64,000 nucleotides of DNA from Phallusia mammillata (taxonomy: Eukaryota): contig OZ281497.1 of assembly GCA_965637545.1 (NCBI GenBank), positions 19,096,001 through 19,160,000 of the forward strand, given 5' to 3'. The translations under genes and the position numbers were made by a program. The notes under the pieces are model-generated. The model saw only the letters and a list, made by a program, of their open reading frames with translations, was not told the origin of the DNA and did no database searches. This document shows positions 1-64,000 of this stretch, in pieces. The stretch's first letter is position 1. Every line of letters starts with the position of its first letter.

Positions 1-134
1 CAAACGGTATTGTTACGGTTTAGTAAACACGACTTTGAAAAAACGTTTTGCTGTGGTTGTAATATAACGTGTTAGTAACCTCATCGTTCATACGTAACGC
101 CATAAACGTTCTTGTTACTTTTTTGGACAAAATA

Positions 135-600
135 ATAAAAACGTTTTGTATTTACGTTATTATGTGGTTGCAGTTATCTGTTTTAAAAACGTTATTTTAG
201 TTACGTATTAAACCGTACGTTTCTGTAACATAACCAAATAACGAGATAAAAACGTTTTGTATTTACGTTTTTAAGTAGTAGCATTTATCTGTTTTAAAAA
301 CGTTTTTTTCAGTTACGTATTAAACCGTACGTTTCTGTAACATAACCAAATAACGATATAAAAACGTTTTGTATTTACGTTTTTAAGTAGTAGCATTTAT
401 CTGTTTTGAAAACGTTTTTTTCAGTTACGTATTAAACCGTACGTTTCTGTAACATAACTAAATAACAAGATAAAAACGTTTTGTATTTACGTTTTTAAGT
501 AGTAGCATTTATCTGTTTTAAAAACGTTTTTTTCAGTTACGTATTAAACCGTACGTTTCTGTAACATAACTAAATAACAAGATAAAAACGTGTTGTATAT
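135..600 (+). repeat. Tandem array, ~112-bp unit, ~4.2 near-identical copies
   Basis: The unit anchor ACGTTTTGTATTTACG recurs at 141, 252, 364 and 476, with a variant ACGTGTTG at 588 (periods 111, 112, 112, 112). The core TTACGTATTAAACCGTACGTTTCTGTAACATAAC is identical in four copies. Confidence 0.95.
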
Positions 601-1345
601 AAACTGTTGGTAAAACGTCATGAAAATAATGTATCAAAGCGAACATACTTGTAACCTTTCTAAGTTACGAATACACAAAACGAAATGTTTTGACAATATT
701 CACAACGTTGTTTAAAGGTCACCAAATGATTTTTTTGTGTGTTGATGAAAATGTTACACCAAGGTTCGGTGGTGGGCTATTAAGTTAACCGAAAAAGTCA
801 TAAAATGATTGATAAAAAACGTTCTAAAAACAACGTTTTGGTGTGGTTGTAATCCGAGGTGTGGGTAACGTCATGGGATATACGGTACGATATAAATGTT
901 TTTGTTGGATTTTTTTGGACGATATAAATATTTTTGTCTAAAACGTTTTAACTAACTGTTTTTGTGTTGTTACATATAGTGGTTTTAAAAACGCTTATTA
1001 AGATACGAATGAAATCAAACGTTCCTATCATCTTACCACACAACGACAAGCGTAAAGAAACGAATCAAATCCAACGTTCTTGCAACCGTACCACTCAACA
1101 GAACAAACACGTGCCTCTTAAACGCTTTTTTTGTGGCTACAATTGATTGGTTGTAGAATTAATTAACGTAATTTAGTCATGAATCAAATACATCGCTAAC
1201 CTTAAACCGGTATTTGCCGAAAAAAAGTTTTAGCATTCATGTTTTTATAATGCTAAACACATTACTCAAAAATCAATGACACAATTAATAAAGAGAAAAA
1301 AGGTATGCGTAAACAAACTTTAAAACGTATGCATTGCGGTGCGGC

Positions 1346-1353
1346 TATAAATA
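1346..1353 (+). promoter_or_regulatory. Possible TATA box (TATAAATA) of the DUF4806-like gene
   Basis: Motif lies ~480 bp upstream of the ATG. An acceptor (TTTGCAG) directly before ATG 1831 implies a non-coding first exon and a 5'UTR intron. Motif match only. Confidence 0.3.
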
Positions 1354-1830
1354 GTAACCACAAAATAATGATGCAACCGCTTATGAATTGGGAACCACCA
1401 AGCTAAAATCAGGGGCGGCATGGTTCATGGCTGTAAGTGCGGCCGAACGTGCGTGCAGTCTTGTCGTGTGCGAGTGTGTTACAAGTTTAAGCTGTGCATC
1501 AAAGTATTTCCGAAAAGGTAATAAATGGTACAGTATAGAAATTAAAACAGAGTCAGTGATTAACTACTATGATTTGCAATACTCAGAAAGTCATATCTAT
1601 TAACAGTTTGCGGGAGCTAGCTTTTTGTTGAAAAAGTGTAATGTTTCAATTAGTTTTGCAGAATGCTAAACAATGTTTGTTTTAAATGACCCAAAGTAAA
1701 TTTTGTTTAATGTAAGAGAAAATTTTCAATTTGTAATAGCATGGAAACCCTAATGTAGAGTTGTATTCTAGGCCTTTTTTTTATCAGCAAAATTGTATTT
1801 TTATATTTTTCATTAAATTTTGTTTTGCAG

Positions 1831-3452
1831 ATGTCGTTTGCCATAGTGGAATTTATAAAGGAGCAAAGTGTCGAACTTGTACATTTAACTTGGATAAAAA
1901 AAAGCGAATCTGTAAGTATCTTTTAATATTTTTGTCTTTTTGGTATTCTGATGGTAAATCAGTCATGTTTATATTTTCCAGACAACACAGTGTTTCTGGC
2001 CCAAACTAAATGCTAGACAGAAGGCAAAGAAAGGTGAAATTCCAGATCCTAAAACATGGGATACTTTTGAAATACGGATTTTCTCAACTACAGGTAAATT
2101 GTGCTTTTATGACAATGAACAGTTTTTTACTGCTACTTTATGCTTTAGATGATTTTGAAATTGCACTGAAACGGGTAGCCAGGGCAGAATTAACCTCGAA
2201 TGTGGAAAGTGATGATGAAGTGCCAGATGTTCGTTTAAGAAAAAAAGTGTGTCGATACTCTCCACCAGGTAACATTCTGCACTAATGTAGTACAAACCAC
2301 ACCTGTTTTCTAAAACATTTTCTTTCCAGTTGATAGATACAAACACATAGAAGCAAACAAGGAAAAAAACTTGAGTACATCTTCAAATATAAGTTCAAAC
2401 AAAGACCAACAAAGCAAATCCAGCGAAAGTGCTCTTCACAACATAAATGGTATGCATGTGCACGTTTACTTGGGTGGATCCTTGTCAGATTATTGTAATT
2501 TTTTTGCAGCAAAATTAAACATGTTATTGGAATTACAAACAAACCTCACAAACATAGTTAAACAAAGCATACCCAAAAATGATGATGGTAAAGTCCTGGA
2601 ATTTGACATGCTGGAAAGGCCGCTTGAATCCATACTGGAATTGAAGGATTTGGATAACAAACTTCATGACAAGGAGTTATGCAAATCACTGGTATAGTAC
2701 ATGTGTCTTGTTTACATATAAACTGCCCTGAATGCAAATCAATTTATCACATAGGTCAAATATTTAACCAATATTGGAGGGACCAGTGTTGGAGACAATG
2801 TGCGGCGTATGATGAAGGCTGTTGGTTCGTATGGTTTATGGTCACAGTATAGCTATAAAGGAAGAAAAGGAAAGGAGGCTTTTTGTGGAACTGTTATGTG
2901 TAAAGTTATTTTAAGTAAGTATTTTGCCGGCGAAAAAATGTGAAACTGTTTGCAAAACTGAAAATATGCATTTGTGATTTTTAGAAAGTGCACTACGTTC
3001 TAACAAAGATCTCAAAGCCAGTGCAGTTGAGGTGGAGATAAAAGAATTTTTGAAGCATGCACCATACAAGCCTGGCGGAATTAACTATAAGGTACACAGA
3101 TATTTTTTTATTTTTCACCCTTGATTTAAACTGCTCGAGTGAGTTACATTAAACTTTCACAGCTGATAGATACAGTTTGTAAATCAATTAGTTGCTTTCA
3201 ATTTGCCCACTCCCCCCTTTAGTTCCCTTGCCATCACCAAAATGTAGCTTTATACACTAACGTTGTATGTTGTGCAATATGTGCTAATATACCCTTCTAG
3301 TTTATCAACACAATTACTAGTTATTGATTTTGTAAGCTTAAACCATTTTTGTGTTTTAGAATAGACAGGCTGACATGAACATCTCAAGTTCAAGTTCTTC
3401 TGGCACACCCACTGTCCTTCTTTTTTCGTCAGACGAAGAAAATGATGTTTAA
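1831..3452 (+). CDS. Transposon-associated DUF4806-like protein, 344 aa, 7 exons, intact
   Basis: Exons 1831-1911, 1982-2093, 2149-2268, 2330-2691, 2755-2914, 2985-3091 and 3360-3452 (1035 nt), all GT-AG and phase-compatible. N-terminus MSFAIVEF..SVELVHLTW..CFWP..PDPKTW. C-terminal PLESILELKDLDNKL..YLTNIGG..VRRMM..YSYKGRKGKEAF..IKEFLKHAP matches my recollection of the DUF4806 pattern. Confidence 0.8.
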
Positions 3453-3889
3453 TTTCAAATCGATGCAGCCTTGATTTCGTTTGTTTGTATTAAAATACTT
3501 TTTAAAAAAATGGTGTGCGTACAACGTTGCAGTAATCGTTATAGAAACGTCAATGGGAGTCCACACAATGTCGTTCGCACAACTCATTTGAATAACGTGA
3601 GGAAAACGATACGAGTAACGTTAAGACAACCTAAACTTAAACCGCCAGTTGACGTGACAATCTTCGTTTTAACAACCGTTAAATTAACGTAACAAAAACG
3701 GCAAACTGAAACGTTTTGTAATCGTTGTTTTAAACGTTATTATAGCGAAAAAACGTACGTTTGTTTAAACGTAATTAAAACGAAAATGGGAGTCCACACT
3801 TTATGGTTTTTATAACGTCACAGCAAACGTTTTTGGTAGTTTTAAAAAGCCATTACGCAACGTTGCCACGACGTTAAATTGTTTGCTGG

Positions 3890-4176
3890 GGTGGTACTAT
3901 ACCGCATGTGATCGCATGTTACCGCATCATACCAGATGGGATTCCGTTTAGAATACTGCATTGTGTGTGAAATGTGATAAGACAAGTTAGGCCAGATTCT
4001 GGTATTACTTCAATTACAAACCCTTACCCAACCCGACTAGCTTTAGCCGTCAGCGCTTTCAAAAGTCCGCAAAATTATAATTTTCGTAAAAGCATATTCA
4101 AGTCCTTCACAACTTCCTGTTGTGTGATAACATGCAGTCACATGCGGTAACATGCGGTATTTATTAACCTACCACC
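3890..4176. mobile_element. Small degenerate inverted-repeat element (MITE-like)
   Basis: Left end GGTGGTA..ATACCGCATGTGATCGCATGTTACCGCAT (3890-3927). Right end ATGCAGTCACATGCGGTAACATGCGGTAT..TACCACC (4132-4176) is its approximate reverse complement. No clear TSD. Confidence 0.45.
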
Positions 4177-4362
4177 GATTTTTAAGCTTGTTTCTGGTCA
4201 AACCGAAATATACTTTGCATTTCCTTCTATAAGTCTAATGAGAAGTTGCAAGACTAATAAATTAATGTGTTGTTTCGGTGTAAAGATCAGGTAGGCCTAC
4301 AACACAATAAGTAGTACAAATTTAAAATTTAAATGACCCTTTTCTAATTTCAATTTCTAAAG

Positions 4363-4680
4363 CAGGGGTGTGCAACCTTTGTCATTGTGGGGCCAAATAC
4401 AATTACCATGATCAGATCGCGGGCCGCACCACAAGTAGATTTTACTTTGTTGCATACCAAATATGCGTATATTGAGTTGACAAGTAAAATTCGCACTTAT
4501 CTCTAGCCGAATTATTGCCAGGTCGCAGAAAAATATCACCGGGCGCATAAATCTGCTCAAAAATATAAGAGAATTAGAATCGTTTGCCAGTAAATTAGAA
4601 ATTTCCAGCTTTTCCGTGGGCCGCACACCTTTAATCAACGGACCGCGTTTGGCCCGCGGGCCGCAGGTTGCACATCCCTG
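4363..4680. mobile_element. hAT/Charlie-type MITE, 318 bp
   Basis: TIRs CAGGGGTGTGCAACC / GGTTGCACATCCCTG. Perfect 8-bp TSD TTCTAAAG (4355-4362, 4681-4688). GGGCCGC subterminal motifs. Confidence 0.92.
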
Positions 4681-4699
4681 TTCTAAAGTAGGCCTATGC

Positions 4700-5042
4700 C
4701 AGTGTTTCTTAACCTTTTTAGCGCTCGTACCCTTTGAGCTTTCATAAAATTTTCTCGTACCCCCGGTCTAAAATAGCCGACGGAAGTTAATAAAATCGTA
4801 ATAATTGGAATCAACATAATTTTAATAATAGCTATTTATAACTTGCGTGTTGGATGCATGCATTAAAACAGTATTGTAAGTAGTACAAAATCAACCCGTT
4901 TTAGACATATAACAAAGTAACTTGTTACGCATTCTTTACAAATATGCCTAAATACGGTATGATTTCACCCTGCATGTCGTACCCCCTGTTTTAGTGCTTC
5001 GTAACCCCAAGGGGTACACGTACCCCTGGTTAAGAACCCCTG
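4700..5042. mobile_element. hAT-type MITE, 343 bp
   Basis: TIRs CAGTGTTTCTTAACC / GGTTAAGAACCCCTG. Perfect 8-bp TSD GCCTATGC (4692-4699, 5043-5050). Repeated CGTACCC subterminal motifs. Confidence 0.92.
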
Positions 5043-5204
5043 GCCTATGCCCTCCGGCGCAGGTTTTGCTCGTATCCTCGAGCGGCGGCGTTAAAGTGTG
5101 TACATTCTGGTCTACGACTCTACGTCAACGCAACCTGTGCAACTTTTGATTAGGGTTGTGCATAGTGCTTTTTGCAATTAAATGAACCGGATTTAACCAA
5201 GAAC

Positions 5205-6901
5205 ATGTGGTGGTTGGTAGCTGGATATGCTGCTGTTACTTCTGTCTTGTTTCAAATTATTTATGATGCGCAACCTACACCTTTCATCGACGAAATTTTT
5301 CATGTGCCTCAAGCTCAACAATTTTGCAACAAAAACTTCGCAGAGGTATGTTTTTCGTGTAAAGCTTTGGTAATCGAATTTTCACCTGTTTAAAACTAGC
5401 TTACAAGCTAAAATTTGTAAATGTGTTTTGTTAGTTAACATATTTTAATGGATTTTTCAATTGCTTTTTAGTGGGATCCAAAAATTACAACCCTCCCTGG
5501 AATGTATATTGGATCTTTCATTGTATCCCTCATTCCATCTCTGTTTGTGGGAAATGCTTGTAGTGTTTGGGCATTACGATTTCTGAATATAGTCTACAAC
5601 ACTCTTGTATTGGTTTTATCATACAATATTTTATTGGAACTGTGGAAGTCAACCAACGAATCCAAGGTTTGTATTGTTTTCATGATTGGCTTACCTTTTT
5701 GTTTTGGTAGTAAGTCTGTGCCTAGTTTGTCCATTTAAAATTTCTGATTCATGATCAAATAATGCATTTATCAATACCAACAGGAGAAGAAAGGTAAAGA
5801 AGAAGATGTGGACCTCAAATTATGTGCTTTGGTTATTGGATTGTTTCCACTGCTTTACTTCTACTCATTCTTGTACTACACTGAGCCTGGATCAACATTT
5901 CTTATCCTTGCTGCTTACTTGTTTTGCCTAAAGGGGCAACATAGAGTTGCCAGTATCTTATCAGCACTATCTATCATATTTCGTCAAACAAATGTGGTGT
6001 GGACAATCTTTATGGCTGGGACCATTGTGGCTAAGCATATTGATGATTTATCAGAAATGGAAAAAATCAAAACATCTGCAGAAGTAAAGGACAAATTTGC
6101 CAGGTATGTTTGTCAGTTTAATGATTTTAGTAGTTGTTTTTTCATAACAAATATATATTTAGATTTCTTGCCAAAGTTATGCTGTTTGTTGTTCGATATC
6201 TTCTGGTATTGGAGCACTTGTTGACCATAGGATTGTTAATATGGCCATATGCAGTTGTGGTCATATGTTTTGGACTATTTGTTTATGTCAACAATGGGGT
6301 TGCTGTTGGTGATAAGGACAGTCACAAAGCTGTGTTGCACTTGGCTCAAATTCTGTATTTCTCTGGGTTTATGCTATTTTTCTCATCTCCGGTGCTGATA
6401 ACAATGGATAAGATCAAGCGATTTGTTGCTGCAGTGCAAAAGCACAAAGCTTTATGCATAACATCGGCTGTGGCCAGTTTGTATGTCTTGGCTTTTCACA
6501 CTTACGAACATCCCTACATGCTTGCTGACAACCGTCACTATGTGTTTTATTTGTGGCGCTGGATTTTGGGAAGGTTTGTGTTCAGGTACTGCGTAATACC
6601 TGTATACATTTATGCATTTTGGAGTATTAATGACAGCATCTCTATTACAAATGCTACCTTGTTAAAAACAGTGCTTGGTGCATGCATCGTGGCAGTGTTG
6701 GCAATGCATAGACTGATTGAATTTCGCTATTTTATCTTGCCATACATTCTTATCAGGTTGCATTTAAAGGAACAGACAAGAAAGACTTTGCTGCTAGAAA
6801 TTTTGTTGCATGTTTGTGTCAATGCCTTTACTATTATGGTTTTCCTTCAAAAGACATTTGCATGGCCTGATCTTTCTGAACCACAGCGAATAATTTGGTA
6901 A
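5205..6901 (+). CDS. ALG10: Dol-P-Glc:Glc2Man9GlcNAc2-PP-Dol alpha-1,2-glucosyltransferase, 464 aa, 4 exons
   Basis: Exons 5205-5345, 5472-5666, 5784-6103 and 6163-6901 (1395 nt, in frame). ALG10/DIE2 motifs PFIDEIFHVPQAQQFC, WDPKITTLPG, FLYYTEPGSTF, FRQTNVVW, VGDKDSH, HPYMLADNRHYVFYLW, IEFRYFILPY and QRIIW. Confidence 0.96.
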
Positions 6902-7831
6902 AAAGTAAATATGCTTCAATCACTGCCATTGCCTATGAGTCATGTATTGTAATCGAACTGAGTGCATGTCAACAGCATAAAGTGTGCTTTGAATTCAATT
7001 ACTTAAAATGAGAGCAATATTTTACTAACACCTATAATGGGATGACTGTGTTTAATAGAACTATTCATTGCAATAGAAAAATGCACTTTTAGAATGTATT
7101 TTCCCAGACTGTTTATACTTACCGTCGTCTTGTGTGGGTGTCTCTGTATCTTTGTCTTTCTTACACTATCTGTACACAATGACTTTGCACTAATCGTGAT
7201 CTCCGCTTTGGCTGTATAGCGTTTGCTGTGGACCATTTTGTCATTTATAAACGATCAACGATTGCGCGAAACTATGCGAAACGGCCTCAGTTAAAAAGGA
7301 AACTATGGGATATGAACACTGCTGGTCCGCGTTTATGCTAATATCGTTTTTTACCCAATCAAAATTACTGCCTGCTTGTGTGCTCTGCTAGGAAGTTTAT
7401 ATTGCATGTATTTGAATTACATATATGAAAATCATGCATTTTTGCAAACAGGGTAATAATAATCGCGCTGTAAGTGTTGTACATGTGTGTTAAGCATTTT
7501 ATAAATATGTGTGCTTGTGCAGTACATTTTTTTCATTTCCTGGTACTTGTATGTAATCAAGAATGTCCCAAAAAACGTCCCCACCGGTCAAACATACGTT
7601 GTGATGTGTCCACGCAACAGTCTCGTCAATTTGCAACTGGCGCAATGTTCGTCAAACTGCAGACAGACCTTGACAAACCGTCACCTACTTTTGCAGTTGT
7701 TGCGCTCTTTTTTATTCGTCAGCGGTGATGGCTCTGTATTGGGCAGTGATCTATTCAAAGCGCAATCCACACAGTAGAGACTCTTGTGTACAAGAAATGG
7801 TTAATAAATAGTTGGAATTATTTGAAATTAG

Positions 7832-8407
7832 TTCGAAGACAGTATGTGCGACGCAGGCCCAACTCCATACTATCCCAGTCAGAACTGTTGCACAAACGGA
7901 GAATGCATAGCTACGACATGTCACCAGCCGTACGAACCCAGCAGTCACCTTTTGCCATCAGGTACGTTATCAGCCTTAATTTAGCCAGGTTAGTTGGAGC
8001 CGTAATTAATGTCGTTTGTTTTCCTGGTATCGATTTATACACCAGCGTTCAGGTAATGGGAGAACGTCGAAACTGGAAGGTAGTTAGTCACAATGATTGC
8101 TTCCATCAATGTAACTAATTTTGAAAACGCAGATATTAAACGGAAGATGTGATTCAACATATGAAAACAGTTTTTGCTTTTAGAAATCTACCCGACAAAC
8201 TTTGATGTTTATCCCTCACAGTTTCCACTGGACAACCACAGTCCGCAGGTAATTTTCTGTTTGAACTTTTCGTCATACCTTTTGCGTTTCCATCAGAACT
8301 GTTTCTGGTGAAGGTGGAAGCAGACCAATACTGGCAGAACTTCGCACCGGGAATTCCAAGCGCCATAGATAGCCAAGTTCCCTGCATTTCATCAACATCC
8401 TCACCAG
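7832..8407 (+). CDS. Candidate upstream coding exons of the Meox gene (structure unresolved)
   Basis: One phase-consistent model: 7832-7961 (FEDSMCDAGPTPYYPSQ..HQPYEPSSHLLPS), 8184-8248 and 8314-8407, joining 9160 in phase 1. An alternative joins 7961 directly to 8297. Some splice sites are weak and I recognise no homology. Confidence 0.35.
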
Positions 8408-8570
8408 GTCTGACGTAAATTGTTAATGTCCATACTGATAGGCAAATTATTCAAAATAGTATGTCGCAGTTTTATGTAAGCCACGATAGAGTATAATATA
8501 GGCGTAATGTTTCTTCTAGTTTTTTGGTAATAAATTCTTTTTTTCGGGCTTGCAGGACATAGCCTTAGCT

Positions 8571-8650
8571 CAGGGGTCGCCAACCTTTACTACTCAAAGA
8601 GCCACTCGGACCAGTTTCACGTAGTAAAATAACACTGGGAGCCACAAAGT
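8571..8650 (+). mobile_element. Truncated hAT/Charlie MITE end
   Basis: CAGGGGTCGCCAACCTTT..AAGAGCCA is a typical hAT MITE terminus. No matching right TIR found. Confidence 0.4.
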
Positions 8651-9159
8651 CGTTTTAAAATTTAAAATAAAATGCAAAACGTTTTTAGTCTTATGACATT
8701 CGACTTTTTGTTGTTGTTTAGCTAGTGTTTCATTGCATATTAGACACACTGGTATACTAGTCTCGTCAGCAGAGAAACAACTTTACGTAGCGTTGCATAT
8801 TCTGTTTTTGCAGATTTGTATTCTATTGTTAACGCGTTTCTAACGTAACAATTAACAAACAGCTATTGTTACGCGCGCACACACACTGCAAACAAAAACA
8901 GTATTGTCTCATATTGCGTATTAACCTGCGCTCCGCCAGTTTACCTCTTTCAGACTTCACGTTTGATGGTATAGAGGTGGGGTTGCAGGTAACTACAACA
9001 AGCGAGTACAGTCATGCTACTGCACTTCAATTTTTAATAATTTTAGCGTTAAGACTGAAAAAGTTGGAACCGCAGGGTCCTTTGCTATGAATTATACAAC
9101 ACACATTTTTTATGAAAAAAGTGATTCTGCGATGTGATAACTATTTTGTCATGATGTAG

Positions 9160-9700
9160 AGAAACCAGTGGAGACGCGCAAAAAGGAGAGAACCTCGTTT
9201 ACGCAAACCCAAATTCAGCAGTTGGAGGCGGACTTTGCGGATAATCATTACCTAACGAGACTGAGAAGATACGAGCTTGCTTTAAAATTAAACCTCACTG
9301 AACGACAGGTATACACAATACATACGTACCTGTAGAAAATATGTGTTCATCTTAAATGTGGTGTACTTTGGAGCTTATTTAATTCTTGAGCCATGTTAAA
9401 TCAGGCAACCTTGACTCAAGCAAAAAAAACATTTTCTGTTACTATGATTAAAGTGTCATTTCTTCAGCTAGATAGAATTTCTATTTTGAATTGGGCAATC
9501 TTGTTTTAAGCAACAAACGTCTGTTTTTTATTTACTGCATTCGAAAATGAAAGTATTGTTTCTTCAGCTAGATAGGAGTTCTATTTTCAATTTGGCCACA
9601 TTGTATTAAGCAACAAACAAGTAACTTTCGTTTCGTGTTTTCAAAGATCAAAGTGTGGTTTCAAAACAGACGGATGAAGTTGAAACGTGAACGTACATGA
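9160..9700 (+). CDS. MEOX: Meox/Mox-class homeodomain exons (3' part of gene)
   Basis: Exons 9160-9308 and 9647-9700 encode [44 protein letters not shown]|[22 protein letters not shown] and YLTRLRRYE are Meox signatures. The phase-0 intron lies between homeodomain residues 44 and 45. Confidence 0.88.
9451..9620 (+). repeat. Imperfect two-copy duplication (100-bp period) in the Meox homeobox intron
   Basis: TCTTCAGCTAGATAG at 9461 and 9561, each followed by TCTATTTT..TTAAGCAACAAAC. Confidence 0.75.
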
Positions 9701-10707
9701 CCTCGACCAGCGGAACAACAAGAAAACCTATAGTCAATTTGCTGTCACTCGGCTTTTAGCATTTCTGTAAACCTAAAGCCTTGTACTGACCCAAATACTG
9801 CAACTGTGGCACTCGCATGTGAAAATACACCATCGTTTTTATATCTTGCGTGATTTATTCCCGAATTGTGCAGAATTGATTCTAAAAGAAAGTACTAAAA
9901 GGCCACGACAGGATCACCACGGAACTATACCCACAGTTCTTTCTTCACTCGCTCCGTCGCCAAAGACTGATACACATCCAGAATAGTGCTGCCATCCAAG
10001 TAACACGATTTTTCTTTGCCATCGCATTCCTGGTCATACTGAATACTCATCAGGTTCACTCGACGAATCCGAATCTTCTAAAAAAGCACAAAAATCTAAC
10101 AGCTTGCCAAATGTTATAAACGGTTCATGCTTAGATCCGTTTTTTCTTTGTAAAATTGGAAGCGTTTCTTACGTTAATCATACAGTACATGACGTCATCG
10201 GCGAAACACCTTTTAGTTTGAAAAAAAAACAAGCGCCTAAGGTTAAGAAGCACTGGATTATGCGTTTTGTGACAGAAAGTAAGCGACATAGACCAGTGGA
10301 ATTTACTTCAATTTGTCCATGGTTGTAAATAGACACAGCTCTCGAAATATCACTTGTCAAGTTAAAAAAAATCCAATTTTACATGATCTTTGTGCAGTTT
10401 AGCATTTACTATGTAGTCTATTGGGAGGAATGAAAATGTTTTGAATTGTGAAAGAAGAATTGTGTTAATATAGATTGGAAACCACTGCTTAAGACCACAT
10501 TATTGATGCACTGAACCCACCTCAATCGGGCCAAATACATAAGGCCATAAGGTTTCGGCCGATTTTTTTTAAAAGTTCTAGCCGCAACCAAATTATCGAC
10601 AAAATTCGACAGCTTGGGTACATCACTAGACCAAATTGTAACCGCATAAATTGGCAATGTGGTTTAGTGAGCAGCGACTAACAAACAGTTCAAAAAGCAG
10701 GAACACT

Positions 10708-13700
10708 TCACATATTAAGCCCTGGCTCACCCTCAAAACGACCCTCGTCATCAGACAACGTGGACCAAGCGTCTGATCCCTCGTCGCTGAATCCCATGTT
10801 TGATGATGAAAAACCACTGAAGCTAGAAAAAGACATACTGTTGCTATCCCCATCGTCATCATCTGCGTCATTGTCGTCGTCATCATCATCTTCATTATTC
10901 CCATCTTCTTCATCTTCGTCCCCTCCCATGTTTCTTTCGTCTTCCTCCTCGTCCTCATCTTCGCCTAATTAACAGGGAAATTGAGATGTACAGTTTGTTA
11001 GAAAAATGGGTGAAAGTAAACTTCTGTGTTTAAGTAAGAGTCAAGTTATACTTCAGTGTATTGATTCCGTTGGTGTACATAGCAGTGAACACCACGACAT
11101 ACGACAATAAGGCGGCACGGAAAACTAAGGTCACAGCTGTAAGCTTTAAAGTTTAAACGCTTTATTACTGGGGCAATTCAGGATTGCAAGTTAATTCATC
11201 TTCCTCAAAAATCGCCCATACCAACATTCTACGCGATGACTCTGTTTTCAGAAGTTCACGGCTGTGAGAATATTTTTATTTTCGTTTCTGGACCAATTAT
11301 CTATATTCAATACCGTTCCAGGGTTGCTTTTTTTATTTACGTGCTTTGTATGCATATCAAACCCAAGCAACTAGCGTTACTCACCTCTTAAACGTCCAAT
11401 CTCATACAATCGACAAACGCTCACTGAAGGCTGGTCCCAATCCGGCTCGTTGGTTTGTCTCTGCAGAGAAAAGGTGGCCCTTTTGTTGCGATGACTTTTG
11501 AAATGTCGATTGGGTTGGGGTTGGTAATTAAAATAGTATTACCATTTGGTCTTATTTACCCTTAACCGATGGGGCTTCTATATACTATGCCACGTCATGC
11601 ACCATCTTTATTACTGTGCTTTGTTGGCCGTCTAACCACTGTTTACAAACTAAGTTACTGTGTGCGATATGAAAATACTGAACAAGCGTTTCGTCCGCCA
11701 GGTTGCATATTTAACAAATTGTCATTAAAAAAATAGTTTGTTTGGTAAATGTGCGTAATTAACCCATCCTACCTCGATTACTGCAATGTTACTGTCCTTT
11801 CCGTCCACAGCGAAATCGTTGATAACTTGCTTAGTGTCGGTGACGCTTAGTGGGCAGTATTGTTGTGCGTCGATGGTCTGGAAAGTCTTGGAGTTTGAGG
11901 TTAAGTCTTCCAGCTCAAACTCCTCTTCCAAGTGGTGGTTGACAGTTTGTGCTAAGAAACATACGAAAAAGGTTGAAACTTGCTTTCACCTCACAGAGCG
12001 AAAAATACGCTTTGAACAAACTGCAACCTTTACCTGCAAACATAACCGTCCCAGTGTTGTTGAAGCGAATCGTGCAGTCATCAATGCTCGGTACAGTGTT
12101 AAGCAGATGGTAGTTGCGTAAATCCCACTTTGTTTCAAATTAGTATGTTAAGGAACAGGACGTCAAAAAACGAAAACAGAATTGCCTTGTCTGGAGGTCA
12201 ACTTTGTGACGACAATTATAAAACAGAAATGGCGGCAAGGCGGCCAACCAGTTCAGTTTTTTTCTGCATTGTAGAATGAATATGTATTCCCATGCATGAA
12301 GTTCTTGATTCGCTTTTTTATACGTCAGATATGTGAATTACCGTCACCATAAATATGAAAGACTGCAATAAATGTTATGCACCTTGATTTAGTTACAATG
12401 TTTGTTGTTCATTATCGAACAAAATAATTTTCTTTAGCATCTTATTTTACTCTTAAACATACGGCCCAATTATGAAAAGGGGGTTAATTGCTGGGAGTAC
12501 AAAAGTTCAACAAACTACAAACTGTCAAAATTTTCGCAAAAAAGAAAGAAAAAAACAGTATGTGCTCGCTGTGGTAGGCGAGCTTATAACACTAAAATGA
12601 TTAAAAAAGGATACGATCTCTGTGTTGATGATTACTTCCACCCCTTGCGGGTGAAAAACGCCGGAAACTTTGTTACTAAATTTGTCGAATTTGTGGATTG
12701 GTTGATCTCCGCTCATTCTAACGTCCCACAATAAACCATCTGATAACACCAGTTCGTCATCGTAGGAGAACGTCGCCCTGTTCCGCGAGTAAAGACTAGC
12801 AAGGTCTCTTCGTTCCAGCGTTTGAATTTTCTGACCTGTCCGTGCGTCGTATATCTGTGGTGTAATAAGGAATAAAAAATATGAAATAAAAAGGGAATTG
12901 ACATGATGTTTTTTTCCACGGGGTTCGAACCCAGGAAGCTCCGAGTGCGAATCCCGAGACTGTACATGTGTCAAGCGAAAAAGGCTATTAGTCCCAGTTC
13001 CAAAACTTTTAGTATAGGCTAATGTATTGCAGTAATTGTATGGACTATACTAATTTGATCAAGTACTATAGTAATGGAAATGCTGGGAAAATCTGATGTC
13101 ACCCACATCTCAACAGAGTAAAAATTACTTAAAAACTCATCTTGGAAATTTTAGTGAAATGTAACCACAAGTGTTAAAGTTTCGTTTTCTTGCAAGAGTA
13201 ACTAGATAAAAGACAAACGAAGTGAAAACGTCACACAAACCAACCATAGCCGCCGAGTTTTTCGTCCCTATCACACGATCTTGAACCTTTTTTGAGAATT
13301 CAGCGTACGAAGCTCCTTGGAAAGTCGCACTGCAAGTAGATCACACCAATTTATATCGACCCTTAGCTTTGAATTTCTCGATCATAACATAGTCTTGTTG
13401 TACCTTATTTCAAGCTTGTCCAGGCAAAATATGCTGCATTCACTGTGCCAGGGACCGACGGCCACAAAGAGAATTCTCTTGTCGTCATTTGCAGGTTCCA
13501 CTTTGATAATAGGAGCACTAGCGCAACCTTCAAACACACGATCCTGCTCTGAGTGAAGACTTCGGATCGCCAAGTCACCCTGATAGTTGCCCAAAATCAT
13601 GTTGGAATCGTCTGGCTGAAATTGAAGACAAAGTAATGGCTTTATCGTGGTAAATAGACCAGCATGGCGCAATGTAATGAAAATACCGATTGGCAATGGT

Positions 13701-16700
13701 TTTGCAGTTGATACTGGTTGTTAAGAGTATATGGGTATTGGCTACATGCCATTCAAAAACGACATCTGAAATCATTTGCAATATGATATGTTAAAACACC
13801 CAGTCAGTTGACCAAAGTGATGCAATTATAGTGTTGATTACGTCAGGACCGCGAGTTTTAACGTCCATTGGTTTATTTCTTACTTAAGACATATGCAGTC
13901 AAAGTATGAACCAAATAACAATCCTTCTCTCTATTGTAGCGAACCCAATGTTTTGAACATTTACCGAACCAATTCACAAGCAAAAATTTTTCAAATACCA
14001 TGAATTTTTAAACCCAGCTTACCGAAAATGCGCAGCAGGTGTATGGGACCTCGTCGTCGTCAGGTGACCGAAACAAAACACTGGGTCGGAATCTGCTGTA
14101 AATAAACTGACGATCGCATGCTGAACCTCCAACACCTCCACACTTGGGTGCGATCTGTCTTCTCATACACCTCGAGCTCACGTTCACTGGGGCTTCGACT
14201 CTGTATCTTGGTTCCGGGCAGTAATGCTTCCTGTGTCATATATAAAATTTTCATTAATGACCAGTATGTTCCAATTTAGCGTTTGAACAGCACTAGTTTA
14301 AAGGGGAAAAATGTAACAAAAGTCGTGTGGGAATGTAAAATATGTTTATATCCTTACAGGGTTAAGGGTTCCCAGCCTAAACTTTTGAATTCCGCAATAT
14401 TAAATACACGTTTTGGTTGTGAAAACCCCAAAAAGATTGATAACAGAATTTGGTTCAGTTTGCAAAAATATTTGAACAATTTTAAACAATGCTCATTCCG
14501 ACTCAATACCGTTTCATAGGCAAAGTTCGGCTTGTAAAAAATGTCACTGAATACAATGCTGCGAAAAGCATAGGGCCTAAGGCGAAGCAACAACTCACTT
14601 TAATAAGGAAAACTCAGGGACCGTGACCACAGGATTTTTGCACTGGGAATGCTGGTTCTTAAGGTAATCCGCTACGATGGTACTGAGTGTTGGTTTGGGT
14701 GACGAACTACGTTTATCTGTCTCCTGTAAAATGTCCAACATTCCCGGTTGCACCACAGTCACTCTACCGCTAGTGGAGAGACGACATCGCTGTAGCGAAG
14801 AGGATCCCCATGCATCTCCCGAACTGCACTCGCCCTTCACTTTGACCTTGCACCTCTGTGTAAGAAAACTTTTTGAATTATTTTTTTTGTCGATTTATGT
14901 GAAGTGTTTCTGCACATGGAGCAGTATCAAGACCGAACAAAAAACAAATCTTTGCCTGCCAAATGTCACAGGTTCTTCTTTTGGCGTTTTAAAACAATTA
15001 CTATCCGAATTAAATAGAGAGCAGGTCTTCAAACCACTCATGTTACAATTATCAGTCTCCTTTTCCAGTTTAATCAGTTGAATGAAAGACAGAAGATGTA
15101 GCGATTTTGATTGAACATAACGCACCTTGGGTGTAGGAGTGCATAGCAACGAGGAATAGGATTGAAGAGTGGGAGTGATCCCAGAGGCGTGACTTCCCCG
15201 GCTGAACGAAATTCTTCTGTTCACTGGAGTTGCATCTCCAGAACCATTAAGCGACTGCAACAAATAACTAGAAGCTTAAATAACACAACACGAACTCCCC
15301 TCACACACAAAATTAAGAAACAAACGGCATTCAAACGAGCAAAAAAGCCATGATAACCTTACAACTTACGGTTCGGCCAGAGGTTTTTGGTGTAAGGAAG
15401 ACCCCAGTGCTGGTGGTTGTAGGAACATGGAGTGAAGCTTCGCGTGCAAGTGTTGAAGCGGAGTGGTGTAAACCTGACCAGTTAAGATGGTTGTGAATCA
15501 TTTGAAGCAACTCGCGATTGTCGAAACGGATCACAGTTTGTGAGACGATGTGAGCCTGAAAAGATCACCTTGTTTTTAAGTGGGGTTTCAATCACAAAAG
15601 TTTGTAGCTGATGTGTTTCGAGATGTGTGCGATGGAACTTGTTTACCAGAAAAGTGAGTACACAGTTAAAATAAAACAGTTTTCCATGAAATGCTCTACA
15701 TGTGATGGCGATGTTAGTGGATGTAATGTCTTCGCAATAAACAGGGTTACCGCGCAATTTTTGTTTATAAATTCCATGACTTTTCACAAACTTTTTAAGA
15801 AAAAAAAAGAATTTCCATAACCTTAATCGAAAAAACTCGAGCAATTACCATAGCAAAACTAGAAAAGAGACTTTGGTATATGTAGCCAGTTTACCATACT
15901 TGCAACAAATATATATACAAACGTTAGATAATTTGAAATTCCTATCTCTAACTGGCATTTTCAGGCACCAAATTCCATACTTTTTCAAGGACTTTTGCAA
16001 TAGTTGGCTTTTTTCAAAACTTTTCCAGACCTTAAAAATACAAATTTAAATTCTATAACCTTTCCAGGTTTTCCATACCCGCGGGAACCCTGAAGAAAGT
16101 GCTATTGTGGATAAATGGATAACAGTATCGTTTTCTATTATTTAATCAATCAAGTAGGTGCAGATTGGAACAATTAAAGTTTAAAAACATATAAATAAAC
16201 ACATAAACTCACTTTTATCATACTGTCCAAATCCATATGCATTGAACTTGGTTTTCCAGAAACTCGACCTGTGAACACAAAAAGGGCGGTTGTAAAGAAA
16301 TAGTGAAAGTACAACAACTTAATTTGCCACAATAAAATAGCAAGTTTACTTGGGGGAAAAACATCCGGTCATCAGCAATTTTGTGCTCTATCATTGAAAT
16401 CGCAACAAACTATTGCACAGCTTATGCAAATTTTTCATTTCTTTTAGTTACTTCAGACCAGACATTCTACCAACTTCAAGATGAAGCACGTCACATAACT
16501 AAACTCAGTTGTCCAATCACATGCAACATTAAAAAAATGGTTTAACTTTACCTGTTAACTCCTCCATAAATTTACAAAAGCGGGCATGATGCTTTCTTCG
16601 ATCCTGCATAATTGGGGCTCTTGTCAAAAATTGGATTTGGCCATTATTGAAAGTTGGAAGTTTTGAGATGATTTGCTTGACTGTTTCACATCGGGTAAGA

Positions 16701-19700
16701 CCACATAATGCCTTGTGAAAAAAGGGTGTTAGTAAAAGTTCAATCAGAAAACAATGTTCATATTTGGCATATTTATTAACAATCAACCCAATGGACTATT
16801 TAACACTCTCAACAAATGAATAGTTAAATAAAAATAATAAATTGGCTATCAATCAGTTTTTCACACACACTTTGATTGTAAGTTTGCTATCATAAAGATA
16901 TTTTTCAAGCTATTTGAGAAACTTGCAATTCACCTTGCATGCAAGCATTCGATTGACATCCGCATGACTTGCTGGTTGAGTCATCATCAACAGCTGAAGG
17001 AGTATCTAAATAGACACAGAAACAGATTTAAATGTGTTGGTTCAAATACGCTTTTTATAATGTACCTTAATTCCATTTTTGTTTTTTACACACTTCCAAA
17101 GTTTCTTTTTTCCCTCATCAGTGGATTTTGCTATCACTTTGGTCTGTGGCGTGCCATTGATTACTTTTCCCATTGCACCATCAAACTACATAAAGCATGT
17201 GAGATAACCAACGTTTGACAATATTCTTTGGTTCAATTATAAAACACAAACCTTATACTGGGAGCCACAAACACAGTTGATAATCACGCACAAGGCTGAG
17301 CGCAAAACTTCTGGTTCCGGGGGTGAACCATAGTTTTCATCAAGTTCGGTTACTCGCAAAATAAGACTGTAAAATGTACAAAAGTATAAGTTAGTTTAAA
17401 AATGTTGAATTTTCAATAGGTGATACCATGCATTGAAGATTGCATGAGGATTTTGATCCCAAACCTATTGTTTGTTAAAACTCACATTTAATAGGGATGG
17501 GCCGAACCGAGCCAGAACCCGAGTGCTCGGTACCGAGCATCGCTGTTTTTGATGCTCGGTGCTCGGCCGAGCAGTTGCAAAAACTGACCCGAGCGTTAAA
17601 TTTGCATATTCATGCCCTGCTAACATACGAAACTAGCGTTCTAAAGGGTGTCTATGAACAAAAACGAATGATTTTTCAAATGTATTAGATAGTGGAAAAA
17701 CGCGTACTTAAAGGGCATGTACAGCTTAATAAAACACCGCCGGTGACGTAAGAGACTTTGTAGAGCTAAAACGTACAAAGGGGATTTTTGTGACGTCATA
17801 ATGCACCGAGCGTGCTCGGCCGACCACCGAGCATTAAAGTGAGATGCTCGGTGCTCGACCAAACAGAACATTTGCAATTTTGGCACATCCCTAACATTTA
17901 ATGCTTGGAAATTTACATTTTAATTATTTACAAGCAATTAACCAAAAACAGCTGAAATTTTGAAATGCCTTAAAGCTTAGTAATTTTAGATAGACAATTA
18001 AGTATAGCAGAATTTCAGAAAGCTACTCCCGTGTCACGTGGAAAGCTCCAGTGTACTGCAGGTTGTGAACCATTGGTTGACAGTAAAAAAAAATATTATA
18101 AAAAGGTTACAACAACACCAACCCGACTCCATTGTCTCCAACTTCCGGTAAACTGCCTTGTTCACACAACTGTGCTTGTGCTTTAGGAGAAAGTGATACA
18201 ACAGCAAGACAGTTAAGTGCTGATTTTAAGGTGTCTGTTTGACCAATGTATGTTGTCCAATTCAAAGCAAGTGAAATGACCTGATAAAGAATTTGCATAG
18301 CAAGCATAGAAGCTGAAGTCTTAAACAACACACATCAAAATTTAAGAAAAGTTTGCTATACCTGAACAAGCAACTTTACCCCATCCAGTTTTAAGAAGTT
18401 TTGAATAGGTTGCCAATTAGAGAGGCAGGAGTTGGTCACAGTATTATTCTGATCTTCCAAATCCAGGAGGAAGTGCAAATTTTCAATCACAGTTTCAGGG
18501 TCTGGAGCCACAATCTGTTTAGAAGGAGAGTTAACAAAAAAACAAACTTTGTTAAAAGGCATTGTTAAAAATTCACTTACCTTTGAAGAAGTAGCATCAG
18601 AGATATCCCAAGCTGGCCGAGGTACTAACTTCTTTGCCAGAGTAACTTTAAGCATTAGGTGAGTTTCAAGGTACCTGCATTAAAAAAAAAAAACTTTGTG
18701 ATCACATAGTATTTTCAGTATTTGGAGTTGGCAATACCTTTTTATTGTTTGACATGTATTGCGGGCTGCTTGTCTGCAAGTAAACAAGTCTTCTTCCTCC
18801 AGCGAGGCCTCAAACTCTTCTTGACGCATAATCCGCAAGGTACTGATAATGTTCAACAAGTATCGCAGACCATTCTAAACAAAGCAGATTTATTAATTAA
18901 TATACAGATGTTTAGAAATAAAATGTATCTTACATGCTGATCAAACAGTCTTAAAATGACTTTAAACTGGAATGCAGTGGAGAAAAACAATGCAGCATGA
19001 CACCTTCCTGATTCATGAGAGCATTCAAGCAGCCATGTTGCGTATTTCACCAAACTGTTTAAAATCTGAAACACATATGTTTATTATATTTTTTTTTAAT
19101 ATTCGAAAAATATACAATCTTTACCTTATTTGGTAACTGACAAACCCGCTCCATTGCATCAAGGTTGTATGCCAAGTAATACAGACAAAGAGAAACACCA
19201 GTGGCACCCATTGATGGTCGTCGAACTGATAACAACCTTTCTATTCCATTTTCTTCAATGAACTTGGTGGTAATCTAAATGGGAAAGATCTTTTTTAACA
19301 AAAGTAGTGGAAATTTATATATAAATATGTATGAATTTGCTTAGGTGTTTCTTGCAATTAACAGGAATATGCAATTAAATGGAATACTTCCTTTACAATT
19401 AACTTGCCACAGTTTGGAAAGCAGTATGCAATAAAATAGAATTTGCAATTTTTCACTGAAATCCTCTGTTTAGTTACAAAGAAAACTATTTAGACTAATC
19501 TCTTCGACAAACCTTGTTGTGACAGAGCAATGAGGCAAAAAATCTTAAAGCTGAAAATGTTAGCAGTCCATCATTTGTACTGCTCTTCTTTAAGTAGTGT
19601 TTAACCAAATCAAGGGCATTATACTCCAGGAATATGGACAAGAGGTCCTGATATTCACCTGAAAAACAAGATTGGAAGATGATTTTCTTATGGTTACAGA

Positions 19701-22534
19701 TATATCTCAGACCATATTGTGTTAATACCAACCTAACGGTTTAAGAAAATTGAGGATACATCTTTCACAGATACCACTAGAAAGGGGAGGGGCTAAGCTA
19801 AAACTACACCCAATAACAACTGGCATCATTTCAACCCTGCAAAATTTGAGTAACAGTAAGTTTCTAAAATTTCAGTTAACCACGAGCACAAGACATATAC
19901 CAACTACTGTTGCTGACATCATTTTCAAAACACTCTGATTCCAATGGGAAACTAATAATTGGTGTAGTCAATCCACTTGAAGAGTTACAGTTTTCTTCAA
20001 TATTGGCAGCAACAACAGGACTGCTGTCAGTGTTGTCACTTTTAATATGTAATTGAGTTGGAGGTTTTTCGAGTCGTCTTAACTTCTGCTTTTTCAAAAT
20101 GTCCCCTGATAATTTTCTTTTCTTCCTATTTGATTCTTTGCTCTCATTTTGTACATAAGGTCGATTTCTAGCGGCAGAAGTGTGAGGCTCAACTTGTGGA
20201 CTGACCGGCTGTACAGTTTCAGAGGGTGAAGAGGTTTCCTCGGCATACTTTCCGGGTTGTATGAGGTTCCATAGGCGCCTCAGTAAGACTGGCACCTTAA
20301 TGTGAAATAAGAGCAAAGCTATAATTGTGTTAATGCAGCCAAACTACAACAAATGAACCAACCAATGAAGTATTGTCTGCATGGTGATCTGCAATGATAG
20401 CTTGGTTTTCAACAGCATAAGCCAAGATCCCAACAGCATATGTCTGTAGCGGTTCTGGTTTACTTGCAGCCCATTGATACAGGATTGAAAGAATGTCAGA
20501 CTAAAAAAAGTCATGTAAACACCACACAAATGGTCTGACAATGTGACAACTAGTGATGCACCGAAGTTTCGGTTGGCCGAAACATTTCGCCTGAATCCTT
20601 GGTTTTCCAATGTTTCGGTTTCGGCCCGAACTTTTTTATTGCATGGAATTAAGGCCTTAAATTTTATTTCGACCTTATTACGAAACATCATAAATTAACT
20701 ATTGTTGTATCTATAAAATACGAGCCACGTTGTCTGTAAAATATTTGATGTTTAGTAGTGATGGGACGGGTACCCGGTACTCGGTATCGATGGTATCGAA
20801 CGATTTCAGTGGTATCGATACTCGTACTCGGTATCGAAATATTTTGTCTCAGTTTTCGATACCAACACGCGAGTATCGAAGGCCGATTTACACTATAAGA
20901 ACACTGTAAACTTTGTGCCAATATATGCTTCGGACAGTACAAATTTGGGAAAAAATTCCGCCCGGTTACGTATTTTTATCGCTATTGTATGGAGATTACT
21001 TTTTTCTGCATGTGTGTGTGCACGCCTGTACGCCGACCATGGCAGATAAATTAGCAGGTGATATACAACTAAGTACAACACTGCACTTAAGTACTCGGTA
21101 ATCGTACTCGGTACTCTGTATCGAAGGTATATACATGTGGTACTCGTACTCGGTACTCGCTTCAAAAACTGGTATCGTCCCATCACTAATGTTTAGTAAA
21201 GCTCACGCATTGTGATTTTAGTGTGTCAAAATTGAGTTCACTCGCATCAACAACACAAGGTTCAGCTAAAAACATCCATAAGAAAGGGGATTTTAGGTTC
21301 GGCCTGTTCCGGCCAAAACTATTAGGCTTCATGGCTGAATATTCGGTTTCGGCCCGAACCTTTATAGATGGGTTCGGTGCATCACTAGAGACAACACACT
21401 TACATTATTACTAAACAAGCTGTATGCATCAAGTCCTGGCATGATTGCAAGAAGACATCTGGCAGCAGCTTCCCTCAATAAAACCATATCTCCAGCTTGT
21501 AAACTTGCACCGCTCCTTGACTTAATGTAGTTGTCAACCAGTTCATCCATAAAATCATCCTGTTTAGCCAGTGCCTTAAGCAGCTTTCCAAATTTGCAAG
21601 AGGGCATGGTGTAAGCTGCAGACATTGTTTTTTTGAAATTTGAATGAAGGACAATTAAAATCTGCCTGAGGATTAAGTAATAAAGTTAACATTACCAGGG
21701 TGGCGATCATCAAAAGGATCAGGATCCTGCTTGTGGAATTCTGCTGCTTCATTTTCAAATCGAACTGACAATCTGTTACAATGACAAAATATTTAAGTAC
21801 GTGACATATTCATTAATGCTAGTATTTTTTTTATCATATATATTTTTTAAACCAGGGCTGCTTAGTCAAAAGGTTTATGTTCTGGCACTAATTACTTGTG
21901 TTTGTACTTGTCTTACTTCAATTCCTAAAATGTCATTAATTGTCATTTTGGTTTAAAAGGGTTACAAATAGAGACACCGAATATTCGGTGTGCCGAATTT
22001 ATTTGGCTGAATTGGCTATTTTTGCAAAGATTCGTTTTTGGCCAATAATTTGTTGCGTTTCGGCCTAAACCAAATCTTTTCTTATGTAAAACACACTCCG
22101 TACGACTTCACATGACGTTATAAATGATTCGGTTGATTTGGCAGAGTTTATTCGGCAAAACTGCCGAATATTCGGTTTCGGCAGACCCGAAATTTAGCCG
22201 ACTTGGTACATCACTAGTACCATCATCACTAGCACAAGTACTTTTTTGACAAAATAAAAATGTATATACTTAAAGTAGCACAAAATGCAAACAAAAGTAA
22301 ATTCTTGAGGCAGAATACCATCTTTAACACAACTGCAGTTGTGCAATCCCATGGGATTTGAAAATCAGAAAAAAATCTCTGACATGAACTCTTTACTTAA
22401 ACAGCTAATATTAACAAAAACACTAACTTAGTTAGGAATGGAACTGGATCATAGTCAGTTTCAGCATGTTTTGACGTCCACTCTTCCATCAGTTTGTTGA
22501 TTTCATTTTTACAGTCATCAGCCATCGAAGACAT
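10708..22534 (-). CDS. DCAF1: DDB1- and CUL4-associated factor 1 (VprBP), about 27 exons
   Basis: Start [19 protein letters not shown] at 22534. Checked exons include 22534-22428, 21772-21696 ([10 protein letters not shown]), 21615-21404, 20500-20363, 13615-13404, 13329-13245 (QDRVIGTK), 12854-12615 (HKFDKF..VIINTEI), 12127-12034 (WDLRNYHLL), 11951-11773, 11460-11385 (VCRLYEIGR) and 10964-10708 (acidic tail). Also [14 protein letters not shown], a LisH motif ([10 protein letters not shown]) and [13 protein letters not shown]. Collinear with human DCAF1 as I recall it. Confidence 0.96.
12916..12960 (-). mobile_element. tRNA-derived (SINE-like) fragment in a DCAF1 intron
   Basis: The - strand reads TCGGG-ATTCGCA-CTCGG..CTGGGTTCGAACCCCG: an anticodon-like arm plus a B-box/T-loop. 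No acceptor stem or D arm. Confidence 0.3.
15742..16092. mobile_element. Non-autonomous TIR element (probably hAT-related), 351 bp
   Basis: Ends CAGGGTTACCGCG / CGCGGGAACCCTG (12/13 inverted match), with internal TTTTCCAG/TTCCAT motifs. No TSD recognisable. Confidence 0.55.
17492..17893. mobile_element. hAT (Ac-like TAGGGATG termini) MITE, 402 bp
   Basis: TAGGGATG..CATCCCTA. Perfect 8-bp TSD ACATTTAA (17484-17491, 17894-17901). Many CCGAGCA/TGCTCGG subterminal motifs. Confidence 0.92.
20551..21387. mobile_element. hAT MITE (outer element of a nested pair)
   Basis: 15-bp perfect TIR TAGTGATGCACCGAA. TSD GTGACAAC/GAGACAAC (7/8). Confidence 0.88.
20756..21188. mobile_element. hAT MITE nested in the preceding MITE, 433 bp
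   Basis: 13-bp perfect TIR TAGTGATGGGACG. Perfect TSD ATGTTTAG (20748-20755, 21189-21196). Repeated GGTACTCG/GGTATCG motifs. Confidence 0.92.
21969..22216. mobile_element. Decayed hAT MITE related to the 20551 family
   Basis: Right end ..TACATCACTA and degenerate left end TAGAGACACCGAATATTCGG. Shares AATATTCGGTTTCGGC with the outer element near 21338. No TSD. Confidence 0.5.
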
Positions 22535-22984
22535 GATGAAATCAATCAAGTCCAGTAACAAAAAATACTGTTGCACTTGCTTGGGAATGAAAACAGTTAT
22601 TTATCTTAGTTTCTGCAATACCACATAAAGCGAGTTTCCAGCTGGATGTGGAAATGGTTTGCTGGCCCGATTTTCAGGTTAACATTAAAAATTAAAATAA
22701 CATTTTGTATGAAGCACAGGGTAGTTGGACAAAATGACACAACTGCGCTATATTTCTATTGTAAGATGTAATATCTGGTTAATGTGTTGCCTATTTAACA
22801 AAGTTTGCAATATTTGTCTAAAAATTATCCGAGTTCTATCAGCTACATGGCCATAAATGATGTAACATTTTTTGTAGAAAGAAGTAAACAAAACCGGAGC
22901 CGAGAACAAACATGCGCGCTATATGTCGCGTGTCGCGTATTTTTGTCGCGTTTGTGTTCTCTATGGCTTGGTCAACTTATTTTG

Positions 22985-23539
22985 TATGGTGCGCCGTTGT
23001 CGAATAAATTAAGTTGCCGCAACTTAATTTTTTCGACAACGGCGCCTTAAGGTCGTTTTGAAACCAAACAAAAACTTGCAAGATAGCTAAGTTGTGGCAA
23101 GTTAAGTTATCTTGCGGCAACTTAGTTACTTGCGTCGCAAGTTAGCTAACTTGCAACGCTTAGTTGCCGCAAGTTAGCTAAGTTTTGTTGCAAGTTAGCT
23201 AAGTTGCCGCAAGTTAGCCAACTTGTGACGTTAAGTTATCGCAAGTTAGCTAAGTTGCCGCAAGTTAGCTAACTTGCGACGCTAAGTTGCCGCAACTTGG
23301 CTAACTTGCAACGCTAAAGTTGCGTAAGATAGCTAACTTGCGACCCTAAGTTGCCGCAAGATAATCTACATTGCGGCAAGTTAGCTAACTTGCAACGCTA
23401 AGTTGCTGCAAGTTAGCTATGTTTCGTTGCAGGTTAGCTATCTTGCTGCAACTTAGCTATCTTGCAGCAACTTAGCTATCTTGAGTCGCAAGTTAGCTAT
23501 CTTGCTGCAACTTAATTTATTCGACAACGGCGCCCCATA
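22985..23539. mobile_element. Foldback-like element with 33-bp TIRs and an internal palindromic array
   Basis: TIRs TATGG(T/G)GCGCCGTTGTCGAATAAATTAAGTTGC match at 32/33 (22985-23017 vs 23507-23539). The interior is built from GCAAGTTAGCTA-type modules. The terminal TA could be a TSD. Confidence 0.75.
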
Positions 23540-23644
23540 TGTTTGAGGCTTTGAGCTATAGTTAATCATAGATACTACTGTGTCTGTGTGTAGGACATAT
23601 GGGTTAATTGGGTGAAAAATTGTAAGTCAATGCATACCTATGTA

Positions 23645-23792
23645 CAGTGGTAGGATTCAGCCGGTTCGTACCGGTTCTATAGAACCGTCTCACGAAATTT
23701 TATGAGATAAGCGAACCGGTTAGCATTACTGGTTGCTGTCAATGGACTTTTTGTTACAGAACCGGCTGACAAAAAATTGAACCCCACCATTG
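23645..23792. mobile_element. hAT MITE, 148 bp
   Basis: Ends CAGTGGTAGGATTCA / TGAACCCCACCATTG. TSD CCTATGTA/CCTATGCA (7/8). Internal GAACCGG motifs. Confidence 0.8.
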
Positions 23793-24524
23793 CCTATGCA
23801 CCTAACCAGTTTTTTCGTCCACGTTGTTGATTTCTCGAGGGCTGTGTTGCTCAAATTTATTCATAATTTTGTAAAAATTAAAGTGAATTAATCCAAACAA
23901 ATTTATGCACAAAAGTGGATAAATGCATGTGCCTGCTCTAAAAAACACTTTTTTTCGTTAACTGTATGATTTTTATTTGCTTGGGGTAGATTTAGTTCGA
24001 ATTACTTGACTCGTTTTGAGTGGGCCTGCGGCTTTCTTAAAAAACATTACGCATGAAATGACATAGGTGAGCTGTATTTCAAGATCAAGCAGTCGTGCAT
24101 CAGAAAATATTGAACTGGTACAAAGAAAGTAAAGTGGAAATGTGTGCGTTTCTTAACAGAAACTTCGCATAAATAAAAATAGCAAAAAGCTAAAAATACG
24201 ATACAAAACCGAGGCACATTACATGGGCAATCAAACTAAAAATTTGTTTTAGTTACCGGCGTTTGTAGTTATCCTTGCATAAAAGAATAATAGCTCGGGG
24301 GCAATTATTCATAAAAATCTCATAATGCGGCAAGCAGCGATGGTTGAGAACAAACGCGACGATTACGGTACGAAACGATTTCTAATTCCGAAACTGGTTT
24401 CAAACCTTGTCCAACGAGACTAATCACATGAAATGCGCGGTTGCCTTCTATCTAACCAGCAATGTTGTAAGCTGGAAACAAAAAGATTTTGATAAATCTC
24501 TTTGTATATGACTTTTCACACAAT

Positions 24525-25640
24525 TTATCCTATAACCCCTTCTCGTGTCGTGCTTGAACTGGTGGCATTCGCATTCGCGGTGTAAGCACAGTTCATTACG
24601 TAAGACTGGGTGTCGTTGTTTAGCGCTGGAACCGTATCGTTGTCCCAAATGTTTTGTGCGTAGGTTGGGCTAAAGTCGCCAACGACGGTTGTCTCCAGCG
24701 GCATCGTGTTGATGATTTGGAAATTGTTTTTGTCACCCTGGGTAGTAGTACCATCGTTCGTTACAGTAAGGCCTGTTTCGGGTGTTCCGTACGGATTTGT
24801 GTAGCTGCAATTTCGTGAGAAATTATCCGTTCTCCCGTACTGCATATGTGCTCCGGGAAAAGTTTGCTGCACCATCGAGCCAGCGTATGTTGACGTCTCG
24901 GAGCCAGCACCGCCACTTTCGCCTTGTTTCGCAATTCTCCAATAAGCGTCTGCTTCCATTTGATGAATCCTGGCTCGTAGCTTGTGATTTTCACTTTCCA
25001 CAAGTCGGTTTCGCTCCAAAAGCTCTGCGATCTGTCTTTCCAGGCTCAGCATCTTGGCCTTTTTCCGATCACGTGCAGCCTGTGCCGATTCCCGATTCTT
25101 TAACTTTTTGCGCAACTCTTTGTCAGTGACGTGTTCATAGCTCTTTTTCGGTGTCGGAGGCTGTTGTAGTTGACATTGCTGCTGGAGAGTTTCATTTGAA
25201 AGTTCGTTGCACCCTTTGGTAAAAAATCCAACATCCTGACTGTTATGGGGCGGTGTAATATCGAATGATCCACAATTGAAACCAGGCATTGTTACATCGC
25301 TGTTTGGTTTGCAATCTCCGCCCATTTGCTGGTTCACCAATGCAGCATACTGCTCATACGCGTTTCTTGAAGTCTCGTCTTCTTTGGCAAAAGTCGGAAA
25401 GGGCGTAAGTTGTTGATTATCGCTGATTTCCATTTTGTAATTTTGCTGCATCTCTACAGGATTGGAGTTAACGGGAGAGGAAGAAGAACTTGAAGAGGAG
25501 CTGTAGTTTGACGTAACTGTGGATGACTTGGAAGGGGATCTTTGAGACGATGAGGAAGTAGAAGATCTTCTGAAGGCTCCGCTACTGACAGATTCAAAGC
25601 TTGATGTGGCATAATCGTTTAGTTGCCCAGAAACCAACAT
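24525..25640 (-). CDS. XBP1-like bZIP transcription factor, 371 aa, CDS without introns
   Basis: Single ORF. Basic region ELRKKLKNRESAQAARDRKKAKM closely resembles XBP1 (LRRKLKNRVAAQTARDRKKARM) and is followed by a leucine zipper. Ser-rich and Gln-rich N-terminus. Orthology versus paralogy is uncertain, so no symbol is given. Confidence 0.88.
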   Translation of the reverse strand: MLVSGQLNDYATSSFESVSSGAFRRSSTSSSSQRSPSKSSTVTSNYSSSSSSSSSPVNSNPVEMQQNYKMEISDNQQLTPFPTFAKEDETSRNAYEQYAALVNQQMGGDCKPNSDVTMPGFNCGSFDITPPHNSQDVGFFTKGCNELSNETLQQQCQLQQPPTPKKSYEHVTDKELRKKLKNRESAQAARDRKKAKMLSLERQIAELLERNRLVESENHKLRARIHQMEADAYWRIAKQGESGGAGSETSTYAGSMVQQTFPGAHMQYGRTDNFSRNCSYTNPYGTPETGLTVTNDGTTTQGDKNNFQIINTMPLETTVVGDFSPTYAQNIWDNDTVPALNNDTQSYVMNCAYTANANATSSSTTREGVIG

Positions 25641-27024
25641 CTTTCATTCATTTGTTTACTTCACATTAACAGTATTTATGATAGTTATATATTTCCATTT
25701 GGTTACCCAATAAATACATAAATATCTGCAACAGTAAGATTAAAAACATAATCTACGTCTATAATAACAAAGTTGTCAATAATCAGCACTACACCGCAAC
25801 GATTTCCAAACAACTCTCTTTGCTTACTAGAATCAAGTCAATAAAGCTATTTATAAACGCGTTTTCCACAAGGGCGTCTATCTCTATTAACATCATCGAA
25901 AAATATTCTGCCCAGTGTCAAGGCCAGGGCATCAAGTTCTTGCCAGGCAAGTTAATGGAACGGCAGCTTCTTAATGGAACATCTGAGAACGGTTACAAGG
26001 GCAGCGAAAGCAGCGCAACCGGACTTCTAATCGCGCGACGCCTGTAAACAGATCTATAATTCCCCTCGTAACTGCCTGCATCTCGCTTCATCCGCTCTCC
26101 ATCGCTGTTAAGTATTGGTTACATTGCGTTCAAAAGGGACCGTCTAAAATGGCCAAAAAGCCCCGGGTGCTGCGACGCTGCTGAATTCGATGAGATCCCT
26201 GGTTAGCCGATCGCCCGTATCAATCTCATCGTGTGTCTTCGATTTTAAACATGTCACACGGCTATTTTTACGACGATCTCGTTAATTTAACGGCTGTTAC
26301 TTTTATGAGCGCCGGTATGTACCCTGCGATAGCCACATTAAACATATTTGTCCAGTCGCTGCCTAACCATTCTCTGCACGATATGCAACACAAACTTCGT
26401 GCTAGAAATATTCTGCTGCAAACCACAGTTCAACTCTGTAGGCTATGTTTTTAATGTAAGCTTAGCTTAACCGCGGAAGTCGTTTTTTTAAAATAACATA
26501 TTTCCTCCATGGACGACATGGAAAAAACAAAGTTGACTTAATTTTATCTGAATAAAGTGTGTAGTCTTAACAACTGAGAAAAGTATAAAAAGAAATCCGA
26601 TAAAGTATGTTTTAACAACCAAACAATGCAGGTATCTAAGCTACAATATAACAAGCGGTGATCTGCAAATTATTATTAAAACTAAACTTTCGTCAAACTG
26701 ATGCCTTGCTTGAAATTTACATTAGTTTTTTTTCTCAACTTTTTGTCGAATTTCTCTTAAATTTAAGCCCTCTACATAAATTAATATTTTTTTACAATAC
26801 TGCCGCTTTCGTGTAATCTCAGTTACTATCACTGCTACCGGTATTAGTTGAACAGCGTTATGCACCAAACAAATTGCTCCAGTCCGCTGGGCACTTCTAA
26901 AACAACTATAAAAAGAAGAGCAACGCATGCGGGGCTGCGGGCTCGACAGTTTTACTCCATAACGCCACCTTACGGGGGCTTTTTTATTACAGCATGAAAG
27001 AACGAACAATCATTTTATTCTAAG

Positions 27025-27203
27025 AATGGAAAGTATTTTCCTTGTAACGAAATCTGACGATGAATATCTTGGAATATATATATTTCGCCTAATGGCATCT
27101 TCAGTTCCTTAAGAATCACTGAAGATGCCATTAGGCGAAATATAAATAGGCTATTCCAAGATATTTATCGTCTGATTTCGTTACTAGGAAAATACTTTCC
27201 ATT
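27025..27203. repeat. Long near-perfect inverted repeat (hairpin), ~81-86-bp arms, 12-nt loop
   Basis: Left arm 27025-27105, loop TCCTTAAGAATC, right arm 27118-27203. Three substitutions and one small asymmetric bulge. Confidence 0.92.
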
Positions 27204-27601
27204 ATTAGTTATTGAATTAAATAAACAGTGATCGTCGATGACCATGCTGTCTGTTGAAGAGTTAGATACTGTTCAGTTCAAATACTCACAGTTCATTTTA
27301 TTATATTTTATCTTGTTAATTTGTTTGAGTTAAATAACCGTTTATTGCAATTTGCAAGCAAGTAGAATTTCAAAAATACAAGTCAACTTGCACTTGAAGA
27401 GCATTGGAAATCCTTTAAAAATCTATCTGCAAATAACCAGGTTTCAGTGAAGTTCAACAATAAAAAGGCAAAATTACTTTAACGGACGATAAAATCTGAC
27501 GTTTGTTAAGAAACTATGCGTACATTTATAGAAGCCAAACTACTCCACCCTATAATGCGACATAAACAACGTTTTCCACAATCAGGCACCTTTGTCACGC
27601 A

Positions 27602-27634
27602 TGACGTCATATGTTAATTAATGATGTGACGTAA
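27602..27634. promoter_or_regulatory. Paired CRE/ATF-type motifs
   Basis: TGACGTCA at 27602-27609 and TGACGTAA at 27627-27634, between the divergent bZIP and PDZRN genes. Motif match only. Confidence 0.3.
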
Positions 27635-30130
27635 TCATATGTAGTCCCGAAAGAACCTGTGCTGACAAATAGCGTTAGCAACAAAATCATCCAAAATAGT
27701 TATAAAGAGCATCAGACAATCAGAACTTTTAATTTCACAAATTTAAAAAGGCATCGTCAGTTTAAGTCTTATTTAGATAAACAATGAAAATCATTGATGC
27801 ATTTAACTCTTTCGTTTAAGACTTCTTAAAAGAGCTTCTCTTTACTACCACCTGCCGACAAACAAATGATGTTTCACAACAAATATTGTAAACTGTGGAA
27901 AAAATAACGTGCATATTAAGGAATGTTGCCCTGTCAAAAATCACATTGATCCATCGAGACACTTTTTTTCATTACTATACTAAGTAATGTCGCATGACAA
28001 TCGAATTTAATTACTAACGCTATCATCTATTCCATATAATACATTTTCCTTTTACTTTTTTATATTAATCATTGTGTCTTGATGTTGGTTACCATAGTAT
28101 AAGGTGTTATAGTCGCTTTTAATTTTCGAAATATATACGTTTGAGAAAAACTTCATTCACAGAGTGACAACTTGTCGTGTCACTAGAATTGCTCTCAAGT
28201 TCACGACCTTTCTTACGTGTCAGCATCTGTCCTCTCACGAAGCGCATCTCGAATGCATCACAAACAAACACGACGATTATCGATTAAGCTTACACTTCGA
28301 GACGGTATGTCGGCAACCTTTGAGTTGTTACCTTTGACTTTGACCCAAATATGTGAGTATTAATTTTGCCGTGTGTTCTGCGATAATGCGATTAGGTCAA
28401 ACAACAAAATTTCCTCGTGTTTGGTTCTAGCTTCAAAGCCTTTAAACGTGAACTATATTTAGCGATTGGTGGAAATGTAATTATAATTGGTGTGCCGTTG
28501 GGTTTAACAATATGACATTGTATGGGAATGGGACAGTATAGTAGTAACTTTACTTAAATACGATATGTAAGAGTTACAGTTGTATATTCGTCATATGGAC
28601 ACGCCCTGGTCGTTTGAAGTAACAGACAAAAGCCAGGCGCCTTTCTCCCATTTAGGTACTGCACTAAACTATTCGTAGTGATCTATCAGTATCAAAAAGC
28701 CGTCCTTTATTCGAGCTATACAGCGTTTTATAGTAGGTATGACATAATGGCTTGGACTGTAATCACTGGGATCGCATTTCTAACCATGCGTTATAGAGAG
28801 GTGGCCCATTCTCCTGCAATCAAGCCTTGATACAGAAACATAGAACAGGGTCAGAATTGCAGATTTAGCAACGTTTTATAATGTGATCGTAGAAGGTAAT
28901 ATACTTCGTATGCTGTGTAAATTATGTAGCAAATGCTGTAGACAGAACCTGATAAAGAAAATGGTACTGAATATTCTTTAGGTTTTAAGCCTAAAAAACG
29001 TTGTATGGCTTGTTTTGAAACATAAAAGCAATAGTGTTTTTAAAAGCAAAACAATAAAACACAAAATTAAGTCTACTCTACATGCGGGTATATGCGTAAT
29101 TGCCTGAAAAGAAAGTTAAAAAATGTGTTTCTGCTTGCATCTGGAACACGTTTGCCAACGGGACTAGAATCAAGTCCATTACCTAAATTTTTAAAATGTA
29201 AGGTATTTTAAGTCGTCTTTCGCAAAAAAAGCTTTATGAACGGATTTCAACAACAAACCATTGTAAAAAGTGTAAATGACTATTTAATCTAATGTAATCT
29301 TTTAACTAATGTACGTATATATACAACATACAAAGAATCTGAAGGTCAGTGACAGAAATTAATTGGCGAAATCATAAAGACGACACCCCAAAACGTGATT
29401 TCTTTAGAAACACGAAGTGAACGGTGCGAGACGACAGTTGGAGACATAAAGTCATTTAGAATTTTCTAATCGCTGAACTTCAACTATTTTCCTTTGACAC
29501 CGGTATCGGTGCTCACCCAATTCATTTGAATACGCGAGCAAACTAGGCAAGATTAACGCAAAGACAATGCAGCAAATGAGGGCACGCGAGCCATAAGCAA
29601 ACAAGCAAAGAATAGAGTTGGGTGCGCTCCTTTACAATGAGTGGAACTGCATAGAGGGAGGTTTCGATGGCAACGAAGCGTCGTTCCTGTTTCTCGGCCC
29701 CCTTGTCTGCCTTTTTCTTCGCCGTGCTCACTGCAAGTCTCCATTGTGCAGAACAACTTGATGCTGCAGCGCGCCTACTCGAACTTGCATGCGCTAGAAC
29801 GTTGATTAAACGGCGCAGCTTTAATGGCATACCAGCGGGTTTACCAGTGAGAGTCTTGTGGCAGGATGGGAAAATAGTAACTTATCATAATTGAACAGTA
29901 CAAAGTAGTTTTGCAGAAAATGAAAGCATGTTAAGCCTTTTTTTCGGGATATACTTGCAGGTAACGCAAAACATGTGAAAATGCGCACTTAAAAGCAATT
30001 ATGGGGCAACAGCTGTTTTGTTGGTCGAGGTAGATGTTAAGCAAGTCAATGCAATAATTCATTTAATCCGATATTATTTTCTTAGCATTAAGTGGCGGTT
30101 CAACAACATATGACCACTTTGCTAGTTGTA

Positions 30131-33100
30131 ATGGGTTTTCCTTTGCACCTTTTTGATTCTGGTCTTGACGATTCCTATCTGTGCTGGATATGCAAGCAAG
30201 TTCTCGACAATCCTCTTGCCGTTCCGTGCGGACATGTTTTTTGTTCCTCTTGCGTGGAGCCTTGGGTTACCAAATCCAACTCATGTCCTTGTGATTGTGA
30301 CGGTAAAGTTGCCATCTCCGATCTCAACCAAGTACAGCCTCTAGACACACTCATAGGAAAACTGACCAGCAAGTGCTCAAACCATGACAAGGGTTGTCAG
30401 TTTTCCGGACAACTGCGTGACGCTAAATTGCACTTGAAAGTTTGTCCTTTCGCAACTCCAATCACTGAACCGGTATCAATTGGCCAAAGTTCAGTATCTT
30501 GTGCTTCTGAGCAAACTATGGACGATATTGAAACTATAGACAGTTTGAAAAAGCGTGCAAAAGAACTTAAGGAAGAGATCCAATCCCTTAAAAGCCAACT
30601 TGAAGAACAAAACAGCGCCAAAGTTTATAGTTCAGGGAATACCAAGTACGCAGAGGATATGGTGAAAGAAGATTCAATACATCTAAGCAAAGAGGAATAT
30701 AACATTTTGCAAGTAAGTAAATCGCATGGATTGGTGGTTTATTAGCTATATTGCATGGTTATGTAAAATATTCGGAGTTTTTTTCAAAATGGTTACGAAT
30801 AGGAATGCCATGGTGACATTCAAAAGTTACATAAAGTTATCAATTTTTTTGCGAATTTTATTTTTCGTTTGTGTGGGGATCGCGTATAGTGGTGTAGTGT
30901 ACTGGATCCTTGCGGGAATGATTTATGGTCACCGTGCAGGTCCCGAAACCGCGTTGCACGTATGTGGGGGTATATAAAACTTATCACGCACATCTCAAAC
31001 TGTCCCCTGAAGCGACGGGCCTGCCACTCTCCATGCACCTCGCTACACTCTTTCTTCCCTTGATTACCGAGTCAAAGGTTATTTCGCACAAATCGGGTTG
31101 TCAGAAAAATCGCCCTTCCCATGAAGCTCGGGTGCATTTTTGCGATCTTTATCTGATTGCAACATGCTCATTAGAGCCAGTCGATTTTATCCAAGTCCAC
31201 GGACAGTTAAAGACCGTTGGCCGACGCCGCGTTTATTGACTTGCGCAATCTTCGGCCATTGGCGTGTGGCCATCGACTTCAAAGTGATTTGCGTTTGTTC
31301 GTGATCAGCAGCTAGATAACGCAATCGACCTCATTTGGAGCAATTCTGTACAGCGCCGCACGGCCAACAAACAACGTTAAAAAGGCATCCAGTGTGCTAT
31401 CACATCTACTTGCTAACCCGTTGCTGACTTTTGCACAAGGCGCCAGCATTACCAGCAGTTCAGGATTCGTCTTGCCACCGGCTTATTTTCGCAACTGCGC
31501 AAATTAATCCTTCAAGCGGGTTTAGCGTCCTGATAAGCCAATGAAAATATTTCAAGTCACATAGTTATCGTTTGGAGTTGATCCTGGAGGCGCTGGTCAA
31601 TCCGCCGATCCGGAAACTTGGTCGGATCCTAAACTGGCTTAACCCAATTTGTCGCAACGCTCGCACTGCGGGGTTTTATGACACCACATGACAATCGCCT
31701 TTGACCCTGTATTGTATTTTGCTCCACCGTCACGTGATGTATGATCAGCACGCGCCAGCGCTTAACAGTTATGCCTTTCAAAGTCAAAATGTCAAGCATT
31801 TACAACATGTGAAAAGTGTAACTCTCTCATGAAGGACGTAAATTTAACGTATGTCCTTTATAACAATAAACTGATGAAAAACCAAAATGGTTTGTTGTGG
31901 AGTAAGCATAAAGTTGTATTGTGTTTTGGAATACAGACGCTAATGCTTCGCACAAAACCTTAAGCAAATTTAACGCCGACCGCAAATTGGAATCGCTGAC
32001 AAGTTTACAACTCATGGCGTCAGAGGGCTTTTTACTGTAAAATGGTGCAAATTATATGTATTTTACGTAAACAGTGCTTGACGTTTCGCCTGGCACCGGA
32101 AATATCAAAACTCCCGAAATCACAACAGTTTTTCACAGTTTGAATAGTTCATTGAACTTGGTCTCATTTGCCTTCGGTAGACACTGGGCGCATAGTAAAA
32201 GCTTGCGTTGACGCGTGCAAGACGGTACGACGCCCAGTTTGACAACTCAAAAGCGTGATTGACGGCCCACTGGATCTTCTGCACAAATATCGTGCCTTGT
32301 GTGCGAAAGCGAACTTCTTCTCTGCCGCGTGTTGGTGTTGTTTGCCCTGAAAACATATTGTCCCGTGCGGGCGGGCCTTACAACTTGCGGTTGGTGTATT
32401 TAAGGTGCGATAATCCATCTTATCAGACCTCAATCGCCTTGCCTGGTGATTTACCAATAAAATATTGAATCAGCATAGAATTTCGACACCTGGAGATTTT
32501 TTTGTGGTTCGTTTATGTTCGTAAGTTTGACATTTGCAGCAACAACTTTCAGCCTTCGTGTTGTGGTTAGTATAGTCGAAGTGCAGGCTTTAGAGGGAGG
32601 CCACACGCAGTTTGAAAAACAAACCATCGTGATCTGTCTAGATTTGTTTTGAAAACGTCAGAAATTTCCACTTGAGCTCCTGTGTGCAATGATCTTTGCC
32701 CTCGAGATCGTTGACACCAAGGATAGATGGCCTGTCTCGTTAACTGTAGCAACTTGGCTGTCTATTTTGTGTTGAACAGGAGCGGATTTCGAAGGTTTTT
32801 GTTGCTAAGCCGAAAGCAGGTCCTGTGGGTTTGGTTAAATACACGTTCGGAAGGTCAAGTGGCGTGTTTGGAATGCTTGAGGATTTCGAATTTAAGAAAA
32901 AACAAAGTTGCTTTAAACACCAATTTACAAAAGGCAGCACATTCCGAAATTGCGTACTCCTGCTATTGGAAACCTAAACGCCTCTTACAGGCATTCGTAG
33001 GATTTCACTCATCCATCACATCAGGACAAGCGGCTCACTATTGGGTTTAGTATCAATATCGGGTTTAGCATAAACAACGGGCAAGCGCCAATTGAACAGA

Positions 33101-36100
33101 GTAAGACAGCTGCCTTGGCAATCTCCGGCCCACAACTATGCAAGGGATGGAGAAGCGGCTCTGGGTTTTGTTTGTGGTCGCAACTCGGAGCCGTGTACTT
33201 ACTTTAAATCCGCGCAGGTGTTTTGGAAATACTGATGTAATGCATGCCTGAACCCAGGGCACTAGCGATATTGCATTTGTAGCTGACATAGCGTCGCATT
33301 TTCGTCACCTTGACCACCTGTGCCAACAGCCTTAATATTGTTGTGTAATTTAACCAGTTTGAAGCGTCCCGTCGAAGCGCTTTAGGTTGGCATTATTTCA
33401 GAAAAAAATGACCTTGAGGGGTGGCCTCCTGTAATTTCTTCTTCCGGTACATTGCTCAATGAACCAGATGTCGTCATGAAATGGCAATGATGTTTTTTAT
33501 TACATGCAATTATGTTGTAAAGTCGGGGGCGTGTCGCTTGTAGTTCCTCGCCATTTAAAAACCGCGCACCGTGGTTCTTGGGCGTCGCCTCGTCTTGCTA
33601 GTAAGTTTGCCTATGTTTTCTACCAGGCATCTGACGTTCCCACGCACACTCCATTTCGCTATAGCGAGAATTTGAAATCAGCCTAGATGTGTTGAAATTC
33701 GCTTGCGTCAAGATCATTAGTGAAGAAACGTTGACACAGCGTATTTTCCCATGGGTGCGACGTTGTTACTGCCCGTTGGGATCGCCCACACGGAGAAATT
33801 TAACTTAGTTTCGCACGCAGAGGGCAGGTGGAATGCCCGACATTTATGCTCATTTCCATTAGTCACCGTTAAATGACTTTGTCAAATAATAAATCCATGC
33901 GACAACAAAGCATGGGGCCGCTACTGTGCTGTGCTACCAGCCCTGACCCTTGTGTAACTAATTATTGACGTGCGGCGCCGATATTTGACCCTTGTTTTTT
34001 ATCAATCGCCACACATGCGCGATGTTATCATCAAAAGCGGCTTCGGGGCGTGACGATTTTATTGCGGCGACGACCTGTTCGTCTGACGTCTGCCGGGGAC
34101 GCTTGTACGAAGCGATAAAACAATTCCCGCTGCCAAACGCTTCTGAGATATACCCCGTCGAAGATGTTTCTGTTTTCAACGCGCGGAAGGGTCGAAACTC
34201 AAACCCTCAACTGTTGTTTCAATGAGGCTTGGTGCTGCCGAGCCAAGTGGTTAAGGGAGATTTGCTTGAGTACAGAGAATCTTGAACGATAATCTCAGTT
34301 CAAGCTTCGGCGGCCTGCTGACGGCGGGGTAAATATAATGAAGGTGCGATGTTATCTGCACACCTCTTCACTTTGTTTGTTTTGAACATCGACACGCTCA
34401 AGTGTAAAAATAGTTGCGTGCCGAGAAGCCTTATGCAACGAGTCAGAGTAGAGTGAAATAGCGATTAAAAATGTAGCACGATATTCCCTTTACACGTCGT
34501 CCCGAGTTCAATACGTGTTTATGGCCACCAAACTTCCAATTTAAATGTCTGTATGGACCCAGCGTCCTTTCGCAGTTGCGGAAATACGTTCCAATAATCA
34601 TGTTTGCGAGATTTATTTGCTCGGTACGATTCGAATAGTTTGCGCAGTCTCGCGTTCACCATTCACAATCGCCAGTTTGCGCTTCGAATATGCGACAATA
34701 ATCGCATCGGCAATCGTATTAGTATGTGTTTACCCCGAGTTTCCGACGCTGCTCCGTTTCACCCTCACCTTAAGTCAATATTTTGAGAAAATACTCGAGG
34801 AAAAATCGAAGGACGTTCAACTTTTCGCGCAAACTCATACGATTTACTCGCGTCGCTTAAATCTATCTCTCGGGTGTGCGGCCTCGTCGAGTGTTTATTC
34901 TCGCTATTATATCATCTGCGGATCGCTGAGGCTTAATTTACTGCCTATGTACACAAGCTGAATGGGCTGCTGTCTTGCGGGAACCAATTACGCAGAGCAA
35001 CTAAAGTCATCGAGAAATTGTTTCGACGAGATTTATCGCCATTAGCCTTTCTGCAAGTACTTTTGTTTTGTTGCCGCAGGGTGATGCTAAAGAGCATTGT
35101 GTCGCCTGTCCAGTAACAGGACAGAACCGAGGTGGACTTGTGCGTGCGAAGGCCCATGGCTCGCGTGACACAGGCTAGTGGAATTGGGATGGAATTACGC
35201 TCAGTAATACAACTGTTTGATCAATGCTCGTATATATGTCATTGGCGTACGCCGTCGCATTTCCCTTGTTTTGATTATTGCGCGTCGAATTGACTCGGGT
35301 ACCAGTCGTTATTTTGTGCCCATTGTCCGTCGTGCTGGTTGTGCCTACAAGAGGCGCCACATTCGAGAGCCGCGGAGGATCGCGGACAAGATTTACCGCG
35401 GCCTGACAGGAATTCCCTGTGGGTTGCCTGCCGTCGCGTATTTCATGTATTATTGGCCTTACAGTTTATTTACCAGGATATATATAAATGCACAGAGGTG
35501 TATTAGGCGAGATCGCGCAAATGGTCGTGTGTTTACAAGCGGCGACGCGATGGTGGGACCCTCACGACAACAGTCTGCTAAACAGTCGGTCGCCAGAGGC
35601 ATCGGCAATCGCCACCCAACGCGCAGTGTTTGCTTTGGTCGTCGCATTGCATTAATAGCCTGTTGGGATGCATCCCTTGCATATTTCTACGTTTAAAGCA
35701 ACAAAGCTCAGCAAATCGTAAATTCCGCAACATTGCGGGTTTGGGAAACCGTCTGCGAAACGCTGCGCTGTTTTGTTTGCTTTATATTTCCAATTGCGTC
35801 ATTCCCGCATTGCTCGTATCATCATTAAAAACTTTCCGTTAAAACTGTTGCGGCAATAGACGGGTTGAAAATACCATATTTGATGAATCCATAGCTGGTG
35901 TTTTCCCCACACGTGACCTTGCCTGGGTGCAAGCGCGACGTGTTTATTGAAGAGCGTTAAAACGGCGATCCAATCGGCATGTTACTTGTTGATCGACATA
36001 GTGATAAAAACATTACACCAGGCGTTTTCTCCTTCCTGAATATCAACTGCCAAGTTACCAATGAAGGCTACACGTACCTGTACAAACCATGCGTGGTGCC

Positions 36101-39100
36101 CGTAACGCGTAGGAACTGTATGCTCCCGGGCCTTTGATGTGTGAGGTAATATTTCACAATTACAGGCGAGCATGCAGAAAATTGGCCGCAGGTATCGTTG
36201 CAAGCAACAGCACCCACTTCGCCGCAGGTATTTTGATCCAATTTATAGATCACCTGACGAGGAACGCGCTGTTGACGGTTGTGCGGTCTCACAAAGAAAT
36301 GTCCCCGCAGTTTTGTGAGAAAACGCCTTGTCTTGGGCACGAAGCGGATCCGGTGACCGCCATATTTGGTGCTGACCAAGATGGATCTCTTCCGCTTTGG
36401 TATCATCGAAAACGGCGTCTTTCGAAAGGGTGACGAGAAAACTCACGCCACACCTGTGAGCGGTGTGGGGGTTTAGTTTTCCAACCTTTGTCGTGTGTAG
36501 TATCGGTTCCAGGTTGTCGCTAACATTTTTTGTATATCCGGCTGAGGGCTGCGCGTACATCGGTTCACGACCCGATTGATGCACGATCGTAAAATCGGTG
36601 TTGTTTGAAATCGACGTGGTGAGTGTTTCGCGCACGACTTCCGATAACCACCATCAAAGTCGATCGACAAAAACAATTGCGCAGTTAGAATTGTTTGCCT
36701 GTTTGCTGAACCTGGATCACCGCGCTTTACTACTGCCTAGTTGTTTGACCAACGAGCCGCGAATTGCCGATTCCGATTGAAGCTCGACAATGTTACCGCA
36801 ATGGTCTCGTATGGTATTCCGTGCACACTTTTGTCGCGACAGTGGGCAGTCGCGCCAGGTGCAATAACTATCAAGATATTCTTATGATCACGATGCTGTT
36901 ATTGTTGTTGTTGACAAAGCAAATGGGATCTTCGTGTTTTATATCTCATCGTAAACGCGATCGCTTTAATCGCATGCGTCAGCGTACAGGTGCTGCCCTG
37001 TCAAGCTCAGCACTTTTCAATCAACTCCGTATTTCCACAACTCAATCCGTGCGTTTTCAACTTTCGTAGATAATTATCTTTGCTTTGAAAGTGCATAAAC
37101 GAGGCTTCGTTAGTTGCCAATCTTCGTTGACGGGAGAAAAATATAGCTGTTCTCAGGTGTGATAGCATCTTGTCGGCAATCTGTTCAAGCGCTCGTGCTT
37201 TGTCCGTCGGTAAGCAAAATACTATTTTAGCCCGTGGAAGGCAGAAAACATGCCTCCCCAAAGGTGCAACATCGCCGCGTGCTATCGTGATCCGCGCCCG
37301 AAGTGCCATGTTATAATGTTTTTGCGATAAGAGACACGAGTTTGTGGGGATCGCCGTTCATCGATGTTTGTTTTGATTTTCGAGCGGTGCCGTTTTATTT
37401 GACTTGCCAAGGTCTGAGGGATTTTTCTTTCTGCATCCAAGCATTCAGCGCGACGTTCAACAAGACACGTTTATTTTTTGTCAACAGCCGCCGGGATTTT
37501 CTTATCACTCGTCACCGAAGGAAAAAGCCTGGGCACGAGGCCGAACGTGTAAATTTAATTTGATTTTATCGCCCAGGCCGCGAGTTCGTGCATATTTGGC
37601 GAATGTGGATTTTCGACAAAACCTAAACGCATTTTAAGTGCTCCATTAATAATAAATATTAGTGTTTCGGTGGCGGTAGACAGAGCCTCAAGGTAATTAA
37701 CAAGTTTACTGTAAGCGGGAAAGTTTCCTTTAAATAGATTTCCATTATGATCCACCTTAGTTAAGCGTTACAAGGGTAGGCTACAGCAATAAATGTTAGC
37801 TTATATCATTTGTAGTACGGTCCACCTAAGTTATAGACTCAACAAGGGCAGATTTTCCATGAACTTTCCATTTGCATTGAAATTGCGCAACAATACGCGT
37901 GTTTACTTGACTGCCAATAGTTTAGGCGAATTTCGAAACAATTACTTATATGCATGTCGGGATTAGGTTTAACGTAGTGAGCGATGATCCCCGTTTAACA
38001 GGTCAACTGACTCACCCACCTGCGTCGCAATACGGTAATCCCACCGACGTTAAAGTTCCCGAAGTGATTATGTAGATGCCCAATTTGGCAGTGTTGCTGT
38101 TTGGATTAATGTTAAAAGAGCTGGGCGGGCGATGAAAGCCTTCGGGCCGCGTAAGTTCAGATCGCGTCGTGTTTAGCAACAGCGACCGACAACGCGTGCG
38201 GCCGCCTTAATCACTACATTGTCAGTGATTGATGAGTTCCCGGCTACACAACATATAAGTTGCCTAACGCACACGATGATGCTCCTGATCATTGGTAAAC
38301 CGCGCCAACAGACGACTCTGATCTGTACATTTTACCGTCGATCGAGAGTTTGTCTAAAAAATCCTATGCGGGAGTCTGTCTGTCTTGCGTGTAGCTTTGT
38401 TCCTTTACCGTGTAGAAACTCGTAGGAAACGACACCAGGAGCTTGTATTTTTTACCTAAGCCTACCTGCTTGTGTTCACATGCGGCTTGGCTGATTGGCA
38501 GTCGGCTATTGAAGTGTGGTGACGTTTCGTCAGCGACGCCTGCAGCCCGACGCCACATCAATTCCCACTTTCCCAATGGCGTCTCGACGAAACCGCTATG
38601 TGGTATTTTCCTTTGCCAGAGCCTACTGTTAAAGTGGTATTTTTGTCGCATTTTGCGTGTCCGCTGGGGCGACAAATGTGGGAGTGCTGCAAGTTGTTGA
38701 TTGAGTAATTGTTTCTTTGGAACGCATATTTTGCGATCCTTTCTGAAAGGATTCCTCACTTGTATTCCAGTCCAAGGCCACTCAGCAGCGGTTTTCACCC
38801 AAAACGCAATTCCAAACATAAAAAAAACTTTGCCATGAACGATCTCTGTGTAATGTTTGCTTGTAATGGTTTTCATTACAAATAACGTGATATTGAATCT
38901 TTAAAGTTGCTGTTGGTGGCGATTTGCCGTGGTGACCTTTCCCGTCACAACCGAAGATTTACGCGTTGATTGCACAACACAGTTAGCGACCCGAATTTCT
39001 TGTCGACTTAACGCTAAGTCGTTGTGCCCCTTGTACTACAAGCAATTAAATGCGACTCCCTCGTAACCTTTACGACAGTGCAGGTGGTTGATTGATCGGA

Positions 39101-42100
39101 TCAGCGCTGCAACCGAGTCACCTATACAAGAGTTTGTTTGGTCGTTCTTGCCGCAAACCCCAATGCTGATTGCCGCGCCAACGAGAGCACGCTTAAACGT
39201 TATTCTAGTTCGACAAAATGTTTGTTGAAAGGGAGTATTTGCCACCTGTGCTGCTCGCGTAAATCAACATGCGGGTCAACTCAAGGCAACGAGATATACG
39301 AGACTCAAATATCGCATTGAATAAGTTTATGAGGCTTTGTCAGCAAACGGATTGTATGTCGTGTTTACATATATTTGCACGGATGTCAAAGCTGGGATAA
39401 ATCTAAAGGGAGTTCCTATATACAACACCTATTAGCTTTTCCGTAAAAGACGTTTACACAAAAAGATCTTCGTTCCGGTCCTGTAAAATGGTTTTGCTGG
39501 CAGCTCCTCCATTGCGTTGTCAAGTTTACATCCGCCACGATCCTCTCTCATGTTGTTTGCCCCGCACAAATACCTTCCACAAAGCTTATTAGAGCTTGGC
39601 GCATTATCCTTCCCGACGGCACGTCATAATGCCGAAGATCGAATCCATTGTCGACACCGCGAATGTTGTTTTTTCGGCGTAATACAGGCTTGCTCCAACC
39701 TCGCTTAGGCGGCAATCAGTTTATGCGCTTGCGGTCTATGGATCGGGCAATTGCTTCAGCGATAAGAATGTCCGCAATTGTTCGTCCGAGCCATTGCCGT
39801 TGCTGATACTACAAGCACTTGACAAACGATTTGTACTCGGGACTGGGCGTGCTGTATACGTAACCCAACAGTCTGACTGTCACTGAAAGCCAGCTGACGC
39901 CAACACTATATTGTGCCCGGATTTAGAGGAGAAGTACAATGTGCGAATGATTTACATAACAATTTTTTGACGTACATCGCCCACGAGTGAAATCACCTGG
40001 AGTTGTGACGATGTAGACCTAAACGGATCGTTTAAAGATAACAAAAATCTCATGTAAATTTAAAGTGTGTTAAGCACAGGTTTTCTCAATTTGGCGTTGC
40101 TATTTTTGTGAGTCAGTCAAAAACGGGATGCACATGTTGTGTCATATGCATTGTATGGAAACGAAACCACTTGTATTTCGAGGACTTATTTAAGACCGAA
40201 TTAAATATAGTAAAGTCACTGTGTGGGTTAACTATCACTGTTGGGAAATAGCTGACCTTTTCGGTTGACCCTCAATGGGCTTAATTAAGAGCAATTACGA
40301 AATAATTGCGCCAGTCTTACACGGGCTGATGAAGGAAGTCGCATCGTGAGAATCGAAGGAGTTGGATGATCGAACATGTACTTTAGCCTTGTCCAATTAC
40401 CGGTATCCAAGCGTACTTTGCGTTTTGGTGAGAAGACCAGGGGCAATTACAAATCGGCGGCTATTTTTAGTGGGATGTGGGTCAGGAATTGGCAAGCGTC
40501 TTCGCAGGAAGCCTGATACAGTTTTGCATTCCAGTCGCGCCATTCGTTGGTAATTAGGCCTGGCGCAAATTTTTCTATAGACGATTGAAGACTGACGGCT
40601 CGACGATCGGGCCACCTCGTCGTCATGGCAACGTTGCTCATTCATCGCGTCGTTCGGGCAGGGCCGGTGTGAAAAACAAATAGAAGTTCCATCGTTACAT
40701 ACGCAGTTGACGCGATACAAAGCGAGGTCGCCGTTTGAGTTTCTGCTTGACTGTTTCTTTGCCGTGCGATAATCTGACGGCGTCTGGTGAGTCCACGTTC
40801 ACTTCACCGACTCTTCTTTCAGCTTTCGATCGTAGTTTACGCTGCCTGAATTGGTGACGGGCCGACGAATATAGCAGCCCGGAAACGATAAAAAATGCCA
40901 CCGACGATATATTGAATGGACTGAATAAACCAGACAGCAAGGAGGGTGGCCTCCTGGACACGCTGAAACAACAACATGGCGACGTGTGTGGACACAGCGA
41001 GTACCCTACGACAATTGAACACGGGTTTGTCGCATTAAAACTGGTGTTTGACAACAACAGGGTGATTCATTTGATAACGCACATTGAGCGAAACGGCAAA
41101 GGATCTGGAGTTGTATAAATTGTGACTTCCAATAAACCGTGTAAGCGGCAAATTCTCCTGACATTCCGGCGCCAGTTGAATTCGGTTCTTAGTCCCACGC
41201 TCGCCGTTCGCATTCGGCTCTGCTAGGCAAAACACATTTTGGCAGATTAGCATTGTATTAAAGTTGGTGCGCAGTACTGAGGAAATGCGAACATTTTGGC
41301 GTTGAACGATCAACACGCGTGCATCAGAGCGAGAGCCGGGTTCGCCATTTGAAAGGCGGCCTGGTATTTTCTTCACTCATTGCAGGCGATCCATGAAGCG
41401 AGAGTTGCTAGCCTGTTTACCGTCTGTCTGTGCACTGCCATAAGCGAGTCACAACATTGGGGCTTGGTGACTGCTATCCATGCTTCATCGCTAATCCCAA
41501 GTGCGTGGTTGGCTGAATGCTTGGAGATCGAGCAAAGTAGCAAAGTTCTTTCGCGACCGTCGAGGGTTTCGAATTTCGATGAGTAATCCTCACCAAATCG
41601 CTTCTTAGTCGGTCCCACTGCGGAATATGCGATTTGCGACGCGTAGTAGCGTAAACACATTCCATTGCGTTGTGACGTAGGACCTTTGCGCTACCAAACA
41701 TTCAACAATTTCATCACCCCAATCGTTCAAACACGTTTGACATGCCACGTGCCACGTCGAACACTCAAGTACAAAGCTGAACCAACAAGGAATTCGAAAG
41801 TTCAAACCAACAAAGTGTCTTGGTTTGAGATCGGCGGTCTCCGTTAATAAATTAGCGTCGCAATTTTTCACAAACTTCGTCGTTTTCTTGAAACCTTTCC
41901 AAATAGTAGAAACGCCGCCGTGCAAACACGTTTCTGTGATTTATTGGTCCATCTGGTGACGTAAGAGGTACGTCACGCCCAGGCGCGAGCAAACGAAGTC
42001 GTACCTCCCGCGAAGTCATCACTCTACACAAGCTTATAAGAGTTTGTGTTTACCGCTTCCAACCGAAGCCTAAGAACAGTGTATCGGTTTGTTATCGTGT

Positions 42101-45100
42101 GTTCGAGTAACAAACCGGCGTTTTCTCCGCTGCTGCTGCGAACATTTGTGAGTCACACAGCAAACACCATAAAGTATCATTTCGAGGGAAAAACACCGCG
42201 CAGCGTATTATGCGTGCCGCACAGCGAAAACTTCAAGCTGCACCTTTCTTGAACAGCACGGAACCCCAGGCACTTCCCAAAACCGGTAATTGCCCTTGTT
42301 GCAATTAGTAGCACCTGTCATGGCTTATTCCATATCGCACAGCGCGTCGAGGCGATTTGCGGCGGGTTGGTGCGTCCGTATCGCCTGCCAAGGTGAGAAT
42401 TACAGCTCCCGGGCGGCATGTAATCACACGTGTGCGGTGCTGCCACATCTTGCTGGGCGGATCTCCATTAACAAACGCTGCATTGCGGCAGCTTGACGTC
42501 GCAAATCTGCTTTGATTACAAACCACACAAAGTAATTGCCGACCGCTTCTATGACGCTAAAGCTCTTACAACATGTCAAAATTCGAAGTTGTGGTGTTGT
42601 TCGATGAACTGTGGTATGGCTAGACAATTGACCAAAGTGTCTGCTGCGTTTGATCGCGCTCAATTTCTCAAGGCTTTCATACAGAGATGACAATTTTCGG
42701 CCTAATCCAGCTCTTCACGCGTCAAACGTATAGTTGGAGTTCCATTCACAAGTTTTCTGGTGCTTCCAAGAACGCTAATAAACCTGGCATAATTATCATG
42801 TCAAAAGTGTCATTGAATATCTCAAATTTTCAATAATTATTAACTTAATCCAATAGACCGTCTGCTTATTGGCATGTATAATTGGGTAGGCGCTAAACTG
42901 CGGTCTCCCTTATGTGGTATATCATTGGTGCGAGTTAGAAATTATGGCGGATGTGTTGCAACCTCTGTTTCATCGGACACGCGCGTTCAATTATCACGCG
43001 CAGTCTGCCGGCTCCGGGACGTTGTGTAGCTACAGCCAAGCGTCTGCATAGCGGATTGCGCGCTAATTGGTCCGTAATTGTTGCCTTCCTGCCACTGACA
43101 ATGGCCGATCATGTCTTATGAGAAGTGGTTATTCTTTTCCTCGACGCCCAATCATCGTGGGAACGATTTTAATGAAGTCTTGCTGCAATGCTTAATTCCA
43201 AGTGACCCAGCTTCCATCGCAACCAATCAGGCATTTCCACTTCGGATTAATAATATCGTCTGGCGTGTATTTCATAACGTAAAAGAAATGTACGAGGAAC
43301 TACATTCTCGACCTTACGCTTCAAACGCAACCATTGTAACCGTCTGTATTCGAGATCAATTAGGCGCAAAACTCAATGCTTTGACCTTATACAAGGCTTC
43401 GTAGTTGGTATGAAAGGCATGCGTTTACTTCTCGTTCCGGTAGAACGTTCAGTGTGTATCGGCTTCGATTTGGCTCTTGTGGAAACTATACGCTTATCAG
43501 CAAGAGTTGTGGAATTGGCATGCCTTTAATATTGAGTGATATGAGGATTTGGTATGGTTCTGGTAATTGTGGCGACTTACTTGCGGTATTCACTTAGCTT
43601 CGTGTACACAAACTTGTAATTAACCGGCCTGGTACGTCAGTGTTTAACATTTCGATCGATGTTTAGTGGCTAATTCGGAAACGGTTTGCTTAAACGCAAA
43701 CGATAATTGCTGTTGTAAGTAACAAGCATCATCTTTGTCCAACGTCAGCTAATTGGCTATGTGTTGTTTCTGTCAGTTGAGAAGCTATCATTATGGTTTT
43801 TGTCAGCACAAAGGCAACATTGCGTTTAAGAAGTTGCCTGCATTTTGTTTTGTTGAAGTGAATTCAGAGTATAAGAAACCAGCAGCGAATGAAATGTACT
43901 TTTCGGCGTTTAGTTAGAAAGAAACAGGTTATTGTATAGTGACCTCAGCTTAACAAACAAAATTATGTGGGGACACGTGACCCTTGTGGGTGTGAATGAC
44001 CCTGCTGGCAGTACTTCGGACTGGGTGGGTCCTCGCCAATTTACCACATAAACATGGTACTTGACATCCATGTCGACCTGGTATTTGATAGCACTTGAAT
44101 GTTTGCTTGACCTGAGTAGAGTTTTTTGCCGGTGGCGTACTATGGACCTTAAGGGCTGCGATGGTTGGTGGTTAGTCCAACAGCCGCGCCTTGCGTGATG
44201 TGTCATCCCGTTTCAACATCGGCCGCTCCCTCTCGCAAAGTTTGCTTAACTAATCGCTGCAGAAACCTCTCGCTGTTACAATATTGATAGTCGCTTTCGT
44301 TTCCAAACAAACAGTGAGGCCTGTCAGTTGTTGCGAGTGTCAAACGAAAATTATGGCATCAGAAACAAAACAGTTTCCAATAGCGTCTAGTCGTGGTTTC
44401 TTCGTCTCCTGGGAGAATTTTTGTCGGGAAGCTGCAACAGCCGACGTAATCGAATCAAGATTCATTAACACAGACGAGGTTTTCTCTTGCAATAGGTCAA
44501 AGGCGTCGCGGGTATCAGTTAGCTCAAGTTACAACCCTATCTGGCTTTCCTGTAGGCTTCTGCTTGTTTCCTGCGATTATGTGCATGGCCCGATAACTTT
44601 GCTGACACCACAAACACGAACAAGTTTCCATTAGCCGCGACCCGCCGGTGGTCCTACTCTGGCGGTTTGCTTAATTTAGGCCCGTGACGACGAACTTTCA
44701 GAACATTATCTTGTATTATAGGCTGCTGGCATTTTCTAATGTGTACCTTGACTACATTGAACTTGGGTTAAATGAACAAAAATCGATTACAGAACAAATG
44801 CAACGAGTTTGAATGGGTCATGCACCTGGGCGTGTGTAGAGTATACGTTGTAATTAGAAACATAAAACACTGCTACGGACTTACACACAATACCTTAATC
44901 GGAAACCGAAATGCCAGAACGTGTAATACTTATAACTAAGATGCTCTTAACTTAAGCGACATTTAATGTAAAAATTTGTACAAAATTTTGTTGTAGTCAT
45001 CACTACGTTGACAGTATTAACTCTGTGTCCAACATTGCATTTTCTGACTTAAGTATTCACGAAAGAGTATAGATTTTAGCAAAACAATATTTACCCGTTT

Positions 45101-48100
45101 TGATGCACAAAACGATGTCAGTTTGAGCATTCGACTTGTACATGCTACATCGTTGACACCTGCCCGTGTTGGGGCAACGAACGCAAGACGACGTGCGAAA
45201 ACGCTACAAATAAACAAACCCGTGATACCTCCCGCATCCCATATGTTTTACCAAAGGTGGATCGGAGGTCCTACACTCACCACCCGCTGTTGGTGCAAAT
45301 ATACCGCGCAGGGCATGAGCAGGACACAGGTCATCACGCATCGATGAAATGGTCGCAGGCCTTGATCCGTGGAACTGCGCAAAGCAGCGGTCGCTCACCT
45401 TTGTTTACGTTTAAGCTAATGGAAAGATGGCAGATAAGTTCAATGGCCGTACATCCCCAGAGCAGAGGCCCTGGCTGTTTACTGGTTAGACTGACCATTG
45501 CCACTAATCCCTTTCCCTTGTGTGCCGGGTACTCCTGTCAGTTCGTTTGTTGACACAGGGCTTGATATATAAGCGCCGGGATCACCTAAATCGCACCACA
45601 GTTGAGAATGGGTTGTACCAAAGCCAGTCAACGGCAGCGAATATTCAAAATTTGTTTTGGAATACACTTAGGTATTCGCCTAAATGTGTTTTGTGTACGA
45701 TTTATACCTAAGGCTGTATGTAGAATTCCTCAATTGAGACTTCGAAGTTACAGTACGAAAGACTTAATTATTTCTTTATTTAAACATTGACACACCTTAT
45801 CAGCATTTAGTTTTGGTTAAACCGTAGACAAGTTGTATTCAATGTAAAGTAGCAGATGTTAACACCTTATTGGATTTAAAATTGCGTTATCAGTAAAGGA
45901 TGTGGAGCCTTCCTGGTTGTCGCTGTCCGCGATACCGGTTCAAGCCGTCTTGCTTTGCGCCTTTGTTTCGGCGCAAGGCCTTTTTCACCAGTCGACTCGC
46001 GGTCAATAGTTCATCGAACGAGGACGCAGTTTTGTGCCATCGCCGCCGCCAGTCGTGAGCCAGCGCTGCTAGCAATCGGACCGTCGGTGGTCTGCCAGTG
46101 ACCCGCATTAGAAATTTGTTCGCACGTCCAGAGTGGTATGACGCGGCGCCGATAACAGTTATCAACTATTGACAGTAGAACCAGTCGCCCTGTTAGTATT
46201 CAGCACACAGAGTAAAATTTTAGCAGCCCGGTAAGGCGTTTGTGGTATCGGATAAGGCTGCCTAATTGCCGGGAAATCTACCCGACTTTTCCGGCAAAGT
46301 ATATTTCGCAGAAAAAGGCCTGTTTGATTTAAACCAATCGAATACCCGCAAACGAGTTGTGGTAGAGATTTTTGCATTCATGGGGGCCAGTAGTTAGCTT
46401 TGTAACATACAGGGCGAGGCTTGCCGCAACCCAGACCATCTTGCCCCGGCAGCTGAGGGTAACATGCAATTAGTAGCGATGCTCGGGACAAATTATTTCG
46501 TTCACAACTGGTTGGAGTCACGCGAGCACCCGTAACAAGTTCTTCCGCACAGGCTTGGTTTGATTCGCGTACGCCATGACACTTAATTGCGGTAATGACT
46601 ACCGTGTCTTCCCCCAACTGTTACGATCACAGGCAAAGTAGACGAGTCGACCAGCGCAGGTGGACCATTGTCGACGGTGTGTAGCATTAGTTGTTCACCA
46701 GTGGAGTTGTGGCTAGCGGACAAGAGCAGTCTTTAAACGTCTTTGTTGCTTTACAGTTGATATATGTATTTGTATAAATATTGGTCTAAAAGTTTATAAC
46801 TGCTGCGACTGGTCGCAAAGGAAATAACATTTGAAGACTTTTGTTTCAACGGATCATGCCAGTTACTTTTGTGGATTTTATGTAAGCAGTCGAATTCGAG
46901 ATATTTCAAGATTCACAACGAGTGGTAAAGTGGAAATCAGCCAGGGAATATGAATTTCAAAATTCTCACCGTAAGTAGCTCGTGTGGTCCCAACTTATAA
47001 CATTCCGAAAGACTTTTGGTTTTGATCGTGACAGTATGCGCCGGTGCCTCGGATCTGGAACCCAGCAGCGTTTCTGTCTATGATGTCACGCCTTGTTTTG
47101 CAGCACGTGCTGACACGCTGAATCGCCGTAATCGTTCCATATTTTAGAACAATGCCTCCCAAATCAGATGTGACCCCTCCCAAACAAAGGCACGTCTTGG
47201 CGAGCTGCATTGTGCCGGATCAAAGCACTTTCCGTTTGTTTCGTAATTAGTTGCGGTGCCAAAGCTGAATCGGGCGGGTCCCGTAGTGTTTAGTCATCGT
47301 GGATGCGATTTCTCTAGTAAAGTGCGCCCCCATCACCACTCTTATCGCGACCGGCAATCGGGGGCGTGCACTCGTGACGTCACGTAAGGGAATACGTAAA
47401 CAATGACGCAAACCGAGAAGGTTGAAGAAAGTGTAAATAAAATGCGGGGCAGCTTGGAGTGGCGATCGCGACCGGGGTTAAAAGTTCGAGCTCCTGCGAT
47501 CGGCGCTTCATCGATCTTTCTTGCGTTTTTGTGTATTCGCTTCACTGACTGATTCTCATGCTTATCAAAAAGCAATTATCGTCGAAAACAATTGCTGAGG
47601 GGTGACCCGCAAAGGCAAGATTGAGCCAGAGTTGCAACAATTTACCCCACCACTTATAAAGCGTATTTTTAAACCGGATCACTCTACTGATAGGCGTAGA
47701 TCAACATACACACGGTATTGTAGTGTGGGGCAATTGTGCGAACTTGTATGGTTCCTCACAGATGTTTTGGCCCTCGGCCCGATTCAAGACATAGTTTTCC
47801 GCCGAACCGCCATTGTTGCAACCTGGCGCAGTGTTGTTCTTAGCGCGTCGCGTCCGTGCCTAATTCGGTCGGTCGCATTAAGGGATCTGGGTTAATGCTG
47901 CCAATAGGTTTTGCTGCGGCCAAACGGGGAGAAACGAGAGCGCGGCATCTGTCTATCCGGGTGTGTATTTCGCAAAGAGAGATTCATCAGAAACAAGCCT
48001 TGTATTGTGTATTCGCGTCTTGTCATTGGCCCCGGCTACCAACCCTGAGATATTTGTTCAGGGCTTGTCGATTAAATCCGCTTCCAGGTCTTTCCCTTAA

Positions 48101-51100
48101 TATCCCCGTATGTAATGAATGTTCTTACCCGCTCCCCGTTGTCAAGTCATGCGTCGTATGTTCATTCGAGACCTTCGATTTGACATGGAGTTCCGATGTC
48201 GCGTCTGAGATACCCCGGTGTTGTATTTGGCTGCCTGAGGCTGAGGGAACCGCGTGCCCTTCACCTCTTGTTTGTTGACTGTTGCCTCAGGGCCGCATTG
48301 GAGCATGGTAGCTCCAGCATGAGTTTTACTGCCGCCTCGCTTCGTTGTCATTTACCATGACCGTAATGACTCGTCATCGCCGAACCAGCAACAAAAATAA
48401 ATATTTAATCATCTTTTGGCACTTTCGCGCTTCTTGGCATCGCCAGACAGGAGTTGGACATTGCTGCAATTGCGATTCCTGCGAAGTGAGTGGGCACTTG
48501 ACAAAAAGCTTGATTCTATCTTGCGGCGCTGAAGGCGAACGGTTGCCAGTAGGAATGCTTACTTTACGCGTTGTCGCTTTCGCAGCCAAATTGACACTTA
48601 CCGCCTAACTAGCTGTCGAGCCCCCAAGTCGAGTGGCCATCACGAGAAGCGGGATAGCGGGGCTTCGTGCTGGATATTTGGAATGAGCGTCATAAACTAC
48701 TTAAACCTTGTGCGAAAGTCCTTGACGGCGCCTCTTCCCCGAGCGGCAAAGGAGCTGGTTTTGCGGTGTGTGTGATGCGCAATATTGACGACCCATGTCG
48801 AGCCGTCGGGTTCCCATGGACGCTGGGGCACAAGTATACATTGGCCGTGAGAAGACGCGTTTAGCGTTACATATCCGCAGCAAGATTGCAACCGTGGCGC
48901 TTAAGTTGCAGAAAGAAACAAGGCGACCCTTTTGACAGGCGATATATTTTGACATTGCAACCCGCAACTGAAGACCGTACTTTCAAACTTTCCCCTAAAC
49001 GCACGAAATGGGTTTAGCTGGCAGTAAATGTTCCATGGTCTCTTTTCATGCGGTGTTAAGGGTTAACTGTCAAGGAGTTACCCGTGTCGAAGGCCAGGCC
49101 GTCGTTTTGGTGTCAGGTTACTGTTCATAAGTGCGTTATCTGGGCACACCAAGCGGAAGGGGGTGTTGTGAGCGGTCGGCGTTTGCCAACTGACTTGTCA
49201 ATCGAACGTCTATCAACGGGTTCGAGGTTTCGTGCAAAACTCAAGACCTAAAAATGTGTCTGGATATCATCAAGGCCTCAAATTCCAATCAGTTTGGTTA
49301 TTTCCGCTTGCTGTACATAGATCTTACACTTATGCAAATAGAACGTCTTTGTCTGACCGGGGTTCGAATGTTTATTCAAAACCTATCCGGCATTTGCAAG
49401 CTGGAAAAACAGCGCCCCGAAATCACGTGTGGTCGACCCCTTTGTGTGCCAAAAATGACAGCAAATCGTCAATCGGCTTTATTTAATCGGATTGCTGCAT
49501 TGTGTTGCGTTCACGCCGCAATTGGCTTACTTGACCACGGACAGAAACGTGATGGGCCTTGTATCCATTTCTGCGCGCGCTCTTAGCCAATTACCAGGTC
49601 ATCGACTCATCTGTGACTTGATGCCAGATGTGGAATTACGGCGCTCGCTCGCGCGAAACCGATCATTTTGTGCCGCGCGTTGTAGAGATTATAGCCAAAC
49701 GCCGCTTGTACCCCTTAACCCCGCACCAAGATCGCAATTAAATGAGGAAAAACAGACTGCTTATTAATCCATCGACTAATGTCGAGCCGTATCTCTTTAA
49801 GTTTAAGGAGACCAAGTGATCAATGCATTACCGCATCTGTCTGCATATAGAACAGAAGTGCACGACAGGGACCATATCGCGCGGTAATAAATTTAAACCA
49901 ATATTTGTGAGACGCATAATGTACGTTGGCATGTTCGCTTTATGAATCTTTAATTCGCAATATACGGGGCATCTGTCCTTGCATCTCGACGACATGACAC
50001 CATGGTCGTAAAGTCCATGTGCGCGGTGACAAGACACGACAGTAATGGACGCCATAAGTGCCGCTCTTCCTTGTAGTTAACCGCGTTTTACGAGACGACA
50101 CTTTCGCGGTCGATTATTCGCCACACATCAAGTGCCTGCTCGACGATAAATCGACGCTTTTTCTCGTTCGCTTGCCAACTATGACGCACCTCGGGGGAGA
50201 CTCGCTTTCCATGACCTCCAGTTCGCACCCACTGCACCGATTGCCATTGGGATTATAGCCGTTTATCAATGTGCCATGACGCATCTATTGGCCGACTTTA
50301 TTGGAACTTATCCCAAACGATCCATCCAAGCTGTCGGAGTAAGTGGTCAGCGTCCTTGTGGTTTATCCCAAGGTCCAATAAAGCATTGCTTTCTGAACAA
50401 CCATGATGGGGCGACAGGTTTTACCATTTATGGTGAAATGAGTGTCGTGGTTGTGGACCAAATTATGTCAAGTTAATTGGCACGAAACATAAAGGGCGTG
50501 TTCGCGTAAATTTTATCGCTACTGCGTGTAATACCCGGTGTGTTAACTTTCACAAAATCGCTACCCACACCGAACTGCTGGATGAAACGCTTTCGAGATT
50601 TTGATTACCAGCTGCTACGACTAATTTCCCCGCGGTAATCACAGGTGCCAGTGCGGACGAGTCGAGGTCAGCCCAAGTTCTTTACTTTGCCACGGCACTT
50701 ACTTCACTGACGATCCAATAAACTATTCTGAAAGGCGGCAATCAGGAGCGATTATCAATCACCGAACGATTAAACTTGCCGCTGCGCAATTCCATAGCAT
50801 GTCCAGTTATCATCAAATTGCCACCCTGGGTCCTTAGCTTAGCTGAAAAGTGACACGCGCCGATTTATGGATTTCCGACTTCGACGAATGTTATTCTGCT
50901 TATACGAACTATAGGGCGTTGCCATTGTTGCGGGCGCACTGTTCTTTGTTCATTGTATACGTTTCATCCCTGAGCAAGGTTCGCCAAAGCGGCGATGGTT
51001 TCCTATCACAAATCCCTTGCGCGACACTTTGAAAGTCACGTGGTATCACATAAGGTGCCATGGGGGTTGGTTGCGACCTTAAACGGAACGCAGAGATTCA

Positions 51101-54100
51101 GGAATGTCGCATGTCTCTAAATTCGATGCAAAACCACATGCTTCGGGTTTTGTGGTGATTTGTTGACAGAAAAAAGCTTTCTCCTACGAGCGTGGCGTGT
51201 ACGGTCATGGCATGTGGGCGCCGGTGTAATTACAGGAAGCTGTAGATTCCTATCATTCCCTTCCCGTAAAATTAGCGCGCTAGAAACTCGAGTTTCCGCG
51301 ACAATCGCAAGTAATCGCCGACTTAAGGCTGTTCTGTTAAACCCATAACCTCACATTGACCGCTGGGTGTTTTTAATTGCCTCACGAGTTAAGTGTTTGT
51401 TTTCTTTTGCCGTCTGCAGGTCAACGGCGAGGACCTCTCCACCGCGTCTCACGAAGCCGCTGCCGAGGCGTTTAAACGCGCAGCCGAGCCTATTACGGTG
51501 GTGCTGCGCCGCAACAACAGCAACGGCCACAGCAATGTCGGACCGTGCCATTCTCCGAAGACTGCGGCAACGAGCCAGAAGGATCGATTCAGTGCATCAA
51601 CTCAGACGGCCCAGGACAACAACGGAATGTGTTTCTGTCAGTTCCTCATCGAAAATTGCAGAAAGATGCCCGACCGTTTGTCTTCGTTGATCATGAGGTG
51701 AGCACGCACGCACTTCGGCGCCTGACTCCTCTGCCATTGCACGGCCATTCATCAAAATAACTGATTGTCATGTTTTCTTTTGCGCTTCTCCAGTGAGCTG
51801 CTACGATACAAACTCACAGCCACCAATCCGCATCTTTGCAACGACGTGAGCGACAGCTTTGCACCAGGATCTCCGGCTAACGACGAAGTTTACTTGCCAG
51901 AAGAGGATGATGACGTGTTTGGGATTCACTACGAGGTTAGTAGAACGGGACAATACTTTAAAGCCGCGGCGCCACATGGAATTGGATCAATATAAAGCTG
52001 CGATTTGTCATTCCACTTGGGGATAAGGTTTAGCAGACCGGGCTTTGATTTAAGTTTGTTTACTGTGCGACCCCTTGCAGTGGCGTCTGGCAACCACCGC
52101 TGATGGGATTTATCAAATCTGCTTAGCTCGAATTTTTCTCATGCGCGTTGGTATACAAGTTTGGTTTGCTGTAGAAAACGGCAAAGGGTAACATGAATCA
52201 GTGCGGGCGCCAGATACATACCTATAAGCTTGGCCGCTTTGATGCCGCCCAACACATGTGTTGCGTTGAGTATTTGGTTACGTCAATTTGTCTCTTGGGA
52301 CCCGGACGCCTGCGCCGGTCTCTACGTAAAGTGATACCTGTCCTTATCATCGATAACGATTCGCCTCTTTTATGCAGCTTTCTGTAATTGAGAAAAGGTC
52401 ACTGATATTACATATTGCCTAGCCCCCGCCTACTCGGTTATTTTGTTACGCGCCGTGCTTTCAGCGTTGCGCCGATACGACGGAAGAATGGTAACGGCGA
52501 GCACCTATAGCCTTTTGTCGAGAGCTCACAACGACCTTGCGAACATTACCAAATCGACGCGACAATCGGTGTGTTTTCTTACATCAAAACACACACGGGT
52601 ATCGAAACCCCACTCGTCTGTAGATATGCGCTCCAGCATACCTGTCTGTCTTCAGGGCATTCAACAACCTCTGCCCTGCGCCCTCCGCGTCGCCTGTCGT
52701 GTTTTCACAGACCCCTCGAAAAAACAGTCGTGAGCTAAACGGGGGGTGGCAAGTGCAGAACAGGCAGACGGACATTTGCCAATAAAGCAAGTTTGCGCTT
52801 TTGTTTCGAACAGTGCGGGTGGGACAATTTGAAATGGTGACGGACAGACGCCGCAGGTACATAAATACAGCCCCTTATCAGCTTGTTGTGGCATAAAATC
52901 ACCTCCTTGCCGCTTTCAAATCTCAACTAATCGGAAGCTTGCTTGGTGGTCGTCCGTTCGTTTAAATCGTGTTAGATCATTCATTGGAAAGGAGTGGAAC
53001 GCTTTTTGTTAAGCCTTAGTTTAGAGTTGGACGTTTTCCTGTTGCACCTTTTTGTTGGTCCGCCCGTTTAAAACAGACTGATGTGGTGCAACACAGACAC
53101 AATATCACTGCGAATGTTGACAGAGTGGCGATAGGTCATCTTTCTTGTTCTCAAATGGTTCAAGTATCTACAGCTGCGCTGGGGCATTTAAAATAGGCAA
53201 TCATAGGGATGATCGCTAAAAATAACAATCAACAGGGATTTGTTTGTTCCTATTTAAAAGTCCCGGATGGGTGAACTTTTACAGGGTCCGTACCGCACGT
53301 TTCCGCGTGATTCCGTCGCTTTGAAGGTGCTGTTGCGGGCTCGAGCAGTACCACACGGGGACCACCTAATAAGCCGCGCCGTGGGTGATTCGTCTTTCGT
53401 CTGTTAAGCAAAGAAACAATCGACGAAAGACCAAACGCAATCCTAGCAAGTGAAAGCATTCAAAGGCAACGCGCCGTCCCAACGCACAAACCTCGAGCAA
53501 AAATAAAGTCACGTATAGCAGCGTTGCTCATCGACCGGTGTCTTCCAGGAGCAGCGCGGGGCTGTTCAGGAAGCTAATACAGCTTCAGCACCGTATCACT
53601 GTTTACAGTTAACCGGTGACAAGTCGGGTGCAAGGCTCCCATTGATCTCTTAGCGCACTGAGAACCGCAAAGCCCTCGGAATTGATTGTTTTGCTTGCGG
53701 GGAGATGCCTCTAGACACGACAGTAGGCAAAACTATATCAACACAACCCGGGTTTCGGGAAAAGTGCGTCATTTCGTTGTCATCATTCCTTGTATTGCTA
53801 ATTTAGGCGCACCTGGTCGACCCTAAGAAGCGTGATAATCTCCTTAACACTGCGCTTTTACTTTGCAGGAGGTGACGCTGAAAAGGCCTTCAAGTCAGGA
53901 CAAGCTCGGCATCATGCTCTGTGACCACGTAGATCGACTCAGCGGCGCGACTCAAGTTATCGTAAACGAGGTAAGCAATCCATCGTAAACTATACCGAAG
54001 CCTGTTATCAGTGTGTGTTGAACTTGTAAAGGTGCGCAATATTGTTTGTAACGTAATTCATGCGGTCGCAAAACGCGATACACATAATGCAAGCCATCGT

Positions 54101-57100
54101 GCGTCATAAACACCGTCACTGGATTTCGCAAACCGCACCAAAATCGGAAGTCAAGCTGCGCTGCTGACGTCAAAATTTACGAGGTTGAGAGCTTTCAGAT
54201 TTCTCTATTCTTCGCTGGGGTTAATAGCGTGTGACTGAAGAAACGTCGCACCACCTGCCGCTTGTCGCCGAAGCCACTAACTAGCCTAATTACATCACTT
54301 ACCAACTCGTATACACGTTTTAATTTAGACCTGCTGTACCCACATCAGGTTTCGGCCCGCAAAGTACAAGGTACCAGGCAACTGAAATAGCACACCATTT
54401 AAAGCCGACTTTGATGTGATAGTCGATGTTGATTCTCCACAAACTGCCCTTTGACTATTTCCGTGCGCACGAGTTACTGGAAATGACCCAATTTTACGGA
54501 AGTCAAGGATCTACTTCGGTTCAGCAACTATATTTTCCGGCAAATTGAGTTTTCACCACCGCGCTTTAACGTCGTTGCAAATAATGACACGGTTCACTCG
54601 AGCAATGGCAAATTGACTTCTGTATAACGATGTGAATAAGAAAACGGATCACCGCAAACAGACCGGAAATTTATTCATAGCCCGATGTCATGGTGCAAGA
54701 AGCGAACATACTAGAAAACATACGGGTTGCGATACCAAGAATATCGTGGACGTGTTTGAAACAGCAATTCGGTGTTTATATTTGGCATTGTGTTTTTGTT
54801 AAACACAGCGCCTACCTTTGTTGGCATGAAGTCGAGCGCGCAGACTTGGTTCTGTTGTTGGGCAATGAACAAATGGGTGCCTTCTTTCAACACAACGATC
54901 AGTAGCGATGATGTAATTTCTCAAAAGCTGGCACAGTACTTATCCCCACAGGTTTACCTTGAGAGGTTAAGCCTACTCGCCTCTTTGAATTGCACTTCGT
55001 TCTAGTGCAAGATTTAATTACGAAACGGAGGCGTTTATCTGCACTTATATTGAAACTGGACAGATGAGGCCCCATTAGACTTGTTTGGCAATAAACACAC
55101 GCTCGTGGTTTCCATTGCACAAAAGCCTGTCCAGCAAAGTGTTAGTCATATCTTAGAAGCAGTTAGGCGATCTTTCCGCGCTATTTGCCACACACTAAAG
55201 CTCATTCGAAGCTCCGTTGCTCAATAGAAGTTTTATTAGTATCTTCAAAGCGCAACTAAATGTAAACAACGCCATGTTTTTCCATCTCATTGTTCACGGC
55301 TGGCTTGAATGATGGAGGCTGAAAGCGATGAGAATCGGTGATATATATACCACATGCGCACCGAGCGTGAAATAGCGGATGAATCACCCTCATTTGGAAA
55401 GATCGTCATAAATCCAAAAATTGCTGGGTGCCTAAAACAAGGGGTCTTCACCGCATTCCGTTGTTAAAATCAATCTACAAAACAGCGATTTTGTGCGCTT
55501 ATCTTTTGTTATAACATCCCATAGCGAGTGTTTACTAAATAATATCTACGAATTTCACTGCTATTGGAAGAAAATGACCTTACGCCTGACGGAACACTGA
55601 GAAGGCGGATTTTATTACAGGCAAATTATGGTCGTTATGAAAGCAAGATTCAAATTGCGGTGTGACACATTTACGTCAACTGCTGTGCGCCTTCAATTAT
55701 GGATTAGGGCCGAAGTGGCTTGCGTTTACAAACGGTCCTCTTCCGGGGTGGCACAGTTCGCTTTGCATTCGCTCGAACCCCTTTCAAAACGCGCCAAGAC
55801 CACCATTACCGGGGGCAAGGCGTGTGGCGGATATCAGCAAATTGGGGTAAAGCGCGCATAGTATTTGGCACTGTGCGCTTGCCACAATGGAATCACGCGC
55901 CACAGGTCAACCTCGGTGCCAATGCCGTGACGGTCGCGTGCGGAAAGGTCGTCGTTTCCACGCTTTCTTTCGCCCCCAGCTGACGACCCATGTAATTTGC
56001 TGCTGCAACAAACAATATTCCCCACTGTTGGTGCGGGGACCGAGTTGGAACAGTTACGTAATTTGTTGTTCCGCCGACAAAGTAAGCTTTTGTCCTCGCT
56101 ACGTCACTTGGGTATGTGGCGCTGGAATCCGATTTATGTCAACAATCGCGCGGCGACTGATTGACAAACCCTCAACATTCTGACCATGCCAGAAGACGCG
56201 ACGAGAATAGTTTGGGACGCGAAACTCGCCCAGTGACAATCGTTTTCGCTCATGGGAACCCAGCAGGCAGCTTAGTGGTACACAAAGCGCTCAGACCTGT
56301 GCGAACCCGGACGCATCTGCGATCGGTGTGTCCCTTTAACCAACCAGCTAACGATTTGAGTATCCAATGTCGCTCGGCGCGTTAGCATAAACACATTTGA
56401 GTTCCTTCGCCGTAACAAGACCCCAAGCCTGGAGTGCTTGCGGTTTGCTCACTGACGTACTTACATCCGATGTAGCAAGCCGCCAAACGTCAATCTGTTC
56501 TTGCATGCAGTGTCTGCTGATAGCGGCTGACTTCACACAGCCCAGGAACCTAATTACACCTGACCGGTTTAACCGCTTGTGGTGATGATCGCACTGATAA
56601 TCGCGCAAAGTGTTTCATAGCCAGGCCGCCAAACCCGAGATGTATCGTTGTGTTTAGCGACAACACTACATACAAGCATGAACTTAACTACGAGCTATTG
56701 GTGCGAAAAGTAACCCAATTTGTTTGTTTTTTCCAGGTGGCGCCGGAATCAATCGCGGCAAGGAGCCAAAGCATCTTCGAAGGGGACCAAATCGTTAAGG
56801 TGAGACACACTACTTCTATTGTTTTCTTAAGTACTGAATTTATTAATATTCGTCCAACTTGATGAATTTGTGCGTATGTGTGTGTTGCATGAAGGGTCAT
56901 GTGCATAATGCCCACCCTCGTTCTCACGCGACATAACCTCGCCGATTTGCATCACTTTCCAACCTAATCCGATTGTTCATTTGATTGCTTTCCCATGGCC
57001 GCTGCAAATCCGCTCGGGGTTTGCGCCCATGATCCGTAAAACGGTTGAGAGTAATTTGCGCACAGCAAAGCGCCGGGTACTACAACAAATCATTATGGAT

Positions 57101-60100
57101 TGCCCCTCCCTCGATCAACGCTGTTCAGAATATCGACCAAAACGGCCTGACAACGTAATCTTCGACCCCTAGCCTTTGCCAAAAACTCAGCCAAATGATG
57201 ACCACGGCGGCCTGCAAAAACCCGTGTCGACTGACTTCAGCAAGTGACCTAACGGGTCTGTTCCTTGCAAGTTGCGCGTTACGACAAGGGCAGCCAACTG
57301 CGCGACCACGCCGCGTTTAGGGAGTTAAGGTTGTGGTAAAGCCCAGTCGTTAGGTCCCCGTCGCTCGGCGAAGTAATTGATCATCCTCTGACATGATACG
57401 CGTAGATGCTTGCGCAATACTCGCACGTTATGTTTAGTGCAAACCAAGAAAAGCAAAACAAAGATCCATCAATGACCGGAGACAAGTTTCACTGCATTAA
57501 AACCTTTGCGATTACCAACATAATCAATTATAGTGTGAAAACCAATCTGACTCACTACTTGGTGGATCTGTCAACGTTTTGGCAAAGTCATCCCGCCCAG
57601 GGTCGGTTATCAGCAAGTGAAGTGGTCTAGAGTTGCCCGAAATAAACAGAAGTGATACTGGCTGCTGTCACTTACTCATACGTTTTTGTTTGTCGGTAAT
57701 CTTAAGGACGTGCTTGCCTTAAACCCTCAGTGGGTTTGAACTGCGTGTTTTACCGTAACGTATTTCGACCACACACTTGATTTTGCAACATTAGCCGGAC
57801 ATAGCATAATGCTGCAACATGCTTATTACACGGGGTATTCCATTGGGAAGCTATCACTTAGTGGTGACACCCTTCCCAGAAATAGGACAATTAAACCATC
57901 GAAATACCCAACCGCAAGGCGATTTGCTCATTTTAACAAGCTTGAATATCTTTGTTATCAGGTCAACGGAATTCCCGTGCATAGCATGAACGAAGCTTCG
58001 CGGTTGCTGCGAAAGGACAACGCCGTGATTACCTTCCTCATCTGCCGCCAGCACATAGTGGTACGTTCACAATGTTGCATAGATTTGCCCGTTAGACGCA
58101 AGTCGGTCTTGTTATCCACCTTGTAATTGCCAGGAGGGTCGTATTTGTCCGGTGATGTTTACAGGCTCTCGTTTTGTAATCCACTGCGGGTCGCGATTTG
58201 AGTTGAACCTGTCGTACACGTTGCCACATGCTCATTACGCCTCTAGTCGTCGCTTTCAAGACGCCGGATAATACATAATCGCCGCAACATGTATACACAA
58301 GTCGTGTTAAGACAGGAAGGGGTTCTCAGTGCCCCGACCATCACGCGGCGACGCGAATAGTTGCGCGCAAGTATTGTTTGTATTCGCATTAGCGTCGCTG
58401 GCGTGTAGGCGAGATTAATGACGTGTTTAATACTTTGCATCGCGACAAAGGCGCAAAATGCACGGCAGTTTTGCAACGTTTACCTAGGATTTGGCTGCTT
58501 GATTGGCTAGTCAAATCGGGAAGCAATTTTGGCCTGTTTGTTGACGCTTTGTGGCCGTTCGATGTTGCGACCTAAAGGACTTTGCCTATGATTCGGGGTA
58601 AACAAAGCGGGCTTACTTGTGGCGAAACATGCCACGCAATGCCAAACAGTTGCCTAGAAGTGCAACGCATGCTGGGTTACCATCCCCCCACAGCTTCGGA
58701 AGTTAAACTACAAAGCACCGGTTATGTATAGATTCTCGGTACATGTCGTGGTGTCGCGCGTACCGGTTTGTATTTGCACTTCCGTGTTTACCTTGTTTTA
58801 ATGTTCGGCGACATGCGTCACTGTCACAATAAACACGCGCAATGAGCATTCACTGTTGGGTTATAATGCGATTTTGACAAGACGGTCAACACGCTTCAGA
58901 GCCGCCGCCGCGCCACCGCGACTGTCCCCCCGCCCAAGCCCGGTTCACTATCGTCGTCGAAGTCATCAATACCCGTCGCTTTTCGAATTCTGAGTGCCAT
59001 TTGTCAAGCGCGTTGGCCTGTGCAAACCTTTAGCCAACTCGCAAGGGTGGGGACTCTAAAATTTCAAATTTGACTGTTGGGACGAAATGTCCTGTGAATA
59101 ACGTAAATGGTTTTGAGTTCTCAACTCTCCTGACAAAACTTTAATTATTAATTCTGACCCTTGGAACGCACACCAAGTGCTATGCTGTTTGTGTTAAACC
59201 GCATTGCGGTCAATTTTCAGGGGGTTCATGTATTATTGAAACGTGCAATATTTCTAAAAAAACAAACACATCTGAATGTGTTTAAATGTGATAACAATAT
59301 TTCATCACCGGATCAAGATCGATATCCAATTTCACTGCAAATTAATTTTGACGCGCATTCATAATGGATTTCATTTTATGTACAGGAGAACGAAGATTGG
59401 CGCGAGGAGAACGAATCCACCGCGTTTACTGAATCCAAAGAGGAGCGAGTCCTCCACGACGTCACAAACTTCGATCGTGACGAAACGGGAACCACCACGT
59501 CAGAGGAATCTCGACCACGATACCTCGAACATAAATCGCCAGAGCGTTGCGTGGAGTACGCTGCTATCGTATCACAAAAGGTGAGCTCCCATGTTTTGAT
59601 TTTGAGTTTGTAGCGCAACGGCGTCAGTTTGACTGTGGTCGGTGGCCTATAAGACGACGCTTCGGCGGCATTGAGCAAGTGCACTGACAGGTTAAGCTGT
59701 TCTTACAGCGAAGTAAACCCAGCGTCTTTTATCATCGCGATCCCAACAACGTGTGTCAATTCGAGATCAGTTCGGTTCGGCTTTGTGTTTGCCCGGAGAT
59801 TTCGAATGTCGACGCCCGGGCATTTCTTAACGCTGCAAGTTCGCCGAATACCAGAATGTTGTACACAGGCCCTGTGCTGTTCAGCATCGACGCGTTTTTT
59901 TGCGCTCTAACCTAAATCCGTCCGAGCCACAACAAATTACTGGTGATTTATGAACAAGCTCTGTCAGCTTCAAAGCTCCACGTATGCAAGTAGTGTCAAT
60001 AAACATATCGGGCGTCGCTCGAGATTATCCCGACGCCCGACCGAGAGCTGTAAGTCTAAATTTGCGTTGTAGCTCGCAGCCGAGTCCATTCGCGATCCCA

Positions 60101-63100
60101 GTGCGGGAATTTTGTTTTCGCGAGTTTCTCTTCTTGTGGCCTGGAACAGAAACCGGGTCACAAGCTCCTACGTCACTCCGCTTGTCAATTAAGATAATCC
60201 ATCGTGCTGCAATTAATTATAACTCGGGCGTGCGTACAAGGTGAAGGCCACGGTTGTGCCAAGGGATGCCTAAGTGAACCGAAATGCAAGGATCAATCGA
60301 TTAGGCCGTTGTTTTAACCCCGTAACTCAGTGACGTAACCTTACTCCTTTATTCGGTAACAGTGTATGGTGTAATGCGCGGCGCGGCAGTCTCGCGTATG
60401 CTCTCATTCGTATAAATATTTTTCGTGTGTGTAAATACGCTGAGGCGCGCAAGGCTTTGAAGTGCGCGAGCGCCCCGCCGCTTTGATATGTTCTGCAATG
60501 TTTATCATAGCACGGCGAATCCGCACGACGAATTTCCGTAAGTTTGAAGGCCAGTCTCCGGGATCGCTTCCTAATTAACGTCCGTTTTGCCCGTGCGCCT
60601 TCTTCCCTGTGCGCTGTTCACTTTGTGCTCCGTGATAAAAGGCATGTTTTAATTCTAGCTGTCATGCGAAGCGATGGGCACGACGGATAGCGGAACATCA
60701 CACAGCTCCACCACTGCCTGCAGCCAAAACGAAAAAGACAGCGGCTTTGGCCAAACAACGGACGGCACTGTACAGGTACAGAAATAACAATTTCACTAAA
60801 CTGTGTGTTTACTCTCGCTCGAAATCACTTGTATTTTATCACGATCATTTTCCAAACAGGGATTTTATCGCAAAATCGAGTAAAAGGGGAAATTCAGTGT
60901 CTTCGGACGCATTTAGGGCAACTGTGTCTTGTATTTTCGAACGCGTGAAAACTGGCACTTTCTGTTTCGGAGAGAGTGTGTAACAAGCCAAATCCGAACA
61001 CTTTCTATTTCTGAAGTGCAACATGCCCCTGTGTAGTGCCCTCGTGTAAAACAGAGTGTGTCGGGTGGTCAAACACGCAACACTCGACCAGCATCCGGCT
61101 TAAGACGTCACGCCTCCCTATTCCCTTCGTGCAGTGCGAGCGTTCTGGTCATGCCTTGTGGAATGCACACAATAACCAGTGTGTTGTCAGCACTATAATC
61201 CGCCCTCAGTTCGTTTGCTCATCCGATGCGCCATGTCCTGTTGCGAGCTGTAGTTGTTTGACGATTTTATACCAAAAGCCAGTCTGTTTGGCAGTGGCGA
61301 TAGCCTTTTCTTTGCTCTTAATAAACAAATTTTTGTTGTTACCCACAGAGCACAGTCAGCAAATCAACAAACGATAACCGACGTTTTGGAACAACTTCTA
61401 GCGGCGGAAGTTCGTCACACTCTGCTGCCCGCGAATTCACCTACGTACCAGTCCAGGTAAGATTTTAGTCACATGGAATTGATAACCATGAAACTAAACA
61501 AGTTACAATTAGACAAAACTTTAAACAACATGATCATTATTAACAGAAATACCACCAGAAGAAACGCCCCGCTCAACACAAAGCTGTGGCCGGCGATTCT
61601 GGCGACTCGGCAAAAGGTTCGATGGAACGTTCGATTCCAGAAGAGCGTGAAAGTGACCTGAGCCGTTTAAACCAGGCCATCGAGAGCTTGGAAGTTAATC
61701 AAACCAACACTATCCCCACTCCGAACAACCCATTTGATGGTGAAGACTGCGATAACGTCAGTCCCTGGGTCAAAATCGCTATGCAGGACTACCAAGAGAA
61801 AATCCGCCAGTACGAGAATACTGGTGACGCTAGAGTGATCCACCCAGCATTGCCGGCTGATGCTGATGGCTTGCTGTCCAACGCCCGATCTGAGAGCGTT
61901 GCCACAGACAACACATCCTCTGCGTACAGCACCGGGGATAGTTTCCGCAGTTCAAGCTCCGCAAGTGGCCAACGATTGAGCAGCGAACTTCAAACGCCGC
62001 CTCTCTCGCCCGAAAAGCAAATCTACGACAGCGTTTCACCCTACTACAACGTGTGTACCAACGAACTCCCTCCATACACAGGAAAACATCACGGAGTCAC
62101 GATGTCTTACTACGTCAGCAGCGATGGGAACAGTGACGGCGAAGGACCTGCATGTTACTTGACCCATGACGATGACAGCGGTTCCGAAGGTTTTGCCGAT
62201 GCCGGTTTGGAGTTCAGCCAAATGTTCACGTCAGCCCTTGGTCAGCATCCCAAACTACAGCACAGCAAATCGGCGCCCGTGCCAGTTCTGAATCACCCAG
62301 CGTTTGCAAACAACTTTATGTCTCAATCCGTAACAGCATCCACCAAGCAACTGTGCAAGGCAGCGGCTCACGTTGCCCAGACACGGAGAAGCACTGCCTC
62401 TAGTGGCGAGATTCCATCCGACTGCACCGATAAATCTAAATCGTCGTCGCGTACAAGGACCGGCTCGCAGAGGGAAAATGTGAGCACCGACTCGATGAGC
62501 GGACAAACAGTGATTACCCATACCAACGAAAACTGCCAACAAGTCGAAATGCCCCACCCTAAACCGTTCCCTCGACACAAGGCGCGCAGATCGTCGGAAC
62601 AGATCAAACAGCCTATACTTCGACCCGCAGCTCCTAACAGGTCTCAGTCCTACACGGAAGGCCAAGTCGCTTGCAAAACTGCAATGGACGAGTCCCTAAC
62701 CGGATCAAACGGTGACGTGAGTTCGGAATGGAAGGTACGAGTTCGCAACGACGGCACTCGTTACATTACGAAGCGACCCGTCCGAGAGCGCTTGCTTAAG
62801 GAGCGAGAGCAACGCTTGCTGGCCGAACGTTGCGGCATTACTACAGACGACGACGCTGCAACAGAACTCAAGCTTGGTCGCCACTGGACCCGCGACGAAC
62901 GCAAACGTCACATGCGCATCGCTCGCGAAAAGCGTCGACGGAAGGATTTCATGCAGCGATGCCGCTTGGAGGCGCTAAACGAAAACGCTCCCGCTGACGG
63001 TGAAATCGTTGAACTTAGCCACAAGAAAATGACCCGCAGAAAGCACAAACGTATGTTGCTGGACAACTTCGTAACCGTGCAAGAAATTCTGGCCCATGGC

Positions 63101-63157
63101 GACAGAACAACCAGTGCAAATAAAGTGAACCCCTTATTAAGCGTCACCTACATTTGA
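30131..63157 (+). CDS. PDZRN3/4: PDZRN3/PDZRN4-like RING-PDZ E3 ubiquitin ligase (~1098 aa from the 10 exons found)
   Basis: Exons 30131-30712 (MGFPLHLFD.., RING C-WIC..CGHVFC..C, TRAF-type Zn finger), 51420-51697 (VNGEDLSTASHEAAAEAFK), 51794-51935, 53869-53970 (QDKLGI), 56737-56799 (ESIAAR..EGDQIVK), 57962-58060, 59386-59580, 60659-60775 (EKDSG), 61349-61456 and 61547-63157 (WKVRVRNDGTRYITKRPVR, ELSHKKM, LLSVTYI PDZ-binding end). All GT-AG and phase-compatible. Confidence 0.93.
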
Positions 63158-64000
63158 AAGGGAAATACGTTTAGGCACCCATTGTGTTTGGGCGACTTGG
63201 ACGCATGTGTTAAGATGGAACCACAGGCGACCAAACAGCAGAGCAGTTCTGGTCTACCAGCTACAAAGTTCCAGCATATCGTTAAAGGCGAGATGTTTCA
63301 TCGGTACACACTGTACTTCACTTATCTTGGTTCTCCAGCCGCGCGCATGCATGTGCAAATGTCGTAGTAAAAATGCTTTTCATTCAGCTTGGAAAAACTG
63401 CTTATTTATTTTCTCACTTGCTTATAGCCATAAGGTTTTTTTGCATTGATAGATTTACAGTATACACGTTGAGCACAATGTGCCTTTACACACTAAGGCC
63501 TATGCTTTATGAGTAGACTAGGCAGTTGTTTTTGCTTCCCTATTTCTGTTCTGTTTTGCTTTCTGACAAGTCGAGTTTTATTACTATTTCTTTCCTTTCA
63601 GTTTTGCGTTATTTCACCCTTCTCCGCAATGTCTTTACCAAAATAATCTTGTATTTGTGTTTTCTTTTGCTGTTTCCCTAATACAGAAATGTTCAATAGA
63701 AGAAACAATACATTTTTTGTTTCATTTTGTCAGCAGGTATAAGAGTTTTCAAGTTGAGATGACTAGTTTAATGCGAAAGGATGTTTTTCTGTAAGAAATA
63801 GAAATCGAATAGACCCAACTATCTTTCAAAATTACAACACAAAAGCTTTCTCGAAATCAAAACAAATTTACGGTACTTGAAAGTCAATTACTTAAACCCT
63901 AATCTCAACCCAAACAATTGCATCTATATGTGGTAGAATCCTCATCCCTGGCGTGACCTCGAAGCGTAATGGATTCTACTCCTTTTCAACTAATACTCAT

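What the first reader, a model, noticed from the sequence alone, without database searches (positions are those of the whole stretch)
1..3890. CMC/EnSpm-like element carrying an intact, spliced DUF4806 (BEN-like) gene but no visible transposase
Seen: repeat-rich flanks on both sides of one 7-exon gene with no stops or frameshifts, and a CCCAGCAAAC-type terminus at 3890. Position 1 already looks subterminal, so the left end may be close and leave no room for a transposase. Knowledge: plant CACTA elements use a second protein (TnpA) that binds subterminal repeats, and DUF4806 has, as I recall, been reported to adopt a BEN-type DNA-binding fold. Inference: this is either a non-autonomous element retaining only its accessory DNA-binding gene (a helper or regulator) or a gene being domesticated. 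An intact, multi-intron ORF implies youth or selection.
Basis: partly seen in the sequence, partly recalled or inferred. Interest (0 to 1): 0.7.

Follow-up and report, generated by a model that had tools for sequence, protein, structure and literature searches.

The report
Transposase-less CMC transposon keeping its BEN gene
This is a young, 4-kb cut-and-paste transposon that has lost its transposase but still carries and expresses the family's second gene. That gene encodes a Tudor-like plus BEN/DUF4806 protein and proves to be the standard partner gene of this transposase in many animals.

Summary
The element is 4,024 bp, from 134 bp upstream of the window to window 3890. It has 11-nt inverted termini (CCCAGCTAACA / CCCAGCAAACA), 2-bp target-site duplications and AACGTT-packed subterminal regions. 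There are 4 copies 99.8% alike and 3 older, broken ones.

It has no room for a transposase. It holds one gene: a 5'UTR exon plus 8 coding exons, 324 aa. Contigs from three studies show every intron spliced out.

Longer relatives in the same genome (6.3-8.6 kb, same termini) carry a CMC-type DDE transposase (D, D, CxxC, HxxxH, E) followed by a paralogue of this gene. In 43 of 57 metagenome contigs that encode the transposase, the same gene lies just downstream on the same strand.

The closest full-length homologue reaches the DUF4806 threshold. Its model folds as a Tudor-like barrel, a long helix and a BEN domain (Z 10.3 to BEND6).

Best reading: an internal-deletion derivative that keeps only the family's accessory DNA-binding gene and is moved in trans. 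Domestication and host-gene capture are rejected.

The scan holds two first-reader notes on similar elements elsewhere in this genome. The spliced protein itself could not be sent to any search or fold tool.

The parts
1..3890 (+). Body of the 4,024-bp non-autonomous element. Its first 134 bp, including the left TIR CCCAGCTAACA and the left 'gt' TSD, lie just upstream of the window at G000:C4:19095865-19096000.
   Evidence: Homology among four copies at different loci (99.75-99.85%) starts and stops exactly at these points.
1..1196 (.). Left subterminal region, dense in AACGTT/AAACGTTT palindromic motifs.
   Evidence: AACGTT occurs 19 times on the left, 6 on the right and once in the centre, about 52-fold over the window background. 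This region is 91-99% identical to the left end of the transposase-bearing elements L019/L020.
135..598 (.). Tandem array of a 112-bp unit, 4.2 copies, 96% matches.
   Evidence: Tandem Repeats Finder and the direct-repeat families. The copy number of this unit differs in L019/L020.
1346..1353 (+). TATAAATA box upstream of the transcript start (inferred promoter).
   Evidence: Read directly from the sequence. The earliest RNA contig begins at 1429.
1390..1417 (+). Conserved leader block (GGGAACCACCAAGCTAAAATCAGGGGCG).
   Evidence: The same block lies about 100 bp upstream of the transposase ATG in L021/L022.
1429..1517 (+). 5' untranslated exon, donor GT at 1518.
   Evidence: A contig of run X14 joins 1517 to 1831 with GT..AG ends.
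1831..1911 (+). Coding exon 1, with the ATG at 1831 directly after the acceptor AG. Start of the Tudor-like N-terminal domain.
   Evidence: Joint 1911/1982 in runs X12 and X14; model; 44-64% identical to paralogues.
1982..2093 (+). Coding exon 2, the rest of the Tudor-like barrel.
   Evidence: Joints in three runs; 54% identical to P0004.
2149..2268 (+). Coding exon 3, an acidic linker.
   Evidence: Joints in three runs.
2330..2449 (+). Coding exon 4, a Ser/Asn-rich linker predicted to be disordered in the homologue.
   Evidence: Joints in three runs; pLDDT below 50 in the equivalent part of P0004.
2510..2691 (+). Coding exon 5, the long helix and the start of the BEN-like domain.
   Evidence: Intron 4 (2450-2509) is spliced in three runs; helix 138-168 in the P0004 model.
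2755..2914 (+). Coding exon 6, the core of the DUF4806/BEN-like domain (IGG..G..VRR...LW..YS.KGRKGK.AF).
   Evidence: Pfam DUF4806 14.3 bits, E 0.054, profile positions 33-77. A profile of this exon finds 1,013 proteins at E <= 0.001.
2985..3091 (+). Coding exon 7, the end of the BEN-like domain.
   Evidence: Joints; 60% identical to P0004.
3360..3452 (+). Coding exon 8, a Ser-rich acidic tail ending in the stop TAA.
   Evidence: Joint 3091/3360 in three runs.
3476..3890 (.). Right subterminal region with AACGTT motifs, ending in the right TIR TGTTTGCTGGG (3880-3890). The 2-bp TSD 'gt' follows at 3891-3892.
   Evidence: The terminal 13 nt match the right end of L020.

Best explanation
What it is. 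The element is an internal-deletion, non-autonomous member of a CMC (CACTA/EnSpm-Mirage-Chapaev) DNA-transposon family. The host genome is probably the ascidian Phallusia or a near relative.

Full-length family members. They are 6.3-8.6 kb and hold, between CCCAGC...GCTGGG termini and AACGTT-rich subterminal regions, two genes. One is an intronless DDE transposase of about 650-710 aa. The other, downstream, is an intron-containing gene (ORF2) for a protein with a Tudor-like barrel, a disordered linker, a long helix and a BEN/DUF4806 domain.

This 4-kb element. It lacks the transposase. The family's promoter/leader block is joined through a 313-nt intron to ORF2, which is transcribed, fully spliced and intact (324 aa).

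Shown here: the ends, the TSDs, the copies, the splicing, the two-gene layout of relatives here and in other animals, the CMC catalytic signature, and the BEN fold of the closest full-length homologue.

Inferred mechanism:
- The element is cut and pasted in trans by a transposase of the L019/L020 subfamily. Its left 400 bp (91-92%) and both terminal 13-14 nt match that subfamily. One intact 712-aa copy of that transposase exists.
- The ORF2 protein is the family's counterpart of maize TnpA. It would be a dimeric, sequence-specific DNA binder that occupies the palindromic AACGTT motifs in both subterminal regions and brings the ends to the transposase, or regulates the element.
- Keeping ORF2 lets the short element supply its own end-binding factor and parasitise only the transposase.
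For: Element, ends and copies:
- Boundaries, TIR and 2-bp TSD.
- Four copies 99.8% alike, each with 3-6 private changes, plus three older copies that are 1.6-2.4% diverged and broken.
- No copy of this gene lineage (>=98% at exon 6) lies in an element with a transposase.

Relatives and transposase:
- L020, L021, L022, L023 and L027 have the same termini, a transposase ORF and an ORF2 paralogue (42-64% identical, exon by exon).
- The transposase has 1,818 homologues, 40-50% identical, in Ciona, an octocoral, mussels, crustaceans, a hagfish and teleosts. Some carry PF02992 or PF13960.
- D200, D278, C297xxC300, H494xxxH498 and E518 are invariant or nearly so. This matches the CMC signature described in PMC12730594.
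- The L019 transposase has a 712-aa open frame with no stops.

Two-gene layout outside this genome:
- Of 57 metagenome contigs with at least 1 kb downstream of the transposase, 43 have the ORF2 N-terminal domain downstream on the same strand (median gap 573 bp).
- Of 15 contigs with at least 4.5 kb downstream, 12 also have the BEN part.
- No same-strand ORF2 match lies upstream of the transposase.

Expression and selection:
- All 7 coding introns and the 5'UTR intron are spliced at GT..AG sites in contigs from three studies.
- 11 synonymous against 12 non-synonymous changes separate the two usable older copies from the young consensus, where 21% synonymous is expected (omega about 0.28, P = 0.003).

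Protein:
- DUF4806 scores 25.3, 26.7 and 37.2 bits in the full-length homologues P0004, P0006 and P0011.
- The P0004 model has mean pLDDT 81.7.
- The ten best structural matches are all BEN-DNA structures: BEND6 Z 10.3 (rmsd 1.8 A over 82 residues), Insv 8.5, Bsg25A 8.1, NACC1 7.5, BANP 7.4, BEND3 6.7. Unrelated rows sit near Z 3.

Motif:
- AACGTT occurs 25-44 times in the subterminal regions and 0-1 times in the centre, in all five subfamilies examined.
Against: - No transposition event, DNA binding or protein interaction was observed. The role of ORF2 is inferred from fold, position and analogy.
- The spliced 324-aa protein itself could not be scanned or folded. DUF4806 and BEN rest on exon 6 (14.3 bits, below the cut-off) and on a homologue that is 54-69% identical in the conserved exons.
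- No autonomous parent with the same ORF2 lineage was found. The right subterminal 400 bp are only about 60% like L020, so the element is a mosaic and its mobilising transposase is a guess.
- The termini are CCC..GGG, not the CA..TG/CACTA usual for CMC.
- Pfam hits of the local transposases are below threshold (DUF4218 at 14.5-23.2 bits against a cut-off of 27).
- AACGTT is not enriched in the metagenome relatives examined, so the motif-protein link has no cross-species support.
- The selection test rests on 23 substitutions and ignores transition bias.
Confidence: 0.78

Rival explanations
1. The retained ORF2 protein acts as a repressor or competitor, not a helper. By occupying the subterminal motifs of all family members without supplying transposase, the short element would damp transposition. 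This would resemble the suppressor function of TnpA or a P-element KP-type repressor.
For: The element makes a spliced mRNA for a probable DNA binder and no transposase. The AACGTT motif is shared by all subfamilies, so one protein could reach many elements. BEN proteins solved with DNA are mostly transcriptional repressors or insulators (titles; established knowledge).
Against: The short element has itself amplified recently to at least 4 near-identical copies. That is not expected if its product shuts the family down. The gene sits next to the transposase across animal phyla, which fits a factor needed for transposition. Nothing tested here separates helper from repressor.
Confidence: 0.15
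2. The gene is a host gene captured by a transposon (a Pack-type transduplicate) and has no role in the element.
For: Non-autonomous CACTA elements that carry host gene pieces are well known in plants (PMC6379663, listed). The local ORF2 has introns like a host gene.
Against: Paralogues occupy the same place, downstream of the transposase, in at least five diverged subfamilies here. The same holds in 43 of 57 transposase contigs from other sources. All copies of this lineage lie inside elements. The gene is complete with its own start, stop and promoter, not a fragment.
Confidence: 0.03
3. The locus is a domesticated, immobile BEN/DUF4806 host gene that merely sits among old transposon debris.
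For: The open reading frame is intact and expressed. There are signs of purifying selection. DUF4806 genes annotated as ordinary genes exist in fishes and flies.
Against: Four copies at unrelated loci are 99.8% identical over the entire 4,024 bp, non-coding ends included. They have perfect termini and different 2-bp TSDs. Post-insertion changes in the young copies look neutral (3 non-synonymous, 1 synonymous).
Confidence: 0.03

Closest known systems
Maize En/Spm (CACTA) and its internal-deletion derivatives that still encode TnpA (from established knowledge of En/Spm, not tested here)
   Same: Both are two-protein cut-and-paste elements. A DDE transposase works with a second protein, and multiple short motifs fill both subterminal regions. 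Deletion derivatives lose the transposase function and are moved in trans. A shared 5' leader lies upstream of the transposase in full-length elements and of the accessory gene here.
   Different: The accessory protein is unrelated in sequence to TnpA (no Pfam Transposase_24 hit). It is a Tudor-like plus BEN/DUF4806 protein. The termini are CCCAGC, not CACTA, and the TSD is 2 bp, not 3. The host is an animal. Alternative splicing over the transposase is not shown.
Animal CMC-EnSpm elements, such as the zebrafish non-autonomous EnSpm-N49 (PMC13189230), and the Chapaev/Mirage groups (PMC4079192, PMC4455052)
   Same: The transposase has the CMC signature D..D..CxxC..HxxxH..E. The TSD is 2 bp, as for the zebrafish element. 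Homologous transposases are widespread in animals.
   Different: The zebrafish and Chapaev elements begin with CAC, this family with CCC. The published non-autonomous elements I could read carry no gene, whereas this one keeps an expressed accessory gene. No paper in the searched library links BEN/DUF4806 to CMC elements.
BEN-domain DNA-binding proteins (Insv, Elba/Bsg25A, BEND3, BEND6, BANP, NACC1, LIN-14) and the DUF4806 subtype (PMC10789644; bioRxiv 10.1101/2023.12.06.570431; PMC10080584)
   Same: The fold of the C-terminal domain in the homologue model matches (Z 10.3-5.8). The DUF4806 profile hits. A palindromic, CG-containing candidate site exists, like the palindromic sites of several BEN proteins (established knowledge).
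   Different: There is no sequence-level match to solved BEN chains or to Pfam BEN. The protein is encoded inside a mobile element, with an N-terminal Tudor-like barrel. DNA binding is untested.
PIF/Harbinger and Nuwa elements, which have a transposase plus a separate Myb/SANT DNA-binding protein (PMC12730594)
   Same: The logic is the same: a separate, element-encoded DNA-binding protein accompanies the DDE transposase.
   Different: The transposase superfamily, the DNA-binding fold and the TSD are all different.

Membership tests
CMC (CACTA/EnSpm-Mirage-Chapaev) DNA transposons | [quoted passage not shown] | tested here: met
   This element has no transposase. The feature is met in relatives that share its termini. 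D200, D278, C297xxC300, H494xxxH498 and E518 are conserved in at least 85% of 122 sequences and invariant in an alignment of 28; both L022 and L019 keep them.
CMC (CACTA/EnSpm-Mirage-Chapaev) DNA transposons | Short TSD of 2-5 bp | tested here: met
   2-bp TSDs of varied sequence in 10 of 11 elements.
CMC (CACTA/EnSpm-Mirage-Chapaev) DNA transposons | Termini 5'-CA..TG-3' (CACTA or CAC) | tested here: not met
   The termini are CCCAGC[T/A]AACA ... TGTT[A/T]GCTGGG in all subfamilies. The paper says 'in most cases', so this is a variant feature, not an exclusion.
CMC (CACTA/EnSpm-Mirage-Chapaev) DNA transposons | Pfam Transposase_21 (PF02992) or DUF4218 (PF13960) in the transposase | tested here: inconclusive
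   The local transposase ORFs hit DUF4218 at 14.5-23.2 bits, below the 27-bit cut-off, at the same relative position in four ORFs. A minority of the 40-50% identical homologues carry precomputed PF02992 or PF13960.
Non-autonomous deletion derivative of a DNA transposon | Same termini as autonomous relatives, no transposase, several copies with TSDs | tested here: met
DUF4806 (PF16064) | Profile score at or above the 25-bit gathering cut-off | tested here: inconclusive
   Of this protein only single exons could be scanned. Exon 6 gives 14.3 bits, E 0.054, and a six-frame genome scan found nothing. The full-length homologues P0004, P0006 and P0011 score 25.3, 26.7 and 37.2 bits.
BEN domain fold | Five-helix globular domain that superposes on solved BEN-DNA structures (criterion in PMC10789644) | tested here: met
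   Tested on the homologue P0004, not on this protein. BEND6 Z 10.3 with rmsd 1.8 A over 82 of 91 residues. Insv, Bsg25A, NACC1, BANP and BEND3 follow at Z 8.5-5.8. The ten best rows are all BEN.
BEN domain fold | Sequence-specific DNA binding | not testable with these tools
   The only support is a candidate site, the palindrome AACGTT enriched about 52-fold in the subterminal regions.
Plant TnpA (En/Spm accessory protein) | Sequence homology to TnpA (Pfam Transposase_24) | tested here: not met
   No such hit in the exons or in full-length homologues. The resemblance is functional and positional only.
Tudor / SH3-like barrel (N-terminal domain) | Five-stranded barrel that superposes on solved Tudor domains | tested here: inconclusive
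   Model of the paralogue L022:4798-5040 with pLDDT 88. The best matches are the ARID4B Tudor (Z 5.1), JMJD2C Tudor (Z 4.4, 25% identity) and RBBP1 double Tudor (Z 3.6). These Z values are low.
Pack-type transduplicated host gene | Cargo derived from a host gene outside the element family | tested here: not met
   The gene is the regular neighbour of the transposase here and elsewhere. No copy of this lineage lies outside the elements.

The most novel reading that the evidence does not exclude
The Tudor-like plus BEN (DUF4806) protein would be the obligatory, end-binding second subunit of a pan-metazoan clade of CMC transposons. It would also be the source of the 'orphan' DUF4806/BEN genes scattered through fish, fly, mollusc and cnidarian genomes. 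ORF2-only elements like this one would be a selected, semi-autonomous lifestyle. They keep the DNA-binding subunit under purifying selection (omega about 0.3) and parasitise a transposase that survives here as a single intact copy.
Probability: 0.35. Interest if true: 0.7.

Novelty: new variant of a known kind. Interest (0 to 1): 0.55.

Why it matters
DUF4806 is a widespread animal domain of unknown function. It was recently recognised as a BEN subtype, and it is expanded in Hydra and on zebrafish chromosome 4. Here a DUF4806-type gene is shown to be the conserved downstream neighbour of a CMC transposase, both in this genome and in many environmental animal contigs. That gives the domain a biological context and a directly testable function: binding the AACGTT subterminal motifs. 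It also explains why these genes come in bursts and are often mis-annotated. One example is the relative P0011, which its source names 'VRK3'.

The 4-kb element is small, young and expressed, with defined ends and a candidate partner transposase. It is a convenient system for asking what the second protein of animal CMC elements does. Ascidian embryos can be electroporated, which would make such tests practical.

For genome annotation, this locus is a transposon gene, not a host gene.

Tried and rejected
- A six-frame scan of the genome with PF16064 found nothing, because the domain is split by introns.
- Pfam on single exons gave only a sub-threshold hit.
- A word search with the closest homologue P0004 did not return this protein, so no protein id exists for it.
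- The joined spliced protein was therefore never sent to a search, family or fold tool. It was only translated and codon-counted inside scripts. DUF4806 and BEN rest on exon 6 and on homologues.
- A profile search against PDB sequences found no BEN chain.
- AACGTT enrichment was looked for in metagenome relatives and not found.
- Rfam found nothing in the window.
- No paper links BEN/DUF4806 with CMC/EnSpm, or SAMD3 with BEN.
- Rejected readings: domestication, host-gene capture, and an autonomous element with the transposase just upstream.
Full report
WHERE AND WHAT

The window is G000:C4:19096001-19160000. I read the 10 kb upstream and three other loci that match window 1-1200 at 100%. I then aligned the four 20-kb contexts. 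Similarity of 99.75-99.85% begins 134 bp before window position 1 and ends exactly at window 3890. Outside those points the flanks are unrelated.

The element is therefore 4,024 bp. Its ends are CCCAGCTAACA on the left, just outside the window, and TGTTTGCTGGG at 3880-3890 on the right. This is an 11-nt inverted repeat with one mismatch. The two bases next to each end are duplicated (gt, aa, ta, tt). Including older copies and longer relatives, 10 of 11 elements show a 2-bp duplication of varied sequence.

A transposase immediately upstream is excluded.

COPIES AND AGE

Searches with the two ends find seven copies of the short element.

- Four are full-length and differ from one another at 15 sites plus a 2-bp insertion in one copy. 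Each copy has 3-6 private changes, so the pattern is star-like and points to a recent burst.
- Three are older, at 1.6-2.4% divergence.
  - One carries a 2-kb insertion.
  - One carries a 1-kb insertion.
  - One is truncated at the 5' end.
  - All three also have stops or frameshifts.

SUBTERMINAL DNA

A 112-bp unit is repeated 4.2 times at window 135-598. The palindrome AACGTT, often extended to AAAACGTTTT, occurs 25 times in the 1.74 kb of subterminal DNA. It occurs once in the 2.28-kb centre and 0.27 times per kb in the other 60 kb of the window, about a 52-fold enrichment. The same core motif fills the subterminal regions of four other subfamilies, at 29-44 copies against 0 in their centres.

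THE GENE

A model with 8 coding exons gives an open 324-codon frame with GT..AG introns.

Contigs from runs of three different studies, whose run type is only guessed to be RNA, carry the joined form. They show every one of the 7 coding introns removed at exactly these sites. One contig also joins a 5' untranslated exon (1429-1517) to the ATG exon at 1831. A TATAAATA box lies at 1346-1353.

Intron 4 is 60 nt long, in frame and free of stops.

The joined sequence was not sent to any search or fold tool. It was used only inside scripts to check the frame and count codon changes.

WHAT THE PROTEIN IS

Alone, exon 6 matches Pfam DUF4806 at 14.3 bits, below the cut-off of 25.

A profile of exon 6 and seven paralogous exons from this genome (A1) finds 1,013 proteins at E <= 0.001 among 1.84 billion representatives. 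The closest full-length one, P0004 (321 aa), has the same layout and is 54-69% identical in exons 2, 6 and 7.

P0004, P0006 and P0011 reach the DUF4806 cut-off at 25.3, 26.7 and 37.2 bits.

An AlphaFold model of P0004 with 50 homologues has mean pLDDT 81.7. It shows four parts:

- a beta barrel at residues 1-80
- a disordered linker
- a long helix at 138-168
- a helical domain at 180-290

The ten best structural matches are all BEN domains solved with DNA: BEND6 Z 10.3 (rmsd 1.8 A over 82 residues), Insv 8.5, Bsg25A 8.1, NACC1 7.5, BANP 7.4, BEND3 6.7-5.8. Unrelated chains sit near Z 3. This agrees with the published statement that DUF4806 is a BEN subtype (bioRxiv 10.1101/2023.12.06.570431; PMC10789644).

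The N-terminal barrel, modelled separately from a paralogue (pLDDT 88), is closest to Tudor domains. The scores are low (ARID4B Z 5.1, JMJD2C Z 4.4). I call it Tudor-like with reserve.

WHERE THE TRANSPOSASE IS

Loci whose left ends are 81-99% identical to this element extend to 6.3-8.6 kb between the same termini. They hold long ORFs of 600-712 aa and, beside them, exons 42-64% identical to exons 1, 2, 6 and 7 of this gene. In L022 the second gene starts with MSFAIVEF, as here, 51 bp after the transposase stop.

The transposase ORFs give repeated sub-threshold hits to DUF4218, a CACTA-transposase domain, at the same relative position.

The L022 protein has 1,818 homologues at 40-50% identity over its full length. 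They come from Ciona, an octocoral, mussels, crabs, crayfish, a hagfish and teleosts. Some carry Transposase_21 or DUF4218.

Alignments show conserved D200, D278, C297xxC300, H494xxxH498 and E518. This is the signature given for the CMC group (PMC12730594). A 2-bp TSD has a precedent in a zebrafish CMC-EnSpm element (PMC13189230). The CCC termini depart from the usual CA..TG.

THE TWO-GENE LAYOUT IS GENERAL

I fetched 80 metagenome contigs that encode relatives of the transposase and searched their six-frame translations with a profile of the ORF2 family (A2).

- Of 57 contigs with at least 1 kb downstream of the transposase, 43 have the N-terminal domain of ORF2 downstream on the same strand, at a median gap of 573 bp.
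- Of 15 contigs with at least 4.5 kb downstream, 12 also have the BEN part, in colinear order.
- No same-strand ORF2 match lies upstream of the transposase.

Many contigs may come from the same few host animals, so these are not 43 independent observations, but they are independent of this genome.

Named relatives of ORF2 come from the same kinds of animals as the transposase homologues: teleosts, Mytilus, Procambarus, a sea spider and Phallusia.

One of them, a Phallusia mammillata protein that its source names 'inactive VRK3', is nearly identical to an exon in locus L026 of this genome. The genome is therefore probably Phallusia or a close relative.

ORIGIN AND MOBILISATION (INFERENCE)

A 28-nt leader block at window 1390-1417 recurs about 100 bp upstream of the transposase ATG in L021/L022. 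The simplest history is an internal deletion that removed the transposase and left the family's promoter and leader in front of ORF2.

No autonomous element with this ORF2 lineage was found. At exon 6, all matches of 98% or more lie in the seven short copies, and the next best are 43-62%.

The element is a mosaic:

- Its left 400 bp are 91-92% identical to L019/L020.
- Its right 400 bp are only about 60% identical to them.
- Both terminal 13-14 nt match that subfamily.

That subfamily has one intact transposase ORF (712 aa, no stops) and one broken copy. It is the best candidate for the trans-acting enzyme, but this is not shown.

SELECTION

Among the four young copies, the coding changes are 3 non-synonymous and 1 synonymous, as expected for neutral decay after insertion.

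Two older copies were usable. Between them and the young consensus, 11 of 23 independent coding changes are synonymous, where 21% is expected (omega about 0.28, binomial P = 0.003). This suggests the gene was under constraint while the lineage was already transposase-less. The sample is small and transition bias is ignored.

MECHANISM PROPOSED

Shown:

- a mobile-element structure with recent copies
- an expressed, intact ORF2
- conserved linkage of ORF2 to a CMC transposase
- a BEN fold in the closest full-length homologue
- palindromic motif arrays at both ends

Inferred: the ORF2 protein dimerises, binds the AACGTT arrays and helps assemble or regulate the transposition complex, as TnpA does for maize En/Spm. 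The short element supplies this protein itself and borrows the transposase.

The main rival is that ORF2 from such elements acts chiefly as a repressor. Host-gene capture and domestication are rejected on the evidence above.

NOVELTY

Non-autonomous derivatives and two-protein DNA transposons are known kinds. What I could not find in the searchable literature is any link between BEN/DUF4806 and CMC elements. Curated repeat libraries, which I could not consult, may already hold such two-ORF entries.

Two first-reader notes of this scan describe a similar transposase-less element and a two-gene element elsewhere in this genome. I treat them as leads only.

LIMITS

- All runs laid were contigs, so expression level, strand and transcript ends are not measured.

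Noticed in passing
window 3899-4160, 4358-4685, 4691-5051: Three short units bounded by inverted repeats (36-nt arms at 81%, 21-nt arms at 86%, 24-nt arms at 83%) lie directly to the right of the element. They look like MITEs, so this is a transposon-rich intergenic stretch.
   Followed up: no
window 5274-6760 (+): An ALG10/DIE2-type glycosyltransferase gene (PF04922, 187 bits) starts about 1.4 kb downstream of the element. The element is intergenic, not inside this gene.
   Followed up: partly
window 24528-25640 (-), 30092-30742 (+), 61586-63154 (+): Three long ORFs: a bZIP transcription factor, a RING-finger protein, and a 523-aa ORF with no Pfam match.
   Followed up: partly
window 1-30000 against 30001-64000: G+C rises from 31-42% in the first 30 kb to 43-49% in the rest of the window.
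   Followed up: no
L019:2794-4929 (-), L020:2349-4401 (-): In the subfamily closest to this element the transposase ORF is inverted relative to ORF2 and to the left end. L021, L022, L023 and the metagenome loci (apart from a second, inverted copy on one contig, L070) have both genes on one strand.
   Followed up: partly
P0011 (Phallusia mammillata CAB3267653.1), P0002 (Labeo rohita KAI2646470.1): Proteins of this ORF2/DUF4806 family are named 'inactive serine/threonine-protein kinase VRK3' and 'von Willebrand factor A domain-containing protein 3A' by their sources. These are probably annotation errors caused by transposon genes. P0011 nearly matches L026:5279-5407 of this genome, which points to Phallusia as the source organism.
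   Followed up: partly
L024:3431-5230 (-), L029:1304-3193 (+): hAT-type transposases with a Spin-doc zinc finger and a hAT dimerisation domain are nested in or next to related CMC elements. L024 also holds long ORFs of 429-581 aa that were not scanned and may belong to a retroelement.
   Followed up: no
P0001 (413 aa): One library protein contains three tandem copies of the DUF4806 core. It is either a repeat-domain protein or a gene model fused across tandem elements.
   Followed up: no
whole window: CpG is not depleted (about 51 CG per kb at roughly 44% G+C), so there is no sign of heavy germline CpG methylation in this region.
   Followed up: no
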